A stretch of 64,000 nucleotides of DNA from Escherichia coli (GTDB lineage Bacteria; Pseudomonadota; Gammaproteobacteria; Enterobacterales; Enterobacteriaceae). How positions within the stretch are numbered: the first letter of the stretch is position 1; the number at the start of each line of letters is the position of its first letter. Location of the stretch: the NCBI RefSeq assembly GCF_036507355.1, contig NZ_AP027877.1; one strand, 5' to 3'. The position numbers were made by a program, and so were the translations under genes. Below, piece after piece: positions 1 through 64,000 of this stretch. Under the pieces are notes generated by a model. The model was not told the origin of the DNA, made no database searches, and was given only the letters and a program-made list of their open reading frames with translations.

Positions 1-1641
1 CGCGAACTGGCGGTACAGGTTGCTGAAGCAATGACGGATTTCTCTAAACACATGCGCGGCGTAAATGTGGTTGCCCTGTACGGCGGCCAGCGTTATGACG
101 TGCAATTACGCGCCCTGCGTCAGGGGCCGCAGATCGTTGTCGGTACTCCGGGCCGTCTGCTGGACCACCTGAAACGTGGCACTCTGGACCTCTCTAAACT
201 GAGCGGTCTGGTTCTGGATGAAGCTGACGAAATGCTGCGCATGGGCTTCATCGAAGACGTTGAAACTATTATGGCGCAGATCCCGGAAGGTCATCAGACC
301 GCTCTGTTCTCTGCAACCATGCCGGAAGCGATTCGTCGCATTACCCGCCGCTTTATGAAAGAGCCGCAGGAAGTGCGCATTCAGTCCAGCGTGACTACCC
401 GTCCTGACATCAGCCAGAGCTACTGGACTGTCTGGGGTATGCGTAAAAACGAAGCACTGGTACGTTTCCTGGAAGCGGAAGATTTTGATGCGGCGATTAT
501 CTTCGTTCGTACCAAAAATGCGACTCTGGAAGTGGCTGAAGCTCTTGAGCGTAACGGCTACAACAGCGCCGCGCTGAACGGTGACATGAACCAGGCGCTG
601 CGTGAGCAGACACTGGAACGCCTGAAAGATGGTCGTCTGGACATCCTGATTGCGACCGACGTTGCAGCCCGTGGCCTGGACGTTGAGCGTATCAGCCTGG
701 TGGTTAACTACGATATCCCGATGGATTCTGAGTCTTACGTTCACCGTATCGGTCGTACCGGTCGTGCGGGTCGTGCTGGCCGCGCGCTGTTGTTCGTTGA
801 GAACCGCGAGCGTCGTCTGCTGCGCAACATTGAACGTACTATGAAGCTGACTATTCCGGAAGTAGAACTGCCGAACGCAGAACTGCTGGGCAAACGCCGT
901 CTGGAAAAATTCGCCGCTAAAGTACAGCAGCAGCTGGAAAGCAGCGATCTGGATCAATACCGCGCACTGCTGAGCAAAATTCAGCCGACTGCAGAAGGTG
1001 AAGAGCTGGATCTCGAAACTCTGGCCGCCGCACTGCTGAAAATGGCACAGGGTGAACGTACTCTGATTGTTCCGCCAGATGCGCCGATGCGTCCGAAACG
1101 TGAATTCCGTGATCGTGATGACCGTGGTCCGCGCGATCGTAACGACCGTGGCCCGCGTGGCGACCGTGAAGATCGTCCGCGTCGTGAACGTCGTGATGTT
1201 GGTGACATGCAGCTGTACCGCATTGAAGTGGGCCGCGATGATGGTGTTGAAGTTCGTCATATCGTTGGCGCGATTGCTAACGAAGGCGACATCAGCAGCC
1301 GTTACATCGGTAACATCAAGCTGTTTGCTTCTCACTCCACCATCGAACTGCCGAAAGGTATGCCGGGTGAAGTGCTGCAACACTTTACGCGCACTCGCAT
1401 CCTCAACAAACCGATGAATATGCAGTTGCTGGGCGATGCACAGCCGCATACTGGCGGTGAGCGTCGTGGCGGTGGTCGTGGTTTCAGTGGCGAGCGTCGT
1501 GAAGGCGGTCGTAACTTTAGCGGTGAACGCCGTGAAGGTGGTCGTGGTGATGGTCGTCGTTTTAGCGGTGAACGTCGTGAAGGCCGCGCTCCGCGTCGTG
1601 ATGACTCTACCGGTCGTCGTCGTTTTGGTGGTGATGCGTAA
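1..1641 (+). CDS. deaD: DEAD-box ATP-dependent RNA helicase DeaD (CsdA), 5' end outside the window
   Basis: ORF 31..1641 is in frame from position 1. Translation matches the C-terminal ~535 aa of DeaD as recalled, including the [11 protein letters not shown] repeat tail. Confidence 0.93.
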
Positions 1642-1666
1642 TCATCGCTGAACAGCGAACACAGTC

Positions 1667-1684
1667 TGTAAAATAATATATACA
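1667..1684 (+). promoter_or_regulatory. TyrR-box-like palindrome TGTAAA-N6-TATACA upstream of mtr
   Basis: Sequence tgtaaaataatatataca fits the TyrR box consensus TGTAAA-N6-TTTACA at 11 of 12 positions. mtr is a known TyrR regulon member. Confidence 0.45.
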
Positions 1685-1716
1685 GCCCCGATTTGAACCA
1701 TCGGGGCTTTTTTTCT
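1685..1716 (+). terminator. Rho-independent terminator of deaD
   Basis: GC-rich hairpin gccccgat/atcggggc with a 7-nt loop, followed by a T-run of 8, about 45 bp after the deaD stop. Confidence 0.75.
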
Positions 1717-1721
1717 GTCTT

Positions 1722-1746
1722 TTGTACTCGTGTACTGGTACAGTGC
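1722..1746 (+). promoter_or_regulatory. Putative TrpR operator in the mtr promoter (GTACT repeats)
   Basis: tgtactcgtgtactggtacag contains repeated GNACT half-site motifs resembling the trp operator. mtr is known to be TrpR-repressed. Confidence 0.4.
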
Positions 1747-1794
1747 AATACATAACAACGCAGTCGCACTATTTTTCACTGGAGAGAAGCCCTC

Positions 1795-3039
1795 ATGGCA
1801 ACACTAACCACCACCCAAACGTCACCGTCGCTGCTTGGCGGCGTGGTGATTATCGGCGGCACCATTATTGGCGCAGGGATGTTTTCTCTGCCAGTGGTCA
1901 TGTCCGGGGCGTGGTTTTTCTGGTCAATGGCGGCGCTGATCTTTACCTGGTTCTGTATGCTGCATTCCGGCTTGATGATTCTGGAAGCTAACCTGAATTA
2001 CAGAATCGGTTCGAGTTTTGACACCATCACCAAAGATTTGCTGGGCAAAGGCTGGAACGTGGTCAACGGCATTTCCATTGCCTTTGTGCTCTATATCCTG
2101 ACCTATGCCTATATTTCTGCCAGTGGTTCGATTCTGCATCACACCTTCGCAGAGATGTCACTAAACGTCCCGGCACGGGCGGCGGGTTTTGGTTTTGCAT
2201 TGCTGGTAGCGTTTGTGGTGTGGTTGAGCACTAAAGCCGTCAGTCGCATGACAGCGATTGTGCTGGGGGCGAAAGTCATTACCTTCTTCCTCACCTTTGG
2301 TAGCCTGCTGGGACATGTGCAGCCTGCGACATTGTTCAACGTCGCCGAAAGCAATGCGTCTTATGCACCGTATCTGTTGATGACCCTGCCGTTCTGTCTG
2401 GCATCGTTTGGTTATCACGGTAACGTGCCAAGCCTGATGAAGTATTACGGCAAAGATCCGAAAACCATCGTGAAATGCCTGGTGTACGGTACGCTGATGG
2501 CGCTGGCGCTGTATACCATCTGGTTGCTGGCGACGATGGGTAACATCCCGCGTCCGGAGTTTATCGGTATTGCAGAGAAGGGCGGTAATATTGATGTGCT
2601 GGTACAGGCGTTAAGCGGCGTACTGAACAGCCGTAGTCTGGATCTGCTGCTGGTCGTGTTCTCAAACTTTGCGGTAGCGAGTTCGTTCCTCGGCGTAACG
2701 CTGGGTTTGTTTGACTATCTGGCAGATCTGTTTGGTTTCGACGACTCGGCTGTGGGCCGCTTGAAAACGGCATTGCTGACCTTTGCCCCGCCAGTTGTGG
2801 GGGGGCTGTTGTTCCCGAACGGATTCCTGTACGCCATTGGTTATGCTGGTTTAGCGGCTACCATCTGGGCGGCAATTGTTCCGGCGCTGTTAGCCCGTGC
2901 ATCGCGTAAACGCTTTGGCAGCCCGAAATTCCGCGTCTGGGGTGGCAAGCCGATGATTGCGCTGATTCTGGTGTTTGGCGTCGGCAACGCACTGGTGCAT
3001 ATTTTATCGAGCTTTAATTTACTGCCGGTGTATCAGTAA
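1795..3039 (+). CDS. mtr: Tryptophan-specific permease Mtr
   Basis: 414-aa ORF with multiple hydrophobic helices; matches Mtr as recalled; synteny next to deaD. Confidence 0.92.
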
Positions 3040-3047
3040 TCAGCGGT

Positions 3048-3138
3048 GCCTTATCCGACATTTCTGCTGCCTACACAATGCCTGATGCGCTTCGCTTATC
3101 AGGTCTATGTAGGACAGCGTTGCCAGCTCGGATAAGGC
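3048..3138. repeat. REP/BIME-like nested palindromic element
   Basis: Outer inverted repeat gccttatccga...tcggataaggc enclosing a REP-like core gcctgatgcgcttcgcttatcaggtc. Confidence 0.6.
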
Positions 3139-3156
3139 TTCCCGCGTTAAGACACA

Positions 3157-4164
3157 CTATCCCAACAACTCTTCCTTAACATCCATCGCCAGCTCAAACG
3201 AATGCAGCCGCGCCTGGTGGTCGAAAATCTGCCCGTTGACCATAATCTCATCGGCGTCGGTTTCGCGCAGGATCGACTGCAAGCCATGACGCACTTTCGC
3301 TTTATCACCTACCAACGACATACTCAGCGCCTGCTGCACGCCATACTGCTCAGACGGTGACCAGAACTGATCCATATTTTGAATCGGCGGCGGCAGTTGC
3401 CCGGTTTCGCCACGGCGCAGCTTCACAAAGGCTTGCTGCATTGAGGTAAACAGAAATTCAGCGTCGCGGTTGCTGTCGGCAGCGATAATATTGATGCACA
3501 CCATCGCGTATGGTTTTTCCAGTCGTGCCGACGGTTTGAAGTTGCTGCGATAAAGATGCAGCGCCTGGAACAACATATCCGGCGCGAAGTGTGAGGCAAA
3601 CGCAAACGGCAGACCAAGCTGCGCCGCCAGTTGCGCGCTGTAAAGGCTGGAGCCTAACAACCACACGGGGATTTGCTCGCCGTAGCCTGGTACCGGGCGC
3701 ACATGCGGATTGGGATCGCGGGCGTCAAACCAGTCCACCAGCTCCGCGACATCGCGGGGGAAATTATCAATATCGCCGCTCATATGACGACGTAGCGCCA
3801 TCATTGTCCGTTGGTCACTACCCGGAGCACGACCCAGCCCCAAATCGATTCGCCCCGGATAGAGTGTATTGAGCGTGCCGAACTGTTCTGCAATGACCAA
3901 CGGTGAGTGGTTAGGCAACATCACGCCGCCAGACCCCAGATGCAGCGTGGTGGTATTCGCCGCCAGATAGCCAATCAATACCGACGTGGCAGCACTGGCA
4001 ATGCCAGTCATATTGTGGTGTTCTGCCAGCCAGTAGCGATGATAGCCGCGCTTTTCAGCCAGACGGGCGAGATCGAGAGAGTGGGAGAATGCTTCTCGCG
4101 CTGAAGAACCTTCGGGAATGGGGGCCAGATCGAGTAGCGAAAACGCAATGGTTTTATCAGTCAT
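3157..4164 (-). CDS. yhbW: Luciferase-like flavin-dependent monooxygenase YhbW
   Basis: 335-aa ORF; recognised as YhbW; synteny. Confidence 0.85.
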
Positions 4165-4167
4165 AAC

Positions 4168-4238
4168 AGCTCACTTTGTTACCGATTAATCTTTAATACT
4201 GCATTAAAGAGTAGTTAAAGTTGTTAACAAAGTGAGCT
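4168..4238. repeat. Nested perfect inverted repeat between ubiV and yhbW
   Basis: 14-bp perfect arms agctcactttgtta (4168..4181) and taacaaagtgagct (4225..4238), with an inner palindrome ctttaat...attaaag. Confidence 0.7.
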
Positions 4239-4244
4239 ATTTAC

Positions 4245-5123
4245 TTAGGCTTGCAGCTCCAGTCCTGCCAGCCGCCGCCAGTAGCCGTTACAGTCGCTGT
4301 TCGCCGTCAACGGCAGTGGTGCAGCGCCATTTTCATTAGCGCGGAAGGCGTCGAGCATCGCGAAAGTGTCAGTACCCTGCGGTGACAGGCGGACCAGATC
4401 GACCAGCCCCTGCATGGATGCCAGCTCGTTACCGAGGTTGTAAACGTAGCCGCTCATGGTCTGAATGCCATTGAGTACAAACACTTGTTGGTTTTCCTGC
4501 GACAGCACGTTGCGCCCGTTCGGATACTTAATGCAGCAGGTTTCACACTCATCTTTCGGGCGGTCTTCCGAACGCGCGGTAAAGCAGCGGGCGGAGTAGG
4601 CCAGCGGTAGATGACCGTAGCTCAGGACTTCCACTTCAAACTGGTTGCGAATGCCCAGCTCATCGCACTGATTAAGCAGATTCACCAGCCAGTCGCGGGA
4701 AAGCTCCACCGGCATACACCAGCGCATCATGCCCTGTTTGAGCAATATTTTCAGCGTCACCGCGTTATAGCAGTTCAGCGCGTGTCCGGCGACGAACGGC
4801 AGTTTGCGTTCAGCGCACATATTCACCACGCCGAGATCGCTGGCTTCAATCAGAAACTCACCGTTCTCAACATAGCGTTTCAGTTCGCCCAGTTCAGATG
4901 ATGCCTGCACCAGCGCCAGCGTGGAGAGCACTATCTGCTTACCACTTCCGGCGAGCGATTTTGCCATCTCCAGCCAGTCGCCAACTTTGGTTGCCCGGCG
5001 CTTGCTGCATACCGCTTCGCCAAGATAAATCACGTCGGCGCTGCTGGTGGCGGCCTGCTGATAAAAATCTTCCAGCGTCTCTTTTGGCCAGTACCACAGC
5101 ACTGGCCCTAAGGAATATTTCAT
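4245..5123 (-). CDS. ubiV: U32-family protein UbiV (YhbV), O2-independent ubiquinone biosynthesis
   Basis: ORF 4245..5141; start placed at the MKYSLGPVLWYWPKE methionine (292 aa); synteny with ubiU. Confidence 0.85.
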   Translation of the reverse strand: MKYSLGPVLWYWPKETLEDFYQQAATSSADVIYLGEAVCSKRRATKVGDWLEMAKSLAGSGKQIVLSTLALVQASSELGELKRYVENGEFLIEASDLGVVNMCAERKLPFVAGHALNCYNAVTLKILLKQGMMRWCMPVELSRDWLVNLLNQCDELGIRNQFEVEVLSYGHLPLAYSARCFTARSEDRPKDECETCCIKYPNGRNVLSQENQQVFVLNGIQTMSGYVYNLGNELASMQGLVDLVRLSPQGTDTFAMLDAFRANENGAAPLPLTANSDCNGYWRRLAGLELQA

Positions 5124-5131
5124 TGCTCTTC

Positions 5132-6127
5132 TCACTGCCATTTACGGTGATACGCGCCAAGGGTGGTTTGCGTGCCTTCGGACATCGACCCGAGCGTCTC
5201 CATCCACGCGCTTTGCGGTACGAAGTTTTGCGGATCGGCCTTACAACGGTCGATAGCCTGACGCCAGACTTTCGCCACCTGGCTGACATACGCCGGGCTA
5301 CGCTGGCGGCCTTCAATTTTCACCGAAGCGATATTCGACGCCATTAACTCCGGCAGCAGTTCCAGGGTATTGAGACTGGTGGGTTCTTCCAGCGCGTGAT
5401 AGCGCTCGCCGTCCACCAGATAACGCCCTTTACATAGCGTCGGATAACCTGCGTTTTCGCCGTCCTGATAACGGTCGATCAGCACTTCGTTCAGGCGGGA
5501 TTCCAGCCCCTGCGGCGTTTGTTGCCAGCGCACGAAACGGGCCGGAGAACACGCGCCTACGGTGTTGGGCGACTCACCCGTCAGATACGACGACAGATAG
5601 CAACGACCTTCCGACATAATGCACAGGCTGCCGAAAGCAAAGACTTCCAGTGGTACAGGTGTGACCCGTGCCAGTTGTTTCACCTGATGAATCGACAACA
5701 CGCGCGGCAGCACCACGCGAGCAACGTCAAAATGGCGATGATAAAAGTTAATCGCCTCTTCATTGGTCGCCGAAGCCTGCACTGACACATGACGCTCAAT
5801 ATGCGGGTAACGCTCGGCGGCGTACTCCAGCATGGCGAGGTCGGCGAGGATCAGCGCGTCGGCACCCAGCTGCGCCGCCATATCCACGGCGCGCTGCCAA
5901 CGGGCGTAACCGTCCGGATGCGCAAAAGTGTTAATCGCGATGTGAAGTTTGCGGCGATGTTGATGGACAAAACTCACCGCTTCCTGCAATTTTTTCTCGG
6001 TAAAGTTAAGGCCGGCGAAGTGACGGGCATTGGTATCATCTTTTAGCCCGATATAAACAGCATCTGCGCCGTTTTCGATGGCCGCCTTAAGCGCCGGGAG
6101 ATTTCCGGCAGGGCAGAGCAGCTCCAT
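5132..6127 (-). CDS. ubiU: U32-family protein UbiU (YhbU), O2-independent ubiquinone biosynthesis
   Basis: ORF 5132..6154; start placed at MELLCPAGNLPALK (331 aa). Confidence 0.85.
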   Translation of the reverse strand: MELLCPAGNLPALKAAIENGADAVYIGLKDDTNARHFAGLNFTEKKLQEAVSFVHQHRRKLHIAINTFAHPDGYARWQRAVDMAAQLGADALILADLAMLEYAAERYPHIERHVSVQASATNEEAINFYHRHFDVARVVLPRVLSIHQVKQLARVTPVPLEVFAFGSLCIMSEGRCYLSSYLTGESPNTVGACSPARFVRWQQTPQGLESRLNEVLIDRYQDGENAGYPTLCKGRYLVDGERYHALEEPTSLNTLELLPELMASNIASVKIEGRQRSPAYVSQVAKVWRQAIDRCKADPQNFVPQSAWMETLGSMSEGTQTTLGAYHRKWQ

Positions 6128-6335
6128 AATTTTTCCTGAAGGTTGCGCTATCAAAACGCAAAAATGTTAACGAACTGGGATTTTAGTTAACCTTGCTGCG
6201 ACAATTTTTGATTTAAGGCAGTTAAAGTTGTATTGGTGGTAGCAGCAATTTCATATGGAATTGTTGATTTATACCGCTATGTTATTTTTCTGATATGGCA
6301 AAATAGGATGATTGTTGAAACAGGGAGTAAAACTC

Positions 6336-6860
6336 GTGTTGGATAAACTGCGTTCCCGTATTGTGCATTTGGGGCCATCTCTGTTGAGTGTACCGGTAAA
6401 ACTGACGCCATTTGCGCTAAAACGCCAGGTTCTTGAGCAGGTCTTAAGCTGGCAATTCCGTCAGGCGCTGGATGATGGCGAGCTGGAGTTTCTTGAAGGT
6501 CGCTGGTTAAGTATTCATGTGCGTGATATTAACCTGCAATGGTTTACCTCGGTGGTGAATGGCAAACTGGTGGTCAGCCAGAACGCGCAAGCTGATGTGA
6601 GTTTTAGTGCCGACGCCAGCGATCTGCTGATGATTGCGGCGCGTAAACAAGATCCGGATACGCTCTTCTTCCAGCGTCGGCTGGTGATTGAAGGCGATAC
6701 GGAGCTGGGGCTGTATGTGAAAAACCTGATGGACGCCATTGAACTGGAGCAAATGCCGAAAGCCTTACGCATGATGCTGCTGCAACTGGCGGATTTTGTT
6801 GAGGCGGGAATGAAAACCGCGCCTGAAACCAAACAGACATCGGTAGGTGAACCATGCTAA
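6336..6860 (+). CDS. ubiT: SCP2-domain ubiquinone biosynthesis accessory factor UbiT (YhbT)
   Basis: ORF frame 6312..6860; probable GTG start at 6336 preceded by agggag RBS (6322..6327), giving MLDKLRSRIVHLG. Confidence 0.8.
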   Translation: MLDKLRSRIVHLGPSLLSVPVKLTPFALKRQVLEQVLSWQFRQALDDGELEFLEGRWLSIHVRDINLQWFTSVVNGKLVVSQNAQADVSFSADASDLLMIAARKQDPDTLFFQRRLVIEGDTELGLYVKNLMDAIELEQMPKALRMMLLQLADFVEAGMKTAPETKQTSVGEPC

Positions 6861-7357
6861 TTCGAGTAGAAATTCCCATTGATGCGCCGGGTATTGATGC
6901 CCTGCTGCGTCGTTCATTCGAAAGCGATGCGGAAGCGAAGCTGGTTCACGATCTGCGTGAAGATGGCTTTCTGACGCTGGGGCTGGTGGCGACAGATGAC
7001 GAAGGTCAGGTCATTGGCTATGTGGCATTTAGTCCGGTTGATGTGCAGGGCGAAGACCTGCAATGGGTCGGCATGGCACCGTTGGCGGTTGATGAAAAGT
7101 ACCGTGGACAGGGGCTGGCACGCCAACTGGTCTATGAAGGACTCGATTCGCTTAATGAGTTCGGCTATGCCGCAGTGGTGACGCTGGGCGATCCGGCGCT
7201 GTACAGTCGTTTCGGCTTTGAACTGGCGGCGCATCACGATCTGCGTTGCCGCTGGCCGGGCACTGAAAGCGCCTTCCAGGTACATCGTTTAGCGGATGAC
7301 GCGCTGAATGGCGTAACCGGTCTGGTTGAGTATCACGAGCATTTCAATCGCTTTTAA
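6854..7357 (+). CDS. yhbS: GNAT-family N-acetyltransferase YhbS
   Basis: 167-aa ORF; recognised as YhbS; start overlaps the ubiT stop (operon-like). Confidence 0.8.
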
Positions 7358-7646
7358 TCTCCGGGGTTTGCAGACTGCTTAACAGCTCTGAAAACCCTGC
7401 GCCTTCCGCTACCAGACGCTCTTTTTGCAGTTTGGTCAGTTGCTTAACGCGATATTCCGCCCGTAACGCCAGCGAACGATCGCCCACTGGCGCAGAAAAC
7501 GCCAGCGTCAGTTCTCCTTTCCCGCGCAGTGCTTTCGCCCCTTTGCCGCTTTGGTGCTGCTGATAGCGGCGTTCGACATCCGTGGTGATCCCGGTATAAA
7601 GCTTATTGTCGGCGGTACGGATCAAGTAAAGAAACCAGGGTGTCAT
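7344..7646 (-). CDS. yhbQ: GIY-YIG nuclease-family protein YhbQ
   Basis: 100-aa ORF; recognised as YhbQ. Confidence 0.8.
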
Positions 7647-7696
7647 CGTCTGCGTCGCATGTTAAGGTCAGGCCCACAGTATAAAAGAGAACAGCA

Positions 7697-8119
7697 ATGG
7701 AAACACTCACCGCCATCAGCCGTTGGCTGGCAAAACAACATGTTGTCACCTGGTGTGTGCAGCAGGAAGGGGAACTCTGGTGCGCCAATGCCTTTTATCT
7801 GTTTGATGTGCAGAAAGTCGCCTTCTACATTTTGACGGAAGAAAAAACGCGCCACGCGCAGATGAGTGGGCCGCAGGCTGCGGTTGCCGGAACGGTAAAC
7901 GGTCAGCCGAAAACGGTAGCGTTAATTCGCGGCGTGCAGTTTAAAGGTGAGATCCGCAGGCTGGAAGGTGAGGAAAGCGACCTCGCGCGCAAGGCGTACA
8001 ATCGTCGCTTTCCGGTTGCCAGAATGCTGTCGGCCCCGGTGTGGGAAATCCGGCTCGATGAAATCAAATTCACCGACAACACGCTGGGCTTTGGTAAAAA
8101 AATGATTTGGCTACGCGGC

Positions 8120-8140
<21 letters not shown>
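7697..8140 (+). CDS. yhbP: UPF0306 / PNPOx-like protein YhbP
   Basis: 147-aa ORF; synteny. Confidence 0.8.
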
Positions 8141-9401
<1,261 letters not shown>

Positions 9402-9473
9402 TTATTCCCAAGAATTGATAGTGAGCGTAATATTCACGCGCTCAATTATCATGACTTATTCCTGGGGAATGCT

Positions 9474-10514
9474 ATGACTGGTCAGTCTTCATCTCAGGCG
9501 GCAACGCCCGTTCAGTGGTGGAAACCTGCGCTTTTCTTTCTCGTTGTCATTGCCGGTCTCTGGTATGTGAAATGGCAACCTTACTACGGCAAAGCGTTTA
9601 CTGCTGCCGAAACCCACAGTATCGGTAAATCTATCCTTGCGCAGGCGGATGCTAATCCGTGGCAGGCGGCGTTGGATTACGCGATGATCTATTTCCTCGC
9701 GGTATGGAAAGCGGCGGTGCTGGGGGTGATCCTCGGTTCGTTGATTCAGGTGCTGATCCCGCGTGACTGGTTGTTGCGTACGCTTGGGCAATCGCGCTTT
9801 CGCGGCACGCTGCTGGGAACGCTGTTTTCGCTGCCGGGCATGATGTGTACCTGCTGTGCGGCTCCGGTCGCGGCGGGAATGCGTCGCCAACAGGTGTCGA
9901 TGGGCGGTGCGCTGGCATTCTGGATGGGCAATCCGTTGTTAAACCCGGCGACGCTGGTGTTTATGGGGTTCGTCCTCGGCTGGGGTTTTGCGGCGATTCG
10001 TCTGGTGGCGGGGCTGATGATGGTGTTGCTGATTGCGACGCTGGTGCAAAAATGGGTGCGTGAAACACCGCAAACGCAAGCATCGGTCGAAATTGACATA
10101 CCGGAAGCACAGGGCGGATTTTTTAGCCGCTGGGGCAGGGCGCTATGGACGCTTTTCTGGAGTACGATCCCGGTTTACATCCTTGCAGTACTGGTGTTGG
10201 GTGCCGCTCGCGTCTGGTTATTCCCCCATGCCGATGGTGCTGTCGATAACAGCCTGATGTGGGTGGTGGCGATGGCGGTGGCAGGATGCTTGTTTGTCAT
10301 TCCCACGGCAGCAGAAATTCCGATTGTACAAACGATGATGCTGGCAGGTATGGGAACTGCTCCGGCGCTGGCATTGTTGATGACGCTCCCGGCGGTGAGT
10401 TTGCCGTCACTGATTATGCTGCGCAAAGCGTTCCCGGTGAAAGCCTTATGGCTGACAGGGGCGATGGTGGCAGTGTCTGGTGTGATTGTCGGCGGGCTGG
10501 CGCTGTTATTCTGA
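9474..10514 (+). CDS. yraQ: Permease-family inner membrane protein YraQ
   Basis: 346-aa hydrophobic ORF; synteny. Confidence 0.8.
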   Translation: MTGQSSSQAATPVQWWKPALFFLVVIAGLWYVKWQPYYGKAFTAAETHSIGKSILAQADANPWQAALDYAMIYFLAVWKAAVLGVILGSLIQVLIPRDWLLRTLGQSRFRGTLLGTLFSLPGMMCTCCAAPVAAGMRRQQVSMGGALAFWMGNPLLNPATLVFMGFVLGWGFAAIRLVAGLMMVLLIATLVQKWVRETPQTQASVEIDIPEAQGGFFSRWGRALWTLFWSTIPVYILAVLVLGAARVWLFPHADGAVDNSLMWVVAMAVAGCLFVIPTAAEIPIVQTMMLAGMGTAPALALLMTLPAVSLPSLIMLRKAFPVKALWLTGAMVAVSGVIVGGLALLF

Positions 10515-10526
10515 TTTGAGGGAAAA

Positions 10527-10615
10527 CATGTCGGATGCGGCGTAAACGCCTAATCCGACCTACGGTTTGCATCGTTGTAGGCCTGATAAGACGCGGCAAG
10601 CGTCGCATCAGGCAT
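10527..10615. repeat. REP pair (BIME) between convergent yraQ and dolP
   Basis: ggatgcggcgtaaacgcctaatccgacctac and inverted gtaggcctgataagacgcggcaagcgtcgcatcaggc. Confidence 0.7.
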
Positions 10616-10627
10616 TACAAGGGGCTG

Positions 10628-11203
10628 CTATTTAATAAACGTAAACGCCGTAGTTACCCGCTTCACGCCGCTCACCCGGCTGGCAATATCTGCCGCCGCT
10701 TTCGCTTCACGTTCAGTCACCAGCCCCATCAGGAACACTTCACCGTTTTCGGTGGTCACTTTCACGTTGGACGATTTCACCAGGTCGCTGGTTAAGAGCT
10801 GAGAACGTACTTTGGTGGTGATCCACGTATCGTTAGACGCTTCGCCCAGACCAATCGGCTGGCCCTGACGAATCTCGTTATACACTTCGTTGGCACCGTC
10901 TACGCCCATAGCAATCTGTTTGGCGCGAGCCGAAAGTTCAGCGTTTGGTGACTGCCCAACCAGCAGCACTTTGCCCTGATAGGCCGTTACATTAATGCGC
11001 GCTTCTTTCTTAATCTGTTCGTCTTTCGACAATGCGCTGTTCACGCGCACTTCCAGGGTACCATCGTCCACCTGGGTGCCGACACTGCGTGGGTCAGTTG
11101 CGGCTTTGGTACCCACAGCAGCGGTACCCACTACGGCAGCGGCAACACAACCTTGCAACAGCAGCGCGGAAATAAGGACTGCGATTGGCGATAATGCCTT
11201 CAT
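10628..11203 (-). CDS. dolP: BON-domain outer-membrane lipoprotein DolP (YraP)
   Basis: 191-aa ORF with lipoprotein signal (LLQGC); recognised as YraP. Confidence 0.88.
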   Translation of the reverse strand: MKALSPIAVLISALLLQGCVAAAVVGTAAVGTKAATDPRSVGTQVDDGTLEVRVNSALSKDEQIKKEARINVTAYQGKVLLVGQSPNAELSARAKQIAMGVDGANEVYNEIRQGQPIGLGEASNDTWITTKVRSQLLTSDLVKSSNVKVTTENGEVFLMGLVTEREAKAAADIASRVSGVKRVTTAFTFIK

Positions 11204-11212
11204 GTATTCTCC

Positions 11213-11803
11213 TTAATCATCCTGGTGAGGGAAAAGCGTGTTATCGATCAGATCGCACAGGCAATTTACCGTCAGCATATGCATTTCCTGAATGCGAGCA
11301 CTGCGATGCGAAGGGATGCGGATCTCCACATCCTGTGGCCCTAACAAACCTGCAAGTTCACCGCCGTCATAGCCGGTCAATGCCACAATGGTCATATCAC
11401 GCGTAACGGCAGCTTCTACCGCTTTTACAATATCGCGGCTGTTGCCACGGGTGGAAATGGCTAACAATACATCTCCCGCATGACCCAGCGCCCGCACCTG
11501 TTTTGCATACACTTCATCATGTAAGCGATCGTTGGCAATCGCCGTTAAGACAACATTATCAGTATTTAGTGCAATGGCAGGTAAGCTGGGCCGCTCCGTT
11601 TCGAAACGGTTGATCATGCTGGCAGCAAAATGCTGTGCATTGGCAGCGGAAGTTCCATTACCACAACAGAGGATTTTGTTGCCATTGAGCAGAGACTGAA
11701 CCAGCGTCATGGCCGCACGGGAGATGGCATCCGGAAGCGCCTCTGCCGCCGCAATTTGAGTTTGAATGCTTTCAGTGAAGCAAGCTTTAATTCTTTCTTG
11801 CAC
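11213..11803 (-). CDS. diaA: DnaA initiator-associating protein DiaA (SIS domain)
   Basis: 196-aa ORF; recognised as DiaA. Confidence 0.88.
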
Positions 11804-11822
11804 GCTAATCCTTAAACCTTAA

Positions 11823-12218
11823 TTATGAGTGGTCATTAAAGGCATCCTTAATCCACTCAACCTCATTCCCGGTGAAGGCTACCACATCGAACCGGCAATC
11901 CACAGTATCAAAACTCCCATTATGACGCGCGAGCCACAAGCGGGCAGTCTGTAATAATTTGTGTTGTTTGCTGCGGGTCACACTGGCTGCCGCGCCGCCA
12001 TAAAGCGCAGAACGGCGGTAACGCACCTCGACAAAAACGGTGGTCCGGCCTTCACGCATTATCAGATCGATCTCGCCGCCACGCTCGTTCACGTTAGCGG
12101 CGACAAATCGCAGTCCTTTGCCTTCCAGCCAGCGACGCGCTTGTACTTCCCACGCATCGCCGGTCTGTTTGGTGGTTAACTGGCGGGGACTACCTGACCT
12201 TGTTGGTACTGTAGCCAT
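11823..12218 (-). CDS. yraN: UPF0102 protein YraN
   Basis: 131-aa ORF; synteny; overlaps the lpoA 3' end. Confidence 0.8.
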
Positions 12219-14212
12219 GATAACTTCCTGTTAATCACGCAATCCGGGTTAGCCGTCAGGCTTCCGGTATTACCGTTGATTTCAAAACCCTGAACCTGGC
12301 GCATTTGTGAGAAATGATTTGCCAGCGACCAGGCATCGACGCCCATCGCATACATGCGAGCCAGTGAATAATCGTTATTCACCGCGCTGAGTGCCTGCTG
12401 CATTAACGGTAGATTACCGCCTGCCAGCATCGGGGTTTCGCTGTACTGCAAGCCTTCCATCTCCAGACGGAAATCCGGGCCAGCGGTCCCTTGCGCACTG
12501 CGGGAGCTGGCGTACAGCGTTGCACCGCTCTGGCTACCGTTACGCATGGCGATCATCGGTTTAATAAAAGCGATTTCACCCGGCGTTGCCACAATGTACA
12601 CCGCATCGACACGACCGCCATTATTGGTGAACTGGTCATCGGTTGGCGTGGTTTGCAGCGTGGGATTGTTGGTCGTCATGCCGGAGTCGGTTGTCGCTCT
12701 GAGAGTAATCGGGCTACCCGTTAAAGCAATACCAGAACCGCCGTTAACACCCGCGCGTAATTCGCTGGTGGAACCAAATTTTTGTTGCAGAACGGTGCCG
12801 CCGCCCAGTTTCTGCCACTCTTGCGCAAACGCATTGGCTACGCGATCGCCCAATGAACTGCGTGGGATCAGCACCAGCGGCGCTTGTTTACCCTGGTCAC
12901 GAATATGACGCGCTGCATCGCGCGCTTCGTCTTCCGGTGAAAGCGCGAAGTAACAAATATTGACGCGATTTTCGATATTCTCCGGCTGGTTCAGTGCCAG
13001 TACGTTCAGCGGAGTGTTGCTCTTCAGCAACTCTTCAACGTTATTTTTCAGCAACGGACCGACCACAATACTCGCGCCATCCTGCTGAACCTGGCTTAAG
13101 ATCTGACTAAGTGGTTGTGATGAGGTATCGTAGATTTTCAGCTCTGCGGATGGATTTGCGGGTGCGCTTACCGCTGCGGTGCTTGTCGCCGGGGCGCTTA
13201 CAGGCACCGGCTGGGCTGCAGGCTGTTCACCGGTCAGATCGCTAACCGAGGCTTGTGCCGGGCTGGCAACGCCATCCACGGTTTGCGGTTGAGGTTGTTC
13301 TGCTACGTCTGCGGCAGGTGCGGCAGCTACCTGAGCTGCCACTGGCTGAGTGCCGATATTTTTCGCCGCTTCAAAGCCTTGCTGAATAGTGCGACCAAAT
13401 ACCGCTGCCTGGCCATTCAGTGGCAACAGCAGGGCGATTTTGTTGGTCGAGGCTGGTTTAAACGCTTTTACGTTAACCAACTGCGTTGGCAGCATTTTCG
13501 CGCCCGGGTTGTTCGGATAACGTTTCTGCCAGTCGGCGATCCCGGCTTTCATCATGTCGGGATCGTTACGGTTATCAAACCAGACGCGCTGCAGATCCAG
13601 CCAGCCTTGCAGAATATTTTCGTCGGCGTTGATCACCAGCGTATTCGCCTGTTCCTGAGTCATGGAGGAGAGCGCCTGCCAGGTGGCATCAATATTCTGC
13701 TGTTTTTCTTTCGCGCCAAGCAGCGGTTCCTGAGCAATTAACGCGCGCAGTAAATCAATGGAAGGACGCCCCTGGCTGGCATCGATTTTTGCCTGCCAGT
13801 AACGGGCTTGCTGGTTTTGTTCTAAATCGGCGGGTGTAATTTTCGCCAGCAAGTTTTGCGCGCCAGCAAAATCTTTCTGCGCCAGTTTAATCTCTACCGC
13901 CAGCAGTGTTTTCTCGCGACGCTGAGAATCGTTCAGTTCTTGCGGTAGTTGGTTAAACAACTCAACCGCCTGCCCGGTTTTACCTTCTTTCACCAGTGCA
14001 CGAATGGCGAGTAATTGCCAGTTGATCCTGGTATCATCAGAGCTTTGCTGCATCTGCTGAAGATAAAAGGCAGAATCAGCCTGCGCCGTGCCCTGCATAT
14101 AAGCAGTGGACTGATCGGGAGTATGGGTGCCACAACCGGCGAAAATCAGGGCTGCCAGAACAACAGGCAGACAACGCGCGGCTTTCAAACGAGAAAATGT
14201 TGAGGGTACCAT
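12176..14212 (-). CDS. lpoA: Penicillin-binding protein activator LpoA (YraM)
   Basis: ORF 12176..14242; start placed at [10 protein letters not shown]; lipobox AGC; Ala/Pro/Gln-rich linker. Confidence 0.88.
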
Positions 14213-14276
14213 AATGTATCCAGTGATATTTTTTTTACGCAATGCTCAATATTAAATCGGCAATACGGACGACACA

Positions 14277-15140
14277 ATGAAACAACACCAATCGGCGGAT
14301 AATTCTCAGGGCCAGCTTTACATTGTACCGACGCCAATCGGCAATCTGGCGGATATCACCCAGCGTGCGTTAGAGGTATTACAGGCCGTTGATCTGATTG
14401 CCGCCGAGGATACTCGTCACACCGGTTTATTGCTGCAACATTTTGGGATTAATGCCCGGTTGTTTGCGCTGCACGACCATAACGAACAACAAAAAGCCGA
14501 AACGCTGCTGGCGAAGCTGCAAGAGGGGCAAAACATTGCGCTGGTTTCCGATGCCGGAACGCCGCTAATTAACGATCCTGGCTACCATCTGGTGCGTACC
14601 TGCCGTGAAGCGGGGATTCGTGTGGTGCCGCTACCCGGACCGTGTGCTGCTATCACTGCGTTAAGCGCCGCGGGTTTACCCTCTGACCGTTTCTGTTACG
14701 AAGGCTTTTTACCTGCCAAATCAAAAGGCCGCCGTGATGCGCTAAAAGCCATTGAAGCGGAGCCACGCACGCTGATTTTTTATGAATCTACCCACCGTCT
14801 GTTAGATAGCCTGGAAGATATCGTTGCGGTATTAGGCGAATCCCGCTACGTGGTTCTGGCGCGTGAGCTGACCAAAACCTGGGAAACCATTCACGGCGCG
14901 CCCGTTGGCGAGCTGCTGGCGTGGGTAAAAGAAGATGAAAACCGTCGCAAAGGCGAAATGGTGCTGATTGTCGAAGGCCATAAAGCGCAGGAAGATGACC
15001 TGCCTGCTGATGCCCTGCGCACGCTGGCTCTGTTGCAGGCAGAACTGCCGCTGAAAAAAGCGGCGGCGCTGGCAGCAGAAATTCACGGCGTGAAGAAAAA
15101 TGCGCTGTATAAGTATGCGCTGGAGCAGCAGGGAGAGTGA
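14277..15140 (+). CDS. rsmI: 16S rRNA 2'-O-ribose C1402 methyltransferase RsmI (YraL)
   Basis: 287-aa ORF; recognised as RsmI; divergent from lpoA. Confidence 0.88.
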
Positions 15141-15151
15141 TATCTCTCCGT

Positions 15152-15177
15152 GGCCCCGTTTGAAGAACCCAGGGGCC
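15152..15177. terminator. Hairpin between convergent rsmI and the antitoxin gene
   Basis: Stem ggcccc/ggggcc with a 14-nt loop, lying in the 42-bp gap between the two stop codons. Confidence 0.4.
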
Positions 15178-15182
15178 GCCTG

Positions 15183-15485
15183 CTAAACAATTAGTCTTTT
15201 TAGTGAGCCGAACAGATCGATGCCGATAGCATTTGCATAGCTAAAAACAACATCTAATGTTGGTGAACTTTCTCCTTTTTCAAATTTACTCACCGCTTGT
15301 CGGGTAACACCAAGTTGCTTCGCCACGGCAGTTTGGCTCAGATTGAGGGCTTTGCGTTTTTCCACGAGTTGGGAAAGAACCGCTTTGCGTTGTACAACAA
15401 CATCAAGAGCATTAGCGGTTGCTTCGTCCTTAAGTAATTCTGTTTTCACGTCTTCCCAGTGATGTAACTCGTTATTTTTCTTCAT
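15183..15485 (-). CDS. XRE-family helix-turn-helix protein, putative HigA-like antitoxin
   Basis: 100-aa ORF with HTH signature LSQTAVAKQLGVTRQAVSKFEKGE; 23 bp downstream of the toxin-like gene on the same strand. Confidence 0.7.
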   Translation of the reverse strand: MKKNNELHHWEDVKTELLKDEATANALDVVVQRKAVLSQLVEKRKALNLSQTAVAKQLGVTRQAVSKFEKGESSPTLDVVFSYANAIGIDLFGSLKRLIV

Positions 15486-15508
15486 TTCTATTTCTCCTGG
15501 AGGCTTGC

Positions 15509-15868
15509 TTAGTTTGTCGAAAGTAAGGCCTTATAACGTGCTAAACCTAACTCGATGTTGGCTTTAGGCGTTTTGTTCGTTTTTTTAGCAAAGATATGTG
15601 TGATGACCCATAGCCCTTGATGAAAGTGAAAATAAAAACCCCTTAACCAATGGCTCTGACTATGTGTTTTAATTTCATACATATCCCCTTGAACTTTTTC
15701 GGTATTCACCAGGGAAGAGCAGGGACCTAACTCTTCGAAATCGTCAATAGCAGCAATGAATTCCGCTCGATCGATTGCACTAAGATCAAACAATTCCTTT
15801 CTGGCCACACTTAACAGCATGACTGGAAAATTTTTATCACGTTTTTTGTTAGTCTGATTTTTCACCAT
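15509..15868 (-). CDS. Gp49-like RelE/ParE-superfamily (HigB-like) toxin
   Basis: C-terminal segment FYFHFHQGLWVITHIFAKKTNKTPKANIELGLARY resembles the conserved Gp49-like toxin core as recalled. Start is ambiguous: the ORF extends to 15961 (150 aa); I favour the M32 start at 15868 (119 aa). Confidence 0.6.
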   Translation of the reverse strand: MVKNQTNKKRDKNFPVMLLSVARKELFDLSAIDRAEFIAAIDDFEELGPCSSLVNTEKVQGDMYEIKTHSQSHWLRGFYFHFHQGLWVITHIFAKKTNKTPKANIELGLARYKALLSTN

Positions 15869-15991
15869 CTTTTTGTCAACCTTTAGGTTTACATTGTGAT
15901 GACATAATAACGGAGGACGTTCATACTGAACCGGAACGAAGTGCTCAAAACTCATGAGCACTTTTCTTATTTTTCCGGGCTAAGGGGGATG

Positions 15992-16759
15992 TTAACGACG
16001 ACACATCTCATCAATCACGCATGTGAAATGGTTATGCAGCCATAAAAACGAAGCCGGGATAGCGGTGGAGACTTTAGCCGTGAGAAAACGTTCTGTCGCA
16101 TCCTGCTTTCCTTCGCCAGTCACCAGTAACAAAACTTCGCGGGCAGTGAGAATATCTTTCAAACCTAAGGTGATCCCCCGGGTAACGGGGCGACCTGCGG
16201 TTTTTAACATCTCATGTTGCTGTGTTCTGGCATCAAGTTGGCTGATATGGCAGGCCGGTTGCAGGCTTTCTCCCGGTTCGTTCAGCCCCAGATGACCGTT
16301 TTTCCCCAGCCCAAGCATGCACAAATCGATACCACCTTTGAGCGCAATCAGGTTCGTTACCCGCTCACACTCTGTCTCGTTAATATCTTCAGAGCGAAAG
16401 CTGATGAACTGGTCTTCACGTAGCCCCAGCGGCTGTACGATATGTTGTTGAAGGAAGGTTTCGCAAGTGCCGGGCAGAGTTAATGGCAGATCCACCCATT
16501 CATCGAGTTTGACGACGGTGAGCTGGCTGACATCAACGTGCTGCTGGTGGATTTTTTCTACCAGATAATGATACGTCAGTAATGGCGTGGCTCCGGTCGC
16601 CAGGCAAATCACGGCATCCGGTTTGCTACGGATCACGGCCAATAAATATTCGCTGGCACGTTCACTTAACGCCGTATAGTTTTCAACTTGCTGAAGGGTT
16701 TGCACAGGATGAAATTCCTTAAGTAAAGGGGCACCGCCAGACGCAGTGCCTCGTTCCAT
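15992..16759 (-). CDS. agaI: Putative galactosamine-6-phosphate deaminase/isomerase AgaI
   Basis: 255-aa ORF; NagB-like; last gene of the agaS-kbaY-agaBCDI operon. Confidence 0.85.
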   Translation of the reverse strand: MERGTASGGAPLLKEFHPVQTLQQVENYTALSERASEYLLAVIRSKPDAVICLATGATPLLTYHYLVEKIHQQHVDVSQLTVVKLDEWVDLPLTLPGTCETFLQQHIVQPLGLREDQFISFRSEDINETECERVTNLIALKGGIDLCMLGLGKNGHLGLNEPGESLQPACHISQLDARTQQHEMLKTAGRPVTRGITLGLKDILTAREVLLLVTGEGKQDATERFLTAKVSTAIPASFLWLHNHFTCVIDEMCRR

Positions 16760-17551
16760 TTACAAAATGCCGAATGCGGAACAAACAATAGAGAGCACAA
16801 AAGTCACGCCGATTAACAGCACCGGATGCGCTTTTTTCACCCGCAGGAAGTAATACATCAGCAGGGTGTAGGCCATCGGTAAAATGTTCGGGAAGACTTT
16901 ATCGAAGAAATCCTGTTGCAGCGCGACGCTGTGGGTACTGTCGATGGCAAACGATGTCACCACGTTAATATGCACATACGAAGCGATCAGCCCGCCGATT
17001 ACCGTGATCCCGAGGATGGTTGCCGAACGGGCAATCATCTGCGAGTTCTCTCGCACTTTATCGATCGCCTTCACGCCGACTGAATAACCAACGTGGGTCC
17101 AGCTGACGCGCAGGAAAAAGATAAGCAGGTAAACGGCGAAAAATAGAATCGGCCCCAGCAGGTTTCCCTGGCTGGCAAATGATGAGCAAATTCCCGCCAT
17201 AATCGGCAACAAAGTAAACCAGAAAATCGCATCGCCAATCCCGGCGATTGGGCCAAACAGTGCCACTTTGAGGCCTTTAATGGTGTCGCGGTTTTCTCCT
17301 TTTTCTTCCATCGAAATTAATAACCCCATCAGGAATCCGACCAGATTCGGGTGGGTATTAATAAATTCGAGGTTATCTTTCATCGCTGCGCTTAGGCCCG
17401 GTTTGTCATCCTTATAAATCTTTTTTAGGATCGGCAACATCGCCCAGGTAAAACCGCCCGCTTGCATCCTTTCGTAGTTAAAGCTCGCTTGCAGCAGCGA
17501 CGAACGAAAGCCCAGACGGGTGATATCTTTTTTACTGATTTCAGATCCCAT
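16760..17551 (-). CDS. agaD: PTS galactosamine-specific EIID component AgaD
   Basis: ORF 16760..17698; start placed at MGSEISKKDITRLGF (263 aa). Confidence 0.85.
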   Translation of the reverse strand: MGSEISKKDITRLGFRSSLLQASFNYERMQAGGFTWAMLPILKKIYKDDKPGLSAAMKDNLEFINTHPNLVGFLMGLLISMEEKGENRDTIKGLKVALFGPIAGIGDAIFWFTLLPIMAGICSSFASQGNLLGPILFFAVYLLIFFLRVSWTHVGYSVGVKAIDKVRENSQMIARSATILGITVIGGLIASYVHINVVTSFAIDSTHSVALQQDFFDKVFPNILPMAYTLLMYYFLRVKKAHPVLLIGVTFVLSIVCSAFGIL

Positions 17552-18344
17552 TGCTGTAGTCCTCTTCTTCATTTTTACTGGCAACGGGCTGCGGTTGCGC
17601 TTGCTGCCGGGATTTCGCATTGAAAAACTCATACACCGCAAAGCCTGCGCCCAGTACGGCAACCGGCAACAGGTTGCTGACCTGGATGTAGCAAACAAAC
17701 AGGAAACCGGCGATCAGGTAAGGGATATATTGCGCTTTGAACATTACGCGCAGCAGCAAGCCAAAACCAACGGCAGGCAGAATACCGCCAGCCACTTCAA
17801 AGCCGTGGGTCAACCAGGCGGGCATCGCTTTCACCAGCGCCTGCATCGCCCCTTGTGCCAGGTAAGTACAGAGGAAAGCAATCACCGCATATGCTGAAGC
17901 GACGATGAGCATCGTTGTCCAGTTAAGCCGGGAAAATGCTGCCGTATCCGCCTCTTTCGCGCATTTATCGGCTTTGGTCATAAATAATGAGAAAGCGGAA
18001 TAGAAGAACAGAATGACGTACTGCATTAACAAACTAAACGGTAGGCCAAGACCAATTGCCGTTTTGGCATCAACGCCCGTAGACCATGCAATGACGGTGG
18101 TCATCAGACCCGCCATAATAGGGTTGGGCGGCTGAACACCACCTGCAGGGGTTAATCCGGCGAAAGCCAACTCTGTCAGACCACCGGTAATTAAGCCAGT
18201 CTGAATATCACCGAGAATAGCGCCAGTTAGGGTACAAACGATTATCGGGCGGAATAAAAATAAGGCTTCCAGCCAAAAATCAATCCCCAGAACGAAAACT
18301 AACGCCGCCAGGGATAATCCCTGAAGTAGGGTTATTTCATGCAT
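17541..18344 (-). CDS. agaC: PTS galactosamine-specific EIIC component AgaC
   Basis: 267-aa hydrophobic ORF; mannose-family IIC. Confidence 0.85.
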   Translation of the reverse strand: MHEITLLQGLSLAALVFVLGIDFWLEALFLFRPIIVCTLTGAILGDIQTGLITGGLTELAFAGLTPAGGVQPPNPIMAGLMTTVIAWSTGVDAKTAIGLGLPFSLLMQYVILFFYSAFSLFMTKADKCAKEADTAAFSRLNWTTMLIVASAYAVIAFLCTYLAQGAMQALVKAMPAWLTHGFEVAGGILPAVGFGLLLRVMFKAQYIPYLIAGFLFVCYIQVSNLLPVAVLGAGFAVYEFFNAKSRQQAQPQPVASKNEEEDYSNGI

Positions 18345-18382
18345 TTTTATTACCTCAAACCAATATTAAGGCGATTTTAGAT

Positions 18383-18859
18383 TTAGTCAGGGATTTGTTC
18401 TTTTTGATCGCCAGGGACGTCCTGAATGAAAACATTCACGCCACGTTGTTTAATAAAACGTAAGTCCGTGAGATCCTGGTCATCGACATAAACTTTACTG
18501 CTGATTTGCTTTTTCCCTTCCGAGAAATGCATATTGCCGACGTTGACCTCTTTCAGGTCAATGCCACCTTCTACCAATTTACGTACCGTTTGTGGCGTAC
18601 GGCAAATCAGGAAGATCTTCTGATGCGGTGCAGCTTTGCCGATGACGTTAATGGTTTTTTCGATAGTAAAGAAACGAATGCCAAAGCCGTAGGTTTCTGC
18701 GGTAATACCCATTAATTTCTGTTGAATATCATCGTTAGCGACAACATCATCCACGACTACCAGCAGATTCGCACCGATGGTGGATGTCCAGGTCACGCCA
18801 ACCTGACCGTGAACCAGACGGTTATCAATACGGGTTAAGAGAATATTTGGACTGCTCAT
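18383..18859 (-). CDS. agaB: PTS galactosamine-specific EIIB component AgaB
   Basis: 158-aa ORF; mannose-family IIB N-terminus NILLTRIDNRLVHGQ. Confidence 0.85.
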   Translation of the reverse strand: MSSPNILLTRIDNRLVHGQVGVTWTSTIGANLLVVVDDVVANDDIQQKLMGITAETYGFGIRFFTIEKTINVIGKAAPHQKIFLICRTPQTVRKLVEGGIDLKEVNVGNMHFSEGKKQISSKVYVDDQDLTDLRFIKQRGVNVFIQDVPGDQKEQIPD

Positions 18860-19025
18860 TGTGTAATCCTCACCATAAAGTTGAATAATATAATTTTTTT
18901 AAATATATTATTGTTGCGATATTGTACTGATGTATTTATTAAGGTTTAGTCATCTCCTTTTCCATTAAGGCACTCCCCGATATTAATCGGGAAGTACATT
19001 GGGATAAATCATAAAAAACTAATGA

Positions 19026-19898
<873 letters not shown>

Positions 19899-21053
19899 TT
19901 ATGCCTGCCACGGATGAATGATTACGCCTTGCACCACGCGGTTAACGGTGCCACTGGCTGATGGGGTATCCGGCGTATTGCCCATGTGCAGCGACTGCAT
20001 CAGTGCAAACGTCTGGGCGTACATCAGGAAGCAAAATGCCTGCTCAACGTCGATAAAGTGACGTGACGGTGGCAGGATGATATGTGGACCGGCAGCGACG
20101 ATGTCGCTGCTTTCCGCGGCGATGGCGATTACACGCATTGCCTGGTTGTCACGGCGAAGTTCAGCCAGCAGATCAAGATCATACTGACGGGTGTAAGGGT
20201 GGCTGGAGACAAATACCACCACCAGCGTTTCGTCATCGACCAGCGATTTTGGTCCATGACGGAATCCGGTTGGAGAATCATAAAAGGCCGCCAGTTTACC
20301 CGCCGTCAGTTCCAGCACTTTCAGCGCCGACTCGCGTGCTGCGCCCTGTAAGCCACCGCTGCCGAGATAAACGATCCGTTTCCACGGTGCGTAACCAAAC
20401 ACACCTTCGCTGAAATCGCCCAGTGAGGTCAGTATCGCCTGGCAACGATCCGCCACGTCGCGGAAGGTTTGGCTGTTGATCGTCTCAGGTGCGAAAACCG
20501 CGAGGCAGCTGGCCATCATGGTGGTAATGCTGCTGGTCATCGCAAAGCCGCGATCGTGCGTTTCTGCGGGCATCAGCAGGGCAAACGCGTTATCGCTGTT
20601 GATCGCGTTTTGGTAAAGAGCGCCCGCTTCGTTGCAGGTGATCGGCAGGTGATAGCATTCCGGTACAAATTGATTTGCCAGTTCCACGGCTGCGACGCTT
20701 TCCGGGCTGTTGCCGGATCGACCGAAGGAGATCAACAGCAGCGGATGGGCTGGGTTCAGGTAGTCCATCGGATTAGTGACCAGATCGGTGGTCGGTACGG
20801 CGCTGAAGTTTTTACCGGTATGGCTGGCGAGCCACGGCGCGATGATGTCACCGATAAATGCTGAGGTTCCGGCTCCGGTCAGGATGATCCGCAGATTCTC
20901 TTTGCGCAGTAACGGTTCAAGGAAGTTATTAAGCGCGGAACGTAGCGCGTCGATGTTGGTGAGTGAACGGATCCATGCGCGAGGCTGTTGGCGGATCTCT
21001 TCTTCAGTCCATGTACCGGTTGCGGCGGCAGCAGGGGTGTAATTTTCTGGCAT
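19899..21053 (-). CDS. agaS: SIS-domain sugar isomerase/deaminase AgaS
   Basis: 384-aa ORF; recognised as AgaS. Confidence 0.85.
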   Translation of the reverse strand: MPENYTPAAAATGTWTEEEIRQQPRAWIRSLTNIDALRSALNNFLEPLLRKENLRIILTGAGTSAFIGDIIAPWLASHTGKNFSAVPTTDLVTNPMDYLNPAHPLLLISFGRSGNSPESVAAVELANQFVPECYHLPITCNEAGALYQNAINSDNAFALLMPAETHDRGFAMTSSITTMMASCLAVFAPETINSQTFRDVADRCQAILTSLGDFSEGVFGYAPWKRIVYLGSGGLQGAARESALKVLELTAGKLAAFYDSPTGFRHGPKSLVDDETLVVVFVSSHPYTRQYDLDLLAELRRDNQAMRVIAIAAESSDIVAAGPHIILPPSRHFIDVEQAFCFLMYAQTFALMQSLHMGNTPDTPSASGTVNRVVQGVIIHPWQA

Positions 21054-21084
21054 AACTCAATCCTTAGTCTGATGAACTTGACGT

Positions 21085-21260
21085 CGGGCGTTGTCGCTTT
21101 CGCTTACCTTTCGTTTCATTTCACTTGGTGATGTCTTTCGTTGATTAAAATCTATAGAAAAGAAACCGAAAGTTCAATGGAGAAAAAGGAAATAAAACGA
21201 AATCTGTGATCATTGAAAGAAAAGACAAGGGAAGATTAAAGAATTGCGTAATGACGTCGC
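21085..21260 (-). promoter_or_regulatory. agaS promoter region with AgaR operator-like CTTTCG/CGAAAG repeats
   Basis: Clustered motifs ctttcgcttacctttcgtttcatttcac, gtctttcgttga, aaccgaaagttc and aaaacgaaatc upstream of agaS. Confidence 0.45.
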
Positions 21261-21273
21261 TATGTTCACCGAT

Positions 21274-21327
21274 TGCCGGATGCGGCGTATCGTAGGTCGG
21301 ATAAGACGCGTTAGCGTCGCATCCGAC
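21274..21327. repeat. REP element between agaA and agaS
   Basis: gccggatgcggcgtatcgtaggtcggataagacgcgttagcgtcgcatccgaca. Confidence 0.7.
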
Positions 21328-21403
21328 ACCGCTGCACAGATCAAAACGAAAGAAAAAGAAAGGCCTTACGGGAGAAGTGAAGGCCCAATAATGGAGCAAA
21401 CCA

Positions 21404-22537
21404 TCAAAACGAAGCTAATTGACCCTGAATCCAGATTTGTTGCACATGCAGCCCGCTATCCAGCGCAACGACGCTGGCGCGTTTGCCCGGTTTAAGCGAT
21501 CCCAGAACACCATCAACACCCAGCATTCGCGCCGGATGCAGCGATGCCATATGAATGGCTTCCGCAGGCGTTACGCCCGTCAACTCGACCATATTGCGCA
21601 CTGCCGCATCAACAGACAGCGTACTGCCCGCCAGCCCACCGGACGCGGTACGGACAACGCCACCGTGCATCTGCACTTCTTCGCCACATAACGTATAGCG
21701 ACCATCCGGCATCCCGGCTGCCTGCATCGCGTCGGTGATCAGCACGATTCTCTCTTTCGCACAGCAACAACACAGCGACATCGCCGCCGGATGCACATGA
21801 TGACCATCGGCTATCAGTTCCAGCCAGGCGCGCTTGTCCGTTAATCCCGCGCCAACCATTCCCGGTTCGCGGTGATGTAAACCTGTCATCCCGTTATAGC
21901 AATGCACCAGGCCGTCGGCACCAGCATCAAACGCGGCGCGAGTTTGTTGCCAGGTCGCCGCGCTATGCCCCAGCATCACTCGTACGTTTTGCTGTTTAAG
22001 ATGGCGTATGGCCTGCAATGCCCCCTCTTTTTCCGGTGCCAGCGCTACCACGCGTAAGGTGTGCTGAGAAACGGCAATCAATTGATCCAGCTCGGCAATT
22101 TCCAGCTCGCGGAACAGCTCTGGGGGATGCGCGCCTTTATTCTGCGGCGTGAAGTACGGTCCTTCGAGATAACTCCCCAGCACTTGCGCACCAGGTCCGC
22201 CGCGTTGGCAACGTTGAGCAATACGTTTCAGCGCCGCATGAATGGTATTAAGCGGCGCGGTTACGGTGGTCGGTAACCAACTGCCGACACCTTCGCGTGC
22301 CTTGTGCATTGCCAGCTTGTCGAGTACATCCGGCGCGTCATCCATTACATCAACGCCCGCACCACCGTGTACATGGGTGTCGATGTAAGCAGGGCAGAGC
22401 AGTTCCGCATCGCGTTCAGTCACGCCCACTGGAATCGGTTCGATTGCTGCGATGACACCGTCAGCAATACGCAACTGATGGTCATCGAGCCATCCCTCTT
22501 CAGTCAGCAGCCTTCTGGCGCGCAGAACGTGTGTCAT
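21404..22537 (-). CDS. agaA: N-acetylgalactosamine-6-phosphate deacetylase AgaA, full length
   Basis: ORF 21404..22558; start placed at MTHVLRAR (377 aa); metal-dependent amidohydrolase. K-12 has this gene truncated. Confidence 0.85.
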   Translation of the reverse strand: MTHVLRARRLLTEEGWLDDHQLRIADGVIAAIEPIPVGVTERDAELLCPAYIDTHVHGGAGVDVMDDAPDVLDKLAMHKAREGVGSWLPTTVTAPLNTIHAALKRIAQRCQRGGPGAQVLGSYLEGPYFTPQNKGAHPPELFRELEIAELDQLIAVSQHTLRVVALAPEKEGALQAIRHLKQQNVRVMLGHSAATWQQTRAAFDAGADGLVHCYNGMTGLHHREPGMVGAGLTDKRAWLELIADGHHVHPAAMSLCCCCAKERIVLITDAMQAAGMPDGRYTLCGEEVQMHGGVVRTASGGLAGSTLSVDAAVRNMVELTGVTPAEAIHMASLHPARMLGVDGVLGSLKPGKRASVVALDSGLHVQQIWIQGQLASF

Positions 22538-22968
22538 ATCCCTTCCTCGACCGGACATTCTTCATGGCAGCGGTCTAACTCGTCCACCAGACTGGTCAGC
22601 CCACGATGTCCACACTCCAGCGCCTGTACACGGAATTCTTCACCGCTTAACCCTTCGCGCTCCAGCACCATCTCCAGTAGCAGTTGCAAATTGGTGCCGG
22701 TGATCACTTCACAGCCCGGTTTTTGCATCGCCAGCGTTGAAGCTACGCGAAACGGCGTGCCGCCCAGCAAATCCGTCAGAAAAACAATGCCGTCTTCACA
22801 ATCCAGTTGGGCGATGGCCTCTTCAAGCTGCGATGTAAGCAGCGCGGTGCTTGAGGTTTCCGGAAAATCGATGGCGATAAACTGCGATTGCTCACCGAGG
22901 ATTTGCTTCATTGCTTTTTCCATGCCACTGGCAAACCCGCCATGCCCTGTCAAAATAATACTTAACAT
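22534..22968 (-). CDS. agaF: PTS N-acetylgalactosamine-specific EIIA component AgaF
   Basis: 144-aa ORF; mannose-family IIA N-terminus LSIILTGHGGFASG. Gene absent from K-12. Confidence 0.8.
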   Translation of the reverse strand: MLSIILTGHGGFASGMEKAMKQILGEQSQFIAIDFPETSSTALLTSQLEEAIAQLDCEDGIVFLTDLLGGTPFRVASTLAMQKPGCEVITGTNLQLLLEMVLEREGLSGEEFRVQALECGHRGLTSLVDELDRCHEECPVEEGI

Positions 22969-22985
22969 CTAATACCTCATTGTAT

Positions 22986-23870
22986 TTAAAGGAAATGGCA
23001 GAATTTACCGACGATGCCGAGAACCACGGTAACTGCAATCAGACGCAGCGGACTCCAGCCGCGGCGTACCAACCAAAACATGGTCAGGGTGTAGACCAAC
23101 GGTAAGAAGGCAGGCATCAGTTTGTCGATAACATCAGCCTGTAACTTAACCACTGCGTCGCCCGCTGTGATTTCCAGCGTGGTGCTTAAACGAACATAGG
23201 TTGCCACCAGCGCACCGATTACCGTCATCCCAACGATAGACGCAGCATGGCCGACTTTTTTGGTATTTGCTTTAATGAGTGGAATCGCCGCCACGCCCAT
23301 GCGGTAAGCATAATGCGCCAGACCAAAACGCAGCCCCAGGTGTACCACGTTGAACAGCACAATAAAGACGACTGCGCCAAGAATGGAGCCTTGCAATGCC
23401 AGACTGGCTCCAATCCCGCCACAAATCGGCAGTAGCGTTAGCCAGAACATTGCATCGCCAATCCCGCCGAGCGGCGCACCGACGGCAATTTTGGTGCTCT
23501 GAATACTGTTAACGTCCTGCTTAGAACGCTCCATCGCAAGGATAATGCCGATAACAAATGTCACCAGAAACGGATGGGTATTGAAGAAACCCATATGCCC
23601 CTTCATGGCGCGCGCCAGGTCGCGTTTATTAGTGTGGATCTTTTTCAGAGCAGGCAGCAGACCGTACAACCAGCCAGAAGCCTGCATACGTTCGTAGTTA
23701 AAAGACGCTTGTAACAGCATGGAACGCCAGGCGACGCGGTTGATATCTTTTTTCGTCAGCTCCGCGCCAATGCTCTGATCTTCATACACGTTTTCATTGA
23801 CGCCAGTCAGCAATGTTTCTTCGTTTTCACTGACGTTCGGCAGGGTGGTTTGATTAGATGCCATCTTCAA
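22986..23870 (-). CDS. agaE: PTS N-acetylgalactosamine-specific EIID component AgaE
   Basis: 294-aa ORF; paralogous to AgaD. Gene absent from K-12. Confidence 0.8.
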   Translation of the reverse strand: MKMASNQTTLPNVSENEETLLTGVNENVYEDQSIGAELTKKDINRVAWRSMLLQASFNYERMQASGWLYGLLPALKKIHTNKRDLARAMKGHMGFFNTHPFLVTFVIGIILAMERSKQDVNSIQSTKIAVGAPLGGIGDAMFWLTLLPICGGIGASLALQGSILGAVVFIVLFNVVHLGLRFGLAHYAYRMGVAAIPLIKANTKKVGHAASIVGMTVIGALVATYVRLSTTLEITAGDAVVKLQADVIDKLMPAFLPLVYTLTMFWLVRRGWSPLRLIAVTVVLGIVGKFCHFL

Positions 23871-24633
23871 ATTCCTCTTTCTGTGCCGCAGGTTGAGTCG
23901 GTTCAGGAGATTTACGCAGCAGATCGATCAGCGCCATCGCCAGCGCGGCGGCAGCAATAGCCAGCACCGGTAACTTGAGCCAGGCTGCGGCAACAAAGCC
24001 CAGGATGAAGTAGGGGATGTAGACGTTTTTCATCATGATTTTCAGCAGCACGGCAAAACCGATTGCTGGCATGATGCCGCCCGCGACGCCGAGGCCGTCG
24101 ATTAATCGTTGCGGCAGGACATCAATGATGGTTTTTGCATGTTCCGCGCCGAAGTAGATAGGCAGGAAAGCGCAGAGAAAATAGAAAGTGCCGAGTGCCA
24201 GCAGTGCCAGATAGTTTACGCGTTCAATGCCGCGAGTATCGGCGTTCTCCGCCATCCGGTCGCAGCGAGACATCACGCCAGACATCACCGAGAACAGGAA
24301 GGTAATCCCCATCTGTACTGCGACAGCGAAAGGTACGGCGACACCGACTGCGACATCGGGTTTCACGCCAGTAGTAATGGCAAACGCCGTGCCGACGATA
24401 GTACCGATAATCACGTTAGGCGGCTGTGCGCCCGCCAGCGGGGCCAGCCCCATCCACACCAGTTCCAGCGTACCGCCGGTTAAAATACCGGTATGCAGAT
24501 CGCCAAGTACCAGCCCGACTAACGGGCCGAGGACCACCGGGCGGTGCATATGGGTTAAGCCGTTAAACATATCCAGGCCAGCGATAAAGGCGATAATGCC
24601 CAACGCGAATGCCTGCAACAGACTGATTTCCAT
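23854..24633 (-). CDS. agaW: PTS N-acetylgalactosamine-specific EIIC component AgaW
   Basis: 259-aa hydrophobic ORF; paralogous to AgaC. Confidence 0.8.
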   Translation of the reverse strand: MEISLLQAFALGIIAFIAGLDMFNGLTHMHRPVVLGPLVGLVLGDLHTGILTGGTLELVWMGLAPLAGAQPPNVIIGTIVGTAFAITTGVKPDVAVGVAVPFAVAVQMGITFLFSVMSGVMSRCDRMAENADTRGIERVNYLALLALGTFYFLCAFLPIYFGAEHAKTIIDVLPQRLIDGLGVAGGIMPAIGFAVLLKIMMKNVYIPYFILGFVAAAWLKLPVLAIAAAALAMALIDLLRKSPEPTQPAAQKEEFEDGI

Positions 24634-24643
24634 GATGAATCCC

Positions 24644-25117
24644 TCAAAGTAATTTAAAGAGGTCCACAGCAGGCTCTGTCGGGACGCCCTGAACGAAGCA
24701 TTCCACCCCAGCGGCTTTCAGGTCGTTAAATGCTGCGATATCGCCCGCATCCACAGAAACCGTTTTGGCGATTTGTTGCTTGCCATTGGCGTAGTGCATA
24801 TTGCCAACGTTAATGCGATTCACCGGAACGCCACCTTTCACCAGCGTCAGGAAATCGGCGGGTGTTTTACAAACCAGCAGGATTTTCTGTCGATCGGCGG
24901 CGCGATGAATGTTGTCGATAACTTTTTGCAGCGTCCAGAAACGTACGGCGATCCCTTCTGCCAGTACCATTTCCATCAGGTTTTGTTGTACCGGATCTTC
25001 GGCAACCTCATCGTTGGCTACCAGCACCAGATTTGCCCCCGCAAATCCGACCCACTGAACGCCGACCTGACCGTGAATCAAGCGTTCATCAATCCGGCTT
25101 AAAACAATATTTGGCAT
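24644..25117 (-). CDS. agaV: PTS N-acetylgalactosamine-specific EIIB component AgaV
   Basis: ORF 24644..25153; start placed at MPNIVLSRIDERLIHGQ (157 aa). Confidence 0.82.
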   Translation of the reverse strand: MPNIVLSRIDERLIHGQVGVQWVGFAGANLVLVANDEVAEDPVQQNLMEMVLAEGIAVRFWTLQKVIDNIHRAADRQKILLVCKTPADFLTLVKGGVPVNRINVGNMHYANGKQQIAKTVSVDAGDIAAFNDLKAAGVECFVQGVPTEPAVDLFKLL

Positions 25118-25139
25118 AGCGTGTTCCTCTTTGTTTTGC

Positions 25140-26420
25140 TTATTGGCCTTCACAGGCTGTGTGGTACTGCGCCAGGATGTCCTGAATATGGTTGATAATG
25201 AGTTCCCGTGGCGTTGGCTGCAGCTCGCCGGAGCGAACTTTCACGTACTGCAGCGGCAGATACTGGCTGATCAGCGGCAGCGGAATTGGTGAATCCGCCA
25301 GATTACGTACCAGATGAGCGAAAGCGTCATCAATCTGGCTGTCCGGCCAGTAATAGCGCACGCGATCCGAGTAGCTATAACCACGCGCCAGACGACGCGC
25401 GTTGCCGTCACCGTGGTAGTGGCTTTGCCAGTATTCCGGGCGGTCGAGCATCACGTTTTCCAGCACCTGACGCAGACCAGAACAGGCTTTTGCTGGCACC
25501 AGTTCTTCTTCAATCGCTGCCAGAGAGAACAGAGCTTCACGCAGGGCGAAGGTCAGCGCCGGGCCAACTTTCAGAATGGCAAAGTGGTCAATCACCAGCT
25601 GGCGCAGCGATTGCGGCGTTTGATAATCGGTAGAGTGCGCTTCGAAAATCAGCGTTTCGTAGTTTTCGACCATCTGGCTTAAGGCGGTCGCTTTGGCGGG
25701 CTGATAATCAATAACGTTGGTGTGATCGAATTCGACGCCGGGTTGAACCACCAGGGCAATGATGCGTGGCTAGATGGCATTCAAACCTTGCTTTTCAAAG
25801 GCGTGACGATGGGCTTCCAGCGTGGCGCGGGCGGCATCCGGCGTGGTGACCGCCAGCTCGCTTAAGGTTTCATGCGCGCCGCCAGGTACCGGCACTTCGG
25901 TACCAATGACATACTCCAAATCGGCTTCGCCAAAGTGTTCGCGACAGGTTTCTTCCGCCACTTTCGCCAGACGGGCGGCGCGTTCAGCCACGATGTCATC
26001 AGTTAAGGGAATCGGATCGTCCTGACAGGACATGCTGCAATCAAGGTGAATTTTTTTGAATCCCGCCGCGACGTAGCTTTTAATCAAATCATCGGCATTG
26101 GTCATTGCCTGAGCGGCCGGCAGGTTTTGCCAGCGGTTTGGCCCCAGATGGTCACCACCCAGAATCAACGCATCCTGCGGGAAATTCAACGAGTCGGCGA
26201 GCTGACAAACAAAGCCGCGAAAATCGGCGGGCGTCATTCCGGTATAACCGCCGAACTGGTCTACCTGATTGGAGGTTGCTTCAATCAGTAACGGCGTTTG
26301 GTTTGCACTGGCGTAGCGGATTGCAGCCTCCAGCACCAGCGGATGTGCGGAACAAACAGCATAAATTCCATTTGTTTTGCCCGCTTTGTGCTGTCTCACC
26401 ATTTCTGTCAGATGTTTCAC
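25140..26420 (-). pseudogene. kbaZ: kbaZ (agaZ) tagatose-bisphosphate aldolase non-catalytic subunit, interrupted by an in-frame amber codon
   Basis: 1281 bp equals 427 codons, the full KbaZ length. One TAG (complement of 25770..25772) sits where K-12 has Trp (...QGLNAI*PRIIALV...); both flanks are in frame and collinear with KbaZ. Confidence 0.8.
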
Positions 26421-26668
26421 TTTCCTCTCCAGTTCAGATTACTGCGATATTAATCTTTCGTTTTGTTTCACTTGATACTGCGTCATGGTGAGATAAAAAT
26501 AAAACGAAAGATAATAGTTTTCTGATCTGATTCACAAAAGAAACATAATGAAAGCCACTGAAACGAGAGTAGCTTGCGTCAATGGGCAAGGTGGGCTTGC
26601 ATTTGCTTAATAGAAAGGCGTTAATAGGCAAAACGAAATGAAACGAAAGTTTTACGAAAGGACTTACT
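26421..26668. promoter_or_regulatory. kbaZ/agaR divergent promoter region with AgaR operator-like repeats
   Basis: Repeated ctttcgttttgtttcac, aaaacgaaag, gaaacgaaag and tacgaaagg motifs. Confidence 0.5.
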
Positions 26669-27478
26669 ATGAGTAATACCGACGCTTCAGGTGAGAAGCG
26701 AGTGACAGGCACCAGCGAGCGACGAGAACAGATCATTCAGCGTCTGCGACAGCAAGGGAGTGTGCAGGTTAACGATCTGTCGGCATTGTATGGCGTATCT
26801 ACCGTGACGATCCGCAACGATCTGGCGTTTCTGGAAAAGCAGGGGATCGCTGTGCGTGCCTATGGTGGCGCGTTGATCTGCGATAGCACAACGCCGTCAG
26901 TCGAGCCATCAGTGGAAGATAAAAGCGCGCTGAACACCGCAATGAAACGCAGCGTTGCGAAAGCTGCCGTTGAGTTGATTCAGCCAGGTCATCGGGTGAT
27001 CCTCGATTCCGGGACCACCACTTTTGAGATTGCTCGTCTGATGCGTAAGCACACTGACGTAATTGCGATGACCAACGGTATGAACGTGGCTAATGCGTTG
27101 CTGGAAGCGGAAGGCGTTGAGCTGCTGATGACCGGCGGGCATTTGCGCCGTCAGTCGCAATCTTTTTACGGCGATCAGGCTGAACAATCGCTGCAAAATT
27201 ACCACTTCGATATGCTGTTTCTTGGTGTAGATGCGATTGATCTGGAGCGTGGCGTCAGCACGCATAATGAAGATGAAGCCCGTTTAAACCGCCGGATGTG
27301 CGAAGTTGCGGAACGGATCATCGTAGTCACCGATTCCAGTAAGTTCAACCGCTCCAGTTTACATAAGATCATTGATACTCAACGTATCGACATGATCATT
27401 GTTGATGAAGGCATTCCTGCGGATAGTCTGGAAGGACTGCGAAAGGCTGGGGTTGAAGTGATTCTGGTCGGGGAGTGA
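26669..27478 (+). CDS. agaR: DeoR-family repressor of the aga regulon AgaR
   Basis: 269-aa ORF with N-terminal HTH and DeoR C-terminal domain; recognised as AgaR. Confidence 0.88.
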
Positions 27479-27485
27479 GAAAGGG

Positions 27486-27520
27486 TGCCCGCTGGTCAAC
27501 ACGAATGCGTTCGGCGGGCA
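27486..27520. terminator. Hairpin between convergent agaR and yhaV
   Basis: Stem tgcccgc/gcgggca with inner cgaa...ttcg pairing. Confidence 0.4.
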
Positions 27521-27532
27521 TTGTGAACACCA

Positions 27533-27997
27533 TCAATGGTTTTCTTCTGTCTCTTGGGTGAGGCTTTCCCAGTCGGCAGGAGGATGTCCTCTTTTTAACA
27601 TTTTACTGAATACGGTATAGGCATCTGTTTTTTTACCGTAGGTGCGCAGCGTGTTTTCATCGTTCATCCATCCCAGAATGATGACTTTCTCTTTTTCACT
27701 GTAACGAAAGAAGAGACGATAGCGACCAGCACCAAATTTTACCCGTGACCAGTCTTTATTTTTCCCAGAGCCTAACGACTTGCCATGACGGAATGCCGGT
27801 GATGATGGATTGACCGTGATATGCTCCTCAATCACTTTATGGACTACCGCCAATAACTTTGTGGCGGCTTTTCTCTGATAATTTTCAGGATCTTTTCCCT
27901 TTAATGTCTCGACTTCGGCAACTAAAGCGTCGTAGGTTTCCTGAAAACAGGGATGAGCATATAGCGCCCAACCATTAACCCTTTGTGGAAAATCCAT
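27533..27997 (-). CDS. yhaV: Type II toxin YhaV (ribosome-dependent mRNA interferase)
   Basis: 154-aa ORF recognised as YhaV; overlaps the prlF stop. Confidence 0.88.
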   Translation of the reverse strand: MDFPQRVNGWALYAHPCFQETYDALVAEVETLKGKDPENYQRKAATKLLAVVHKVIEEHITVNPSSPAFRHGKSLGSGKNKDWSRVKFGAGRYRLFFRYSEKEKVIILGWMNDENTLRTYGKKTDAYTVFSKMLKRGHPPADWESLTQETEENH

Positions 27998-28332
27998 TAT
28001 TCGTCGTCGCCAATCTCATCATCAATGTTGACGTCCATGCCAGCGACAAGTTTCTTTCCTTGTTGAATGTTGAATGGACGAGTTTTTTGCGGGTTGTTCT
28101 GGATATCTGCATCCAGAAAACGCAAAAATGCATTCATAGTATGATCCTCCTGTTCATCTCCCAGTCGGCACATAAATACTTGCCCACCAGGCAGAATTTC
28201 GTAATGAATGCTGTCCTGGCCTGGCTTCAGTTTTAAGGCCTCACGCACTGGCGCGGGGATAGTTGTTTGTCCGCGTATCGTGACCTTTGATTCAGTGGTC
28301 AGTACAGCGTGAGAGCGAGCATTAGCGGGCAT
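27997..28332 (-). CDS. prlF: Type II antitoxin PrlF (SohA), AbrB/SpoVT-type
   Basis: 111-aa ORF recognised as PrlF, with an acidic C-terminus; immediately upstream of yhaV. Confidence 0.88.
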   Translation of the reverse strand: MPANARSHAVLTTESKVTIRGQTTIPAPVREALKLKPGQDSIHYEILPGGQVFMCRLGDEQEDHTMNAFLRFLDADIQNNPQKTRPFNIQQGKKLVAGMDVNIDDEIGDDE

Positions 28333-28432
28333 GATTCACTGTCCTTTTACAGCCTGTTTTCTGCTCAAATTATAAGCTTGAACTAAGGTAATGCAAATGC
28401 ATTATTAATGGACGTGGGGGCTTTAAACAATA

Positions 28433-28458
28433 AAAACATGGCACTAAGGCCATGTTTT
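28433..28458 (-). terminator. Rho-independent terminator of garD
   Basis: 10-bp stem aaaacatggc/gccatgtttt with a 6-nt loop, 23 bp past the garD stop. Confidence 0.6.
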
Positions 28459-28480
28459 GCGAGGGACGTTCCAAAAGAAA

Positions 28481-30052
28481 TCAGGTCACCGGTGCTGGGT
28501 TAAACACCGCCAGCTGGTTATGCAGTCCCCATTGATCCGAGAAGGTTTTCTTCTTCCCGCTGGCGACGTCGAGAATAAAGTGGAACAACTTCCAGCCCAC
28601 CTCTTCAATGGTTTCTTCGCCGGTGGCGATAGTGCCCGCGTTAATATCCATTAAATCAAACCAGCGGTTCGCCAGCTCGGTGCGGGTCGCCATTTTAATG
28701 ACGGGTACCGCCATCAGGCCGTACGGCGTACCACGACCGGTCGTAAACACTTGCACGGTGATACCCGAAGCCACCTGTTGCGTGCCACAGACAAAATCGC
28801 TGGCTGGCGTCGCGGCGTAAATTAATCCGCGTTTAGTCGGGCGTTGACCGGGCGACAGCACTTCAACAATTGCGCTTTTACCCGATTTAGCAATGGAGCC
28901 GAGCGCTTTCTCCACTACATTTGCCAGACCGCCTTTCTTGTTGCCCGGCGAAGGGTTGGCGCTGCGGTCGGTTTTTCCCATATTGAGATAGTTATCGTAC
29001 CACTCCATCTCCGCCAGCAGCCGTTTGCCGACCTCTTCGTTCACTGCGCGTGGTGTCAGCAGATGGATCGCGTCACGCACTTCCGTGACTTCTGAGAACA
29101 TCACCGTTGCGCCGCAGCGCACCAGTAGATCAGACGCATACCCAACCGCCGGGTTTGCCGTTACGCCAGAAAAGGCATCGCTGCCACCGCACTGCATGCC
29201 GACAACCAGTTCTGAAGCCGGACAGGTTTCTCGCTGACGTTGATTCAGTTTTTGTAGATGGCGTTCGGCGACCTGCAAAATATCCTCGACCATGGACTGA
29301 AAACCGACATGCTTTTCATCCTGCAAACTGACAATGCTGGCGCTTTCTACTGGAATAGCTTGCACATCATCCGTTCCAGTCAGCAGGCGCTCAGGCTGCA
29401 ACTTTTCACAACCCAGGCCAATCACCATTACTTCGCCGCCAAAGTTAGGGTTCAGCGAAATATTGTGAATGGTACGAATAGGCACAGCTGCCGCCGGTGC
29501 GTTAATCGCCACGCCACAACCGTACAAATGATTCAGCCCCACCACGCCATCGACGTTCGGGTATTTCGGTAGCAGATCGCGTTCAATGATTTTTACTACA
29601 TAGTCCACCACGCCTGCCACACAGTGGACGCTGGTGGTGATGCCGAGCAGGTTTTTGGTGCCCACGCTGCCATCGGCATTGCGATAGCCCTCAAAGGTGT
29701 ATCCTTCCAGCGGCGGTAAGGGTTCCGGGACTTTGGTTGCCAGTGGCAGCGTGTGTAACGGCGGCGCTTCCGGTAGTACAACCATTGATTCGTCGATCCA
29801 GCTTCCGCGTGGGATTGCACGCACGGCGTAACCAATCACTTCGCCATAACGAATAATTTCACCATTAGCCGGAATGTCCAGCAATGCGACTTTATGCCCC
29901 TGGGGAATATGTTCAATTAATTCCAGCCCATCCGGAAAACGCGTTCCTGCTTTCAGGCCATTATCATTAACAATAATTGCCACATTATCTGTGTCGTGAA
30001 CTTTTATATAAAACGCAGTTGGCGTTTCTTGTCTGATTTCGATGTTGGCCAT
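28481..30052 (-). CDS. garD: Galactarate dehydratase GarD
   Basis: 523-aa ORF; recognised as GarD; paralogous to UxaA at 62336..63823 in this window. Confidence 0.9.
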
Positions 30053-30426
30053 TGTGCAATATTCTCCAGCCAGGGGTTATTAAAATGAGGACCTGGTCTC
30101 ATTTAAAAATAAATGACTTCATTGGGTGAAATAAGAATGTCAGGAGTTTAAACGCAGAAATGTGATCAATGTCAATCATTTCAGGGATTGCAGTGCCGCC
30201 CGGCAAGGTAAAGCGCAAATCTGTGCTTTAGCGCGCAACCTTATGTGCATATGCTCAAAATAATATTTAAATAGCATTAATTAAATTAGCATTTGCACAA
30301 TGATTATTATTCTCGCGCTGCTTATACTAATTCCCGAGTTCATTGCCGTTACGGCATAAATGAAACTCATAAATAACACCTTCCCCATAATAATAAAAAT
30401 CAGCATAAGTACCCGAGGTAAATAAA

Positions 30427-31761
30427 ATGATTCTGGACACCGTTGACGAAAAAAAGAAAGGCGTGCATACCCGCTATTTAATATTACTGATTATTTTTAT
30501 TGTTACCGCCGTTAACTACGCCGATCGTGCAACGCTGTCTATTGCTGGTACCGAAGTGGCAAAAGAGTTGCAGTTAAGTGCGGTTTCGATGGGTTACATC
30601 TTTTCTGCTTTTGGCTGGGCCTACTTGCTGATGCAAATCCCCGGCGGCTGGCTGCTTGATAAGTTTGGCTCGAAAAAAGTTTACACCTATAGCCTCTTTT
30701 TCTGGTCGCTATTCACCTTCCTGCAAGGCTTTGTTGATATGTTCCCGCTGGCTTGGGCAGGGATCTCCATGTTCTTTATGCGCTTTATGCTGGGGTTTTC
30801 GGAAGCGCCATCATTCCCGGCGAACGCCCGTATTGTCGCCGCCTGGTTCCCGACGAAAGAACGTGGTACTGCCTCCGCCATCTTTAACTCGGCGCAATAT
30901 TTCTCGCTGGCGCTCTTTTCGCCTCTGCTTGGCTGGCTGACTTTCGCCTGGGGCTGGGAGCACGTCTTTACCGTTATGGGGGTGATTGGTTTTGTGCTGA
31001 CGGCGCTGTGGATCAAATTGATTCATAACCCGACAGATCACCCACGTATGTCTGCGGAAGAGCTGAAGTTTATCTCTGAAAATGGCGCGGTGGTCGATAT
31101 GGACCACAAAAAGCCGGGCAGTGCGGCAGCAAGCGGACCCAAACTACATTACATCAAGCAATTGCTCTCTAACCGCATGATGCTTGGCGTATTTTTCGGA
31201 CAATATTTTATCAACACCATCACCTGGTTCTTCCTCACCTGGTTCCCGATTTATCTGGTGCAGGAAAAAGGTATGTCGATTCTGAAAGTGGGTCTGGTCG
31301 CCTCGATTCCAGCACTGTGTGGTTTTGCGGGCGGCGTGCTGGGAGGTGTCTTCTCGGATTATCTGATCAAACGCGGTTTGTCCCTGACCCTGGCACGTAA
31401 GCTACCGATTGTGATGGGAATGTTGCTGGCTTCCACCATCATCTTATGTAACTACACCAACAACACCACGCTGGTGGTCATGCTGATGGCGCTGGCTTTC
31501 TTTGGCAAAGGATTTGGTGCGCTGGGCTGGCCGGTGATTTCTGACACCGCGCCGAAAGAGATTGTTGGCCTCTGCGGCGGCGTCTTTAACGTCTTTGGCA
31601 ATGTTGCCTCCATTGTCACTCCACTGGTGATTGGCTACCTGGTAAGTGAACTGCACTCCTTCAATGCAGCACTGGTTTTCGTGGGATGTTCAGCGCTGAT
31701 GGCGATGGTCTGCTACCTCTTCGTAGTTGGCGACATTAAACGTATGGAATTGCAGAAATAA
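30427..31761 (+). CDS. garP: Galactarate/glucarate MFS transporter GarP
   Basis: 444-aa MFS ORF; synteny; divergent from garD. Confidence 0.88.
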   Translation: MILDTVDEKKKGVHTRYLILLIIFIVTAVNYADRATLSIAGTEVAKELQLSAVSMGYIFSAFGWAYLLMQIPGGWLLDKFGSKKVYTYSLFFWSLFTFLQGFVDMFPLAWAGISMFFMRFMLGFSEAPSFPANARIVAAWFPTKERGTASAIFNSAQYFSLALFSPLLGWLTFAWGWEHVFTVMGVIGFVLTALWIKLIHNPTDHPRMSAEELKFISENGAVVDMDHKKPGSAAASGPKLHYIKQLLSNRMMLGVFFGQYFINTITWFFLTWFPIYLVQEKGMSILKVGLVASIPALCGFAGGVLGGVFSDYLIKRGLSLTLARKLPIVMGMLLASTIILCNYTNNTTLVVMLMALAFFGKGFGALGWPVISDTAPKEIVGLCGGVFNVFGNVASIVTPLVIGYLVSELHSFNAALVFVGCSALMAMVCYLFVVGDIKRMELQK

Positions 31762-31776
31762 GCAAAGGTATAAGCG

Positions 31777-32547
31777 ATGAATAACGATGTTTTCCCGAAT
31801 AAATTCAAAGCCGCACTGGCTGCGAAACAGGTACAAATTGGTTGCTGGTCAGCACTCTCTAACCCGATTAGCACTGAAGTTCTTGGTTTGGCTGGGTTTG
31901 ACTGGCTGGTGCTGGATGGCGAACATGCGCCAAACGATATTTCCACGTTTATTCCGCAGTTAATGGCCCTGAAAGGCAGCGCCAGCGCGCCAGTAGTGCG
32001 AGTGCCGACCAACGAGCCGGTAATTATTAAGCGTCTTCTGGATATCGGTTTCTATAACTTCCTGATTCCTTTTGTAGAAACAAAAGAGGAAGCAGAGCAG
32101 GCGGTGGCATCGACGCGTTATCCGCCAGAAGGCATTCGCGGCGTCTCCGTTTCTCACCGCGCCAATATGTTTGGCACCGTGGCGGATTATTTCGCTCAGT
32201 CGAACAAGAACATCACTATTCTGGTCCAGATAGAAAGTCAGCAGGGCGTAGATAACGTCGATGCTATTGCCGCTACCGAAGGCGTAGACGGCATCTTCGT
32301 CGGCCCCAGCGATCTGGCCGCGGCATTAGGCCATCTCGGCAATGCATCACACCCGGATGTACAAAAAGCAATTCAGCACATTTTTAACCGTGCCAGCGCG
32401 CACGGCAAACCCAGCGGTATTCTCGCGCCGGTCGAAGCCGATGCGCGTCGTTATCTGGCATGGGGCGCGACGTTTGTGGCTGTCGGCAGCGATCTCGGCG
32501 TCTTCCGCTCTGCCACTCAGAAACTGGCTGATACCTTTAAAAAATAA
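31777..32547 (+). CDS. garL: 5-keto-4-deoxy-D-glucarate aldolase GarL
   Basis: 256-aa ORF; HpcH/HpaI aldolase family. Confidence 0.88.
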
Positions 32548-32576
32548 CCACCACCGCAACAAGAGAGATGATTGAT

Positions 32577-33467
32577 ATGACTATGAAAGTTGGTTTTATT
32601 GGCCTGGGGATTATGGGTAAACCAATGAGTAAAAACCTTCTGAAAGCAGGTTACTCGCTGGTGGTTGCTGACCGTAACCCAGAAGCTATTGCTGACGTGA
32701 TTGCTGCAGGTGCAGAAACAGCGTCTACGGCTAAAGCGATCGCTGAACAGTGCGACGTCATCATAACCATGCTGCCAAACTCCCCTCATGTGAAAGAGGT
32801 GGCGCTGGGTGAGAATGGCATTATTGAAGGCGCGAAGCCAGGTATGGTATTGATCGATATGAGTTCTATCGCACCGCTGGCAAGCCGTGAAATCAGCGAA
32901 GCGCTGAAAGCGAAAGGCATTGATATGCTGGATGCTCCGGTGAGCGGCGGTGAACCGAAAGCCATCGACGGTACGCTGTCAGTGATGGTAGGCGGCGACA
33001 AGGCTATTTTCGACAAATACTATGATTTGATGAAAGCGATGGCGGGTTCCGTGGTGCATACCGGGGAAAACGGTGCAGGTAACGTCACCAAACTGGCAAA
33101 TCAGGTCATTGTGGCGCTGAATATTGCTGCGATGTCAGAAGCGTTAACGCTGGCAACTAAAGCGGGCGTTAACCCGGACCTGGTTTATCAGGCAATTCGC
33201 GGTGGACTGGCGGGCAGTACCGTGCTGGATGCCAAAGCGCCGATGGTGATGGACCGCAACTTCAAGCCGGGCTTCCGTATTGATCTGCATATTAAGGATC
33301 TGGCGAATGCGCTGGATACTTCTCACGGCGTCGGCGCACAACTGCCGCTCACAGCTGCGGTTATGGAGATGATGCAGGCACTGCGTGCAGATGGTTTAGG
33401 AACGGCGGATCATAGCGCCCTGGCGTGCTACTACGAAAAACTGGCGAAAGTCGAAGTTACTCGTTAA
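32577..33467 (+). CDS. garR: Tartronate semialdehyde (2-hydroxy-3-oxopropionate) reductase GarR
   Basis: Rossmann motif GFIGLGIMG; start ambiguous among ATGs at 32568, 32577 and 32583. Confidence 0.85.
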   Translation: MTMKVGFIGLGIMGKPMSKNLLKAGYSLVVADRNPEAIADVIAAGAETASTAKAIAEQCDVIITMLPNSPHVKEVALGENGIIEGAKPGMVLIDMSSIAPLASREISEALKAKGIDMLDAPVSGGEPKAIDGTLSVMVGGDKAIFDKYYDLMKAMAGSVVHTGENGAGNVTKLANQVIVALNIAAMSEALTLATKAGVNPDLVYQAIRGGLAGSTVLDAKAPMVMDRNFKPGFRIDLHIKDLANALDTSHGVGAQLPLTAAVMEMMQALRADGLGTADHSALACYYEKLAKVEVTR

Positions 33468-33563
33468 TGACGTCGTGCCCGGATGGCGTATTGCAATCCG
33501 GGCCTGGAATCCAGGCCGAATAAGAGAAACGCCCTCCGGCGTCATGTGGTAACAGGCATAGGT

Positions 33564-34709
33564 ATGAAAATCGTAATCGCCCCAGACTCTTATAAAGAAA
33601 GTTTATCTGCCAGCGAGGTTGCGCAGGCGATAGAAAAAGGATTTCGGGAAATTTTTCCTGATGCACAGTACGTTTCTGTTCCTGTTGCCGACGGTGGCGA
33701 AGGAACGGTGGAAGCGATGATTGCAGCCACCCAGGGTTCCGAACGTCACGCCTGGGTTACAGGGCCGCTGGGCGAGAAAGTGAATGCCAGTTGGGGGATC
33801 TCCGGCGATGGCAAAACCGCGTTTATTGAAATGGCGGCGGCCAGTGGGCTGGAGCTGGTACCTGCGGAAAAACGCGATCCACTCGTGACCACTTCACACG
33901 GCACAGGCGAGTTAATCCTGCAGGCGCTGGAGAGCGGCGCGACAAACATTATTATCGGCATTGGCGGCAGCGCTACAAATGATGGCGGCGCAGGCATGGT
34001 ACAGGCGCTGGGGGCGAAATTATGCGACGCCAACGGCAATGAAATTGGTTTTGGCGGCGGTAGTCTTAATACTCTGAATGATATTGATATTTCCGGCCTC
34101 GATCCGCGCTTAAAAGATTGCGTCATTCGCGTCGCTTGTGATGTCACCAATCCGCTGGTGGGCGATAACGGCGCATCGCGCATCTTTGGCCCACAAAAGG
34201 GAGCCAGTGAAGCGATGATTGTTGAGCTGGACAATAACCTCTCTCACTATGCCGAGGTCATTAAAAAAGCGCTGCATGTTGATGTGAAAGATGTCCCCGG
34301 CGCAGGAGCTGCGGGTGGTATGGGCGCGGCGCTAATGGCGTTTCTTGGTGCGGAACTGAAAAGTGGTATTGAAATCGTCACTACGGCGCTGAATCTGGAG
34401 GAACATATTCACGATTGTACGCTGGTGATCACCGGTGAAGGGCGTATTGACAGCCAGAGTATTCACGGCAAGGTACCGATTGGCGTCGCAAACGTGGCGA
34501 AGAAGTACCATAAACCGGTGATTGGCATTGCGGGTAGCCTGACCGATGATGTTGGCGTTGTACATCAGCATGGCATTGATGCGGTCTTCAGCGTATTGAC
34601 CAGCATAGGTACGTTGGAGGAAGCATTTCGCGGGGCTTATGACAATATCTGCCGTGCTTCACGTAATATCGCCACGACACTGGCGATTGGAATGCGCAAC
34701 GCGGGGTGA
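33564..34709 (+). CDS. garK: Glycerate 2-kinase GarK
   Basis: ORF frame 33483..34709; start placed at MKIVIAPDSYKESL (381 aa). Confidence 0.88.
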   Translation: MKIVIAPDSYKESLSASEVAQAIEKGFREIFPDAQYVSVPVADGGEGTVEAMIAATQGSERHAWVTGPLGEKVNASWGISGDGKTAFIEMAAASGLELVPAEKRDPLVTTSHGTGELILQALESGATNIIIGIGGSATNDGGAGMVQALGAKLCDANGNEIGFGGGSLNTLNDIDISGLDPRLKDCVIRVACDVTNPLVGDNGASRIFGPQKGASEAMIVELDNNLSHYAEVIKKALHVDVKDVPGAGAAGGMGAALMAFLGAELKSGIEIVTTALNLEEHIHDCTLVITGEGRIDSQSIHGKVPIGVANVAKKYHKPVIGIAGSLTDDVGVVHQHGIDAVFSVLTSIGTLEEAFRGAYDNICRASRNIATTLAIGMRNAG

Positions 34710-34741
34710 CAAGGGCGCGCAAACCCTCTATACTTCGCGCC

Positions 34742-35118
<377 letters not shown>

Positions 35119-35127
35119 GATTTACGT

Positions 35128-35157
35128 AAAAACCCGCTTCGGCGGGTTTTTGCTTTT
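35128..35157 (+). terminator. rnpB rho-independent terminator
   Basis: Hairpin acccgc-ttcg-gcgggt followed by ttttgctttt. Confidence 0.7.
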
Positions 35158-35287
35158 GGAGGGGCAGAAAGATGAATGACTGTCCACGACGCTATACCCA
35201 AAAGAAAGCGGCTTATCGGTCAGTTTCACCTGATGTACGTAATAAACCGTTCCGGCGGGTTTCAGATTGTTGAGTGCGCTTTATTCA

Positions 35288-35388
35288 TGCTGGATGCGGC
35301 GTGAACGCCTTAGCCTGCCTACAAAAGCACGCAAATTCAATATATTGCAGAGATGGCGTAGGCCTGATAAGCGTAGCGCATCAGGCAT
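35288..35388. repeat. REP pair (BIME)
   Basis: gatgcggcgtgaacgccttagcctgcctac and inverted gtaggcctgataagcgtagcgcatcaggca. Confidence 0.7.
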
Positions 35389-35505
35389 TTTTGCGGTTGC
35401 CATCAGTTTCAAACCCGCGTCGATAAGTTTTTGCTTTTGGTGCACAGGGTAAGATGCATGAATATCTACGGTATTAATAATAGACTTTGTAAGAACTTAT
35501 TAAGT

Positions 35506-36693
35506 CTATATTGCGTTTAAAAGGTCGTAATCATACGTATAGTCCTCTCTGGTAAAATATTGATTCTCTGAGTTATATGCTTCATATGTGTTATATTCCC
35601 CGACCTCAAAACCATTGTCCGGAGAATTTTCGTCTTTCTCGAGGGTGTTATCTGAAAGTAACTCTTCTGAGCTAGAGTCTTCTATGTTTAAATCCATAGT
35701 ATAATTAATTTGGGGAATGATCAGATAAGCATTTTCTTTGATATTTTCATAATCTTCAATGATTATGTCGATATAATCATGTGTTTTTTCTGATGAGAAA
35801 TCTATCATCTCTGGTAATTTAATTCTGTTCAAGCAATTGTTGATTTTCGATGAGCTTTTATATATTTCTTTTGTTAATTCATTTTCTAATTTATCTGTAA
35901 GAGTTGCTCTTGGTATAGATTTTATAATTGCAAATCTCATAATTTTTAATTGTTCTTCGGTAATGTCTCCAAGCTCATTCAAACAACTTTCGACAAACTT
36001 GATTTTTTCTTCAGAATACATATCGCTAATGCTTATTAAAACAGGCGTTATTTTTAGTAAATAATCCCAGGAGATTGTGGTGTTTTGTTTTGAACTAACG
36101 AAATTTACCTGAAACATGTTGGCATTAGTAAAATCTGTGTCATCCAATTTAAAAGGATTTAAAATTGCATTGGCCATATGTTTATCTGTAAAATCATAAA
36201 GTTCTAAATCGACATTACGTAAGTCCAGAGAGGATAGATCAACGATATCTCCAGTCCCACAACTAAAAATTACGTTTAACCTACTGATTTCATTGTAAAT
36301 ATCTTTTAATGGGCAATTAATATTGATATTGCCTGTGGATATTTCCTAGTTTTTTAACGGTTCATTAATGGTAAGTTCACAAGTATTGTCCGATCGTTGA
36401 ATAATTTGGGCGTTATAACCTAAAAAATCCAGACGAAGAGACGAGTCATTATAAAGAATTACATTTTGTAAGTACGCTAATTCTTTTTGAAAATCACCAG
36501 TGATAATGCATTTTCCACCAGGTTGTAACGTGTTAAGTAAAGTGACCATTTCAATAGAGGTCTGTTTTAGTTTTTCTATACCTGGTGCTAGTGCTTCGAG
36601 GTTATTTCCTGTTGGGCTTTCAGGAAGGTCATTCATTTTTCGACGGACTAAATCACTACTAATATCATTACCAATTGATGAAACAGGGAACAT
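35506..36693 (-). pseudogene. yhaC: yhaC, interrupted by a single in-frame amber codon
   Basis: 1188 bp equals 396 codons, the full YhaC length. One TAG (complement of 36346..36348) in ...EPLKN*EISTGN...; translation is otherwise continuous across the 115-aa and 223-aa ORFs, with no frameshift. Confidence 0.75.
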
Positions 36694-36714
36694 TATTTTA
36701 TCCTTTATAAATAA

Positions 36715-37254
36715 TCAATAAAAATCATTATTAAAATGATCGGGTGAAAAAAAGAGAATTTGCCAACAATCTGAAGTAATGCTGGTTTTATTAAAGTACG
36801 CAGGGGGTGTTAAGATGGCTTCTTTTCGGGTGAATTTTGCACAATACTTAGAAATCGTCTCCTTAATACATTCCAGCTCTTTTTTATTGACGGCTGAGCA
36901 AGTACATTTTTCGCCAAAAGGTGCAAAAGTGCCTACATCTAATGTTTGTATGATATAATCGTCATGTTCTCCTGTAGAAATATCTATGATGAATGGACTC
37001 ATATTTTCCGGTTGGATTCGGATCATGACAGAAGGAACATCGCCTTGATAGAAATTCAATGCAGTAATTGCAGATAATACTCTCCGCAGTTCATTACTTA
37101 TACTGTAAATTTTATTAACGTCATTGGTGGAGACAATTTCTGCAAACTTTCTTTTTACCGTCCAATAATCAATATTTCTATTGTGATTATTAACCACTGC
37201 GTGCATTGGTGGGATTGAAGGGTGAAAAATATGTGCAATTGGGAAGCCTTTCAT
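36715..37254 (-). CDS. yhaB: Uncharacterized protein YhaB
   Basis: ORF 36715..37284; start placed at MKGFPIAHIF (179 aa); AT-rich gene; synteny. Confidence 0.7.
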   Translation of the reverse strand: MKGFPIAHIFHPSIPPMHAVVNNHNRNIDYWTVKRKFAEIVSTNDVNKIYSISNELRRVLSAITALNFYQGDVPSVMIRIQPENMSPFIIDISTGEHDDYIIQTLDVGTFAPFGEKCTCSAVNKKELECIKETISKYCAKFTRKEAILTPPAYFNKTSITSDCWQILFFSPDHFNNDFY

Positions 37255-37509
37255 TGATGCCTGCCTTGTCATCATGACAAACAATAATAGATGCTTATTT
37301 TCCTCGCAGGGTTCTTTCGCACTATCAAAAAACGCTCATTTACCCGGCGTTACAGTAAACGAAGCAACATTCTGTGGCCTACGCCGATCAAAAGCTCTGT
37401 GAAAATTTCCCTTGTTGTCTTTGTCTGACCTTATCGCGGCGATCAGCAATTATTCGTTTTGTGATCCTCAACACAAAATGCTATTTGTCGCCTATGAGGG
37501 GAGAAGAAT

Positions 37510-37728
37510 TTATGGAAAACGATTGCATTCACAAAATGACGTCCTGTCAGAAGAGAAAAAGTTGACGTTAATCAATTGTTCGAGATGATCAATACCTGTA
37601 TTCGAAATTTTAAAATATTGATAAAATAAATGTTTGTTCTCCAACAAATAGCGTGAAAAAATGTGACGTGCCGCATTATTTATCGCTGAAAATGGTTTAT
37701 TTATAATAAAATTTGAGAACTTGCTCAT
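37510..37728 (-). CDS. tdcR: Threonine dehydratase operon activator protein TdcR (small ORF)
   Basis: ORF 37510..37866; 72-aa version placed at MSKFSNFIINK; divergent from tdcA. Confidence 0.55.
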   Translation of the reverse strand: MSKFSNFIINKPFSAINNAARHIFSRYLLENKHLFYQYFKISNTGIDHLEQLINVNFFSSDRTSFCECNRFP

Positions 37729-37963
37729 TAAATTTAACTCAAATTTTGCCTGGTAATTATCCGGTAATTGCTTGAAATATGGTCTCAGCCCCTTTTTTGT
37801 ATTAACCACATAACGAATGATGTTATCGCCATAAAATATGGTTATCCCCGTCATTTTTTTTGACAAAAATCAGGGTTTATGCTGATTTTTATACTTTAAC
37901 TTATTGATATTTAAAGGTATTTAATTGACATGACGATACCCTGGAAAGTATTGAAAGTTAATT

Positions 37964-37979
37964 TGTGAGTGGTCGCACA
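37964..37979 (+). promoter_or_regulatory. CRP-binding site in the tdc promoter region
   Basis: tgtgagtggtcgcaca matches TGTGA-N6-TCACA at 9 of 10 positions, 64 bp upstream of the tdcA ATG. Confidence 0.55.
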
Positions 37980-38042
37980 TATCCTGTTCATTTCATTTTG
38001 ATACACTTCATGCCGTCAATGAGGTAATTAACGTAGGTCGTT

Positions 38043-38981
38043 ATGAGCACTATTCTTCTTCCGAAAACGCAGCACCTGGTAGTCTTTCAGGAAGTCATTA
38101 GAAGTGGTTCTATCGGCTCGGCTGCAAAAGAATTAGGGTTAACTCAACCGGCCGTCAGTAAAATCATTAACGATATTGAAGATTATTTTGGTGTGGAATT
38201 AGTGGTGCGGAAAAATACCGGTGTAACATTAACACCTGCCGGTCAATTGTTACTCTCTCGTTCCGAATCCATTACCCGTGAAATGAAAAATATGGTTAAT
38301 GAGATAAGCGGTATGTCTTCTGAGGCGGTGGTGGAAGTCTCATTTGGTTTTCCTTCATTGATTGGTTTTACTTTTATGTCAGGGATGATCAACAAGTTCA
38401 AAGAGGTGTTCCCGAAAGCGCAGGTTTCTATGTATGAAGCGCAACTGTCTTCGTTCTTACCGGCAATCCGCGACGGTCGACTTGATTTTGCGATTGGTAC
38501 GTTAAGCGCAGAAATGAAGCTTCAGGATTTACATGTTGAGCCGCTGTTCGAGTCCGAGTTTGTGCTGGTAGCCAGTAAGTCCCGAACATGCACCGGCACC
38601 ACCACGCTGGAGTCGTTGAAGAACGAACAGTGGGTGTTGCCACAAACTAATATGGGGTACTACAGCGAACTGCTTACTACGTTACAAAGAAATGGCATCA
38701 GTATTGAAAACATCGTTAAAACCGACTCAGTCGTGACAATTTATAATCTTGTTCTCAATGCTGATTTCTTAACTGTAATTCCTTGTGATATGACGTCACC
38801 TTTTGGTTCTAATCAATTTATTACTATTCCGGTTGAAGAAACATTACCTGTGGCACAATATGCCGCGGTATGGTCGAAAAATTATCGTATTAAAAAAGCA
38901 GCATCGGTTTTGGTGGAATTAGCCAAAGAGTATTCATCTTATAATGGGTGTAGACGAAGGCAATTAATAGAAGTTGGTTAG
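38043..38981 (+). CDS. tdcA: LysR-family transcriptional activator TdcA
   Basis: 312-aa ORF with N-terminal HTH; recognised as TdcA. Confidence 0.9.
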   Translation: MSTILLPKTQHLVVFQEVIRSGSIGSAAKELGLTQPAVSKIINDIEDYFGVELVVRKNTGVTLTPAGQLLLSRSESITREMKNMVNEISGMSSEAVVEVSFGFPSLIGFTFMSGMINKFKEVFPKAQVSMYEAQLSSFLPAIRDGRLDFAIGTLSAEMKLQDLHVEPLFESEFVLVASKSRTCTGTTTLESLKNEQWVLPQTNMGYYSELLTTLQRNGISIENIVKTDSVVTIYNLVLNADFLTVIPCDMTSPFGSNQFITIPVEETLPVAQYAAVWSKNYRIKKAASVLVELAKEYSSYNGCRRRQLIEVG

Positions 38982-39079
38982 TTATTTGTTTTTATTTAAA
39001 CATAAATAATCCACCTGTCTGTCTTGCAGGTGTCGGTTACGGTTACCTACATATTTAATTCAGGCGAAGAGGTTTTATA

Positions 39080-40069
39080 ATGCATATTACATACGATCTG
39101 CCGGTTGCTATTGATGACATTATTGAAGCGAAACAACGACTGGCTGGGCGAATTTATAAAACAGGCATGCCTCGCTCCAACTATTTTAGTGAACGTTGCA
39201 AAGGTGAAATATTCCTGAAGTTTGAAAATATGCAGCGTACGGGTTCATTTAAAATTCGTGGCGCATTTAATAAATTAAGTTCACTGACTGATGCGGAAAA
39301 ACGCAAAGGCGTGGTGGCCTGTTCTGCGGGCAACCATGCGCAAGGGGTTTCGCTCTCCTGCGCGATGCTGGGTATCGACGGTAAAGTGGTGATGCCAAAA
39401 GGCGCGCCGAAATCCAAAGTAGCGGCAACGTGCGACTACTCCGCAGAAGTCGTTCTGCATGGTGATAACTTCAACGACACTATCGCTAAAGTGAGCGAAA
39501 TTGTCGAAATGGAAGGCCGTATTTTTATCCCACCTTACGATGATCCGAAAGTGATTGCTGGTCAGGGAACGATTGGCCTGGAAATTATGGAAGATCTCTA
39601 TGATGTCGATAACGTGATTGTGCCAATTGGTGGTGGCGGTTTAATTGCTGGTATTGCGGTGGCAATTAAATCTATTAACCCGACCATTCGTGTTATTGGC
39701 GTACAGTCAGAAAACGTTCACGGCATGGCGGCTTCTTTCCACTCCGGAGAAATAACCACGCACCGAACTACCGGCACCCTGGCGGATGGTTGTGATGTCT
39801 CCCGCCCGGGTAATTTAACTTACGAAATCGTTCGTGAATTAGTCGATGACATCGTGCTGGTCAGCGAAGACGAAATCAGAAACAGTATGATTGCCTTAAT
39901 TCAGCGCAATAAAGTCGTCACCGAAGGCGCAGGCGCTCTGGCATGTGCTGCATTATTAAGCGGTAGATTAGACCAATATATTCAAAACAGAAAAACCGTC
40001 AGTATTATTTCCGGCGGCAATATCGATCTTTCTCGCGTCTCTCAAATCACCGGTTTCGTTGACGCTTAA
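39080..40069 (+). CDS. tdcB: Catabolic threonine dehydratase TdcB
   Basis: 329-aa ORF; PLP lysine motif SFKIRGA. Confidence 0.92.
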
Positions 40070-40087
40070 TTAATTCGTTGAGGATAG

Positions 40088-41422
<1,335 letters not shown>

Positions 41423-41447
41423 TCCGTAACTCAGGATGAGAAAAGAG

Positions 41448-42656
41448 ATGAATGAATTTCCGGTTGTTTTGGTTATTAACTGTGGTTCGTCTTCGATTAA
41501 GTTTTCCGTACTCGATGCCAGCGACTGTGAAGTATTAATGTCAGGTATTGCCGACGGTATTAACTCGGAAAATGCATTCTTATCCGTAAATGGGGGAGAG
41601 CCAGCACCGCTGGCTCACCACAGCTACGAAGGTGCATTGAAGGCAATTGCATTTGAACTGGAAAAACGGAATTTAAATGACAGTGTGGCCTTAATTGGCC
41701 ACCGCATCGCTCACGGCGGCAGTATTTTTACCGAGTCCGCCATTATTACCGATGAAGTCATTGATAATATCCGTCGCGTTTCTCCACTGGCACCCCTGCA
41801 TAATTACGCCAATTTAAGTGGTATTGAATCGGCGCAGCAACTATTCCCGGGCGTAACTCAGGTGGCGGTATTTGATACCAGTTTCCACCAGACGATGGCT
41901 CCGGAAGCTTATTTATACGGCCTGCCGTGGAAATATTATGAAGAGTTAGGTGTACGCCGTTATGGTTTCCACGGCACGTCGCACCGCTATGTTTCCCAGC
42001 GCGCACATTCTTTGCTGAATCTGGCGGAAGATGACTCCGGCCTGGTTGTGGCGCATCTTGGCAATGGCGCGTCAATCTGCGCAGTTCGCAACGGTCAGAG
42101 TGTTGACACCTCAATGGGAATGACGCCGCTGGAAGGCTTGATGATGGGTACCCGCAGTGGCGATGTCGACTTTGGTGCGATGTCCTGGGTCGCCAGCCAA
42201 ACCAACCAGAGCTTGGGTGACCTGGAACGCGTAGTGAATAAAGAGTCGGGATTATTAGGTATTTCCGGTCTTTCTTCGGATTTACGTGTTCTGGAAAAAG
42301 CCTGGCATGAAGGTCACGAACGCGCGCAACTGGCAATTAAAACCTTTGTTCACCGAATTGCCCGTCATATTGCCGGACACGCAGCTTCATTACGTCGGCT
42401 GGATGGAATTATATTCACCGGCGGAATAGGAGAGAATTCAAGTTTAATTCGTCGTCTGGTCATGGAACATTTGGCTGTATTAGGCGTAGAGATTGATACA
42501 GAAATGAATAATCGATCTAACTCTTTGGGAGAGCGAATTGTTTCCAGTGAAAATGCGCGTGTCATTTGTGCCGTTATTCCGACTAACGAAGAAAAAATGA
42601 TTGCTTTGGATGCCATTCATTTAGGCAAAGTTAACGCGCCCGCAGAATTTGCATAA
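41448..42656 (+). CDS. tdcD: Propionate kinase TdcD
   Basis: ORF 41436..42656; start placed at [19 protein letters not shown] (402 aa); acetate-kinase family. Confidence 0.9.
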
Positions 42657-42689
42657 TTTAGTTGAAGTATTGTAGAGAGATTATTTTTC

Positions 42690-44984
42690 ATGAAGGTAGA
42701 TATTGATACCAGCGATAAGCTGTACGCCGACGCATGGCTTGGCTTTAAAGGTACGGACTGGAAAAACGAAATTAATGTCCGCGATTTTATTCAACATAAC
42801 TATACACCGTATGAAGGCGATGAATCTTTCCTCGCCGAAGCGACGCCTGCCACCACGGAATTGTGGGAAAAAGTAATGGAAGGCATCCGTATCGAAAACG
42901 CAACCCACGCGCCGGTTGATTTCGATACCAATATTGCCACCACAATTACCGCTCATGATGCGGGATATATTAACCAGCCGCTGGAAAAAATTGTTGGCCT
43001 GCAAACGGATGCGCCGTTGAAACGTGCGTTACACCCGTTCGGTGGCATTAATATGATTAAAAGTTCATTCCACGCCTATGGTCGTGAGATGGACAGTGAA
43101 TTTGAATATCTGTTTACCGATCTGCGTAAAACCCATAACCAGGGCGTATTTGATGTTTACTCACCGGATATGCTGCGCTGCCGTAAATCTGGCGTGCTGA
43201 CCGGTTTACCAGATGGCTATGGCCGTGGGCGCATTATCGGTGACTATCGCCGCGTAGCGCTTTACGGCATCAGTTATCTGGTACGTGAACGCGAACTGCA
43301 ATTTGCCGATCTCCAGTCTCGTCTGGAAAAAGGCGAGGATCTGGAAGCCACCATCCGTCTGCGTGAGGAGCTGGCAGAGCATCGTCATGCGCTGTTGCAG
43401 ATTCAGGAAATGGCGGCGAAATATGGCTTTGATATCTCTCGCCCGGCGCAGAATGCGCAGGAAGCGGTGCAGTGGCTCTACTTCGCTTATCTGGCGGCAG
43501 TGAAATCACAGAACGGCGGCGCGATGTCGCTGGGTCGCACGGCATCGTTCCTCGATATCTACATTGAGCGCGACTTTAAAGCTGGCGTACTCAATGAGCA
43601 GCAGGCACAGGAACTGATCGATCACTTCATCATGAAGATCCGTATGGTGCGCTTCCTGCGTACGCCGGAATTTGATTCTCTGTTCTCCGGCGACCCAATC
43701 TGGGCGACGGAAGTGATCGGCGGGATGGGGCTGGACGGTCGTACGCTGGTGACCAAAAACTCCTTCCGCTATTTGCACACCCTGCACACTATGGGGCCGG
43801 CTCCGGAACCTAACCTGACCATTCTTTGGTCGGAAGAATTACCGATTGCCTTCAAAAAATATGCCGCGCAGGTGTCGATCGTCACCTCTTCCTTGCAGTA
43901 TGAAAACGACGATCTGATGCGTACTGACTTCAACAGCGACGATTACGCGATTGCCTGCTGCGTCAGCCCAATGGTGATTGGTAAGCAAATGCAGTTCTTT
44001 GGTGCACGCGCTAACCTGGCGAAAACGCTGCTCTACGCAATTAACGGCGGGGTGGACGAGAAGCTGAAGATTCAGGTCGGGCCGAAAACAGCACCGTTGA
44101 TGGACGATGTGCTGGATTACGACAAAGTGATGGACAGCCTCGATCACTTCATGGACTGGCTGGCGGTGCAGTACATCAGCGCGCTGAATATCATTCACTA
44201 CATGCACGACAAGTACAGCTACGAAGCTTCGCTGATGGCGCTGCACGATCGTGATGTCTATCGCACCATGGCGTGCGGCATCGCGGGCCTGTCGGTGGCA
44301 ACGGACTCCCTGTCTGCCATCAAATATGCCCGCGTGAAACCAATCCGTGACGAAAACGGCCTGGCGGTGGACTTTGAAATCGACGGTGAATATCCGCAGT
44401 ACGGCAACAACGACGAGCGCGTAGACAGCATTGCCTGCGATCTGGTTGAACGTTTTATGAAGAAAATTAAAGCGCTGCCAACCTATCGCAACGCCGTCCC
44501 TACCCAGTCGATTCTGACTATCACTTCTAACGTGGTGTACGGCCAGAAAACCGGTAATACGCCGGACGGTCGTCGCGCCGGAACACCGTTCGCGCCGGGC
44601 GCTAACCCGATGCATGGTCGTGACCGCAAAGGTGCCGTGGCCTCATTGACGTCGGTGGCGAAACTGCCGTTCACCTACGCCAAAGATGGGATCTCGTACA
44701 CCTTCTCAATCGTCCCTGCGGCGCTGGGCAAAGAAGATCCAGTACGTAAAACCAACCTTGTCGGCCTGCTGGATGGGTATTTCCACCACGAAGCGGATGT
44801 CGAAGGCGGTCAACACCTCAACGTCAACGTAATGAATCGGGAAATGCTGCTGGATGCCATCGAGCACCCGGAAAAATATCCTAACCTGACAATCCGTGTC
44901 TCTGGCTACGCCGTGCGCTTCAACGCACTGACCCGTGAACAGCAGCAGGATGTTATTTCTCGTACCTTTACCCAGGCGCTCTGA
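42690..44984 (+). CDS. tdcE: 2-ketobutyrate formate-lyase / pyruvate formate-lyase TdcE
   Basis: 764-aa ORF; glycyl-radical motif RVSGYAV near the C-terminus. Confidence 0.92.
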
Positions 44985-44997
44985 CGCCGGAGGATGT

Positions 44998-45387
44998 ATG
45001 AAAAAGATTATCGAAACGCAACGTGCCCCAGGCGCAATCGGCCCTTACGTTCAGGGCGTTGATTTAGGCAGCATGGTCTTCACCTCCGGTCAAATTCCGG
45101 TTTGCCCACAGACCGGTGAGATCCCGGCTGATGTGCAAGATCAGGCGCGTTTAAGCCTCGAAAACGTCAAAGCGATCGTGGTTGCTGCCGGGCTGAGCGT
45201 GGGCGATATCATCAAGATGACCGTGTTCATCACCGATCTGAATGATTTTGCCACCATCAACGAAGTCTATAAGCAGTTCTTCGATGAGCATCAGGCGACC
45301 TATCCGACCCGGAGCTGTGTGCAGGTCGCGCGTTTGCCGAAAGATGTGAAGCTGGAAATTGAAGCCATCGCAGTACGTAGTGCGTAA
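44998..45387 (+). CDS. tdcF: RidA-family enamine/imine deaminase TdcF
   Basis: ATG at 44998 preceded by ggagga RBS; 129 aa starting MKKIIETQRAPGAIGPY. Confidence 0.88.
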   Translation: MKKIIETQRAPGAIGPYVQGVDLGSMVFTSGQIPVCPQTGEIPADVQDQARLSLENVKAIVVAAGLSVGDIIKMTVFITDLNDFATINEVYKQFFDEHQATYPTRSCVQVARLPKDVKLEIEAIAVRSA

Positions 45388-45458
45388 AGCCTCGTGAGCG
45401 GGACGGTCGTAAGGTCGTTCCGCTCCACTTCACTGAACGGCAATCCGAGGGTGTGGAT

Positions 45459-46823
45459 ATGATTAGTGCATTCGATATTTTCAAAATTGGGATTGGTCCC
45501 TCCAGTTCGCATACCGTGGGGCCAATGAATGCCGGAAAAAGTTTTATTGATCGGCTGGAAAGTAGCGGCTTATTAACCGCGACGAGCCATATTGTGGTCG
45601 ATCTGTACGGGTCGTTGTCACTGACGGGCAAAGGCCATGCCACGGATGTCGCCATCATCATGGGACTGGCAGGAAACAGTCCGCAGGATGTTGTCATTGA
45701 TGAGATCCCTGCATTTATAGAGTTAGTAACGCGCAGCGGGCGGCTGCCAGTGGCATCTGGTGCGCATATTGTTGATTTTCCTGTAGCAAAGAACATTATC
45801 TTCCATCCCGAAATGTTGCCTCGCCATGAGAACGGAATGCGGATCACTGCCTGGAAGGCACAGGAAGAGCTATTAAGTAAAACCTATTACTCTGTCGGCG
45901 GCGGGTTTATTGTCGAAGAAGAACACTTCGGCCTGTCGCACGATGTCGAAACACCCGTACCTTACGATTTCCACTCAGCAGGTGAACTGCTGAAAATGTG
46001 TGATTACAACGGCCTGTCTATTTCTGGCCTGATGATGCACAACGAGCTAGCGCTGCGCAGTAAAGCGGAAATTGACGCCGGTTTTGCCCGTATCTGGCAA
46101 GTGATGCATGACGGTATTGAACGCGGGATGAACACTGAAGGCGTGCTGCCTGGTCCGCTCAATGTGCCGCGCCGTGCCGTAGCGCTGCGTCGTCAGCTGG
46201 TTTCCAGCGATAACATCTCTAACGATCCGATGAATGTCATCGACTGGATCAACATGTACGCGCTGGCGGTTAGTGAAGAAAACGCAGCTGGCGGGCGCGT
46301 GGTAACGGCACCGACTAACGGTGCGTGCGGCATTATTCCGGCAGTGCTGGCTTATTACGATAAGTTCCGTCGTCCGGTAAACGAGCGGTCAATTGCCCGC
46401 TATTTTCTTGCAGCCGGGGCTATTGGCGCGCTGTATAAAATGAACGCCTCCATCTCTGGCGCGGAGGTCGGCTGTCAGGGGGAGATTGGCGTGGCCTGTT
46501 CAATGGCGGCGGCAGGGTTAACTGAACTACTGGGCGGCAGTCCGGCGCAGGTATGCAATGCGGCGGAAATCGCGATGGAGCATAACCTTGGACTGACCTG
46601 CGATCCGGTTGCCGGACAGGTACAAATCCCGTGCATTGAACGTAATGCCATTAATGCCGTGAAAGCAGTAAACGCCGCGCGGATGGCGATGCGCCGCACC
46701 TCGGCACCGCGTGTTTCACTCGATAAAGTGATCGAGACGATGTATGAAACCGGCAAAGATATGAACGATAAATACCGCGAAACATCACGCGGAGGACTGG
46801 CCATTAAAGTGGTCTGCGGCTGA
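45459..46823 (+). CDS. tdcG: L-serine dehydratase TdcG
   Basis: ORF 45453..46823; ATG start at 45459 giving [23 protein letters not shown] (454 aa). Confidence 0.9.
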
Positions 46824-46847
46824 CATTGCTGTCAGCTTTCATCCTTG

Positions 46848-46873
46848 GGTGCACAAATGTGCACCTTTTTTTT
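46848..46873 (+). terminator. Rho-independent terminator after tdcG
   Basis: Perfect palindrome ggtgcacaaatgtgcacc followed by a T-run of 8; a second hairpin gctgacattgctgtcagc (46819..46836) overlaps the tdcG stop. Confidence 0.75.
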
Positions 46874-47097
46874 GTGATCTGCCGCAAATAGAGAATGAAT
46901 ATTCTCTTGCGATTAATTTAGTAGAAAATTCTTATCCATCTCCGTTATTTCAAAGTCTTGATTGTGAAGATTTTCTCTGACCTCGCGCGTATCATTTCTT
47001 TATTCTAATAACTCGCCTGCAAAAACGTAGACCGCATATCGCCTTGATGCGGCTCGGAAAAAAATGATAAGCCCTACAAAATATTGAGCGAGAAATT

Positions 47098-48429
47098 ATG
47101 GAAATTGCATCGAATAAAGGCGTCATTGCAGACGCTTCGACCCCGGCGGGTCGTGCTGGAATGAGTGAGAGCGAGTGGCGAGAAGCGATCAAATTCGACA
47201 GTACTGACACCGGCTGGGTGATTATGAGTATCGGGATGGCGATTGGCGCGGGGATTGTTTTTCTCCCGGTGCAGGTCGGTTTGATGGGATTGTGGGTATT
47301 TTTGCTCTCATCGGTGATTGGTTACCCGGCAATGTATCTGTTTCAGCGATTATTTATTAATACGCTGGCAGAATCACCAGAATGTAAAGATTACCCGAGC
47401 GTCATTAGCGGTTATTTAGGTAAAAACTGGGGCATCCTGTTAGGTGCACTCTATTTCGTAATGCTGGTGATTTGGATGTTCGTCTATTCCACCGCCATCA
47501 CCAACGATAGTGCTTCCTACCTGCATACCTTCGGCGTGACGGAAGGGTTGCTGTCAGACAGTCCCTTTTATGGTCTGGTACTGATTTGCATTCTGGTGGC
47601 GATCTCTTCACGCGGCGAGAAATTGTTATTCAAAATTTCGACTGGCATGGTGCTGACCAAGCTGCTGGTGGTCGCGGCGCTGGGCGTGTCGATGGTGGGA
47701 ATGTGGCATCTGTATAACGTCGGTTCGCTACCGCCGCTGGGGCTGCTGGTGAAAAACGCCATTATTACGCTGCCGTTTACCCTGACGTCGATTCTGTTTA
47801 TCCAGACGTTAAGCCCGATGGTGATCTCTTATCGCTCGCGGGAAAAATCAATTGAAGTAGCGCGGCATAAAGCATTGCGGGCAATGAATATCGCGTTTGG
47901 CATTTTGTTTGTCACCGTCTTTTTCTACGCCGTGTCGTTCACGCTGGCGATGGGGCATGACGAAGCGGTAAAAGCCTACGAGCAGAATATTTCCGCGCTG
48001 GCGATTGCCGCACAGTTTATTAGCGGTGACGGCGCAGCGTGGGTGAAAGTGGTCAGCGTCATTCTCAATATCTTTGCTGTCATGACTGCATTCTTTGGCG
48101 TCTATTTAGGCTTTCGCGAAGCAACGCAAGGGATCGTAATGAACATCCTGCGTCGCAAGATGCCTGCCGAGAAGATTAACGAAAATCTTGTTCAGCGCGG
48201 CATCATGATTTTCGCCATTTTGCTGGCCTGGAGCGCCATCGTACTGAACGCACCGGTGTTGAGCTTCACCTCTATCTGTAGCCCGATTTTCGGCATGGTA
48301 GGGTGCCTGATCCCGGCGTGGCTGGTTTACAAAGTACCGGCATTGCACAAATACAAAGGGATGTCTCTGTACCTGATTATCGTCACTGGTTTGTTGCTTT
48401 GTGTTTCTCCGTTCCTGGCATTTTCTTGA
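47098..48429 (+). CDS. cyuP: Cysteine/serine transporter CyuP (YhaO)
   Basis: 443-aa hydrophobic ORF; recognised as YhaO; paralogous to TdcC in this window. Confidence 0.85.
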   Translation: MEIASNKGVIADASTPAGRAGMSESEWREAIKFDSTDTGWVIMSIGMAIGAGIVFLPVQVGLMGLWVFLLSSVIGYPAMYLFQRLFINTLAESPECKDYPSVISGYLGKNWGILLGALYFVMLVIWMFVYSTAITNDSASYLHTFGVTEGLLSDSPFYGLVLICILVAISSRGEKLLFKISTGMVLTKLLVVAALGVSMVGMWHLYNVGSLPPLGLLVKNAIITLPFTLTSILFIQTLSPMVISYRSREKSIEVARHKALRAMNIAFGILFVTVFFYAVSFTLAMGHDEAVKAYEQNISALAIAAQFISGDGAAWVKVVSVILNIFAVMTAFFGVYLGFREATQGIVMNILRRKMPAEKINENLVQRGIMIFAILLAWSAIVLNAPVLSFTSICSPIFGMVGCLIPAWLVYKVPALHKYKGMSLYLIIVTGLLLCVSPFLAFS

Positions 48430-48456
48430 TTTACCTGAAATTTTAAGGTTTTTAAT

Positions 48457-49767
48457 ATGTTTGATTCGACTTTAAATCCGTTATGGCAGCGTTACATCCT
48501 CGCCGTTCAGGAGGAAGTAAAACCGGCGCTGGGATGTACTGAACCGATTTCACTGGCGCTGGCGGCGGCGGTTGCTGCGGCAGAACTGGAAGGTCCGGTT
48601 GAACGTGTAGAAGCCTGGGTTTCGCCAAATCTGATGAAGAACGGTCTGGGCGTCACCGTTCCCGGCACGGGAATGGTGGGGCTGCCGATTGCGGCGGCGC
48701 TGGGGGCGTTAGGTGGAAATGCCAACGCCGGGCTGGAAGTGCTGAAAGACGCAACTGCGCAGGCAATTGCCGATGCCAAAGCACTGCTGGCGGCGGGGAA
48801 AGTCTCCGTTAAGATCCAGGAACCTTGCAATGAAATCCTCTTCTCACGCGCCAAAGTCTGGAACGGTGAGAAGTGGGCGTGTGTCACCATCGTCGGCGGG
48901 CATACCAACATTGTGCATATTGAGACGCACGATGGTGTGGTGTTTACCCAGCAGGCGTGTGTGGCAGAGGGCGAGCAAGAGTCTCCGCTGACGGTGCTTT
49001 CCAGAACGACGCTGGCTGAGATCCTGAAGTTCGTCAATGAAGTCCCGTTTGCGGCGATCCGCTTTATTCTCGATTCTGCGAAGCTAAATTGTGCGTTATC
49101 GCAGGAAGGTTTGAGCGGTAAGTGGGGGCTGCATATTGGCGCGACGCTGGAAAAACAGTGCGCGCGCGGTTTGCTGGCGAAAGATCTCTCTTCATCCATT
49201 GTGATTCGTACCAGCGCGGCATCCGATGCGCGTATGGGCGGCGCTACGCTTCCGGCTATGAGTAACTCCGGCTCGGGTAACCAGGGGATCACCGCAACAA
49301 TGCCTGTGGTGGTGGTAGCAGAACACTTCGGAGCGGATGATGAACGGCTGGCGCGTGCGCTGATGCTTTCTCATTTGAGCGCAATTTACATCCATAACCA
49401 GTTACCGCGTTTGTCTGCGCTGTGTGCCGCAACGACCGCAGCAATGGGGGCCGCCGCCGGGATGGCATGGCTGGTGGATGGGCGTTATGAAACCATCTCG
49501 ATGGCGATCAGCAGTATGATCGGCGATGTCAGCGGCATGATTTGCGATGGTGCGTCGAACAGCTGCGCGATGAAGGTTTCGACCAGTGCTTCGGCTGCGT
49601 GGAAAGCGGTGTTAATGGCGCTGGATGATACCGCCGTGACCGGCAATGAAGGGATCGTGGCGCATGATGTTGAGCAGTCGATTGCCAACCTGTGTGCGTT
49701 AGCAAGCCATTCGATGCAGCAAACGGATCGGCAGATTATCGAGATTATGGCGAGCAAGGCCAGATAA
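48457..49767 (+). CDS. cyuA: L-cysteine desulfidase CyuA (YhaM)
   Basis: 436-aa ORF; recognised as YhaM; follows cyuP by 27 bp. Confidence 0.85.
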
Positions 49768-49787
49768 ACGCCAGGTTTTGGGTATCG

Positions 49788-49895
<108 letters not shown>

Positions 49896-49900
49896 TGTCT

Positions 49901-50065
49901 TTACGCGGTAGCTTCATCCTCGGCTAAACGCGTTTCAGCATCCGCGACGATAGCTTCCAGCTCGCTCAACATCTCTTCATAGCCAAAATTTTTGGCGGTG
50001 CGAGCAGGTTCTTTCGCCACCACGGGCTTCGCTGGCTGGCGCTTTTTGGCCGATTTTTTACTCAT
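49901..50065 (-). CDS. yhaL: Small protein YhaL (54 aa)
   Basis: Below the 60-aa ORF-track cutoff. Minus-strand translation: MSKKSAKKRQPAKPVVAKEPARTAKNFGYEEMLSELEAIVADAETRLAEDEATA, with ggag RBS and up to two further in-frame ATGs upstream. Confidence 0.6.
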   Translation of the reverse strand: MSKKSAKKRQPAKPVVAKEPARTAKNFGYEEMLSELEAIVADAETRLAEDEATA

Positions 50066-50087
50066 CATCATCTCCCTGTAAAAACAA

Positions 50088-50789
50088 CTAGACAGGCAAA
50101 TCTATCAGCAAAGCGCGCAGTGGGGAATCGGCAACCAGCGTAATGTTAGCCTCGTCACGAATAAACGCCCCATCACCGCAGGTCAGCGCCGCTTTCTCTT
50201 CATGATGCGTAATCGCATGAAATTTCCCGTGAATCGATTGCAAATACGCGCGTGGTCCATGCAACTGGAAATTCGCACTTTCGCCTTTGTCGAGCACGAT
50301 ATGGTGCAGCCATACTTGCTGGCGTAATTGCAGGCTTCCCATCGCACCCTCTGGCGAGGCGATTAATTGCTGCTTGCCCATATTAAGCGCCAGCTTTTGA
50401 ATCAGCGGATTCTCTCGCTGCGGGCAGGCGTCCAGCCAAAGCTGCATTCGTGTTAACGGTTTGTCTTTGCTGAGATTGTGTTCGCTATAGCTGACACCTG
50501 GCTGGGTAGAGAGCAGCAACGCCTCTCCGGCGCTGGCCTGAACATGATTGCCTTCGCTGTCGCGATACTCTGCTTCTCCATCCAGAATCACATTTAAAAT
50601 ATCGACTTTGGGATAGGTTCGCGGCTGAAAGGCGGCACCTGGGGCCAGCACTTCCTGGTTAAGCACACGCAGGGAGGCATAGCCTAACAATTTCGGGTCG
50701 AAGTAGTGTCCAAAGGAAAAAGTATACCGGGCCTGCAACCATCCGTAGTCTGCTTGTCCACACTGCCTGGCAGTTCGGGTAGTAATCAT
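50088..50789 (-). CDS. yhaK: Pirin-like bicupin protein YhaK
   Basis: 233-aa ORF; synteny. Confidence 0.85.
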   Translation of the reverse strand: MITTRTARQCGQADYGWLQARYTFSFGHYFDPKLLGYASLRVLNQEVLAPGAAFQPRTYPKVDILNVILDGEAEYRDSEGNHVQASAGEALLLSTQPGVSYSEHNLSKDKPLTRMQLWLDACPQRENPLIQKLALNMGKQQLIASPEGAMGSLQLRQQVWLHHIVLDKGESANFQLHGPRAYLQSIHGKFHAITHHEEKAALTCGDGAFIRDEANITLVADSPLRALLIDLPV

Positions 50790-50893
50790 AATTCTTGACC
50801 TCTCTTTACTTCCTTTTATGGTAAGGGGCTGGACGCTACATTGTTAGCCAGATATTCTGCCCGGTATGTTCAAATTTCCTGAATGAGAACGAA

Positions 50894-51790
50894 ATGGCCA
50901 AAGAAAGGGCATTAACGCTGGAAGCACTACGGGTTATGGATGCGATCGATCGCCGGGGCAGTTTTGCGGCGGCAGCGGATGAGCTGGGACGCGTGCCTTC
51001 CGCACTTAGCTACACCATGCAAAAACTGGAAGAAGAGCTGGATGTGGTGCTGTTTGACCGCTCGGGCCATCGCACCAAATTCACCAATGTCGGGAGGATG
51101 TTGTTGGAGCGAGGGCGCGTTTTGCTGGAAGCCGCAGATAAACTGACTACTGATGCGGAAGCTCTCGCGCGCGGTTGGGAAACGCATCTCACCATTGTGA
51201 CCGAAGCGCTGGTACCGACACCTGCCTTTTTCCCGTTAATCGACAAACTGGCGGCAAAAGCCAATACCCAACTGGCAATCATCACAGAAGTGCTGGCGGG
51301 GGCGTGGGAACGGCTGGAGCAGGGGCGGGCGGATATTGTTATCGCGCCGGATATGCATTTTCGTTCCTCGTCGGAGATCAACTCGCGCAAGCTCTATACG
51401 TTAATGAACGTCTACGTTGCCGCGCCTGATCACCCGATTCATCAGGAGCCGGAACCGTTATCTGAAGTGACGCGTGTGAAATATCGTGGAATTGCGGTGG
51501 CGGATACCGCTCGTGAGCGCCCGGTGTTGACCGTACAGCTGCTGGACAAACAGCCGCGCTTAACGGTGAGCACGATTGAAGATAAACGTCAGGCATTACT
51601 GGCGGGGCTTGGCGTGGCGACGATGCCGTATCCGATGGTCGAAAAAGATATTGCGGAAGGGCGGTTGCGTGTCGTCAGCCCGGAATCGACCAGCGAGATC
51701 GATATTATTATGGCCTGGCGTCGTGACAGTATGGGGGAAGCGAAATCCTGGTGTCTGCGGGAAATTCCCAAACTTTTTAGCGGAAAATAA
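50894..51790 (+). CDS. yhaJ: LysR-family transcriptional regulator YhaJ
   Basis: 298-aa ORF with N-terminal HTH; divergent from yhaK. Confidence 0.85.
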   Translation: MAKERALTLEALRVMDAIDRRGSFAAAADELGRVPSALSYTMQKLEEELDVVLFDRSGHRTKFTNVGRMLLERGRVLLEAADKLTTDAEALARGWETHLTIVTEALVPTPAFFPLIDKLAAKANTQLAIITEVLAGAWERLEQGRADIVIAPDMHFRSSSEINSRKLYTLMNVYVAAPDHPIHQEPEPLSEVTRVKYRGIAVADTARERPVLTVQLLDKQPRLTVSTIEDKRQALLAGLGVATMPYPMVEKDIAEGRLRVVSPESTSEIDIIMAWRRDSMGEAKSWCLREIPKLFSGK

Positions 51791-51802
51791 TATTTGTTAT
51801 TG

Positions 51803-51830
51803 TTAATAAAAAGGGGCGAAATATCGCCCC
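51803..51830 (-). terminator. Hairpin terminator between yhaJ and the yhaI 3' remnant
   Basis: Stem ggggcga/tcgcccc with a 4-nt loop; A-run on the plus strand upstream gives a U-run for a minus-strand transcript. Confidence 0.5.
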
Positions 51831-51874
51831 AATTCTAAGATTAATTTGAACCAAACTTCGGTAATGACTCCAAC

Positions 51875-52378
51875 TTATTGATAGTGTTTTATGTTCAGAT
51901 AATGCCCGATGACTTTGTCATGCAGCTCCACCGATTTTGAGAACGACAGCGACTTCCGTCCCAGCCGTGCCAGGTGCTGCCTCAGATTCAGGTTATGCCG
52001 CTCAATTCGCTGCGTATATCGCTTGCTGATTACGTGCAGCTTTCCCTTCAGGCGGGATTCATACAGCGGCCAGCCATCCGTCATCCATATCACCACGTCA
52101 AAGGGTGACAGCAGGCTCATAAGACGCCCCAGCGTCGCCATCGTGCGTTCACCGAATACGTGCGCAACAACCGTCTTCCGGAGCCTGTCATACGCGTAAA
52201 ACAGCCAGCGCTGGCGCGATTTAGCCCCGACATAGCCCCACTGTTCGTCCATTTCCGCGCAGACGATGACGTCACTGCCCGGCTGTATGCGCGAGGTTAC
52301 CGACTGCGGCCTGAGTTTTTTAAGTGACGTAAAATCGTGTTGAGGCCAACGCCCATAATGCGGGCTGTTGCCCGGCAT
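51875..52378 (-). CDS. insB: IS1 transposase InsB (normally made as an InsAB' frameshift fusion)
   Basis: 167-aa ORF recognised as InsB; overlaps insA in the -1 frame. Confidence 0.95.
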
Positions 52379-52572
52379 CCAACGCCATTCATGGCCATAT
52401 CAATGATTTTCTGGTGCGTACCGGGTTGAGAAGCGGTGTAAGTGAACTGCAGTTGCCATGTTTTACGGCAGTGAGAGCAGAGATAGCGCTGATGTCCGGC
52501 GGTGCTTTTGCCGTTACGCACCACCCCGTCAGTAGCTGAACAGGAGGGACAGCTGATAGAAACAGAAGCCAC
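52297..52572 (-). CDS. insA: IS1 protein InsA
   Basis: 91-aa [46 protein letters not shown]..., recognised as InsA. Confidence 0.95.
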
Positions 52573-52627
52573 TGGAGCACCTCAAAAACACCATCATACA
52601 CTAAATCAGTAAGTTGGCAGCATCACC

Positions 52628-52748
52628 GAATGACATTGATAATAGCGCCGACGATGGCGTTAATCAGAGTAAACATCCAGTACTCTTTACGACGTGCGCG
52701 ACCAGAGAAACCAACATAATTTTTTAATACGGCTAAATACCACTGCAT
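52628..52748 (-). pseudogene. yhaI: yhaI 5' remnant (DUF805 membrane protein), truncated by IS1
   Basis: Minus-strand translation MQWYLAVLKNYVGFSGRARRKEYWMFTLINAIVGAIINVI (40 aa) abuts the IS1 end; paralogous to the YhaH N-terminus. Confidence 0.7.
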
Positions 52749-52991
52749 AAAAACATCCCTTTAATTAAAAGTGACGAAAGTCTATTCCGGGTATTGTGTA
52801 AATGCTATTCGTATCTTTCTTTTTCGGATGTTATAAAGGTTTTGATATTTAAGATAAATACATGGTTATTTTTTTTATAGGTAATTTATATAACGACATT
52901 GAAATATTTTAAATAAACATTAGTAAATTATTCATTCATCAACATAATGATAAAAGCCGGATGAGTCAGACATCCGGCGAGCAGATTTGTT

Positions 52992-53357
52992 TTAAGGTTC
53001 CAGTTTTGGATCAGGTCCAAAGCGGTTTTCGCCTGGCGTACCCGCCTGGCAGTTAAAGACGATGATAATAAGCCAGCCGATAAACGGGATTAAGAACAGC
53101 AGTGCCCACCACGCCGAGCGGTCGGTGTCGTGCAGGCGGCGGAACTGAACCGCCCACCACGGTAAAAACACCAGAATACCGTAGATTGTCGTCAGGATGC
53201 CTTCGCCACCAGCGCGTTGCCAGCCTAACATTTTATCCAGCAGCCCCAGCACGAACGTAAAGATGATGTTGACCAGAATAAACATCCAGTACTCTTTGCG
53301 CCGCGCACGACCCCGGAAACCGACATAATTTTTTAGTACTTTCAGATACCAGTCCAT
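52992..53357 (-). CDS. yhaH: DUF805 inner membrane protein YhaH
   Basis: ORF 52992..53378; start placed at MDWYLKVLKNYVGFRGRARRKEYW (121 aa). Confidence 0.8.
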   Translation of the reverse strand: MDWYLKVLKNYVGFRGRARRKEYWMFILVNIIFTFVLGLLDKMLGWQRAGGEGILTTIYGILVFLPWWAVQFRRLHDTDRSAWWALLFLIPFIGWLIIIVFNCQAGTPGENRFGPDPKLEP

Positions 53358-53488
53358 TTTTGCCTCAATTTTGCTCAATCACTTGTTTTTAAAGCAGCAA
53401 ATTAAGAATAGACGTGAATGAAATGGCAGTAAATATTATCGCGATGAATTAATAAGGAGCTGTGAAGGATAAGGGCAAGCGCAAAATT

Positions 53489-53590
53489 GCCAGATGCGCT
53501 ACGCTTATCTGGCCTACGCGGCCTTTGCAACATATTGAATATAAAAGTTTTGTAGGTTTGATAAGGCGTTCATGCCGCATCCGACATGAA
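53489..53590. repeat. REP pair (BIME) between yqjG and yhaH
   Basis: gccagatgcgctacgcttatctggcctac and inverted ...gtaggtttgataaggcgttcatgccgcatccgaca. Confidence 0.65.
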
Positions 53591-53639
53591 CAACATGCAC
53601 TTAGCTAATTATCAGAGGCACCTCGTAAGGTGCCTTTTT

Positions 53640-54626
53640 TTAACCGAAGCGAACATCTCGTCCATGCGGTTCATCGAGATCCTGCCACGGACCAATTGAA
53701 ATAATCCCCGTAGGGTTGATGGTCTTATGACTGCGGAAGTAATGATTACGGATATGATCGAAATTGACTGTTTCGGCAATTCCCGGCATCTGGTAGATAT
53801 CACGCAGGAAGCCATACAGATTAAGGTAATCGCTGATGCGGTGCTTATCACACTTGAAGTGGGTCACATACACTGGATCAAAACGGACCAGCGTGGTCCA
53901 CAGGCGAATATCGGCTTCGGTTAGCTGGTTGCCGGTCAGGTAACGATGCTGACCTAAAATCTGTTCCAGTCGCGCCAGCGATTCAAACACTTTCTCCACC
54001 GCTTCATCGTAGGCTTGCTGGCTGGTGGCAAAACCAGCTTTATACACGCCGTTGTTAACGGTGTCATAAATCCAGCCGTTAAGTTCGTCAATTTTCGTTT
54101 GCAGGGCTGGTGGGTAGTAATCACCAGCTTTCGCGCCCAGCGCATCAAACGCGGTATTAAACATGCGGATGATTTCTGCTGATTCGTTGCTGACGATGGT
54201 GTGGTTCTTTTTGTCCCACAGCACGGGAACAGTAACTCGTCCGCTGTAGTGTGGATCGGCGTGGAGATAAAGCTGATACAAAAATTCATGTTGATAGAGC
54301 GTGTCTCCGGTTGCTCCCGGAAAACTGTCATCAAAGGTCCAGCCGTTTTCCAGCATCAGCGGGTTCACTACGGAAACGGAAATAAACGGTTCCAGTCCTT
54401 TGAGTTTGCGCATGATCAGCGTGCGGTGCGCCCACGGGCAGGCGAGTGAAACATAGAGATGATAACGATCTTTCTCTGCGATAAAACCGCCTGTGCCAGT
54501 GGGGCCAGGAGCGCCATCGGCAGTGAGCCAGTTACGAAATGCGGAAGCTGAACGTTGAAATTTACCGCCGGTAGATTTGGTATCGTACCAGGTGTCATGC
54601 CAGACGCCGTCAATCAGTTGACCCAT
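53640..54626 (-). CDS. yqjG: Glutathionyl-hydroquinone reductase YqjG (Xi-class GST)
   Basis: ORF 53640..54647; start placed at MGQLIDGVWHDTWYD (328 aa). Confidence 0.88.
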   Translation of the reverse strand: MGQLIDGVWHDTWYDTKSTGGKFQRSASAFRNWLTADGAPGPTGTGGFIAEKDRYHLYVSLACPWAHRTLIMRKLKGLEPFISVSVVNPLMLENGWTFDDSFPGATGDTLYQHEFLYQLYLHADPHYSGRVTVPVLWDKKNHTIVSNESAEIIRMFNTAFDALGAKAGDYYPPALQTKIDELNGWIYDTVNNGVYKAGFATSQQAYDEAVEKVFESLARLEQILGQHRYLTGNQLTEADIRLWTTLVRFDPVYVTHFKCDKHRISDYLNLYGFLRDIYQMPGIAETVNFDHIRNHYFRSHKTINPTGIISIGPWQDLDEPHGRDVRFG

Positions 54627-54695
54627 TTTTCTCTCCTCCAATAGCAAAAACGAGGAGCTTCCTCCTCGTTTTTTATCGTTAAGTATAGCGCGTGC

Positions 54696-55088
54696 TTACC
54701 ACTTTTTATTCAGCAGGCGGTCGATGCTATACGCGCCCGGACCGGTAATTGCCAGCAGCAGGAATCCGCCAGAAATTGTCAGGTTTTTCATGAACATCAG
54801 CGAGTTGACGCCTTCAGCAAAGTTGCTGTGAAATAAAAATGCCGTCAGCAGCGTAAAGCCCGCAGTAAACAGGGCTGTGGTGCGAGTCAGGAAACCGAAC
54901 AGGATTGCCAGACCACCACCAAACTCAAGCAGAATCACCAGCGGCAGCATAAAACCCGGGACGCCCATCGCTTCCATATATTGTTGGGTACCCGCGTAAC
55001 CAGTAATTTTTCCCCAGCCTGCGGTAATAAACAGAATCGGCATTAAAATGCGCGCTACCAGTACACCAACATCTTCTAATTTTTTCAT
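54696..55088 (-). CDS. yqjF: DoxX-family inner membrane protein YqjF
   Basis: ORF 54696..55178; start placed at MKKLEDVGVLVARI (130 aa). Confidence 0.8.
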   Translation of the reverse strand: MKKLEDVGVLVARILMPILFITAGWGKITGYAGTQQYMEAMGVPGFMLPLVILLEFGGGLAILFGFLTRTTALFTAGFTLLTAFLFHSNFAEGVNSLMFMKNLTISGGFLLLAITGPGAYSIDRLLNKKW

Positions 55089-55273
55089 CATACTCTCCAC
55101 TGCGCCACTCAGGCTGCTGATTGTTTTTTTGTGCAAGGGCGCGGTATTAGCGTCGTTGCTGTCGATGGAGAGAATCATAAACGTGGTGAATGATGATTGT
55201 TAGCAAGGAAAACTGTCAAAAATCTTCAAAAAATTTGATGGGTAAGGCCGGAATGGCTCCGGCCAGAGGGAAG

Positions 55274-55573
55274 TTAACCGCGAAGCTGTTGCTGCTTGAG
55301 GGTCGTTTTAACCAGACGCCAGGCGCTCCATACGCCAAAACCGCGTCTGGCCCAGCGGACCAGCATATTAGGATGGCGAATCGTCCAGATCGCCATCACG
55401 CTACTGCCAACCAGCGCCCAGGAGCGCAGACTTAGCAGCATATTCCAGCGACGATCGTAAGCGCCTGTTGCCTCCAGCCATTCACGACGACTGGCGGAAA
55501 GATCCAGCCGTTGTTGCTGGATCTGGCTAAGCAGTTGCGCCTTACGTCGTTCACGTTCGACTTTACTGCTCAC
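55274..55573 (-). CDS. yqjK: Uncharacterized protein YqjK
   Basis: ORF frame 55274..55675; probable GTG start giving MSSKVERERRKAQLL (99 aa); overlaps the yqjE 3' end. Confidence 0.7.
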   Translation of the reverse strand: MSSKVERERRKAQLLSQIQQQRLDLSASRREWLEATGAYDRRWNMLLSLRSWALVGSSVMAIWTIRHPNMLVRWARRGFGVWSAWRLVKTTLKQQQLRG

Positions 55574-55967
55574 GGGACTCCTCCTCGAGCAGCTGCCGAT
55601 CGTTTGCCAGCTCATGGCGTGTATGGCGCAGCAAGGTGGATTTACGCGATTTACGTAACGTCCAGATACCGCCAATCAGTGCCAGTAGCAGCAACACCAC
55701 GGTGGTGGCAATCATCGCATTCAGGCGATATTGCGGATCAACCGCCCAAATAATTAGCACCATCAGGCTCATAAGACCAAATGCAGCGAAAAGCATCGTC
55801 AGGCCCAGCATCAGTAAAAGTTGAAAGAGATTAGCTTTTTCCTCTTCCAGCTCCACCACCGCCAGCCGCAGACGTGTTTCCACCATTTCAACCATGATGG
55901 AAACAATTCGCTGCCCGATGCCCAGAACGCTTTTACCGGGCCCTTGCGCGTGATGAGTGTCCGCCAT
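55563..55967 (-). CDS. yqjE: Inner membrane protein YqjE
   Basis: ORF 55563..56036; start placed at MADTHHAQGPGK (134 aa). Confidence 0.8.
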   Translation of the reverse strand: MADTHHAQGPGKSVLGIGQRIVSIMVEMVETRLRLAVVELEEEKANLFQLLLMLGLTMLFAAFGLMSLMVLIIWAVDPQYRLNAMIATTVVLLLLALIGGIWTLRKSRKSTLLRHTRHELANDRQLLEEESREQ

Positions 55968-55969
55968 AA

Positions 55970-56275
55970 TTAACGACGCGACAGCAGAACGCCGAGCACT
56001 ACACCGATTGCAGCGCCAATGCCCACGCCCGTCCATGGATTTTCACGCACATACTCATCGGCACGCGCCGCCGCGACACGGGTTTGTTTGGCGATGGCAT
56101 CACCGGTTTCACCCAGGCGATAACGGCTCTGTTTCAGTGCCTGCTCCGCTTTGCTACGAATCTTACTCAACTCTTCTTTCGACTTCTCGCCAGATGAGCT
56201 AAGCACCTCTTCCAGCGTATCGGAAAGGGATTTCAACTCAGCACGCAGATGTTCCGTAGTGTGTTCTTTCGACAT
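55970..56275 (-). CDS. yqjD: Ribosome-associated membrane protein YqjD (ElaB family)
   Basis: 101-aa ORF with C-terminal transmembrane anchor; recognised as YqjD. Confidence 0.85.
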   Translation of the reverse strand: MSKEHTTEHLRAELKSLSDTLEEVLSSSGEKSKEELSKIRSKAEQALKQSRYRLGETGDAIAKQTRVAAARADEYVRENPWTGVGIGAAIGVVLGVLLSRR

Positions 56276-56312
56276 AGTTTTCTCCAGGTGAGTAAGTAGT
56301 GACTATTGTGAG

Positions 56313-56681
56313 TTAGTAGTCGCGCGCTTCCAGCTTTTTCAGCTCTTCCTGCGCTTCTGCCAGTTTCCGTTCGCGTTTGGCAATCTTATCGGCATCGCCT
56401 TTTTGCTTCGCCTCGGCTAAATCTTGCTGGCGTTCCGCCACCTCATCTTTCTGCTTTGCGATTTTCTTCTGATGATCGGCACGCAGCTGGCTATCTGAAC
56501 AGTTGGCCCGGACTTCACTCAGGGCTTTATTCAGACCGTCAATACGATTCTGGTTTTGGTGTTTTTCGGCATAGCTGATTTCCTTAAGGATATTTTGCTC
56601 CTTTTCCTGACACAGGGTAGTGGCATAACTACCGGCACTAAGAGCAAAAAGAGAAACAGCTAAAGCGATGCGGTATTTCAT
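56313..56681 (-). CDS. yqjC: Periplasmic protein YqjC (DUF1090)
   Basis: ORF 56313..56696; start placed at MKYRIALAVSLFALSAGSYA (signal peptide). Confidence 0.8.
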   Translation of the reverse strand: MKYRIALAVSLFALSAGSYATTLCQEKEQNILKEISYAEKHQNQNRIDGLNKALSEVRANCSDSQLRADHQKKIAKQKDEVAERQQDLAEAKQKGDADKIAKRERKLAEAQEELKKLEARDY

Positions 56682-56827
56682 TCTTGAACCTTCCATTGTG
56701 ATTCGGACCTATTACAAAGGAACGATTGTCCAGACAACGAAGCGGTAGTGTTAACCACCGCCTCATTAATCATAGACAGTTACGGTGAAATCACCAAAGT
56801 GGGTGATCTGTTTCGGATAACAGGAAG

Positions 56828-57211
56828 TTATCCGAAGCGATGAGAGTTATCCCGTAGCCGGGTCAGCCACTGCATAGCCTGATTGTTATTGTCCTGCTGC
56901 GCAATGATGTAGCCTTGGGGCAATGTTCTGTCGAGGACCGCTTTTGCAGCGGCGCTCTGGTCGCTGGAGTCAAAGGTAATTAACAGAGTGTCGTTTTTGG
57001 GGGTGATACTTTTGAAAGGAATGCCATGAGCGTCAAGGTGATGCCAGATTGAAAAACCGTCTGGCATCGTTGTGCCTTGATGAACGGCACGAATCGCCAG
57101 CGTAGACTCTTGCTGGCGAACCGCGGACCAGGCCAGCAACAGCGTGCCGACCAGAAGTAAAACAGCGCCGGACCAGGCTAGCTGGCGAAGCGACATGCGA
57201 GGTATTTGCAT
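56828..57211 (-). CDS. mzrA: Modulator of EnvZ/OmpR, MzrA (YqjB)
   Basis: 127-aa ORF with N-terminal transmembrane segment; synteny. Confidence 0.8.
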   Translation of the reverse strand: MQIPRMSLRQLAWSGAVLLLVGTLLLAWSAVRQQESTLAIRAVHQGTTMPDGFSIWHHLDAHGIPFKSITPKNDTLLITFDSSDQSAAAKAVLDRTLPQGYIIAQQDNNNQAMQWLTRLRDNSHRFG

Positions 57212-57214
57212 CCC

Positions 57215-57877
57215 TTACCCCCGATTTCCATATTTCTTTTTCCATAACACGACCAGAGAACCTGCCAGGCCAAACACCAGCAGCACCACCGGGAGCAGCA
57301 TCAGGCATGACATCAGCTGGTCCTCGTACTTTAAAAATACCGGCGTTTTGCCGAGCATGTAACCCAGAGTTGTCAGGATCAATACCCACAGCAGACCGCT
57401 CATCCAGTTGAAAAACTGAAAGCGCGCGTTATTCAGCCCTGATAACCCGGCAATCGTCGGCAGTAGTGTTCTGACAAACGCAATAAAGCGACCAATTAAC
57501 AGCGCCGATAAACCGTGTTTATGAAAAAGATGGTGTGCGCGTTGATGATAATGCGCGGGTAAATGAGATAGCCAGTTTTGTACGGTGCGGGTATTGCCCA
57601 GCCATCGCCCCTGAATATAGCTGACCCAGCAGCCGAGGCTGGCGGCAACGGTCAGCAGCAGAATCGTTTGCGGATAGCCCATCGCGCCTTTCGCAATCAA
57701 CACGCCGACCAATACCAGTAAACTGTCGCCCGGTAAAAAGGCCGCCGGAAGCAAGCCGTTTTCAAGGAACAAAATTACAAACAAGACAAAATACAACATG
57801 CCAATCATCGATGGATTGGCCAGGGTTTCAAAATCCTGCGCCCACAGGGCTTGCAGCAATTGGGTCAAAAGTTCCAT
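57215..57877 (-). CDS. yqjA: DedA-family inner membrane protein YqjA
   Basis: 220-aa hydrophobic ORF; recognised as YqjA. Confidence 0.88.
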
Positions 57878-58221
57878 TCATTATTCCTGGTGAATCGGTT
57901 AACGCCACGCTGGTTTTAAAAGATGCACTACCGCAATGTTATTGCTGTTTTGGTATGTTCTGCGGGTTTGATACATCAACACAGCCTGAACTATTCCCTG
58001 TTAAATCGTGAGATAAGAAAGCATTCAAAAACATAAATTCAAATTGAATCTAATTGTAACAAAGGTCAACGTTGTTCGTTATCAAAATTACATGTCCGTG
58101 GAGTCTGATTTTGCTGAATGCAGGGGAGGGTGGCGAGAGGATTTACACAGGCTGACACTTTATACTTTTCGCTTACCGACGAGACAAACAGGCGCGTCGC
58201 AGCGCCTGTCGGACAGGAATT

Positions 58222-58998
58222 TCATTTACTGCCGCTGGTGGCTGTATCGAGATGCACCACCGGGTTTTCGGCGAATAGATAGCGGTCGGCATTGAACTCG
58301 AAGTCGTCGCTGGTTTCGTTGAATAACATGATCTTGGTGTTTTCCAGGTGCTGCCACATTGCCAGCTTAGCAGCATGAGGATCTTTGCGAATCAGCGCCT
58401 TGAGGATTTGATCGTGGTCATCACACCAGTTATCGACGGTACGGGAATCAATGTGTTCGTGCAGTTTTTTCCAGTACGGGTTATGGCTACGCTGGGTCCA
58501 CATTTTTTCAACGATAGCCGCCAGGGCGGAGTTCTGCGTCGCCAGGGCTACCTGAATATGGAACTGCAAATCCCACTCGGAATCACGGAAGCATTGTTCA
58601 CCGCGCGCCTGCTCCTGGATGGCCATCAATTTCATGATGTCCTGTTTCGTTACCTGAGTTGCTGCGAACTCGGCAATATTACTTTCGATGAGTTGGCGAG
58701 CCTGGAGTAACTCAAACGGACCGTAATTGGCGAATTCCATATTATTGTCCGCAGCCTGCTGATGGCGCGGCTGGTTGGAAACCACGTGAATACCTGAACC
58801 TTTACGCACTTCGACATAGCCTTCAACTTCCAGCATGATGATGGCTTCACGAACTACCGTACGGCTGACGTTCTTTTCATCGGCAATAAAGCGCTCGGCA
58901 GGCAGTTTATCACCCACCAGATAGACGCCCTGTTCGATGCGCTCTTTCAGGTCAGCGGCAAGTTGTTGATACAAACGGCGTGGTTCAGTGATTTCCAT
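58222..58998 (-). CDS. exuR: GntR/FadR-family hexuronate regulon repressor ExuR
   Basis: ORF 58222..59013; start placed at [13 protein letters not shown] (258 aa). Confidence 0.88.
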
Positions 58999-59127
58999 AT
59001 GCGCTCCAGGCATGATACGGCAGACTATATTTGTTATACCACTTTTGCGAGTTTAGCTCTACTCGCAGTGATGAAAAAGCCGCCTGAGAAGGCGGCTTTG
59101 AAGGGAAACTAAAACTTACACGAAGCG

Positions 59128-60426
59128 TTAATGTTGCGGTGCGGGATCGTTATGTGTTTCCTGCGCCACCTCAATCGCCGGTTTGTTCTGCAATACGGTC
59201 CAGATAACCAGCGCACCCAGCAGGTCAAATACTGCCAGAACTGCGAACAGCGGGCTGAAGCCGATGGTGTCAGCCAGTGCACCGACAACCAGCGCAAACA
59301 GCGTACTTGCCAGCCATGCGGACATCCCGGTTAAACCGTTTGCCGTTGCCACTTCGTTACGACCAAACACGTCAGAAGAGAGCGTAATCAGCGCGCCAGA
59401 CAGTGCCTGGTGGGCAAAACCACCGATACACAGCAGCATAATTGCGACATACGGGTTGGTGAACAGACCGATCATACCCGGGCCAATCATCAGCACAGCA
59501 CCCAGCGTTACGACCATCTTACGGGAAACGATCAGGTTCACACCAAACCAGCGCTGGAACAGCGGCGGCAGGTAACCACCGAGGATACAACCGAGGTCAG
59601 CAAACAGCATCGGCATCCAGGCGAACATCGCGATCTCTTTCAGGTTAAAGCCGTAAACTTTAAACATGAACAGCGGGATCCACGCGTTAAAAGTACCCCA
59701 GGCTGGTTCTGCCAGGAAACGCGGCAGCGCGATACCCCAGAACTGACGGTTACGCAGGATCTGACCAACGGACATTTTCTTCGCCGTGCTCACCTGGTGC
59801 TGGGCTTCCTGACCATTAATAATATAGTCGCGTTCTTCATCGGTCAGATGCTTCTGGTCGCGCGGATGTTTATAGAAAATCAGCCATGCCATCGCCCAGA
59901 TAAAGCTCAATGCACCGGAGATGATAAATGCCATCTGCCAGCTGTGCATCACGATTGCCCATACCACCAGCGGCGGCGCAATCATCGCACCAATCGAAGA
60001 ACCTACGTTAAAGTAGCCTACTGCGATGGAACGCTCTTTCGCCGGGAACCATTCGGAGCTGGCTTTCAGACCCGCCGGGATCATCGCTGCTTCCGCGGCA
60101 CCGACCGCACCACGAGCAACAGCCAGGCCACCCCAGCTACCTGCCAGCGCGGTTGCACCACAGAACACGGCCCACAGCACAGCAAACATTGCATAACCGA
60201 TTTTCGTACCCAGCACATCCAGTACATAACCTGCTACCGGTTGCATGACCGTATAAGCAGCAGAATAGGCTGCGATGATATAGGAATACTGTTGGGTGGA
60301 GATGTTTAACTCTTCCATCAGAGTTGGCGCAGCTGCCGCCACAGTGTTACGCGTCAGGTAACCAAGCACGGTGCCGAGCGTCACCAGTGCGATCATATAC
60401 CAACGTAACCCTTTAATTTTACGCAT
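59128..60426 (-). CDS. exuT: Hexuronate MFS transporter ExuT
   Basis: ORF 59128..60546; start placed at MRKIKGLRWYMIALVTLG (432 aa). Confidence 0.88.
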   Translation of the reverse strand: MRKIKGLRWYMIALVTLGTVLGYLTRNTVAAAAPTLMEELNISTQQYSYIIAAYSAAYTVMQPVAGYVLDVLGTKIGYAMFAVLWAVFCGATALAGSWGGLAVARGAVGAAEAAMIPAGLKASSEWFPAKERSIAVGYFNVGSSIGAMIAPPLVVWAIVMHSWQMAFIISGALSFIWAMAWLIFYKHPRDQKHLTDEERDYIINGQEAQHQVSTAKKMSVGQILRNRQFWGIALPRFLAEPAWGTFNAWIPLFMFKVYGFNLKEIAMFAWMPMLFADLGCILGGYLPPLFQRWFGVNLIVSRKMVVTLGAVLMIGPGMIGLFTNPYVAIMLLCIGGFAHQALSGALITLSSDVFGRNEVATANGLTGMSAWLASTLFALVVGALADTIGFSPLFAVLAVFDLLGALVIWTVLQNKPAIEVAQETHNDPAPQH

Positions 60427-60654
60427 GTAAAACCTCATCGTTTTGTTATATCCGCAGGAAGCGCGGCCATCATCCCGCCAGAGGCTGAAGATGTTAGTTA
60501 CGACCGGGTAACCGAAAAAAAACCGGCACGCCCCGAACGTTGCCATGAAAGTTTCGTGCTAATTCGGCTTCCGTACCGGTTAACCCGATTCATCTAACAA
60601 ATGAATGAATCGGCAATTTGCATTCCGTCGACTTATGATTTGCGACGGCAGAAA

Positions 60655-60671
60655 GATAACTTGTCATACAA
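60655..60671. promoter_or_regulatory. Candidate ExuR/UxuR operator motif, copy 1
   Basis: gataacttgtcatacaa contains TTGT-N3-ACAA, a GntR/FadR-type half-palindrome; a near-identical motif lies at 60847..60862. Confidence 0.35.
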
Positions 60672-60806
60672 CTTTAAAAGGTGAGAGCCATCACAAATGT
60701 GCGAATATTTGTAGGGACATTACCTGACGACAGCGAGGCCAGTACTGGCGCGGCCTGCAGCGAGATTTACCACTTTGAGAGTAATTTTTTTAACTACGTT
60801 TATTGA

Positions 60807-62321
<1,515 letters not shown>

Positions 62322-62335
62322 GGTCTGGGGTTGAT

Positions 62336-63823
62336 ATGCAATACATCAAGATCCATGCGCTGGATAACGTCGCGGTCGCTTTAGCAGATTTGGCGGAAGG
62401 CACAGAAGTCAGTGTCGATAACCAGACTGTTACGCTGCGCCAGGATGTTGCTCGTGGACATAAATTTGCGTTAACGGATATCGCAAAAGGGGCCAACGTC
62501 ATCAAATATGGCCTGCCGATTGGTTATGCATTGGCGGATATTGCGGCGGGGGAACACGTTCACGCCCACAATACGCGCACGAATCTGAGCGATCTGGATC
62601 AGTATCGCTATCAACCTGATTTTCAGGATCTGCCTGCGCAAGCGGCAGATCGTGAAGTGCAGATCTATCGTCGCGCTAACGGCGATGTCGGGGTGCGTAA
62701 CGAGCTGTGGATCCTGCCAACCGTGGGCTGTGTCAACGGCATCGCGCGGCAGATCCAAAATCGTTTCCTGAAAGAGACCAACAACGCCGAAGGTACCGAC
62801 GGCGTGTTCCTCTTCAGCCACACCTACGGCTGCTCACAGCTGGGCGACGATCACATTAATACCCGCACCATGCTGCAAAACATGGTGCGCCACCCGAACG
62901 CAGGCGCAGTGCTGGTGATTGGCCTGGGCTGTGAAAACAACCAGGTTGCCGCATTCCGTGAAACGCTGGGCGATATCGATCCTGAACGCGTTCATTTCAT
63001 GATCTGCCAACAGCAGGATGATGAGATCGAGGCCGGGATCGAGCATTTGCATCAGTTGTATAACGTGATGCGCAACGATAAACGCGAGCCAGGCAAACTC
63101 AGCGAACTGAAGTTTGGTCTGGAGTGCGGTGGTTCTGACGGTCTTTCTGGTATTACTGCTAACCCGATGCTGGGGCGTTTCTCTGACTACGTGATTGCTA
63201 ACGGCGGTACTACCGTACTGACCGAAGTGCCGGAGATGTTTGGCGCAGAGCAGTTGCTGATGGACCATTGCCGCGACGAAGCAACGTTTGAAAAACTGGT
63301 CACCATGGTCAACGACTTCAAACAGTACTTTATTGCCCATGACCAGCCGATCTACGAAAACCCATCACCGGGGAACAAAGCGGGCGGTATCACCACGCTG
63401 GAAGACAAATCACTTGGCTGTACCCAGAAAGCGGGTTCCAGCGTCGTGGTTGACGTGCTGCGTTACGGCGAGCGTCTGAAAACGCCAGGGCTGAACTTGT
63501 TAAGTGCGCCGGGTAACGATGCCGTAGCGACCAGCGCCCTGGCGGGTGCGGGCTGCCATATGGTGCTGTTCAGTACTGGTCGTGGCACGCCGTATGGTGG
63601 ATTTGTGCCGACGGTGAAAATCGCCACCAACAGTGAACTGGCGGCGAAGAAAAAACACTGGATCGACTTTGACGCGGGTCAGCTGATCCACGGTAAAGCG
63701 ATGCCGCAGTTGCTGGAAGAATTTATCGACACCATCGTTGAGTTTGCCAACGGTAAGCAAACCTGTAACGAGCGTAACGACTTCCGCGAACTGGCGATCT
63801 TCAAAAGCGGCGTAACGCTATAA
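62336..63823 (+). CDS. uxaA: Altronate dehydratase UxaA
   Basis: 495-aa ORF; recognised as UxaA; paralogous to GarD. Confidence 0.92.
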   Translation: MQYIKIHALDNVAVALADLAEGTEVSVDNQTVTLRQDVARGHKFALTDIAKGANVIKYGLPIGYALADIAAGEHVHAHNTRTNLSDLDQYRYQPDFQDLPAQAADREVQIYRRANGDVGVRNELWILPTVGCVNGIARQIQNRFLKETNNAEGTDGVFLFSHTYGCSQLGDDHINTRTMLQNMVRHPNAGAVLVIGLGCENNQVAAFRETLGDIDPERVHFMICQQQDDEIEAGIEHLHQLYNVMRNDKREPGKLSELKFGLECGGSDGLSGITANPMLGRFSDYVIANGGTTVLTEVPEMFGAEQLLMDHCRDEATFEKLVTMVNDFKQYFIAHDQPIYENPSPGNKAGGITTLEDKSLGCTQKAGSSVVVDVLRYGERLKTPGLNLLSAPGNDAVATSALAGAGCHMVLFSTGRGTPYGGFVPTVKIATNSELAAKKKHWIDFDAGQLIHGKAMPQLLEEFIDTIVEFANGKQTCNERNDFRELAIFKSGVTL

Positions 63824-63848
63824 AGTCGAAATGAGTTGTTAATAAAAA

Positions 63849-63884
63849 ACGGCGTTTCATAATGTGAAGCGCCGTTTGCTTTTC
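63849..63884 (+). terminator. Rho-independent terminator after uxaA
   Basis: Hairpin aacggcg...cgccgtt followed by tgcttttcc. Confidence 0.65.
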
Positions 63885-63905
63885 CATACCTGCTAAGGAT
63901 TTATC

Positions 63906-64000
63906 ATGACCGCGTATTGGCTGGCCCAGGGCGTGGGTGTCATCGCCTTTCTGATTGGTATCACAACATTTTTCAATCGTGACGAACGTCGCTTCAAAAA
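63906..64000 (+). CDS. ygjV: Inner membrane protein YgjV, 5' fragment (continues beyond the window)
   Basis: ATG at 63906; N-terminus MTAYWLAQGVGVIAFLIGITTFFNRDERRFK. Confidence 0.7.
   Translation, partial: MTAYWLAQGVGVIAFLIGITTFFNRDERRFK

Follow-up and report, generated by a model that had tools for sequence, protein, structure and literature searches.

Does the repetitive DNA at the 3′ end of deaD behave as a contingency locus, changing the length of the encoded tail rapidly, or is it the remnant of an old peptide repeat in which length changes only occasionally? The question is raised by a 64-kb stretch of Escherichia coli DNA, referred to here as the window, which begins inside deaD. A sequence-only reading of the window had described a nucleotide-level tandem repeat encoding the ‘RGG tail of DeaD’, and had suggested that changes in repeat number, leaving the frame intact, might amount to contingency-like variation of an RNA-binding tail.

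The gene and its C-terminal tail

The gene, which encodes the cold-shock DEAD-box RNA helicase DeaD (CsdA), had been named correctly. In E. coli genomes deaD is the RefSeq label under every match of the region, with mtr next downstream, and the full Pfam set for DeaD—DEAD, Helicase_C, DeaD_dimer, DbpA and DeaD_C—is found above the gathering cut-offs in the open reading frame (ORF) at 31–1641 (Table 1). The DbpA-type RNA-binding domain has been solved as PDB 5b88; it is near-invariant in 33 Enterobacterales sequences and is folded in an AlphaFold model. Beyond it lies a tail that matches PF12343 (‘DeaD helicase C-terminal disordered region’) with a score of 46.0 bits against a cut-off of 23.3, over profile positions 1–62 of 62. 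The tail stands at the extreme C-terminus, and the DEAD, Helicase_C, DeaD_dimer and DbpA-type domains all lie upstream of it in the same ORF, which is the arrangement expected of a PF12343 member.

The PDB fragments of DeaD (5gju, 5gi4 and 5b88) match the ORF, and their coverage ends at the RNA-binding domain; no PDB chain covering the tail was found. In an AlphaFold2 model made from a 33-sequence alignment the RNA-binding domain folds, while model residues 82–148 have pLDDT values below 50 and are without secondary structure. The tail is predicted, on the strength of this model, to lack stable structure, in keeping with the disorder by which PF12343 is described. The feature is a known member of the catalogued DeaD_C disordered region; indeed the gene, its domain layout and its disordered tail have all been catalogued already.

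The 63 residues that follow QPH comprise 19 Arg, 19 Gly and 11 Asp or Glu (29% Arg, 29% Gly), and the net charge of the tail is only about +8. Counts of short peptides in the tail are one RGG, three GGR, three RG and six GR. An Arg/Gly-rich tail is thus encoded, as the sequence-only reading had it; the term ‘RGG tail’ is less apt for a sequence with one RGG tripeptide and three GGR.

Three further features of the region may be recorded here. The hairpin between deaD and mtr (1684–1715) looks bidirectional and terminator-like. An antisense ORF at 1332–1769 (− strand; 145 aa, with many Pro, Arg and Ser residues) was not accepted as a gene, since it mirrors the Arg/Gly codons and had no other evidence in its favour. 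A search of Rfam returned no RNA family in or near the tail repeat.

Table 1. Positions of deaD features in the window (numbered from the first nucleotide of the window)
Feature	Position	Strand	Remarks
3′ part of deaD/csdA CDS	1..1641	+	5′ end cut by window edge; stop TAA 1639–1641; ORF 31..1641
Second codon-phased tandem repeat, 24 nt × 2, in Arg/Asp-rich linker of the same C-terminal extension	1111..1157	+	TRF score 73
DbpA-type RNA-binding domain (RRM-like)	1216..1425	+	PF03880, 73.9 bits, ORF aa 396–465; adjoins tail
U0, degenerate leading unit	1450..1482	+	7–8/11 residues common with U1, U2; site of natural +15 GGERR duplication
Disordered Arg/Gly/Glu-rich C-terminal tail (DeaD_C)	1453..1638	+	PF12343, ORF aa 475–536
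U1	1483..1515	+	left partner of −33 and −78 fusions; site of +12 REGG duplication
U2	1516..1548	+	quoted 30-mer at 1516..1545; taken out in −33 allele
Spacer GDGRR, 15 nt	1546..1560	+	interrupts 33-nt period between U2 and U3
U3	1561..1593	+	right partner of −78 fusion; 14-nt exact repeat with U2 (1516/1561)
Intrinsic-terminator-like hairpin and T-run after deaD	1684..1715	+	9-pair stem, 6 GC pairs, then TTTTTTT

Anatomy of the repeat

Three 11-codon units of the FSGERREGG type, together with one degenerate leading unit, span 1450–1593 and so fall within the last 63 codons of deaD. TRF reports an array at 1454–1548 with a period of 33, 2.9 copies, 72% matches and a score of 106, the top-scoring tandem array of the whole window. 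Only two arrays in the 64 kb score 70 or more, this one and that of the deaD linker (1111–1157). The 30-mer quoted in the sequence-only reading, tttagcggtgaacgccgtgaaggtggtcgt, is located exactly in U2. The same reading had counted about three copies of a unit of about 36 bp; the count stands, with the degenerate U0 in addition, and the length requires correction, since the period is 33 nt from U1 to U2 and 45 nt from U2 to U3, the third copy being shifted by the 15-nt spacer.

In a region so rich in two residues, the repeat might be thought merely compositional low complexity. Shuffles that preserve composition argue against this: the lag-33 identity of 45/66 was reached in 1 of 20,000 codon shuffles, and the exact 10-residue peptide repeat in none of 20,000 residue shuffles. 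The tandem repeat in the tail is beyond chance and is not a by-product of composition.

Conserved as peptide, diverged as DNA

U1 and U2 are identical at 10 of 11 residues, yet six of these ten identical residues are encoded by different codons. Independent draws from deaD’s own codon usage would give 4.4 differences in ten, and the synonymous sites between the copies are therefore saturated. To call the repeat ‘nucleotide-level’ was an overstatement, as any two of the 33-nt units match at only 19–26 of 33 nucleotides (58–79%) and no exact direct repeat in the window’s tail is longer than 14 nt (U2/U3, spacing 45).

Within Escherichia (E. coli, E. albertii and E. whittamii), orthologous units are identical at 25–29 of 30 nt, compared with 19–25 for paralogous units. 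Each unit is thus closest to its orthologous unit, from which it follows that the copies are not being homogenised. Within the genus the 30-nt units can be paired clearly with their orthologues, but for Salmonella and Klebsiella the comparison is saturated, and deeper orthology therefore rests on the spacers and the conserved order of units. In 33 Enterobacterales orthologues, three GERRE cores and the PRRDD...RRRFGGDA end keep their positions and indels fall between them, the tails varying from 65 to 95 aa in length between genera. The spacer is kept as GDGRR, SEGRR or GEGRR in Salmonella, Klebsiella and Enterobacter. Because the unit order is common across Enterobacterales, the triplication is old; the order has been conserved since before the split of Escherichia, Salmonella and Klebsiella. 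Another genus provides an example of a fresh duplication in the same tail: in Serratia oryzae (L036), a 40-nt exact direct repeat with a spacing of 42 encodes a duplicated 14-residue GERREGAGAPRRSF block.

Length variants among E. coli genomes

The strain comparison of repeat length proposed in the sequence-only reading was run on 5,426 complete E. coli genomes; the tail region is present in 5,425 of these, and one genome is without any match to it. With the common (K-12-like) 160-nt allele as query, genomes were sorted by bands of identity and coverage, which placed 5,261 genomes at 95% identity or above and 162 at 90–95%, the band that a 12–15-nt indel yields; 24 genomes had less than 80% coverage. 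Further typing made use of allele-specific queries and of a 56-nt junction probe that has no 28-mer in common with normal alleles. The −33 and −78 alleles, for which a split alignment still reaches 100% coverage, were typed from matches in one piece and from the spans of the records.

The comparison returned five in-frame length variants and, at the same time, a canonical tail length in about 96.6% of the 5,426 genomes, with about 3.4% variant (up to about three more variant genomes are possible). The five were recognised by aligning representatives. The most frequent is a +12 allele in which REGG is duplicated, found in 158–160 genomes as one haplotype. The −78 allele, in which U1 is fused to U3 with the loss of 26 aa, occurs in 21 genomes and on at least three haplotypes. 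The remaining three were each found in one genome: +15 (GGERR duplicated), −33 (exactly one unit lost) and −132 (44 aa lost). The expectation that repeat number could change without a frameshift was thus confirmed, −33 being the loss of a unit and −78 a fusion of two, with all variants in frame and present in independent assemblies.

A far larger collection contains the exact variant proteins on at least 1000 contigs for +12, at least 1000 for +15, 687 for −78 (names among them include Shigella boydii), 125 for −33 and 4 for −132. It also holds a second 618-aa variant besides the −33 protein. A 650-aa cluster member that was considered as a tail expansion was rejected, since it proved to be the +12 allele with its start annotated further upstream.

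Two segments of the same length served as controls, one in the helicase core and one in the Arg/Asp-rich (RD) linker, which has its own 24-nt repeat. All 5,425 genomes covered the helicase-core control in full, and the rows listed for it included no length variant. The RD-linker control gave six records below 95% identity, two of which were verified as natural in-frame insertions at the linker repeat: +24 in APEC E18005 and +18 in NCCP 13914. All seven deaD indels observed are multiples of three, and the ORF stays intact.

Three of the variants are singletons among complete genomes, and errors of assembly in a repetitive stretch might be suspected of producing them. Against this, each variant protein recurs exactly on independent contigs of several sources, their number running from 4 to at least 1000, and all variants are multiples of 3 nt with junctions bounded by repeats. 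The shuffles and the independent contigs between them already refute the idea that repeat or variants are artefacts, and the probability left to it is close to nil.

A period of 33 nt, an allele that drops one unit and another that fuses U1 to U3 are the properties of a VNTR-like coding minisatellite. The best description of the tail is a low-polymorphism coding minisatellite in a disordered region, with a probable slippage hotspot, the variant share of about 3.4% including non-unit indels. A search of the literature on tandem-repeat or in-frame polymorphism of deaD found nothing relevant, which is not proof of absence.

Over 1381–1680 the window’s own allele is only 95–96% identical to most E. 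coli, 21 genomes reach at least 99%, and the identity to TB06052 (Galapagos fresh water) is 100%. The encoded tail protein is that of ‘Escherichia sp. E1V33’. One record of the E. coli collection has a deaD-like copy on a plasmid.

Two observations were made elsewhere in the window during comparison with TB06052, to which it is otherwise 99% identical. Positions 15207–19047 are not collinear with that genome, in which an MBL-fold hydrolase, a LysR regulator and a malX/malY-like segment occupy the place; a strain-specific replacement seems to have occurred between rsmI and the aga cluster. The RNase P RNA gene rnpB (class A, 318.6 bits) lies at 34742–35118 (+), and its 3′ end and the sequence just downstream (35090–35262) align to TB06052 at two offsets 113 nt apart, which suggests that a repeat of about 113 nt following rnpB differs in copy number.

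Junctions, origins and inheritance of the variants

Every variant junction falls in a direct repeat. For −78 this is the 18-nt GGCGAACGTCGTGAAGGC, common to U1 and U3 of common alleles with a spacing of 78; for +15 it is the 8-nt TGGCGGTG, with a spacing of 15. The junction of −132 lies in GCGTCGTG, and those of −33 and +12 lie in CGTGAAGGNGG cores. All tail direct repeats of at least 9 nt, eight in the window allele and five in the K-12-like one, have spacings divisible by three, and it is because of this that misalignment gives in-frame products. RecA-independent slipped misalignment between short direct repeats has been described for E. coli lacI and in plasmid assays. Slippage of this kind, or a process guided by microhomology, may likewise be responsible for the indels in the tail.

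The three or more −78 haplotypes differ at up to 121 of 3,222 positions, SNPs adjoining the junction included. As the deletion is found on clearly different haplotypes, it has recurred, and it has done so at the longest repeat (18 nt). Recurrence at the longest repeat is what slipped misalignment would predict, although positive selection or short-tract recombination, instead of mutational bias alone, could also be involved.

The +12 allele has a different history. Four carriers from different hosts and countries show 0–9 differences among themselves, compared with 32–44 to other strains, which marks a single origin followed by stable inheritance. Its inserted 12-mer is of the GGT form and the neighbouring sequence of the GGC form. 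Since the insert is not an exact copy of its neighbour, simple slippage would need either an extra SNP or a GGT-type ancestor; the GGT-type form is seen in 26 normal-length genomes. Laboratory-derived series keep their allele, as seen in four EC0026B assemblies and, among those listed, in M12 and four capsule-mutant derivatives.

In the window allele an interruption shortens the 18-nt U1/U3 repeat to 12 nt and leaves the 14-nt U2/U3 repeat (spacing 45) as the longest. The −78 event should consequently be less likely in this allele.

These results bear on the question of contingency. The proposal would be that the repeat is a hypermutable switch—one that changes the length of the DeaD tail fast and so diversifies RNA binding within populations. 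In-frame variants in unit number do exist, −78 arose at least three times, and the tail is far richer in length variants than the helicase-core control of the same length. However, at synonymous sites the copies have diverged until saturated, leaving no long perfect tract on which to slip; units are 58–79% identical, and exact repeats do not exceed 14 nt in the window or 18 nt in common alleles. One length is found in 96.6% of genomes, the +12 allele is a single stable haplotype across many hosts and countries, laboratory-derived series keep their allele, and the unit order is older than the split of Escherichia, Salmonella and Klebsiella. Furthermore, deaD belongs to the housekeeping or cold-shock genes, has a cytoplasmic product and is not concerned with the surface or with host interaction. 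Three hallmarks of a contingency locus, a perfect tract, frequent variation among close relatives and an on/off or exposed-product change, are all missing here. The contingency-like variation put forward in the sequence-only reading is largely refuted by the census, and such a switch is very improbable. The DeaD tail is a mild, probably slippage-driven indel hotspot and not a fast-switching contingency locus.

Function of the tail and selection on its length

The C-terminal domain of CsdA is basic and has been considered a candidate annealing site or a secondary, non-specific RNA-binding site (PMC1616957, PMC3590231). A construct without the C-terminal tail was still active, according to the passage of PMC11850223 that cites Xu et al. 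2017. In vitro, DeaD undergoes phase separation; in vivo it forms condensates that have been linked to persistence (PMC12758526). In Pseudomonas, disordered regions define the function of the helicase RhlE (PMC11260450). In the literature searched, no experiment was found that assigns a function to residues 568–629 specifically. It is plausible from these reports that the repeat region forms an RNA-binding tail, a role that is putative for these residues, and we infer that the tail would serve as an auxiliary appendage for non-specific RNA binding, annealing or the promotion of condensates.

The length variants might themselves be selected, the gain and loss of modules fitting RNA binding, annealing or condensate valency to the niche. 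The presence of the same −78 allele on at least three backgrounds and on 687 contigs, Shigella boydii names included, is consistent with this, as is that of +12 and +15 each on at least 1000 contigs. So are the range of 65–95 aa between genera, the link between DeaD condensates and persistence (PMC12758526) and the precedent of RhlE (PMC11260450). However, the recurrence of −78 is exactly as predicted from the longest direct repeat (18 nt), so that mutational bias suffices to explain it, and contig abundance can reflect the sampling of successful clones. Adaptation of tail length to niche appears improbable. It is also unlikely that tail length is a selected, tunable property such that the recurrent removal by −78 of two of the three modules, and the clade-fixed +12 and +15, adjust tail valency in particular lineages. 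Were this true, altered RNA chaperoning or condensate behaviour would be expected, for example in cold growth or persistence.

The explanation that we prefer, and hold to be very probable, is that 1450–1593 encodes a disordered DeaD tail which descends from an ancient triplication and is selected as a peptide, and in which short repeats give rise to occasional, tolerated in-frame indels. The module is an 11-residue F-[SG]-G-E-R-R-E-G-G-R-x, triplicated long ago with one degenerate copy besides, and yields a positively charged tail. Selection would act on the peptide pattern and not on the DNA, which retains only short direct repeats of 8–18 nt. Owing to the codon-phased periodicity, the spacings of these repeats are all multiples of three. 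From time to time they may allow misalignment in replication or recombination, and the outcome would be in-frame duplications and deletions that the disordered tail can tolerate. The length variants themselves are probably near-neutral.

The discovery value of the locus is small, and the useful outcome is a clean negative on contingency. As a by-product, the census yielded a natural in-frame allele series: the 629-aa reference, +12, +15, −33, −78 and −132 in the tail, and +24 and +18 in the linker. The series was not found described in the literature searched and is ready-made for asking what the tail does; it also comes at a good moment, given the link reported between DeaD condensates and persistence. 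In addition, the locus illustrates neatly how the codon phasing of short direct repeats biases the indels of a disordered region toward staying in frame.

Comparison with known systems

Set beside PF12343 DeaD_C as catalogued by Pfam in E. coli DeaD/CsdA, the window shows nothing essentially different: the domain order is the same, and mtr lies downstream. It departs from the common E. coli DeaD_C in that U1 has FSGERR in place of the FGGERR of most E. coli, and in that its DNA is without the 18-nt U1/U3 repeat.

The eukaryotic RGG/RG-box tails of DEAD-box and RNA-binding proteins such as Ded1/DDX3, LAF-1, FUS and nucleolin resemble the DeaD tail in being disordered and rich in Arg and Gly; here the tail is carried by a helicase. 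Their roles are plausibly alike as well, with respect to non-specific RNA affinity, strand annealing and multivalency in condensates. RGG/RG boxes are defined by two or three RGG (or RG) repeats lying close together (di-/tri-RGG). The DeaD tail, in contrast, is built on the motif GERREGGR with regularly interspersed Glu and has one RGG and no di- or tri-RGG; it is Arg/Gly-rich, yet is not a canonical RGG box. E. coli is not known to have an arginine methylation system.

Bacterial contingency loci, such as those in which simple sequence repeats (SSRs) bring about phase variation in Neisseria, Haemophilus and Campylobacter, are similar to the DeaD tail in that a coding repeat changes in copy number. 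They differ from it in that the DeaD units are long (33 nt), few (three) and diverged, their copy number changes rarely and always in frame, and a cytoplasmic housekeeping helicase is the product.

In mutational behaviour the tail is like coding minisatellites and the deletion hotspots found at short direct repeats, with the difference that for DeaD the mechanism is read from junction sequences only. In both cases the junctions lie in short repeats, of 8–18 nt in deaD, and the longest repeat is the site of the most recurrent event.

What the first reader, a model, noticed from the sequence alone, without database searches (positions are those of the whole stretch)
1667..1750. deaD terminator sits between a TyrR-box-like palindrome and the putative mtr TrpR operator
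A near-consensus TyrR box (1667..1684) lies immediately 5' of the deaD terminator stem-loop (1685..1716), and the putative TrpR operator follows at 1722..1746. A regulator site abutting a terminator hairpin raises the question of interplay between DNA binding, deaD termination and read-through into mtr.
Basis: partly seen in the sequence, partly recalled or inferred. Interest (0 to 1): 0.3.

Follow-up and report, generated by a model that had tools for sequence, protein, structure and literature searches.

The report
Known mtr promoter with embedded deaD terminator
This is the well-studied control region of the E. coli tryptophan-permease gene mtr, where the terminator of the upstream gene deaD sits between the TyrR activator site and the TrpR-repressed promoter; the layout is real and conserved but already known.

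Summary
The window carries the 3' end of deaD (stop 1639-1641), a 153-bp gap, then mtr (ATG 1795). In the gap lie three elements:
- TGTAAAATAATATATACA (1667-1684) matches the TyrR box consensus at 11 of 12 positions.
- A 9-bp GC-rich hairpin (1684-1708) is followed by a T-run to 1714.
- GTACTCGTGTACTGGTAC (1724-1741) is a TrpR-type operator overlapping an extended -10 (TGgTACAGT, 1736-1744).

mtr is an established target, activated by TyrR and repressed by TrpR. The published position of its strong TyrR box, 42 bp from the -35 centre, fits this palindrome exactly.

In about 74 Enterobacteriaceae species the order box, hairpin, T-tract, operator is kept. The distance from box start to operator start is 57 bp (56-58), while the flanks vary. 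The hairpin shows compensatory changes and many G·U pairs that work only in the deaD-sense RNA, so it is a real RNA terminator.

I found no evidence for regulatory interplay between TyrR or TrpR binding and deaD termination. The likeliest reading is a compact, insulated arrangement with the terminator filling the spacer of an upstream-activated promoter.

One unexplained point: in Escherichia only, the terminator's 3' half is complementary to the mtr ribosome-binding site.

Novelty: already known. Interest: low.

The parts
1..1641 (+). 3' part of deaD (ATP-dependent RNA helicase DeaD); stop codon TAA at 1639-1641
   Evidence: ORF 31..1641. RefSeq annotation under the match. deaD lies directly upstream of mtr in all 76 orthologous loci with enough flank.
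1637..1654 (.). Candidate weak (distal) TyrR box CGTAATCATCGCTGAACA, overlapping the deaD stop codon
   Evidence: 8 of 12 matches with G2/C17 kept; centre-to-centre distance to the strong box is 30 bp. Counted as 22-mers, the gap to the strong box is 8 bp, which fits the wording in PMC4374768; this mapping is my inference. It is not conserved outside E. coli.
1667..1684 (.). Strong TyrR box TGTAAAATAATATATACA (activator site of the mtr promoter), lying in the deaD 3' UTR
   Evidence: 11 of 12 to the consensus and unique in the window. Arms conserved as [CT]GTAAA...ATACA in about 74 species. The position fits the published 42 bp to the -35.
1684..1708 (+). deaD intrinsic-terminator hairpin (9-bp stem, 7-nt loop)
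   Evidence: Terminator scan. Predicted energy -15.0 kcal/mol. Covariation: 91.4% of cells paired, 6 of 11 pairs with changes on both sides, 0 of 500 shuffles reach the score, slid controls 29-52%. G·U pairs fit only + strand RNA.
1708..1714 (+). T7/U-tract of the terminator; it ends where the mtr -35 region begins and may serve as an A+T-rich (UP-like) upstream promoter segment
   Evidence: Sequence. Nearly invariant across species. The UP-like role is inference.
1715..1720 (+). Weak -35-like hexamer CTGTCT (inferred)
   Evidence: 18 bp upstream of the conserved -10. Its centre is 42 bp from the strong-box centre, as published. Poorly conserved across genera.
1724..1741 (.). TrpR operator GTACTCGTGTACTGGTAC (tandem TGTACTNG units 8 bp apart)
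   Evidence: Unique pattern match with 0 expected. Direct repeat at 1723-1738. Nearly invariant in all 77 species. mtr is a TrpR target.
1736..1744 (+). Extended -10 element TGgTACAGT of the mtr promoter (inferred); transcription start expected near 1750-1752
   Evidence: Conserved as TGGTACA[GA]T in all species aligned. No start-site data could be retrieved.
1781..1786 (+). mtr Shine-Dalgarno sequence GGAGAG
   Evidence: Sequence. CTGGAGA is conserved upstream of the ATG.
1795..3039 (+). mtr, tryptophan:H+ symporter (414 aa)
   Evidence: ORF. RefSeq annotation. 84-99% identical orthologues in 80 species.

Best explanation
The 153-bp deaD-mtr gap is a compact composite of three separately acting, already known kinds of element.

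1. TyrR binds the strong box at 1667-1684, about 75 bp upstream of the mtr start. From there it activates the weak -35 / extended -10 mtr promoter by contacting the RNA polymerase alpha C-terminal domain.
2. TrpR with tryptophan binds 1724-1741, over the spacer and the extended -10, and blocks RNA polymerase.
3. The hairpin plus U-tract (1684-1714) is the Rho-independent terminator of deaD.

The DNA between an upstream activator site and the core promoter needs a set length and helical phase rather than a particular sequence. That lets the terminator occupy this spacer. Its T-run ends exactly at the -35 region, where an A+T-rich tract is tolerated or even helpful. The terminator stops deaD transcription a few bases before the mtr core promoter, so mtr stays under TyrR/TrpR control.

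Shown here: the sequences, their statistical uniqueness, their conservation, RNA-level selection on the hairpin and the constant spacing.
Taken from literature: TyrR activation, TrpR repression, alpha-CTD contact and the 42-bp position.
Inferred: the -10, -35 and start-site assignment, the spacer and insulator logic, and the independence of the three functions.
For: - Identity of the locus.
- The box is unique at 11 of 12 matches, and the operator pattern is unique.
- Canonical terminator.
- Covariation in the stem, with 41 compensatory cells and no shuffle reaching the score. The 44 G·U cells in the per-pair table would be A·C mismatches on the other strand. This points to an RNA made in the deaD sense.
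- Box start to operator start is 57 bp in 63 species, 56 in 10 and 58 in 1. By contrast, deaD stop to box varies from 9 to 28 nt and operator to ATG from 48 to 75 nt.
- The stem/loop partition changes (9+7+9, 10+5+10, 11+3+11) while the total stays 25 nt.
- Literature: strong box proximal to the promoter and centred 42 bp upstream of the -35; activation through alpha-CTD. mtr is in the TyrR and TrpR regulons of Enterobacterales. CRISPRi shows TyrR activating and TrpR repressing additively, with repression dominant.
- No Rfam family matches the region.
Against: - The primary footprint and mutagenesis papers (Sarsero & Pittard 1991; Heatwole & Somerville 1991; Yang et al. 1996, 1997) are not held in the library. 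Box placement therefore rests on a secondary source plus sequence logic.
- No 3'-end or start-site data for this junction could be retrieved. Termination at 1708-1716 and the start near 1751 are predictions.
- The constant length may partly reflect a small neutral target for indels (only the 3-7 nt loop and about 8 nt before the operator) rather than helical phasing.
- The species compared are all Enterobacteriaceae and share ancestry.
- Independence of the three functions is assumed, not tested.
Confidence: 0.75

Rival explanations
1. Functional coupling at the DNA level. Polymerases transcribing deaD sweep TyrR off its box and pause or release at the T-tract on the edge of the mtr -35, occluding the promoter. 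Conversely, TrpR or an mtr open complex only about 10-20 bp downstream of the hairpin acts as a roadblock that alters deaD termination. mtr expression and deaD 3'-end formation would then depend on each other, for example during cold-induced deaD expression.
For: Geometry only. The box overlaps the stem by 1 nt, the U-tract ends at 1714 and the -35-like hexamer starts at 1715. The operator starts at 1724, within the footprint of a polymerase sitting on the U-tract. The tight juxtaposition is conserved.
Against: No data show any dependence. CRISPRi of tyrR and trpR gave simple additive effects on mtr. The terminator is canonical and strong on paper. Conservation is equally explained by each element's own constraint.
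Confidence: 0.13
2. RNA-level insulation in Escherichia. In transcripts that escape the terminator, its 3' arm and U-tract (1698-1718) pair with the mtr Shine-Dalgarno and AUG region (1778-1798). Only mRNAs started at the mtr promoter would then be translated.
For: A 21-nt inverted repeat. Duplex energy -24.9 kcal/mol, z = -5.8 against a shuffled ribosome-binding region. The MFE and centroid of a model read-through RNA (1660-1830) use this pairing. The promoter-derived leader is unstructured.
Against: It is present only in Escherichia; other genera average z of about -0.3. A U-tract pairing with a purine-rich Shine-Dalgarno is partly generic. The whole-RNA fold is not unusual (z = -0.93). The terminator hairpin forms first during transcription. 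The pairing was found post hoc.
Confidence: 0.08
3. The palindrome at 1667-1684 is not a protein site but an A/U-rich element upstream of the terminator, and its resemblance to a TyrR box is chance.
For: The chance expectation is not zero: 18 of 100 shuffles of the 64-kb window give at least one hit with one mismatch or fewer. Cedecea and Shimwellia carry an A-tract at this position instead of a box.
Against: It lies upstream of a gene experimentally activated by TyrR, at the published distance from the -35. The arms and the G-N14-C pair are conserved while the central 6 bp vary more, across about 74 species. It is the only sequence there that meets the strong-box definition.
Confidence: 0.03

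Closest known systems
E. coli K-12 mtr regulatory region (TyrR strong and weak boxes plus Trp repressor operator; Sarsero, Wookey & Pittard 1991; Sarsero & Pittard 1991; Heatwole & Somerville 1991)
   Same: It is the same locus. The box, stem, T-tract and operator are identical to K-12. The strong box lies 42 bp from the -35 centre, and there is a distal weak-box candidate.
   Different: The only differences are strain-level substitutions in the hairpin loop and at two flanking positions. The comparative view of the embedded terminator (constant 57-bp module, covariation) is my addition, not a different system.
Intrinsic (Rho-independent) terminators of Enterobacteriaceae
   Same: A GC-rich 9-bp stem, a 7-nt loop and a run of 7 U, 43 nt after the stop codon, with compensatory evolution.
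   Different: It is nested inside the regulatory region of the next gene. An activator site lies upstream of it, in the 3' UTR, and the core promoter starts at the end of its U-tract.
Upstream (class I type) activation through the RNA polymerase alpha C-terminal domain, e.g. TyrR at tyrP or ipdC, CRP at lac
   Same: The activator site is centred a whole number of helical turns upstream of the -35 (42 bp here; 33 bp at E. cloacae ipdC). The -35 is weak. The alpha-CTD contact is reported for mtr.
   Different: The spacer between activator and promoter encodes a functional RNA terminator. Whether the T-tract is an alpha-CTD docking site was not tested here.
trp, aroH, trpR and aroL operators of the Trp repressor
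   Same: ACTNG-type half-sites repeated at 8-bp intervals and overlapping the -10 region.
   Different: 12 of 16 core positions match the trp operator, by my own comparison from memory of that sequence. At mtr the operator works against an activator-dependent promoter.

Membership tests
TyrR box (strong) | At least 10 of 12 matches to TGTAAA-N6-TTTACA | tested here: met
   11 of 12 at 1667-1684. Definition taken from PMC4374768.
TyrR box (strong) | Invariant G and C spaced 14 bp apart (G-N14-C) | tested here: met
   G1668 and C1683 are present. Both columns are at least 90% conserved across species.
TyrR box (strong) | Located in the control region of a gene whose expression responds to TyrR | tested here: met
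   Lies upstream of mtr. Literature shows TyrR activation. The position equals the published 42 bp from the -35.
TyrR box (strong) | Direct binding of TyrR protein (footprint or gel shift) | not testable with these tools
   The primary papers are not held.
TyrR box (weak, distal) | Fewer than 10 matches, G-N14-C kept, adjacent to a strong box | tested here: inconclusive
   CGTAATCATCGCTGAACA at 1637-1654 has 8 of 12 matches and lies 30 bp centre to centre from the strong box. It fits the '8 bp apart' wording only if boxes are counted as 22-mers. It is not conserved beyond E. coli.
Intrinsic terminator | GC-rich stem-loop immediately followed by a U-run, downstream of a stop codon on the coding strand | tested here: met
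   The stop is at 1641, the stem at 1684-1708 and the T7 run at 1708-1714.
Intrinsic terminator | Pairing maintained in evolution (RNA-level selection) | tested here: met
   6 of 11 pairs have changes on both sides, 91.4% of cells are paired, and the controls are far lower.
Intrinsic terminator | Transcript 3' ends mapped at the U-tract; measured termination efficiency | not tested
   No usable 3'-end data could be found.
Trp repressor operator | Tandem or palindromic GNACT-type half-sites 8 bp apart, overlapping the promoter | tested here: met
   GTACTCGTGTACTGGTAC at 1724-1741 is unique in the window. The 8-bp repeat is at 1723-1738. It overlaps the TGgTACAGT -10.
Trp repressor operator | Tryptophan- and TrpR-dependent repression of the downstream gene | not testable with these tools
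   Supported by literature only.
Upstream alpha-CTD-dependent activated promoter | Activation depends on helical phase between activator site and promoter | tested here: inconclusive
   The spacing is constant at 57 +/- 1 bp in 74 species, which is compatible with phasing. It can also be explained by the constraints of the embedded elements. Insertion experiments are recalled from memory only.

The most novel reading that the evidence does not exclude
The terminator is more than a passive spacer. As DNA, its fixed length and T-tract would be part of the TyrR/alpha-CTD activation geometry. As RNA or as a termination site, it would couple deaD transcription to mtr. That coupling could work by polymerase traffic displacing TyrR or occluding the -35. 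In Escherichia it could also work by the terminator's 3' half sequestering the mtr ribosome-binding site in read-through transcripts.
Probability: 0.1. Interest if true: 0.45.

Novelty: already known. Interest (0 to 1): 0.15.

Why it matters
The value here is mainly a correct label: these are the textbook TyrR and TrpR sites of mtr, not a new motif. The modest added point is that an activator site can sit in the 3' UTR of the upstream gene, with a working terminator nested between it and the promoter it serves. This packing has been kept at constant length across many genera. That is a useful caution for automated annotation of promoters, 3' UTRs and operons, and for engineering tight gene junctions. 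If coupling between deaD termination and mtr control did exist, it would link a cold-shock helicase gene to tryptophan uptake. Nothing yet suggests that it does.

Tried and rejected
- I tried to read the primary mtr papers (PMC212541, PMC208063, PMC207980, PMC207163, PMC178520, PMC179526) and the Cho et al. ChIP paper (PMC3777760 as I recalled the id). None is held.
- A full-text search for the exact box sequence found nothing.
- I looked for deaD 3' ends, the mtr start site or read-through in supplements of Adams 2021, Dar & Sorek 2018, SMRT-Cappable-seq and Conway 2014. There was nothing usable; only an internal deaD start site and an antisense start site in mtr turned up.
- The RegPrecise-based supplement lists mtr under TyrR and TrpR but gives no site sequences.
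- A ChIP-exo/TyrR search gave no mtr data.
- Rfam gave only sub-threshold chance hits.
- I considered a weak TyrR box inside the hairpin, downstream of the strong box. I rejected it because no G-N14-C candidate there has meaningful arm matches (my own reading of the sequence), and the literature places the weak box distal.
- I considered -35 TTGTAC with -10 TGCAAT. I rejected it because TGCAAT is not conserved, whereas TGGTACA[GA]T is.
- I considered a DNA cruciform or a minus-strand terminator. I rejected both because the many G·U pairs work only in + strand RNA.
- The promoter-like hit TGAACA-17-AATAAT (1649-1677) would fire straight into the hairpin and is treated as spurious.

Full report
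**What is at the coordinates**

The first 3 kb of the window is the E. coli deaD-mtr junction. A 601-bp query around the finding matches 5,425 of 5,426 complete E. coli genomes, under the annotations deaD and mtr. The order matches K-12 MG1655, where deaD and mtr are co-directional neighbours. In the window, deaD ends with TAA at 1639-1641 and mtr runs 1795-3039. That leaves 153 bp between them.

- **TyrR-like box:** TGTAAAATAATATATACA at 1667-1684.
- **Hairpin:** AGCCCCGAT-TTGAACC-ATCGGGGCT at 1684-1708, followed by a T-run to 1714.
- **Operator:** GTACTCGTGTACTGGTAC at 1724-1741.

**Are they more than chance?**

- The box is one mismatch from TGTAAAN6TTTACA. It is the only such hit in 64 kb, against 0.19 expected. 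Two-mismatch hits occur at the chance rate.
- The operator pattern GTACTNGTNNACTNGTAC is unique, with none expected.
- The terminator scan picks the hairpin. Its predicted energy is -15.0 kcal/mol, and it is the dominant structure of the deaD 3' UTR fold.
- K-12 is identical in the box, stem, T-tract and operator. It differs in the loop and at two flanking bases.

**What the literature says**

The primary papers are not in the library, so I rely on secondary and recent sources.

PMC4374768 gives the definitions and positions:
- A strong TyrR box has at least 10 of 12 matches and an invariant G-N14-C pair.
- mtr has a strong box proximal to the promoter and a weak box distal. Both lie upstream of the -35, 8 bp apart.
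- The strong box is centred 42 bp upstream of the -35 element.
- Activation works through the alpha C-terminal domain of RNA polymerase.

Other sources agree on the regulation. Leyn et al. 2016 list mtr in both the TyrR and TrpR regulons of Enterobacterales. A 2025 CRISPRi preprint finds that TyrR activates and TrpR represses mtr additively, with repression dominant.

The box at 1667-1684 is the only sequence near mtr that meets the strong-box definition. Its centre (1675.5) is exactly 42 bp from the centre of CTGTCT (1715-1720). That hexamer lies 18 bp upstream of TACAGT (1739-1744). The hexamer is preceded by TG, giving an extended -10, TGgTACAGT.

A candidate weak box, CGTAATCATCGCTGAACA (1637-1654), has 8 of 12 matches and keeps G-N14-C. 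It overlaps the deaD stop codon. If boxes are counted as 22-mers, it lies 8 bp from the strong box. That mapping is my inference.

**Comparative evidence**

A scan of one genome per species returned 80 mtr loci from Enterobacteriaceae. deaD lies directly upstream in all 76 loci with enough flank.

In 74 species a box with at least 9 of 12 matches is followed at once by the hairpin, the T-tract and the operator. The lengths compare as follows:

| Segment | Length across species |
|---|---|
| Box start to operator start | 57 bp in 63 species, 56 in 10, 58 in 1 |
| deaD stop to box | 9-28 nt |
| Operator to ATG | 48-75 nt |

The hairpin top evolves freely. Stem and loop are 9+7+9, 10+5+10 or 11+3+11, always about 25 nt in total.

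On the alignment, the named structure is paired in 91.4% of cells. Six of its 11 pairs show changes on both sides, and no shuffle reaches the covariation score. Slid controls pair in only 29-52% of cells.

Forty-four cells are G·U pairs. On the opposite strand these would be A·C mismatches. Selection therefore acts on the RNA made in the deaD sense, which is what a deaD terminator requires. It argues against a cruciform or a minus-strand element.

The -10 is conserved as TGGTACA[GA]T in every species, whereas the -35 region is variable. That is typical of an activator-dependent extended -10 promoter.

Cedecea and Shimwellia keep the terminator and the operator but have an A-tract instead of the box.

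**How it most likely works**

TyrR bound about 75 bp upstream of the start helps RNA polymerase through alpha-CTD. TrpR with tryptophan sits on the spacer and extended -10 and excludes polymerase. The hairpin and U-tract end deaD transcripts right at the upstream edge of the mtr -35.

Because the spacer between an upstream activator and the core promoter needs length and phase rather than sequence, the terminator can live there. It also shields the mtr promoter from deaD transcription.

One caveat on the constant length: the only nearly neutral places for indels are the short loop and about 8 nt before the operator. Each element's own constraint may therefore account for much of the length constancy.

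**The proposed interplay**

I found nothing that supports it. No 3'-end, start-site or read-through data for this junction could be retrieved. The geometry would allow collisions, because the U-tract ends at 1714, the -35 starts at 1715 and the operator starts at 1724. This is possibility, not evidence.

One unplanned observation bears on read-through. The terminator's 3' arm and U-tract (1698-1718) are complementary to the mtr Shine-Dalgarno and AUG region (1778-1798). The supporting numbers:
- The duplex is -24.9 kcal/mol, z = -5.8.
- It replaces the terminator hairpin in the predicted fold of a model read-through RNA.
- The promoter-derived leader is open.

The complementarity is confined to Escherichia, so it may be chance.

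**Verdict**

The system is the already characterised mtr control region. The interplay idea is untested and not needed to explain the data. Rfam has no family here. Interest is low. The comparative picture of a length-constant module of activator site, terminator and promoter is a small addition.

Noticed in passing
L082:2550-3300 (E. coli strain 405, NZ_CM132945.1); corresponds to window 1713-1715: In this genome an IS200C element (tnpA annotated) is inserted in the terminator's T-tract, between GGGGCTTTTTT and CTGTCTTTTGTACT. This moves the TyrR box and hairpin about 0.7 kb away from the mtr promoter. Eighteen of 5,423 matching genomes lack a single match covering 80% of the module; only this one was inspected.
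   Followed up: partly
window 1698-1718 and 1778-1798: The terminator's 3' arm and U-tract are complementary to the mtr Shine-Dalgarno and start codon (-24.9 kcal/mol, z = -5.8). The pairing dominates the predicted fold of a read-through RNA. It is seen only in Escherichia species.
   Followed up: partly
window 1637-1658; L033, L039-L041, L043, L047, L049, L065 just after the deaD stop: Between the deaD stop codon and the strong box, many genera carry a second short palindrome that uses the stop codon. An example is GCGTAAGCCTTACGC in Enterobacter-like species, with GTAAG/CTTAC arms at non-canonical spacing. E. coli has TCGCTGAACAGCGA (1645-1658) plus the weak-box candidate. These may be weak TyrR sites or small RNA hairpins.
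   Followed up: partly
L055, L062, L068 (Cedecea) and L080 (Shimwellia), upstream of mtr: These species keep the deaD terminator and the TrpR operator at the same spacing. They have an A-tract (GTGATAAAAG) in place of the TyrR box, which suggests mtr is TrpR-only there.
   Followed up: no
window 1649-1677: A promoter-like match, TGAACA-17-AATAAT, overlaps the two TyrR boxes. It would start transcription directly into the terminator hairpin and is probably spurious.
   Followed up: no
window 1111-1157 and 1454-1548: The Arg/Gly-rich C-terminal tail of DeaD is encoded by tandem repeats. One has a 24-nt unit in 2 copies. The other has a 33-nt unit in 2.9 copies, encoding [10 protein letters not shown]-like units.
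   Followed up: no
window 3048-3138: Downstream of mtr, an 11-nt perfect inverted repeat (GCCTTATCCGA / TCGGATAAGGC) flanks 69 nt that look like REP-type palindromic units, before the convergent yhbW gene.
   Followed up: no
K-12 coordinate 3305003 (+), inside mtr, antisense; roughly window 2609: A start-site table in the supplement of Adams et al. 2021 lists an antisense transcription start within mtr and an internal start in deaD (K-12 3307737, minus strand).
   Followed up: no

Follow-up and report, generated by a model that had tools for sequence, protein, structure and literature searches.

A nested palindrome between ubiV and yhbW of Escherichia coli as a possible RNA and DNA boundary element

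How can two neighboring genes be read in the same direction, only 80 bp apart, and still be expressed under different conditions? This question is raised by the junction of ubiV and yhbW in Escherichia coli, which we analyzed in a stretch of 64,000 nucleotides from contig NZ_AP027877.1 (assembly GCF_036507355.1; hereafter, the window). The genes follow one another on the minus strand in the order ubiU (5132-6154), ubiV (4245-5141), yhbW (3157-4164), with an 80-bp gap between the ubiV stop codon (UAA, 4245..4247) and the yhbW start codon (AUG, 4162..4164). FNR activates ubiUV expression under microaerobic to anaerobic conditions (PMC10470549). The product of yhbW is a luciferase-like flavin monooxygenase whose O2 dependence is putative, and the gene has repeatedly been placed in the MarA/SoxS/Rob/RamA regulons. 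For the yhbW promoter of K. pneumoniae, EMSA showed binding of purified RamA, and in vitro transcription showed a 6.9-fold activation by it (PMC4310594). In vanillin-grown E. coli, no protein was more strongly induced than YhbW (77-fold, soxS independent; PMC6561319), and yhbW was among three Rob-regulon genes that are down in rob mutants (PMC7653855). RegulonDB lists yhbW (b3160) as its own unit (via PMC6131387). The first-pass annotation of this DNA, made from the sequence, had missed this independent regulation of yhbW. Because yhbW is independently stress-inducible, its promoter must lie in or just upstream of the 80-bp gap. The available portions of the supplements of PMC7815308, PMC3415461, PMC4782308, PMC10268841, and PMC11092163 give no experimental yhbW transcription start site (TSS), an absence that is weak evidence.

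What, then, occupies this gap? Sequence inspection and a repeat finder revealed a nested palindrome that fills nearly all of it, in agreement with the gene limits at 4164 and 4245. The distal arm, AAUAGCUCACUUUGUUA (4225..4241, minus strand), begins 3 nt past the ubiV stop and is the 5' arm of the yhbW-sense RNA; the proximal arm, UAACAAAGUGAGCUGUU (4165..4181, minus strand), is the 3' arm and finishes right at the yhbW AUG. These outer arms are 17 nt each and are separated by 43 nt in E. coli; 16 of the 17 pairs are Watson-Crick, and the remaining one is G·U in RNA. Their perfect 14-nt core (4168-4181 and 4225-4238) was recovered by the repeat finder at the same coordinates as in the first-pass annotation. 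Also recovered was the second palindrome that the annotation had placed inside as ctttaat...attaaag (CTTTAAT-GCAGT-ATTAAAG, 4187..4213, minus strand, halves 4187-4197 and 4203-4213), which is the inner hairpin of an RNA that reads through from ubiV. Only two perfect 14-nt inverted repeats in the window have a loop of at most 80 nt, compared with 0.01 expected from 100 dinucleotide shuffles. The other lies far away at 49811-49871, with arms CTTATCCGGCCTAC, and is by appearance a REP-like pair.

The claim that minus-strand RNA would form a long stem-loop over the yhbW initiation region was borne out by folding, with energies of -30.2 kcal/mol (z -4.3) for 111 nt and -28.1 kcal/mol (z -5.5) for 91 nt. 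The yhbW-sense fold consists of the long stem and the inner hairpin, so that a 17-bp stem with only 5 G-C pairs closes a 43-nt loop containing a second hairpin. Plus-strand RNA folds nearly as well (-29.1, z -3.7), because any palindrome behaves so.

The element is a fixed part of the species. It is present in 5,424 of 5,426 complete E. coli genomes, is nearly full length in 5,418 of the 5,426, and occupies one locus per genome. An apparent "2 places per genome" in this search turned out to be the palindrome matching its own reverse complement (E = 0.005), and we rejected a second genomic copy or repeat family. The arm has no other occurrence within the window, and with one locus per genome the element lacks the dispersed copies that define REP, ERIC, and MITE sequences. 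No Rfam 15 family matched it at gathering score; the sub-threshold mir-1285 match (27 bits, gathering 56) is of the kind that generic hairpins typically give.

Does the ubiUV transcript end at this structure? MG1655 coordinates equal 3307612 minus the window coordinate, and this relation allowed us to place the transcripts mapped by SMRT-Cappable-seq, a full-length primary-transcript sequencing method (Yan et al. 2018, PMC6131387, Supplementary Data 1). The b3158/b3159 (ubiU-ubiV) unit of that map runs from a TSS at 3301438 to a "novel TTS" at 3303449 (PMC6131387). The latter is window position 4163 on the minus strand, 2 nt beyond the base of the 17-bp stem, and the unannotated end of the published map thereby gains a structure. 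Rather than continuous ubiUV-yhbW coverage lacking a 3' end, the junction carries a discrete in vivo 3' end at the stem base. Among 162 reads that start at 3301438, 16 end at the TTS and 53 end no more than 50 nt downstream, and 28 of the 162 go past 3303449 with a median extension of 76 nt (PMC6131387); the peak at the exact site comprises only 16 reads from a single dataset. The same study extended the RegulonDB units b3158/b3159 and b3160 to b3158/b3159/b3160 (PMC6131387, Supplementary Data 3), and therefore some transcripts cross into yhbW. In the available portions of the published Term-seq tables, the ubiV-yhbW junction has no 3'-end entry.

The idea that the hairpin is a ubiUV terminator, which the first-pass annotation had offered together with an RNA processing site and a translational control element, is thus only partly supported. 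The published 3' end comes after a stem-loop that follows the stop codon, as in a canonical intrinsic terminator; however, the loop is 43 nt here as opposed to 3-8 nt, the stem has 5 G-C pairs instead of being compact and G+C rich, and there is no U-tract: of the first 8 nt that follow the 14-bp core, 3 are U, and only 2 are when the 8 nt are counted from the end of the 17-bp stem. With such a loop and so poor a U-tract, it is not a canonical intrinsic terminator. A consensus promoter and terminator scan flagged neither kind of signal in the gap; its rules (loop of at most 8 nt; A at position 2 of the -10 hexamer) cannot see such architecture. We considered an RNase III site and rejected it, since a cut would be expected inside the stem and not 2 nt after it, and the helix is shorter than 20 bp. 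The diffuse ends and the discrete peak at the stem base fit Rho-dependent termination followed by 3' trimming back to the hairpin, which is the route that we infer. Consistent with this, a C-rich, G-poor stretch spans +40 to +100 of yhbW (4064..4124, minus strand; C/G 2.6 versus a gene average near 1), and its composition makes it a possible Rho-loading region on untranslated read-through RNA.

What would the stem do to yhbW in the transcripts that cross it? The proximal arm holds the only Shine-Dalgarno (SD)-like motif, GUGAG (4170-4174), and the stem covers this motif and adjoins the yhbW AUG. Partition-function folding was used to calculate accessibility as the unpaired probability of yhbW positions -14 to +3. 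For E. coli, this probability was 0.17 in the read-through RNA compared to 0.56 in an RNA beginning at the TSS predicted below, and other genera with a short loop behaved alike (0.13-0.29 versus 0.51-0.67). Overall, 14 of 17 lineages differed (0.07-0.30 in read-through RNA versus 0.33-0.67 in loop-initiated RNA), and 3 of 17 (Mangrovibacter, Franconibacter, and one further lineage) showed no difference. Translational control of yhbW would fit the position of the stem over the SD and beside the AUG, but it would not be a general control of the gene if yhbW mRNA starts in the loop. If yhbW has its own promoter there, its mRNA would be free of the hairpin, and the hairpin would act as an insulator against read-through.

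Can the loop hold a promoter? Viewed as DNA, the distal arm combines a marbox-like 15-mer, GCTCACTTTGTTAAC (4223-4237), with a -35-like TTGTTA (4225-4230). With a weight matrix built from 30 published MarA ChIP-seq sites, the 15-mer scored 8.8 bits in forward orientation; it ranks within the top 0.04% of all positions of the window and is the best marbox-like site within 4100-4420. Compared with the ChIP sites of the matrix, the score falls inside their range (3.5-20.4) and under their median (13.4). The 15-mer has three mismatches to the published marbox definition gcannwwntgnnaaa, where two at most are allowed, and this may be why the locus is missing from the published marbox screen. A single nearby MarA ChIP-seq peak is available, labelled "(yhbV)" in ETEC H10407 (PMC5684230). 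We asked if this was the distal arm and rejected the assignment: it maps to 4928-4942 inside ubiV, where GCACTATCTGCTTAC (one mismatch, 15.2 bits with our own matrix) forms a marbox within the coding sequence, some 700 bp ahead of yhbW, and is a separate feature.

The inner palindrome, likewise viewed as DNA, corresponds to TTTAATGCAGTATTAAA, which is conserved and would be the core of the yhbW promoter. From conservation and spacing, the candidate -10 hexamer is CAGTAT (4196..4201, minus strand), which has the -11A and -7T bases. By promoter geometry, yhbW transcription would start at about A4190 (4188..4192, minus strand), inside the loop, and provided that CAGTAT is the -10, the marbox-like site would be centered near -41, which agrees with the positions published for class II sites (-36 to -55). 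In 19 of the 20 lineages that keep both arms, the hexamer reads CAGTAT, CACTAT, CAATAT, or CAATAC. Its distance from the 15-mer is exactly 21 nt in 16 of these 20 and 20 nt in 3, with a spacer of variable sequence, and on its other side it is separated from the proximal arm by 14-88 nt, depending on the lineage. A constant upstream spacing together with a free downstream length is the hallmark of an activator site plus -10 that precede a 5' untranslated region (5' UTR), and on these sequence grounds we infer that the yhbW promoter sits inside the palindrome loop. Two other hexamers were tried and set aside. In TTGTTA-16-TTTAAT, no lineage shows the essential A at position 2 of the second hexamer, which is the reason that CAGTAT is preferred; TATTAA lies 26 bp from TTGTTA and has no -7 T. 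If correct, the architecture gives a concrete site, spacing, and predicted start to one of the regulon members of MarA/SoxS/Rob/RamA that are most strongly induced yet least understood.

Is the arrangement kept in related bacteria? We gathered the junction from 24 lineages besides E. coli and found both arms, hence their complementarity, in 20 enterobacterial lineages (E. coli included), with loops of 43-117 nt. They include Escherichia, Citrobacter, Salmonella, Superficieibacter, Pluralibacter, Enterobacter spp., and Cronobacter, as well as Franconibacter, Atlantibacter, Entomohabitans, Buttiauxella, and Mangrovibacter. Arm positions pair in 84% of cells at the true register compared to 32-47% at slid registers. 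Pair 4-35 switches between A-U and G-C, and one-sided arm changes are mostly G·U on the yhbW-sense strand; both patterns are suggestive of RNA pairing. The compensatory changes proposed as a check thus came out in part: pairing is kept at the true register, but covariation does not rise above shuffled columns, 122-150 of 500 column shuffles reaching the observed values over the 20 lineages, because both arms are conserved in sequence. Arms conserved in this way mean that the comparison does not distinguish pairing in RNA from the independent conservation of two DNA or TIR elements.

Conservation does not extend upstream of the distal arm, and several lineages carry inserts there, between the ubiV stop and the arm: REP in Salmonella, ERIC in E. 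albertii and some E. coli, and ccdAB in the Tenebrionibacter group. Since these inserts always lie upstream of the distal arm, the arm, judged by its sequence context, belongs with yhbW and not with ubiV. The proximal arm is conserved in Providencia, Erwinia, and Brenneria, all of which are without the distal arm. It must therefore have a role of its own, presumably in yhbW translation initiation as the ribosome-binding region.

On the basis of these results, we propose that the palindrome is an RNA and DNA boundary element that would define the ubiUV 3' end, occlude the yhbW ribosome site, and hold a promoter in its loop, a proposal to which we give an even chance. It would stand between co-directional, oppositely regulated units, the FNR-dependent anaerobic ubiUV and the stress-induced yhbW. 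RNA from the ubiUV promoter would contain both arms and fold into the 17-bp stem closed around the second hairpin, and this stem would mark the 3' end of the ubiUV mRNA. In molecules that read through, the stem would bury the yhbW SD and start codon, and Rho, not classical intrinsic termination, would probably stop the untranslated RNA in the next 100 nt or so, after which its end would be trimmed to the stem. At the DNA level, the distal arm and loop would serve as the yhbW promoter, with the marbox-like site over the -35, a 21-bp spacer, CAGTAT, and a start near 4190. The mRNA made from this promoter would start in the loop, would carry no 5' arm, and would have an open ribosome site. If true, this would explain how a putative O2-requiring monooxygenase is not made as a by-product of an anaerobic ubiquinone operon 80 bp upstream. 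More tentatively, as a possibility short of probable, one 77-bp palindrome might serve three functions: the distal arm as activator site and -35, the proximal arm as ribosome-binding site, and the two RNA arms together as an insulator of yhbW from the FNR operon that makes the neighbors mutually exclusive, the arms closing in many other Enterobacteriaceae an expanded loop with an undescribed but conserved 5'-UTR RNA of about 75 nt and a mini-ORF that terminates on the arm.

Could the arms act only as DNA? They might be inverted protein sites, either two marbox-like sites for MarA/SoxS/Rob/RamA or operators of another regulator, with the inner palindrome as an operator over the -10 and with the hairpin and 3' end as by-products. 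The arms are indeed conserved in sequence beyond their complementarity, and both are marbox-like: against the 20-mer marbox consensus the distal arm matches at 11 of 14 positions and the proximal arm at 10 of 14, and the proximal arm scores 4.2 bits on the opposite strand next to the 8.8 bits of the distal one. The distal arm is also kept, partly degraded, with yhbW beside a divergent ccdA, where no read-through is expected, and a DNA role alone could account for its retention there. We nevertheless consider this reading unlikely. The arms are separated by 43-117 bp without helical phasing, which is easy for an RNA stem but awkward for cooperative binding, and activators of the MarA type bind as monomers that need no inverted partner. 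Without selection for pairing, an activator site would not be expected to match a ribosome-binding region perfectly over 14 nt, one-sided substitutions are mostly G·U compatible on the yhbW-sense strand, and a transcript 3' end is located at the stem base. That same 3' end, discrete, 2 nt past the stem, and called a TTS by a primary-transcript method, would also be expected of an unusual intrinsic terminator of ubiUV whose overlap with the ribosome site has no regulatory effect and whose loop holds no promoter. Relatives with compact terminator-like hairpins in the same place point this way as well: folding shows that Erwinia and Brenneria have a compact local hairpin after ubiV instead, followed in Brenneria by UUUAUUUUU, although the terminator scan was negative in Erwinia, Brenneria, and Acerihabitans. 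The 43-nt loop, the 2-3 U in 8 nt, and the silence of the scan in E. coli speak against such a terminator, as does the stopping of most reads in a diffuse zone downstream and not at the site. It would also explain neither the coincidence of the 3' arm with the SD region of yhbW nor the way in which the distal arm travels with this gene, and we rate it as improbable as a role in DNA alone.

Burial of the SD and AUG in the stem would also be expected if the hairpin lay wholly in the yhbW 5' UTR, behind a promoter in the 3' end of ubiV, and served as a translational repressor opened by a small RNA, a protein, or temperature. In other genera, the same arms enclose a larger, partly conserved structured insert that resembles a regulatory RNA closed by a P1 stem, which lends this some weight. 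The region upstream of the distal arm, however, is unconserved and broken by REP, ERIC, or the ccdAB cassette in different lineages; a promoter-like block of fixed spacing is conserved between the arms instead, and Rfam gives no match. We therefore think such a repressor quite improbable. As for a functionless relic of a small MITE-like mobile element, 17-bp terminal inverted repeats around a short AT-rich core have the right form, and other repeats, ERIC and REP, insert at this hotspot as well. A single locus per genome, an arm found nowhere else in the window, and the same position across about 20 genera make a relic of this kind extremely improbable. These comparisons leave the boundary element as our preferred reading.

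The closest known logic is the fold-back inhibition of IS10/Tn10 and IS50/Tn5, in which an inverted repeat flanks the promoter of the gene. RNAs that enter from beyond the repeat include its two arms and hide the ribosome-binding site, and the gene's own transcript begins between the arms and is translatable. The same logic is proposed here for yhbW, with a predicted internal TSS; however, this is the chromosomal junction of two cellular operons and not a transposase gene, and the stem also coincides with an upstream mRNA 3' end. If true, the junction would be a clean chromosomal case of promoter-in-loop fold-back insulation, which is best known so far from insertion sequences. The element likewise resembles the stem-loops that define 3' ends, such as Rho-processed ends and REP stabilizers, in its stable hairpin past the stop, an end 2 nt beyond its base, diffuse downstream ends, and partial read-through. 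It differs from them in being unique in sequence and no member of a repeated family, in its long loop with a promoter-like core, and in a 3' arm that doubles as the ribosome site of the next gene. Class II promoters of MarA/SoxS/Rob/RamA provide the third comparison. Their features are present only partly: a forward marbox-like site over a weak -35, a predicted center near -41, and membership of yhbW in the regulon are shared, but the site has three mismatches and no MarA ChIP peak, the TSS is predicted, and the site is also the arm of an RNA stem.

Several observations concern the variants of this junction. The spot just past the ubiV stop appears from the compared sequences to be an insertion hotspot. 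In Salmonella, a REP-like element lies there (L083 1319-1440), and in the Tenebrionibacter group a ccdA/ccdB toxin-antitoxin cassette occupies the same place (L091 and L094, about 685-1300). A 125-bp ERIC/IRU element with core GTGAATCCCCAGGAGCTTACATAAGTAAGTGACTGGGGTGA sits between the ubiV stop and the distal arm (window 4239/4240; L001 639-765) in 7 of 30 evenly spaced E. coli rows in each of two samplings, and also in E. albertii; its insertion alters the outermost stem pairs. The 14-bp core arms are unchanged across the sampled E. coli alleles, and in one E. coli lineage stem position 3 has changed from U·G to C-G, giving a perfect 17/17 stem. E. coli M19 (hit H60) aligns to the 601-nt junction query in two pieces, and only from query position 272 onward, which suggests a rearrangement or a loss on the yhbW side. 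In the divergent ubiT-ubiU promoter region (6268-6304), a weak CRISPR-DR22 covariance-model hit of 21.9 bits (gathering 50, E = 0.28) is almost certainly due to chance.

In many genera, an insert of about 75 nt lies between the promoter core and the proximal arm (L085 1403-1480; also L002, L007, L084, L087, L089, L092, and L093). The insert is closed by a stem, ACAGC/GCUGU, and contains a hairpin whose tip varies as well as a block, GGAAGAAGACCUUCAAUCUGAUGAC, that is invariant. Rfam gave no match for it or for the long-form loci of other genera, its covariation is weak, and it may be an undescribed leader. Five lineages have a four-codon mini-ORF (ATG-ACN-NNG-CTG-TAA/TAG) whose end falls on the opening bases of the proximal arm. 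Providencia vermicola (L090) encodes a YhbW about 85% identical to that of E. coli in an unrelated neighborhood with no ubiUV upstream, and its proximal arm, TAACAAAGTGAGT, precedes the ATG; by this likeness, the gene may have been transferred horizontally together with its leader. Finally, E. coli TUM1226 (L099 387-426) has a natural deletion of exactly the 42-nt loop between TAACAA direct repeats, which removes the promoter core and leaves the two arms as a tight hairpin of 16 bp that covers the ribosome site of yhbW.

Follow-up and report, generated by a model that had tools for sequence, protein, structure and literature searches.

Positions 4245 to 6860 of the window, by which the whole 64,000-nucleotide stretch of DNA analysed here is meant, represent with a probability of about 95% the ubiUV/ubiT-hqbA divergon of E. 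coli for ubiquinone (UQ) synthesis without O2. DNA comparison showed 99.5% identity of this locus to E. coli chromosomes and a match in 5,424 of 5,426 genomes, and the RefSeq CDS coordinates are those of ubiV, ubiU and ubiT listed below, the GTG start of ubiT included. The locus, its control by FNR and the 174-aa UbiT are all already known from published work; there is little here that is new for biology, and the usefulness of the check is methodological.

4245 to 5123, minus strand: ubiV (yhbV), RefSeq CDS, 292 aa, [4Fe-4S] protein of the U32 family, subunit of the O2-independent hydroxylase
5132 to 6127, minus strand: ubiU (yhbU), RefSeq CDS, 331 aa, U32-family [4Fe-4S] subunit
6336 to 6860, plus strand: ubiT (yhbT), RefSeq CDS, 174 aa with a GTG start, SCP2 lipid-binding accessory factor
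6854 to 7357, plus strand: yhbS/hqbA, GNAT acetyltransferase binding Hfq, second gene in the ubiT operon

The earlier note on this DNA had recognised an O2-independent ubiquinone locus with ubiU and ubiV in tandem on the minus strand and ubiT divergent on the plus strand, and RefSeq, Pfam and NCBIfam all agree with it. Gene order and orientation are like those of K-12 ubiUV/ubiT (Pelosi 2019, PMC6747719; Arias-Cartin 2023, PMC10470549), as are the protein lengths of 292, 331 and 174 aa and the Fe-S cysteines (PMC6747719; PMC10470549) and also the 208-bp spacer, the letters of the FNR sites F1 and F2, the GTG start and the ubiT-yhbS operon (PMC10470549). The differences from K-12 are allelic only, and the control region has none at all (PMC6747719; PMC10470549). 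In ubiU and ubiV the DNA differs from that of most E. coli genomes by about 5%, and residue 65 of UbiT is N here and D in the common allele. The ATG of yhbS/hqbA and the stop of ubiT overlap by 7 nt, and hqbA was previously placed in the ubiT operon and found to be co-induced by FNR (PMC10710024).

UbiV and UbiU both matched Pfam PF01136 (E = 1.2e-9 and 2.3e-67, respectively) and scored above the cut-offs of their NCBIfam equivalogs, UbiV with 362.9 bits against 275 for NF047965 and UbiU with 559.3 bits against 440 for NF047963. All eight published Fe-S cysteine ligands are kept, being Cys39, 180, 193 and 197 in UbiV and Cys169, 176, 193 and 232 in UbiU (PMC6747719), and the ATG of ubiV at 5123 was present in all 76 loci in which the start was located. 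Residues 43 to 133 of UbiT matched Pfam SCP2 (E = 4.8e-20), and the protein, with 154.1 bits, exceeded the equivalog cut-off of 46.9 for NF047962 (SCP2_dom_UbiT). It is 99% identical to the published E. coli protein and, read from the GTG, has the published length of 174 aa (PMC6747719). Each of the three proteins passes its own equivalog cut-off and not those of its paralogues. UbiT has its SCP2 fold family in common with UbiJ, which serves aerobic UQ synthesis as an SCP2 accessory factor, but the two belong to distinct equivalog families. For UbiU the nearest NCBIfam paralogue family is TrhP, the U32 prephenate-dependent tRNA hydroxylase and a separate equivalog, against which UbiU stayed below threshold (165 bits, cut-off 534).

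The Pfam family is named Peptidase_U32 and the RefSeq product name of ubiV is 'U32 family peptidase', in accordance with which UbiU and UbiV would be collagenase-like proteases and not hydroxylases. This has next to no probability given the genetics and biochemistry, by which UQ synthesis needs UbiUV for its O2-independent hydroxylation and the two proteins bind [4Fe-4S] through the conserved cysteines found here (PMC6747719), given prephenate as the oxygen donor (PMC10990095), and given that the closest NCBIfam paralogue TrhP is itself a hydroxylase. As hydroxylase subunits known from the literature, UbiU and UbiV, each with its [4Fe-4S], would form a heterodimeric O2-independent enzyme. UbiT, published for the E. 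coli protein as required for anaerobic UQ synthesis and as binding lipid or UQ intermediates (PMC6747719), would replace UbiJ as the SCP2 lipid-binding accessory factor.

Three promoters, ubiUVp, ubiTp1 and ubiTp2, have been published for the spacer between ubiU and ubiT (PMC10470549). The transcription starts given here were worked out from the distances stated by Arias-Cartin 2023 (PMC10470549), with an uncertainty of about 1 nt.

6128 to 6335, no strand: divergent control region, 208 bp, 34% G+C against 51% for the window
6171 to 6173, minus strand: approximate ubiUVp start, placed from F1 lying 36 nt upstream (PMC10470549)
6180 to 6185, minus strand: likely ubiUVp -10, TAAAAT as read on this strand, within the conserved block GGGATTTTAgTTAACC
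6208 to 6221, no strand: FNR site F1, TTGATTTAAGGCAG, activates ubiUV, exact match to the published site (PMC10470549)
6244 to 6245, plus strand: approximate ubiTp1 start, constitutive distal promoter, placed from F2 lying 19 nt downstream (PMC10470549)
6264 to 6277, no strand: FNR site F2, TTGATTTATACCGC, activates ubiTp2, exact match to the published site (PMC10470549)
6299 to 6304, plus strand: likely ubiTp2 -10, CAAAAT, in the conserved block GATaTGGCAaAATA, fits the published start
6310 to 6311, plus strand: approximate ubiTp2 start, FNR-dependent proximal promoter, F2 33 nt upstream of +1 (PMC10470549)

The 208-bp AT-rich promoter region described in the earlier note was exact in length, and none of the 5,424 matching E. 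coli genomes falls below 99% identity in it. Across 80 Enterobacteriaceae species a footprint was seen in which F1, F2, the putative -10 blocks, the Shine-Dalgarno sequence and the GTG are conserved and the intervening sequence is variable. The reconstructed ubiUVp start agrees with the -10 element at 6180 to 6185. A sigma-70 consensus scan of 6050 to 6420, a method uninformative for activator-dependent promoters, returned a single promoter-like match, no better than chance, and recovered none of the published promoters. No terminator was found in the same interval, and an Rfam scan of 4000 to 7600 gave no known RNA element, with two sub-threshold chance matches, one to a CRISPR repeat and one to a miRNA. 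When the 5′ leaders from p1 and p2 were folded, the z-scores of -0.2 and +0.3 indicated neither a structured leader nor sequestration of the Shine-Dalgarno sequence.

In class II FNR-activated promoters the site is centred near -41.5 and has the consensus TTGAT-N4-ATCAA. F1 and F2 each consist of a perfect TTGAT half and a degenerate half (GGCAG in F1, ACCGC in F2) with three mismatches in five, and each thus differs from the consensus in three of ten positions; with fewer than three mismatches the consensus was absent from the spacer at 6128 to 6335. That the earlier note could identify no clear TTGAT-N4-ATCAA pair is right for the consensus, but two sites proven by mutagenesis lie in the region. 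The weight matrix scan that the note had proposed found F1 at 14.3 bits, which is above the median of the training sites (12.5), ranks third among 63,983 window positions, is the top site in the 64 kb outside the training set and was reached by 0.5% of shuffled spacers. F2 scored 3.1 bits, at rank 461, which is background, and 72% of shuffled spacers held two sites of at least this score. Matches to TTGATNNNNATCAA with three mismatches numbered 321 in the window versus 259 expected, modestly more than by chance. Among the species compared, the F1 pattern TTGATTT.AGGCAG was kept in 79 of 80, the exception being Intestinirhabdus L024 with TTGATTTAAACCAG, and the F2 pattern TTGAT.T...CC.C in all 80.

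F1 was predicted earlier from ChIP-chip (Grainger 2007), yhbUV was assigned to the FNR regulon by ChIP-seq and transcriptomics (Myers 2013), and the FNR peaks of both studies fall in the ubiU-ubiT spacer. The function of both sites was established by mutating them in reporter fusions as well as in the chromosome (Arias-Cartin 2023, PMC10470549). A five-nucleotide mutation of F1 abolished UbiV production and left ubiT unaffected, and mutation of F2 abolished the anaerobic induction of UbiT and left ubiUV unaffected (PMC10470549). Independently, the induction of UbiT was confirmed to depend on Fnr and not on ArcA (PMC10710024). The earlier note had named a demonstrated FNR site as what would contradict its negative scan, and F1 and F2 are published as such sites, which overturns the scan. 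Since F2 is at background by sequence, its role rests on the published mutagenesis together with its conservation.

Were ubiUV and ubiT without direct FNR control, the TTGAT halves would be chance occurrences in AT-rich DNA and the anaerobic induction indirect. The lack of a full palindrome would fit this, as would a mismatch count that both sites share with chance matches in the window, the background score of F2 and the failure of a simple sigma-70 scan to find the published promoters. The gene-specific effects of the F1 and F2 mutations refute it, however, and the ChIP-chip and ChIP-seq peaks, the rank of F1, the near-complete conservation of both sites and the Fnr-dependent, ArcA-independent induction also speak against it, which makes indirect control extremely unlikely. 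With respect to direct control by FNR, the check shows that a consensus-palindrome search overlooks functional FNR sites built of a perfect and a degenerate half; F1 was recovered by the weight matrix, F2 only by conservation or experiment.

From the reconstructed starts and the conserved -10-like hexamers, the centre of F1 lies about 41.5 to 43.5 bp from the ubiUVp start and that of F2 at about -39.5 to -41.5 relative to the ubiTp2 start, from which we infer class II geometry for both. The perfect TTGAT half and FNR-dependent activation are common to class II promoters and these two, as would be the distance of about 40 to 43 bp that the published spacings give between site and start, whereas the second half is degenerate here and yet conserved in its degenerate form across 80 species. 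Published work supplies the biochemistry, the transcription starts and the dependence on FNR; on this basis, FNR bound at F1 (6208 to 6221) would activate ubiUV leftward with class II-like spacing, and FNR bound at F2 (6264 to 6277) would activate the proximal ubiT promoter p2 rightward with a spacing similar to that of F1. The distal promoter p1 would provide basal, FNR-independent expression of ubiT.

The start codon of ubiT has been given in two ways, and the following features bear on it.

6312 to 6314, plus strand: in-frame upstream TTG opening the longest ORF (182 aa), rejected as start codon
6322 to 6327, plus strand: Shine-Dalgarno sequence AGGGAG, 8 nt 5′ of the GTG at 6336 to 6338

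Sequence comparison supports translation of ubiT from GTG 6336 behind AGGGAG, which would give the 174-aa protein. The GTG was kept in 81 of 81 related Enterobacteriaceae loci examined, and in the Shine-Dalgarno sequence the GGAG core was invariant across distinct sequences and GGGAG was present in most species. The scope of this conservation is the Enterobacteriaceae, the best 120 protein homologues being close relatives only. The preference of the earlier note for GTG 6336 with an agggag ribosome binding site is thus shared by RefSeq and all 81 loci. It was also correct that the ORF track overextends the gene, from 6312 to give 182 aa, but the upstream codon is TTG and not ATG as the note had it.

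Initiation at the in-frame TTG at 6312 or 6315 would give a protein of 181 to 182 aa, as some older database entries have it. The frame is open from 6312, a deposited 182-aa form (MLKQGVKL-VLDKL...) represents a cluster of 114 sequences, AGGA at 6305 to 6308 sits 6 nt 5′ of TTG 6315, and where the window has TTG 6315 a few Citrobacter loci read ATG in frame. Of the 80 species, most nevertheless lack the TTG, several have an in-frame stop 15 to 21 nt 5′ of the GTG, and the frame of the stretch is broken by 1-nt indels, as opposed to a GTG and Shine-Dalgarno sequence retained throughout. The published ubiTp2 +1 (about 6310 to 6311) lies 1 to 2 nt from TTG 6312, which would leave a transcript without a leader and thereby appears to exclude this codon, and 174 aa is the length used by RefSeq and by the experimental papers. 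A TTG start is accordingly very unlikely, and the ambiguity between 182 and 174 aa that persists in some database entries is settled by the comparative data in favour of GTG 6336. TTG 6312 was rejected for its lack of conservation and for the in-frame stops and frame-breaking indels of other species. ATG 6308 to 6310, the sole ATG close by, was likewise rejected as a start or as an upstream ORF, being out of frame, 5′ of the p2 start and not conserved.

Between F1 and F2 lies a further element.

6232 to 6249, no strand: palindrome remnant ATTGGTGGTAGCAGCAAT, right arm lost; in other genera a PdhR-type box ATTG(A/G)T-N3-ACCAAT

Most Enterobacteriaceae have the palindrome, among them Salmonella, Citrobacter, Klebsiella, Enterobacter and others. 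It was tried as a third FNR site and rejected, the half-sites being spaced by N3 and not N4 and the right half CCAAT being unlike ATCAA. A rather doubtful reading of the letters is that most of the family may carry a PdhR/FadR-subfamily-type operator, ATTG(A/G)T-N3-ACCAAT(AAT), at the position of p1 in E. coli, and that Escherichia may have lost it. The consensus of the PdhR box is (A)ATTGGTnnnACCAAT(T) (PMC7660256), from which the sequence between F1 and F2 differs by zero to one mismatches in Salmonella, Citrobacter and many other genera, whereas every Escherichia locus examined, the window included, has three mismatches and lacks the right arm. Here 6232 to 6246 has three mismatches to ATTGGTNNNACCAAT and no right arm, and does not qualify as a PdhR operator; the palindrome with the PdhR core is confined to the Salmonella and Citrobacter relatives. 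The left arm in most genera is also GAT and not the GGT of the PdhR core GGTnnnACC, and the K-12 gSELEX study used for comparison contains neither a yhb* target nor a target in the ubiU-ubiT region. Should a repressor in fact act at the element, expression of ubiT and possibly of ubiUV would follow pyruvate or carbon status in the other genera, and the 'constitutive' aerobic expression of ubiT in E. coli would be a lineage-specific derepression. Of the leads found here, the element alone might extend the knowledge of how anaerobic ubiquinone synthesis is regulated. The right arm would have been lost in Escherichia by a deletion of approximately 12 bp.

The gene layout described in the earlier note, a tandem minus-strand pair with ubiT divergent across a 208-bp AT-rich spacer, was borne out by the sequence, the ORF list and the RefSeq annotation.

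Features of the ubiUV/ubiT locus and FNR-matrix matches in the window
4245-5123, minus strand: ubiV (ORF list and RefSeq CDS, identical coordinates)
5132-6127, minus strand: ubiU (ORF list and RefSeq CDS, identical coordinates; ATG at 6127)
6128-6335: ubiU-ubiT spacer, 208 bp, from the ubiU ATG (6127) to GTG 6336
6185-6180, minus strand: -10-like hexamer TAAAAT, conserved, fits the published start
6208-6221: F1, verbatim match to the published FNR site
6264-6277: F2, verbatim match to the published FNR site
6299-6304, plus strand: -10-like hexamer CAAAAT, conserved, fits the published start
6336-6860, plus strand: ubiT (RefSeq CDS, GTG start; maximal ORF 6312-6860)
6854-6860, plus strand: overlap of the yhbS/hqbA ATG with the ubiT stop (RefSeq CDS)
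37560-37577 (yhaB) and 60801-60818 (uxaC/exuT): top two FNR-matrix matches, both in Grainger's ChIP-chip table

The spacer has a G+C content of 34% versus 51% for the whole window. UbiT matched Pfam SCP2 and its NCBIfam equivalog at 154 bits (cut-off 46.9), and both UbiU and UbiV matched Pfam Peptidase_U32 and their equivalogs at 559 bits (cut-off 440) and 363 bits (cut-off 275), respectively. All eight cysteines published as ligands of two [4Fe-4S] clusters in UbiU/UbiV (Pelosi et al. 2019) were found, namely C169, C176, C193 and C232 in UbiU and C39, C180, C193 and C197 in UbiV. The oxygen donor for the UbiUV reaction is prephenate (PMC10990095). Of 5,426 complete E. coli genomes, 5,424 match a 2.6-kb segment of the locus, mostly ubiU and ubiV coding DNA, the closest at 99.5% identity. 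This is a textbook locus that had been fully described before. Residue 65 of UbiT (6528-6530) is Asn (RDINLQW) in the window and Asp (RDIDLQW) in all three retrieved E. coli UbiT forms, the largest cluster included.

The ubiT start was compared in orthologous loci of 80 Enterobacteriaceae species and one E. coli chromosome (81 loci). A GTG is aligned to 6336 in every one of them and is also the RefSeq start, as had been proposed. The proposed agggag ribosome-binding site was likewise found, as AGGGAG at 6322-6327, 8 nt 5′ of the GTG; the GGAG core of this Shine-Dalgarno sequence is invariant in all 81 loci and most species have (A/T)GGGAGTAAAGCTC. The rival start "ATG 6312" was a misreading, the in-frame codon there being TTG, and the neighbouring ATG at 6308-6310 is in a different reading frame from ubiT. 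Among the 81 loci, Escherichia, Salmonella and some Citrobacter alone have a TTG in frame where 6312 or 6315 aligns; in several species a stop in the ubiT frame lies just 15-21 nt 5′ of the GTG, and the alignment of the stretch upstream of the GTG contains frame-breaking 1-nt indels. Distances in Arias-Cartin et al. put the start of the FNR-dependent proximal promoter ubiTp2 at about 6310-6311, so that TTG 6312 would be leaderless on this transcript. Over-extension of the ORF was confirmed, the maximal ORF from 6312 giving the same form as the 182-aa protein with the N-terminus MLKQGVKL that persists in older deposits (P0056); E. coli UbiT has 174 aa (Pelosi et al. 2019). Comparative evidence settles the predicted ubiT start at GTG 6336.

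In ubiV a second in-frame ATG lies upstream at 5141 (MAVRRAM-KYSL), within the last ubiU codons (region 5124-5141), and is kept in most species, probably because it is within ubiU coding sequence (AAATGGCAGTGA). The RefSeq start, ATG 5123, is conserved in 76 of 76 loci with a start found. At the other end of the locus, the 7-nt overlap (ATGCTAA) between the ubiT stop codon and the yhbS/hqbA ATG suggests that the two genes may be translationally coupled. HqbA is a recently described Hfq-binding acetyltransferase, and FNR co-induces hqbA and ubiT (PMC10710024).

The earlier note had found no FNR half-site pair in the spacer, and TTGAT-N4-ATCAA with fewer than three mismatches is indeed absent from 6128-6335, but published experiments refute that conclusion, as does a matrix scan in the case of F1. 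Grainger et al. (2007) reported a ChIP-chip peak for FNR at yhbT/yhbU with the predicted site TTTAACTGCCTTAAATCAAAAATT, which is the F1 region in reverse complement, and Myers et al. (2013) listed yhbUV among FNR-bound, FNR-activated targets. F1 (TTGATTTAAGGCAG) and F2 (TTGATTTATACCGC) were both defined by Arias-Cartin et al. (2023), in whose work F1 mutations abolished UbiV production, F2 mutations abolished anaerobic UbiT induction and left basal UbiT unchanged, and neither affected the other gene. In a second, independent study, induction of UbiT and the downstream HqbA/YhbS was Fnr-dependent and ArcA-independent (PMC10710024). FNR is thereby well established as a regulator of the locus.

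The position-weight-matrix scan that the note had called for was run over the whole window with a matrix built from 30 motif instances in Grainger's table, the yhbT/yhbU site being left out. F1 scored 14.3 bits against a training-site median of 12.5 bits, ranked third of 63,983 window positions and was equalled or exceeded by only 0.5% of shuffled spacers. F2, at 3.1 bits and rank 461, did not stand out from background. The matrix therefore finds F1, and F2 is not findable from sequence alone. The two matches above F1, at yhaB and uxaC/exuT, both belong to the training set, and the results show at least three FNR ChIP targets within the window. The fourth-best match, TCTTGATTTACCTGAAAT (48424-48441, 14.2 bits), is in the region of cyuP/cyuA (anaerobic cysteine desulfidase).

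All 80 species share the conserved blocks in which F1 and F2 lie. Conservation extends to the 'degenerate' halves (GGCAG in F1, CCGC in F2), with variation only in the F1 half of one species, Intestinirhabdus (L024). Judged by the -10-like hexamers, both sites would lie about 40-43 bp from their transcription starts, a class II-like spacing. None of the 5,424 matching E. coli genomes falls below 99% identity in the spacer, and 4,586 of them are only 95-99% identical over the 2.6-kb segment. Compared with L005, a divergent genome deposited under the name E. coli, the window differs by 6.7% in ubiV, by 5.0% in ubiU and by 0.5% in the spacer. Its ubiUV allele is a minority one and stands beside an invariant control region. 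An Rfam scan of the locus gave no family at or close to threshold, folding of both 5′ leaders gave no significant structure, and a sigma-70 consensus scan was uninformative.

Between F1 and F2 a palindrome, ATTG(A/G)T-N3-ACCAAT followed by AAT, is conserved in all 76 non-Escherichia loci (L006-L081), beginning 24 nt past the F1 start. The PdhR box ATTGGTnnnACCAAT is matched perfectly in 13 loci, Salmonella and Citrobacter among them, and with one mismatch in 25 more, and all 38 matches with at most one mismatch in 512 kb of fetched loci fall in the ubiU-ubiT spacer. The GGT core is reported as necessary for tight PdhR binding, but the left arm reads GAT in most genera, which makes the regulator of the palindrome uncertain. 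The source of the consensus (PMC7660256) lists no yhb* target and none in this K-12 region, and no literature link of PdhR to ubiT or ubiUV was found. In Escherichia, including the window (remnant 6232-6249), the right arm has been lost together with some 12 nt by deletion, and the spacer is 12 nt shorter. A ChIP-exo peak for YbcM, a prophage-encoded AraC-type regulator, has been reported in the same spacer in K-12 (PMC8464067). The palindrome and the YbcM peak are leads and not findings about the window.

Elsewhere, the stretch 36001-38000, which contains the yhaB FNR site, has a low G+C content (34% versus about 51% for the window). Here the reference strain PapM-32-1 is longer than the window by about 4 kb, and the aga/gar region is therefore not collinear.

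Follow-up and report, generated by a model that had tools for sequence, protein, structure and literature searches.

A candidate HigBA-class (Gp49/XRE) toxin-antitoxin operon between rsmI and agaI in Escherichia coli

Introduction

Toxins of the Gp49-like family (Pfam PF05973) are classified as ribosome-dependent and mRNA-degrading, with the toxin gene placed first in the operon (PMC11980606), and a long C-terminal helix is typical of them (PMC9098466). The HigBA system of Streptococcus pneumoniae (6af3/6af4) is a toxin-first operon encoding a Gp49-like toxin with such a helix, and its antitoxin, which consists of an N-terminal toxin-binding part and a C-terminal helix-turn-helix (HTH), binds palindromes in its own promoter (PMC7984235). 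HigB1 of Mycobacterium tuberculosis (Rv1955; 7awk, 7nbu), the toxin of the TAC system, also has the Gp49-like fold. It is the only close relative of the toxin described here with a ribosome-bound structure and mapped cleavage, at CCA codons between C and A (PMC9098466).

We analyzed a 64-kb window, which is the whole stretch of E. coli DNA under study. A sequence-only reading of this window had pointed to a Gp49/HigB-like toxin gene and an XRE-HTH antitoxin gene between rsmI and agaI. Like the S. pneumoniae system, this pair is toxin-first, and its toxin is Gp49-like with a long C-terminal helix. We consider it quite likely that the pair is a working HigBA-class (Gp49/XRE) type II toxin-antitoxin operon. 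This reading is based on the protein family, fold, conserved functional residues, gene order, purifying selection, and a conserved palindrome.

Results

The gene pair between rsmI and agaI

The genes and the segment that contains them are as follows.

14277-15140, + strand: rsmI, one flank of the pair
15141-15991, no strand: the whole variable segment, standing in place of the 49-bp rsmI-agaI spacer of 'empty' genomes, e.g. ST131
15183-15485, - strand: XRE protein gene (HTH_3), 100 aa
15509-15868, - strand: toxin gene, 119 aa, Gp49-like (PF05973), RelE/ParE superfamily, HigB type
15992-16759, - strand: agaI, the other flank of the pair

Both small genes were found on the - strand at the positions given by the sequence-only reading. 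They are co-oriented with the toxin gene upstream, and 23 nt separate the toxin stop (15509) from the antitoxin ATG (15485). The corresponding spacing in relatives is a 2-nt gap or a 14-nt overlap. The pair is AT-rich: GC content is 0.38 and 0.42 in its two genes and 0.51 in the window as a whole. The same reading had noted the absence of an integrase, a tRNA, and flanking repeats, and this holds for the window: the tRNA search found no tRNA in 10000-22000, the ORF list contains no integrase-sized ORF in the rsmI-agaI interval, and no meaningful direct repeats flank the pair. A search of 14800-16400 against Rfam returned no RNA family.

Start codon of the toxin gene

The toxin ORF has a common end at 15509 and possible starts at 15961 (GTG), 15955, 15868, and 15820. 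RefSeq PGAP uses ATG 15955 for a 148-aa protein, and both 119-aa and 148-aa versions of the gene are present in GenBank. We aligned 19 homologues of 55-99% identity. The homologues from outside E. coli start at a Met matching 15868 (some gene calls place the start at Met 15820 instead), and near the N-terminus the homologues have in common a run of basic residues and, directly after it, F/Y-P-V/I. Five codons before the ATG equivalent to 15868, Pseudocitrobacter has a stop codon. These starts and the stop codon rule out both the 150-aa (GTG 15961) and the 148-aa models. Furthermore, the DNA encoding the additional 29 residues of the 148-aa model holds a stable hairpin (15931-15978) and the palindrome described below.

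The start at Met 15820 (103 aa), which some gene callers choose for relatives, is less likely because the upstream FPV/YPV motif and the basic stretch are conserved as protein. Of the seven nucleotide differences from the Pseudocitrobacter MAG locus (L004) in the 16 codons between 15868 and 15820, five are at third positions, and Yersinia and Pseudocitrobacter have no Met at the position equivalent to 15820. Taken together, the homologue starts, the Pseudocitrobacter stop codon, and the hairpin and palindrome in the extension support ATG 15868 as the start of a 119-aa gene at 15509-15868. Of the two ends offered by the sequence-only reading, 15868 is thus retained and GTG 15961 is dropped. With this start, 123 bp (15869-15991) separate the gene from agaI; the "about 30 bp" of that reading applies to the spurious long ORF only.

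Family, fold, and residues of the two proteins

The sequence-only reading had proposed a Pfam search of both proteins, and the search returned the families it had named. The toxin matched Gp49 (PF05973) with an E-value of 1.6e-20 over model positions 1-90 of 90, and the antitoxin matched HTH_3 with an E-value of 6.8e-16 (HTH_37, only 1e-4). In the NCBIfam search, no model reached significance for the toxin. The antitoxin scored 20.7 bits with the HigA equivalog TIGR02607, whose cut-off is 47.7, and is therefore outside that HigA subfamily.

As a single sequence, the toxin found M. tuberculosis HigB1 in the PDB (E 7e-4), and a profile of 66 homologues found S. pneumoniae HigB (6af3_A, E 6e-19) and M. 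tuberculosis HigB1 (E 6e-13). The antitoxin matched S. pneumoniae HigA (6af3_B) over its full length, with E-values of 1.3e-8 for the single sequence and 1.1e-11 for the profile, followed by M. tuberculosis HigA3. The best solved matches of the two proteins are two chains of one complex, S. pneumoniae HigBA 6af3. The AlphaFold model of the toxin (pLDDT 89.3) has two N-terminal helices, a four-stranded sheet (strands within residues 56-95), and a long C-terminal helix (residues 102-118), i.e. the RelE-type fold with the helix expected of a Gp49-like toxin. Foldseek placed 6af4, 7awk, and 7nbu at the top (TM 0.64-0.67); V. cholerae HigB2 (5jaa) and RelE proteins came next.

Residues with known functional roles are largely kept. 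Glu65, Lys67, Arg76, Phe93, Lys95, Asn98, and Lys99 of the toxin align with Glu66, Arg68, Arg77, Phe93, Lys95, Gln98, and Lys99 of HigB1, and the first five align with Glu66, Arg68, Arg73, Phe90, and Lys92 of S. pneumoniae HigB. Mutating most of these residues in HigB1 or S. pneumoniae HigB lowers toxicity or RNase activity (PMC9098466, PMC7984235). Among the 66 toxin homologues, Glu65, Arg76, and Lys95 are at least 90% conserved. Asn73 of HigB1 aligns with Ser72 of the toxin, and Lys58 of HigB1 is aligned one position off. The subfamily motif in the toxin is HWLRGFYF...HIFAKKTNKTPK.

The C-terminal tails differ among the aligned homologues. In the E. coli allele, a TAA stop codon stands where the cryptic-Escherichia allele has AAA, and the last seven residues are lost (119 vs 126 aa). 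From this comparison, the E. coli allele looks derived relative to the cryptic-Escherichia allele.

The main rival to a working operon is that the pair keeps the HigBA architecture around an attenuated or inactive toxin, which would make it an autoregulated HTH regulator with a harmless partner, domesticated or decaying. When expressed, the Gp49-like HigB2 and HigB3 of M. tuberculosis were non-toxic, with almost no cleavage (PMC9098466), so belonging to the family is no guarantee of an active toxin. The shorter C-terminus of the E. coli allele, the missing Shine-Dalgarno sequence at the toxin start codon, and a frameshift near the toxin N-terminus in a related contig (L017) point in the same direction. 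However, the dN/dS of the toxin against the Pseudocitrobacter copy is 0.04, a constraint as strong as that on rsmI (0.035), and the antitoxin is equally constrained (0.055). Both genes are under purifying selection. Moreover, every residue aligned with the mutationally validated set is kept, and because the tails vary among homologues, the truncation is probably tolerated. We regard an attenuated toxin as distinctly unlikely, and the sequence comparisons suggest that the module is well preserved and probably functional.

Regulatory elements

The following elements were mapped around the two genes.

15150-15179, no strand: GC-rich hairpin separating the convergent rsmI and antitoxin genes; + strand fold of -17 kcal/mol, z -2.25
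15494-15498, - strand: Shine-Dalgarno sequence AGGAG, 8 nt before the antitoxin ATG, read from the sequence
15875-15892, no strand: 18-bp imperfect palindrome GTAAACC-TAAA-GGTTGAC (7-4-7), candidate operator for the antitoxin dimer
15893-15909, - strand: -10-like hexamers CACAAT (15893-15898) and TATTAT (15904-15909), directly upstream of the palindrome, from a low-threshold scan
15931-15978, no strand: stable hairpin directly downstream of the agaI stop codon, -19.6 kcal/mol, z -3.6, a stability reached by 0 of 200 shuffles

By inspection of the sequence, the toxin ATG has no Shine-Dalgarno sequence comparable to that of the antitoxin. The palindrome GTAAACCTAAAGGTTGAC (15892-15875) lies 6 nt upstream of the toxin ATG. 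Its pattern, GT[ACT]AAC-N6-GTT[GTA]AC, occurs once in the window, where about 0.015 chance matches per 64 kb are expected as calculated from the pattern. It also occurs once in each fetched toxin-antitoxin locus (L001, L004-L008, and L011-L022), always upstream of the toxin gene. These loci include Pseudocitrobacter, Yersinia pestis, Y. alsatica, Klebsiella sp., Sodalis sp., Kluyvera, and cryptic Escherichia. The pattern is missing from the pair-less loci of K-12, ST131, and EC25 (L003, L009, and L010). The motif was defined on three loci, and L006 and L008 are independent confirmations. In these two loci, about 85 bp before the gene, a perfect or near-perfect palindrome overlaps a good -35/-10 pair. 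Autorepression at palindromes was shown for other HigA proteins (PMC7984235), and by analogy we infer that the antitoxin dimer would autorepress the operon at this site.

The sequence-only reading had placed the promoter necessarily inside the 3' end of agaI. This necessity disappears with the start at 15868, which leaves 123 intergenic bp containing the conserved palindrome and the -10-like hexamers. At matching positions, TATTAT/TATCCT and CAAAAT/TAAAAT/CACAAT are present in the cryptic Escherichia, Kluyvera, and Pseudocitrobacter-like loci, and the hexamers at 15893-15909 are a candidate promoter core. The low-threshold scan found no convincing -35 near them, and a standard promoter scan (9 of 12 matches) found no promoter on the - strand. 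TTGACA (15874-15879) was rejected as the -35 of the operon in E. coli-type loci because the transcript would begin within the coding region. In L006 and L008, the equivalent half-site does overlap a good -35.

The hairpin behind agaI scores as an intrinsic terminator on the + strand only, where the T-run lies. Since the - strand has no U-tract, read-through from the aga operon into the pair is possible. The hairpin at 15150-15179 is kept in Pseudocitrobacter and in the MBL/LysR state described below, and is missing from the 'empty' ST131 junction.

States of the junction in E. coli

We surveyed 5426 complete E. coli genomes and observed at least four states of the rsmI-agaI junction.

yraHIJK: 3523 genomes, ~65%
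'Empty', with rsmI and agaI adjacent and a 49-bp spacer (e.g. ST131): about 1800 genomes, ~1/3, inferred from about 1800 genomes matching the agaI end and nothing beyond
MBL-fold hydrolase and LysR regulator: 64 genomes, 1.2%
Toxin-antitoxin pair: 12 genomes, 0.2%, always at this junction

The yraHIJK operon, which the sequence-only reading had named for this position in K-12, was seen between agaI and rsmI of MG1655. The BLAST breakpoints of the window are 15141 and 15991 against ST131, 15206 and 15870 against MB53, and 15133 and 16035 against K-12. The MBL/LysR state matches the window except at 15207-15869. Both ends of the module survive in it, with the 122 bp preceding the toxin ATG and the final 24 bp of the antitoxin ORF, so that the palindrome persists there as an orphan (L002). 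From these retained module ends, the MBL/LysR state evidently descends from an ancestor with the toxin-antitoxin pair.

Both genes are among the feature names under the match in all 12 complete carriers, and in the five carrier annotation tables examined, both are intact with no pseudogene flag. The toxin-antitoxin core of the carriers differs by 0-3 of 663 bp, whereas lpoA, rsmI, and agaD differ by 1-2%.

Relatives and history of the module

The order aga-TA-rsmI-lpoA was found in a Pseudocitrobacter-like contig (L014, which shares 95% identity with the Pseudocitrobacter MAG L004), an enterobacterial contig (L017), and unclassified (cryptic) Escherichia (L018), and, with agaI missing, in a Kluyvera MAG (L021). 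Compared with L014, the pair has a proportion of synonymous differences of 0.65-0.76, and agaD and agaI have 0.74-0.75. At synonymous sites the pair has thus diverged about as far as the neighboring aga genes. The arrangement is therefore old, and the family-level synteny suggests that the module has long resided at the aga-rsmI junction of several enterobacterial genera.

The history within E. coli is different. The cryptic-Escherichia copy differs from that of the window in 9 of 800 bp (1.1%), against 6-8% in the flanks. Near-identical copies between diverged flanks indicate recent lateral exchange through the homologous flanks rather than a long-standing polymorphism. In E. coli, the pair is a rare allele, and this pattern indicates that it was recently exchanged with cryptic Escherichia lineages by homologous recombination in the flanking genes. 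The "ancestral alternative locus state" of the sequence-only reading stands in part: the gene order in other genera, the aga-like synonymous divergence, and the remnant in the MBL/LysR state agree with it, but the 12 carriers among 5426 genomes, with near-identical copies in divergent flanks, speak for recent exchange.

The pair is also found in unrelated contexts in Yersinia (homologue L005, 62% identical), Klebsiella sp., and Sodalis. These contexts indicate that the pair and the candidate operator also move as a unit. The two-gene order is kept in more than seven taxa and three different chromosomal contexts. A species-level scan found only five loci. It drew on a single genome for each species and used two strict peptide patterns, which makes absence elsewhere weak evidence.

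Some of these observations could fit a leftover of a prophage or island, in which a phage Gp49 protein and a Cro/CI-like repressor form no self-contained toxin-antitoxin module. The Pfam family is named for a phage protein, the module is AT-rich, and the two proteins match PHROGs families (phrog_2523, E 3e-13; phrog_1373, E 1e-14). In the Pseudocitrobacter MAG L004, a duplication of the rsmI 3' end flanks the module on both sides, which is a trace of insertion. However, when 50,697 phage records were searched in translation, the only matches were two weak ones from Listeria (36% identity), and no plasmid relative exceeds 40% amino-acid identity. No phage, integrase, or tRNA genes are near the pair in any locus examined, and the two genes occur by themselves in at least three unrelated settings on the chromosome. 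The window itself lacks the marks of a prophage or integrative element, and the flanking repeat is confined to L004. We judge such a leftover to be very improbable.

Discussion

Proposed mechanism

In the preferred reading of a working HigBA-class operon, the 119-aa toxin would most likely occupy the ribosomal A site and cut the mRNA codon there, by analogy with M. tuberculosis HigB1. The 100-aa antitoxin most likely neutralizes the toxin via its N-terminal segment. An antitoxin dimer would place its XRE helix-turn-helix on the 18-bp palindrome that separates the -10 region from the toxin start, thereby repressing the operon. The strong ribosome-binding site of the antitoxin and the weak one of the toxin may keep the antitoxin in excess, and the toxin would be released if the module were lost or shut off. 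In this scheme, toxicity, neutralization, operator binding, and the trigger are inferred.

The same molecular mechanism could have been selected for abortive-infection phage defence rather than for locus stabilization or selfish persistence. RelE/ParE-superfamily modules are discussed as defence toxins (PMC11980606). In PADLOC, the toxin has a weak match to NsnC (E 1.5e-5), and the antitoxin HTH resembles the HTH domains of RmrA and CapH. However, no PADLOC system model fits, and the matches are 50-residue stretches or generic HTH. Other defence genes are absent nearby in the ORF list of the window, and the sequence features favor neither role. We regard a defence role as rather unlikely.

A broader and tentative reading, possible if somewhat doubtful, is that the module is a long-lived selfish resident of the junction, beside the 3' end of rsmI and downstream of the aga genes, in at least four enterobacterial genera. 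It would be moved between Escherichia lineages by recombination in the housekeeping genes at its flanks, with no mobility gene involved, and be overwritten in E. coli by yraHIJK or MBL-LysR cargo. The orphan operator and promoter left after overwriting may then affect the incoming genes. If true, this would be a clean natural case of toxin-antitoxin persistence through addiction at a recombination hot spot.

Novelty and significance

Both genes are already generically annotated in RefSeq, and the pair, rare in E. coli, is ordinary in type. In the literature, no paper names the RefSeq accessions of the pair, and no member of this toxin subfamily appears to have been experimentally tested. The pair adds an uncharacterized enterobacterial subfamily to the Gp49/HigB toxins, which is of modest importance. 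The clearly defined candidate operator makes autoregulation easy to test. The toxin start is corrected where RefSeq is inconsistent, with 119-aa and 148-aa versions both in circulation. The junction, with its traces of replacement and of exchange with cryptic Escherichia, is a possible lineage marker or a small model of toxin-antitoxin persistence and loss.

Comparison with known systems

The HigBA pair of E. coli K-12 (YgjN-YgjM) is, like the present pair, toxin-first with an HTH antitoxin and a RelE-superfamily mRNA interferase. K-12 HigB belongs to a different Pfam family, PF09907 (PMC11980606), and is absent from the sequence and fold matches of the toxin. V. cholerae HigB2-HigA2 (5jaa, 8a0x) is a toxin-first pair of a ribosome-dependent RelE-superfamily mRNase and an HTH antitoxin. 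Its fold match to the window toxin has an E-value of 8e-4 with a poorer fit (TM 0.49), and the name HigB2 was placed under PF06296, not PF05973, in a 2025 classification (PMC11980606).

The Gp49/HTH pairs of Tn3-family transposons and the tad-ata-type plasmid modules (PMC7157771; PMC11980606) share the toxin family, a HigA-superfamily HTH antitoxin, and the toxin-first order. Those modules are located on transposons or plasmids beside resolution sites and are paired with HTH_37. The window pair, by contrast, lies on the chromosome without genes for mobility; its antitoxin is matched best by HTH_3, and its plasmid relatives all fall below 40% identity.

S. pneumoniae HigBA is the best solved match of both proteins, but the two toxins share only 17-21% identity in structural alignments, and the window toxin differs by a basic N-terminal tail, KNQTNKKRDK. 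The operator consensus of S. pneumoniae HigBA, xaxxt...axxaa, is unrelated to the GTAAACC-N4-GGTTGAC candidate here. M. tuberculosis HigB1 is 25-26% identical to the window toxin (TM 0.64-0.67). The TAC system is tripartite and requires a SecB-like chaperone, whereas the window pair has no third gene. HigB1 and the window toxin have in common F93-x-K95-x-x-(Q/N)98-K99-T-P-K, with identical numbering.

Junctions at the toxin start and in agaI

The locus state with an MBL-fold hydrolase and a LysR gene occurs in 64 complete genomes, and its replaced segment starts exactly at the toxin ATG. Left over in this state are an orphan candidate operator palindrome with its −10-like boxes and, from the antitoxin gene, the final 8 codons. 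The corresponding segments, together with those of the other irregular loci, are as follows.

Features of the variant loci
L002 (E. coli MB53) 5768-8000 and 8001-8122: MBL/LysR replacement and retained upstream part; the retained parts lie at 15183-15206 and 15870-15991 in the window
L004 (Pseudocitrobacter MAG) 1945-2008 and 2861-2939: rsmI 3' end present as a direct repeat on both sides of the toxin-antitoxin module
L012 (E. coli 14EC033, pair carrier) 8442-10022: IS1A interrupting agaC
L009 (E. coli EC25) 5152-6079: IS1-associated deletion

The 122-bp toxin upstream region (15870-15991 in the window) exists as two alleles about 10% apart, one in the window and the other in MB53 and in the pair-carrying locus L011, which has the MB53-like allele. 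Both are found with a near-identical toxin-antitoxin core. Alleles this different next to nearly the same core imply a recombination breakpoint at the candidate operator or the toxin start codon.

Within agaI, a patch of about 700 bp (16000-16750) shows 5.5-6.8% divergence, locally about 10%, from all other E. coli compared, and its best identity among 5267 complete genomes with a match is at most 94.3%. From the cryptic-Escherichia locus L018, too, it diverges, by 6.4%. The exact protein of the window agaI (WP_338388046.1) is recorded from one 4.64-Mb contig only. The patch looks like an imported allele that ends directly at the toxin-antitoxin module.

Irregular loci and the yraHIJK state

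The rsmI 3' repeat in the Pseudocitrobacter MAG has two matching stretches, one of 47 nt (85% identity) and one of 34 nt (88%), and a DeoR-type regulator and a dehydrogenase are in place of the aga genes. The sister genome (L014) has the usual agaI-TA-rsmI order. The repeat is a rearrangement or insertion footprint at the rsmI 3' end.

In the enterobacterial contig L017 (3974-4010), the reading frame of the toxin N-terminus is broken at a stretch of A's, and the gene was therefore called from an internal Met (110 aa). Either a genuine frameshift or a misassembly could account for this.

IS1 insertions remodel the neighbourhood in 14EC033 and EC25. In the EC25 deletion, rsmI-lpoA is lost and agaI directly adjoins the deaD region.

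The yraHIJK state of K-12 departs from the window within both flanking genes, at 15134 and 16035. The RsmI end is two codons different (286 aa in K-12 versus 287 aa in the window). The AgaI C-terminus also differs, with 251 aa in K-12 and 255 aa in the window, the latter end being common to about 1870 genomes.

Follow-up and report, generated by a model that had tools for sequence, protein, structure and literature searches.

Expression of the aga genes of Escherichia coli is ascribed to promoters named PR, PZ and PS, and three papers (PMC3668189, PMC4694137 and PMC10101011) state that the repressor AgaR binds to and represses PS, for which they credit the footprints of Ray and Larson (2004). 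These papers also give an approximately 20-fold induction of a PS–lacZ fusion by N-acetylgalactosamine (Hu et al., citing Ray and Larson 2004) and constitutive expression of agaS once agaR is deleted. For K-12, Ray and Larson (2004, as cited in PMC3668189 and PMC4694137) are reported to have shown binding and repression by AgaR, induction by N-acetylgalactosamine or galactosamine and a start of transcription within the agaA–agaS gap. The two aga units are treated as separate operons (PMC10101011), and agaA and agaS show different induction ratios (PMC3668189). Other described arrangements with which this DNA can be compared are the multi-operator repression exerted by DeoR and GlpR in the deo and glp regulons, the REP and BIME repeats of E. 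coli and the intrinsic terminators found just past the last stop codon of an operon.

We analysed the gap between agaA and agaS in a stretch of 64,000 nucleotides of E. coli DNA (hereafter the window), the minus strand of which carries a complete aga/gam cluster. The gene order, agaR (divergent), kbaZ-agaVWEFA and agaS-kbaY-agaBCDI, is syntenic with that of annotated E. coli, and annotated E. coli aga clusters share 99.3% identity with this region, which bears out the names agaA and agaS given to the flanking genes in an earlier, sequence-only reading. The gap measures 350 bp, as it does in K-12, with agaF, agaE, agaW, agaV and kbaZ further upstream and kbaY and agaBCD(I) downstream. Of 5426 complete E. 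coli genomes, 5344 matched a 901-bp probe across it, with identities of at most 99.3%. Open reading frames of 83–84 amino acids within the gap were rejected as spurious, as they cross the REP and non-conserved segments. Elsewhere in the cluster, codon 217 of kbaZ (25140..26420, minus strand) is an in-frame amber (25770–25772), TAG in place of the TGG (Trp) of strains XJ34 and K-12. Among the matches listed from the 5426 complete E. coli genomes, the 61-nt context of this amber codon had no full-length exact match, and the best full-length matches carried one mismatch. The amber codon probably inactivates kbaZ in the source strain, and a polar effect on agaVWEFA is possible.

The gap is the junction of two aga operons, and it contains three independent neighbours: a terminator, a REP element and the PS promoter (Table 1). 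Our joint reading, to which we assign a probability of about 0.88, is that the terminator belongs to kbaZ-agaVWEFA, that the REP is a passenger and that PS is a sigma-70 promoter repressed by AgaR. The sequence-only reading had listed, in order from agaA, a hairpin, a REP and an array of CTTTCG/CGAAAG motifs, and all three are present in that order, with small corrections of their coordinates. It had also proposed an internal promoter for the second aga operon, which corresponds to the published PS promoter (PMC3668189, PMC4694137 and PMC10101011). That reading is thus supported and was already in print, with the caveat that the promoter itself includes neither the REP nor the terminator.

Table 1. 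Features of the agaA–agaS gap and its borders, in window coordinates
Feature	Position	Strand	Remarks
agaS	19899..21053	-	ATG at 21053-21051
agaS Shine-Dalgarno AAGGA	21061..21065	-	Nearly invariant across compared genera
CTTTCG copy	21097..21102	+	Adjoins box 2
AgaR box 2, TTTCGTTTCATTTCACTTGG	21109..21128	+	Inverted relative to agaS; 0 mismatches; predicted +15 to +34
CTTTCG copy	21135..21140	+	Predicted +3 to +8
Predicted -10, TAGATT	21149..21154	-	17-bp spacer; TAnATT kept across genera
CTTTCG in promoter spacer	21167..21172	-	Overlaps last base of -35
Predicted -35, TTGAAC	21172..21177	-	TTG invariant across genera, following A nearly so
AgaR box 1, TTTCGTTTTATTTCCTTTTT	21183..21202	-	agaS orientation; 0 mismatches; predicted -60 to -41
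GATCACA	21205..21211	-	Just upstream of box 1; conserved in most genera
Partial second REP arm, TGCCGGATGCGGCG	21274..21287	+	14 nt; inverted relative to full copy
Full REP copy, GTGTCGGATGCGACGCTAACGCGTCTTATCCGACCTAC	21292..21329	-	100% match
U-rich tail, UUUCUUUUUCUUUCGUUUUG	21342..21361	-	AgaR-like box, 2 mismatches; candidate distal operator
Stem-loop GGGCCUU..AAGGCCU	21361..21386	-	Likely intrinsic terminator of kbaZ-agaVWEFA
agaA stop codon TGA	21404..21406	-	
agaA	21404..22558	-	PGAP name nagA

The gap contains five copies of CTTTCG/CGAAAG (at 21097, 21108, 21135, 21167 and 21347); the full 64 kb has 63, and approximately 0.3 would be expected per 350 bp. The array described upstream of agaS accounts for four of the five, within 21097–21172, and the fifth lies in the tail of the terminator. 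The two 350-bp windows densest in CTTTCG in the 64 kb are the agaA–agaS gap and the kbaZ–agaR gap. A 20-bp AgaR consensus, TTTCRTTTYRTTTYNYTTKK, was reportedly derived by Ray and Larson in 2004. When the whole 64-kb window was scanned with it, allowing at most two mismatches, it gave seven matches against 0.26 expected; three fall in the agaA–agaS gap, four in the kbaZ–agaR gap and none elsewhere in the window. A literature search for the consensus string found nothing, and we added a comparison of k-mers that makes no use of it. Exact 12–15-mers (CTTTCGTTTCATTTC, AAATAAAACGAAA and CAAAACGAAAGA) are common to the two aga gaps and occur nowhere else in the window; box 1 shares a 13-mer with the kbaZ–agaR gap, and box 2 shares a 15-mer.

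These boxes keep their places in other genera. A scan of representative genomes for AgaS yielded 80 loci from taxa including Escherichia, Citrobacter, Enterobacter, Klebsiella, Raoultella, Kluyvera, Salmonella diarizonae, Yersinia and Buttiauxella, among others, and the gap itself was compared in 51 sequences, namely the window and 50 loci in which agaA adjoins agaS. Outside Escherichia the gap is 245–308 bp long, bar one outlier of 1285 bp; in Escherichia it is 343–350 bp. Box 1 stands at approximately -150 from the agaS ATG in about 46 of the 51 sequences and box 2 at approximately -76 in about 49, and in about 48 of the 51 both boxes have a fixed orientation and a spacing of 79–81 bp. The block CTTTCGaTTTCTTT at the spacer CTTTCG is also conserved across genera, and this motif is likely to be an additional AgaR contact. 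By eye, the GATCACA next to box 1 was considered as a CRP site and rejected, since a left half-site is neither present nor conserved. As a separate observation, the agaS of Escherichia albertii NBRC 107761 (96% identity) has a context unlike that in E. coli, with no aga gene detected in 2.5 kb of upstream flank and no AgaR box in the 420 nt scanned. That the CTTTCG density is a functionless by-product of T-rich intergenic composition, as the T-rich aga strand of the gap and a silent generic promoter scan might suggest, is already contradicted and has next to no probability, given the enrichment of consensus matches in aga regulatory DNA only, the k-mers unique to the two gaps, the conserved position and orientation of the boxes and the published AgaR binding at PS (PMC3668189).

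The most strongly conserved block of the gap, ATTGAACTTTCGaTTTCTTTTCTATAGATTTT, is situated between the two boxes and contains the arrangement TTGAAC-17-TAGATT, a predicted sigma-70 core matching at 8/12 positions; a generic promoter scan with a threshold of at least 9/12 called no site in the gap. Like the boxes, this sigma-70-like core keeps its position and orientation in about 48 of the 51 sequences. We predict a transcription start near A21142 because TAnATT persists across genera where the alternative -10 hexamer, TATAGA with a 15-bp spacer, loses its A2; the latter is not kept across genera, with A2 lost in some species, and was rejected. Counted from the predicted start, box 1 is upstream of the core, the spacer holds one CTTTCG, and +3 to +46 are covered by a CGAAAG, box 2 and a further CGAAAG. 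On this reading, the arrangement of boxes and core is a typical repressor layout. The abstract published by Ray and Larson in 2004 is said to describe AgaR sites upstream of the start sites; unlike those, box 2 is placed downstream by the predicted start.

In our main reading, the genes agaS-kbaY-agaBCDI are transcribed from the sigma-70 promoter PS, and AgaR, a repressor of the DeoR family, binds T-rich boxes built of TTTCR pentamers. Box 1 abuts the predicted -35 on its upstream side, with a CTTTCG in the spacer and box 2 and two CTTTCG copies just past the predicted start. With this placement around the core, AgaR occupancy would block the binding or the escape of RNA polymerase, and AgaR is released on growth with N-acetylgalactosamine or galactosamine.

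Compared with the PS of K-12 (Ray and Larson 2004, Mol Microbiol 51:813; cited in PMC3668189 and PMC4694137), the gap is the same locus, and nothing essential differs. Gene order is the same, with agaR nearby, and the boxes of the window match in type those of the kbaZ–agaR gap. Box 2 and the predicted core hexamers are identical in the two strains, and box 1 differs at one position at which the consensus is free. The window has the other allele of the REP upstream, and a few point differences create extra exact CTTTCG copies, such as CTTTCGG where K-12 has CTTTCAG. As in the multi-operator repression of deo and glp by DeoR and GlpR, T-rich boxes at PS lie upstream of, within and downstream of the core; unlike the GlpR and DeoR operator sequences, the AgaR boxes are arrays of pentamers.

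The REP upstream of this promoter is an imperfect palindrome of the GCCGGATG...CATCCGGC type and folds into a stable stem-loop. The extent first proposed for it, 21274..21327, was essentially right, and resolves into a full copy and a partial arm. A 68-nt segment that contains it folds with -30.6 kcal/mol on the aga strand and -32.8 kcal/mol on the other (z of approximately -3). Like REP and BIME elements elsewhere in E. coli, it is an extragenic palindrome of approximately 38 nt between co-directional genes, multicopy in nature and variably present between lineages: a 46-nt probe found a median of 17 places per genome, with matches in 5425 of 5426 E. coli genomes. The window itself has a second copy at 49793–49824 (plus strand), GATGCGATGCTGGCGCATCTTATCCGGCCTAC. 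Searching the gap against Rfam gave only a sub-threshold match to the REP-derived naRNA4 on the REP and a chance miRNA match, and thus no RNA family.

Within E. coli, comparison of the REP region (21274–21331) with K-12 (L002, 4735–4800) and with L083 and L084 revealed two alleles in the same 350-bp gap. The window-type allele, a full REP and a remnant arm followed by unique sequence, is found at approximately 95–99% identity in roughly 2800 genomes, and also in E. whittamii and two Escherichia isolates (L003 and L004). The K-12/O157-type allele, with two full inverted REPs, matches at approximately 90% identity in roughly 2500 genomes. The window does not hold a complete two-REP BIME, because its second inverted copy consists of the 14-nt arm only, as against the two full inverted copies of the K-12 allele, which would qualify. 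The MG1655 record lists no REP at the gap, and none at the yjdN–yjdM gap either, which we take to be the site of REP325; its silence about the agaA–agaS gap is uninformative because it also omits the REP at yjdN–yjdM. In the comparative set, REP-like motifs occur only in the four Escherichia sequences, with an AT-rich spacer in the other genera. Roughly -230 to -170 from the agaS ATG, where Escherichia has the REP, loci L007–L082 contain a moderately conserved AT-rich block, ..TATAGATCAATAAGATA.., which bears a loose likeness to an IHF site (WATCAA...).

Because it is confined to Escherichia among the sequences compared and exists in E. coli as two alleles, we regard the REP as a lineage-specific polymorphic insertion and not as a conserved regulatory part. 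In the Escherichia lineage the REP, with its partial second copy, was inserted into the interval that separates terminator and promoter, and as a passenger it would at most add a 3′ stem-loop to read-through RNA. BIME-type REP pairs bind IHF or gyrase, and one alternative gives the REP a function in aga regulation, for instance as a structural or protein-binding module that might determine the operator spacing or insulate PS; it is placed exactly between the terminator and PS, and other genera have the conserved AT-rich block in the same place. We consider this very improbable, as the REP is absent from all non-Escherichia sequences compared, in which the promoter layout is otherwise the same, as it occurs in two quite different alleles that are each present in thousands of E. 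coli genomes, and as the same sequence recurs about 17 times per genome.

At the agaA end of the gap, the ggcctt/aaggcc hairpin first placed at 21360..21390 was confirmed at 21361–21386. Read on the aga strand from 21386 down to 21361, it runs GGGCCUU-C-AC-UUCUCCC-GU-AAGGCCU, with two inner pairs; it starts 17 nt after the agaA stop codon and leads into a U-rich tail, UUCUUUUUCUUUCGUUUUG, in which U occupies 7 of the first 8 bases. The predicted free energy of a 38-nt segment is -10.2 kcal/mol (z = -2.6). The hairpin was missed by a generic terminator scan on account of its bulged stem and 7-nt loop, and folding and covariation were used instead. Among 35 distinct Enterobacterales sequences, the position of the hairpin is constant while its stem varies (GGCCTT/AAGGCC, GGTTTGTGG/CCACAAAC, GTCTGTCGC/GCGACAGAC and CCCTGCG/CGCAGGG). 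RNAalifold gave eight pairs, all eight with compensatory double changes, and 88% of the cells were paired, as against 71.6% in column shuffles and 29–54% when the partner was slid by 1–3 columns. The aga strand has 20 G.U pairs and its complement 3, which places the selected structure in the aga-sense RNA. The covariation and the strand-specific G.U pairs thus support the claim of a terminator hairpin, and because the stem is kept by compensatory changes, the hairpin is most likely the intrinsic terminator of kbaZ-agaVWEFA.

In its anatomy the element resembles known intrinsic terminators: it is a GC-containing hairpin just past the last stop codon, followed at once by a U-rich tract, and the upkeep of its stem by compensatory changes is the same. 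A stem-loop with a U-rich tail, beginning 17–25 nt past the stop codon in many genera, is by its sequence the anatomy of an intrinsic terminator; that termination takes place at the hairpin itself we infer. Transcripts from PZ, covering kbaZ-agaVWEFA, would most likely end at this Rho-independent terminator and its U-rich tail. What differs from the typical case in Escherichia is a short, bulged stem with a 7-nt loop and a U-tract that contains conserved C's and resembles an AgaR box. Of all the stems compared, that of Escherichia is the least stable, with approximately -10 to -12 kcal/mol where the median across genera is -15 kcal/mol (58 nt including the hairpin), and the Escherichia U-tract is interrupted by C.

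The weak stem, the large loop, the C in the U-tract and the silence of the generic scan would also fit an inefficient terminator, with one long transcript from PZ to which PS adds as a booster, and with the hairpin and the REP serving mainly as a barrier to 3′–5′ exonucleases or as a processing site. REP stem-loops are classic stabilisers of mRNA. We nevertheless judge this unlikely, since a covarying stem and a conserved U-tract, 17–25 nt after the stop codon in many genera, make up a terminator, and since the literature has separate operons (PMC10101011) and different induction ratios for agaA and agaS (PMC3668189). Termination ahead of a separately repressed PS remains our preferred reading.

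The sole mildly new point of the gap is the AgaR-like box in the U-tract of the terminator, which could be a candidate distal operator. Its 12-mer TCTTTCGTTTTG (minus strand; plus-strand complement CAAAACGAAAGA) recurs only in a box of the kbaZ–agaR gap, and CTTTCTTTTYCTTTCG in the tail is well conserved across genera, with C's at fixed positions. The hairpin stands between two identical copies of an 11-mer in direct orientation, reading TTCGTTTTGAT on the aga strand, at 21340–21350 and at 21403–21413, 63 bp apart; the latter copy overlaps the agaA stop codon. As further observations, agaA is missing from many Enterobacterales and at least one E. coli, agaF being followed directly by agaS in L021, L023, L035, L036, L043, L046, L049, L060, L066, L068–L070, L072 and L073 and in the E. 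coli locus L006, and most of these loci keep a U-rich tract and AgaR boxes upstream of agaS.

One possible extension of the main explanation, therefore, is that the U-tract, possibly with TTCGTTTTGAT at the agaA stop codon, acts as a distal AgaR operator that loops to boxes 1 and 2, as for DeoR and GlpR; a possible distal box at PS lies 140–160 bp away. The match to the consensus with only two mismatches, the 12-mer restricted to the kbaZ–agaR-gap box, the repeat on both sides of the hairpin and the persistence of the tract in species that lack agaA are consistent with this, as is a conservation of CTTTCTTTTYCTTTCG far better than that of the neighbouring loop and spacer and in excess of what a U-tract needs. 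By contrast, the distances from the tract to box 1 are 48, 63, approximately 102, approximately 109 and 160 bp by lineage, which are not multiples of a helical turn; without helical phasing across lineages, they give no support for looping, and in this respect PS differs from deo and glp, as neither phasing nor evidence of looping was found at PS. Any U-tract must be T-rich, and the first two pentamers of this one end in pyrimidines, against purines in boxes 1 and 2. In the species without agaA, the tract is accompanied each time by the hairpin, as it always is, and because the tract never occurs without the hairpin, termination alone can explain its conservation. On this evidence, a distal operator at the tract is doubtful, if still worth entertaining. 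The C-punctuated tract would then be a terminator as RNA and a distal operator as DNA, so that one stretch ends the first operon and helps to repress the second, a dual role that we put forward tentatively and think rather unlikely. If it were true, the Escherichia-specific REP insertion would have shifted the distal operator from approximately 100 to approximately 160 bp from box 1.

Taken together, the gap is real but ordinary, because it consists of an operon end signal, a common repeat and a published promoter repressed by AgaR, and its significance beyond correct annotation is slight. What the comparison across genera adds is a clean phylogenetic footprint for both PS and the agaA terminator, and it shows the REP to be a recent polymorphic insertion in Escherichia without a conserved role. 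The gap explains how agaS-kbaY-agaBCDI is expressed and regulated apart from the first half of the aga cluster. This independence of the second operon is relevant here, where kbaZ in the first operon has a nonsense codon, and also in K-12, where agaW–agaA is deleted.
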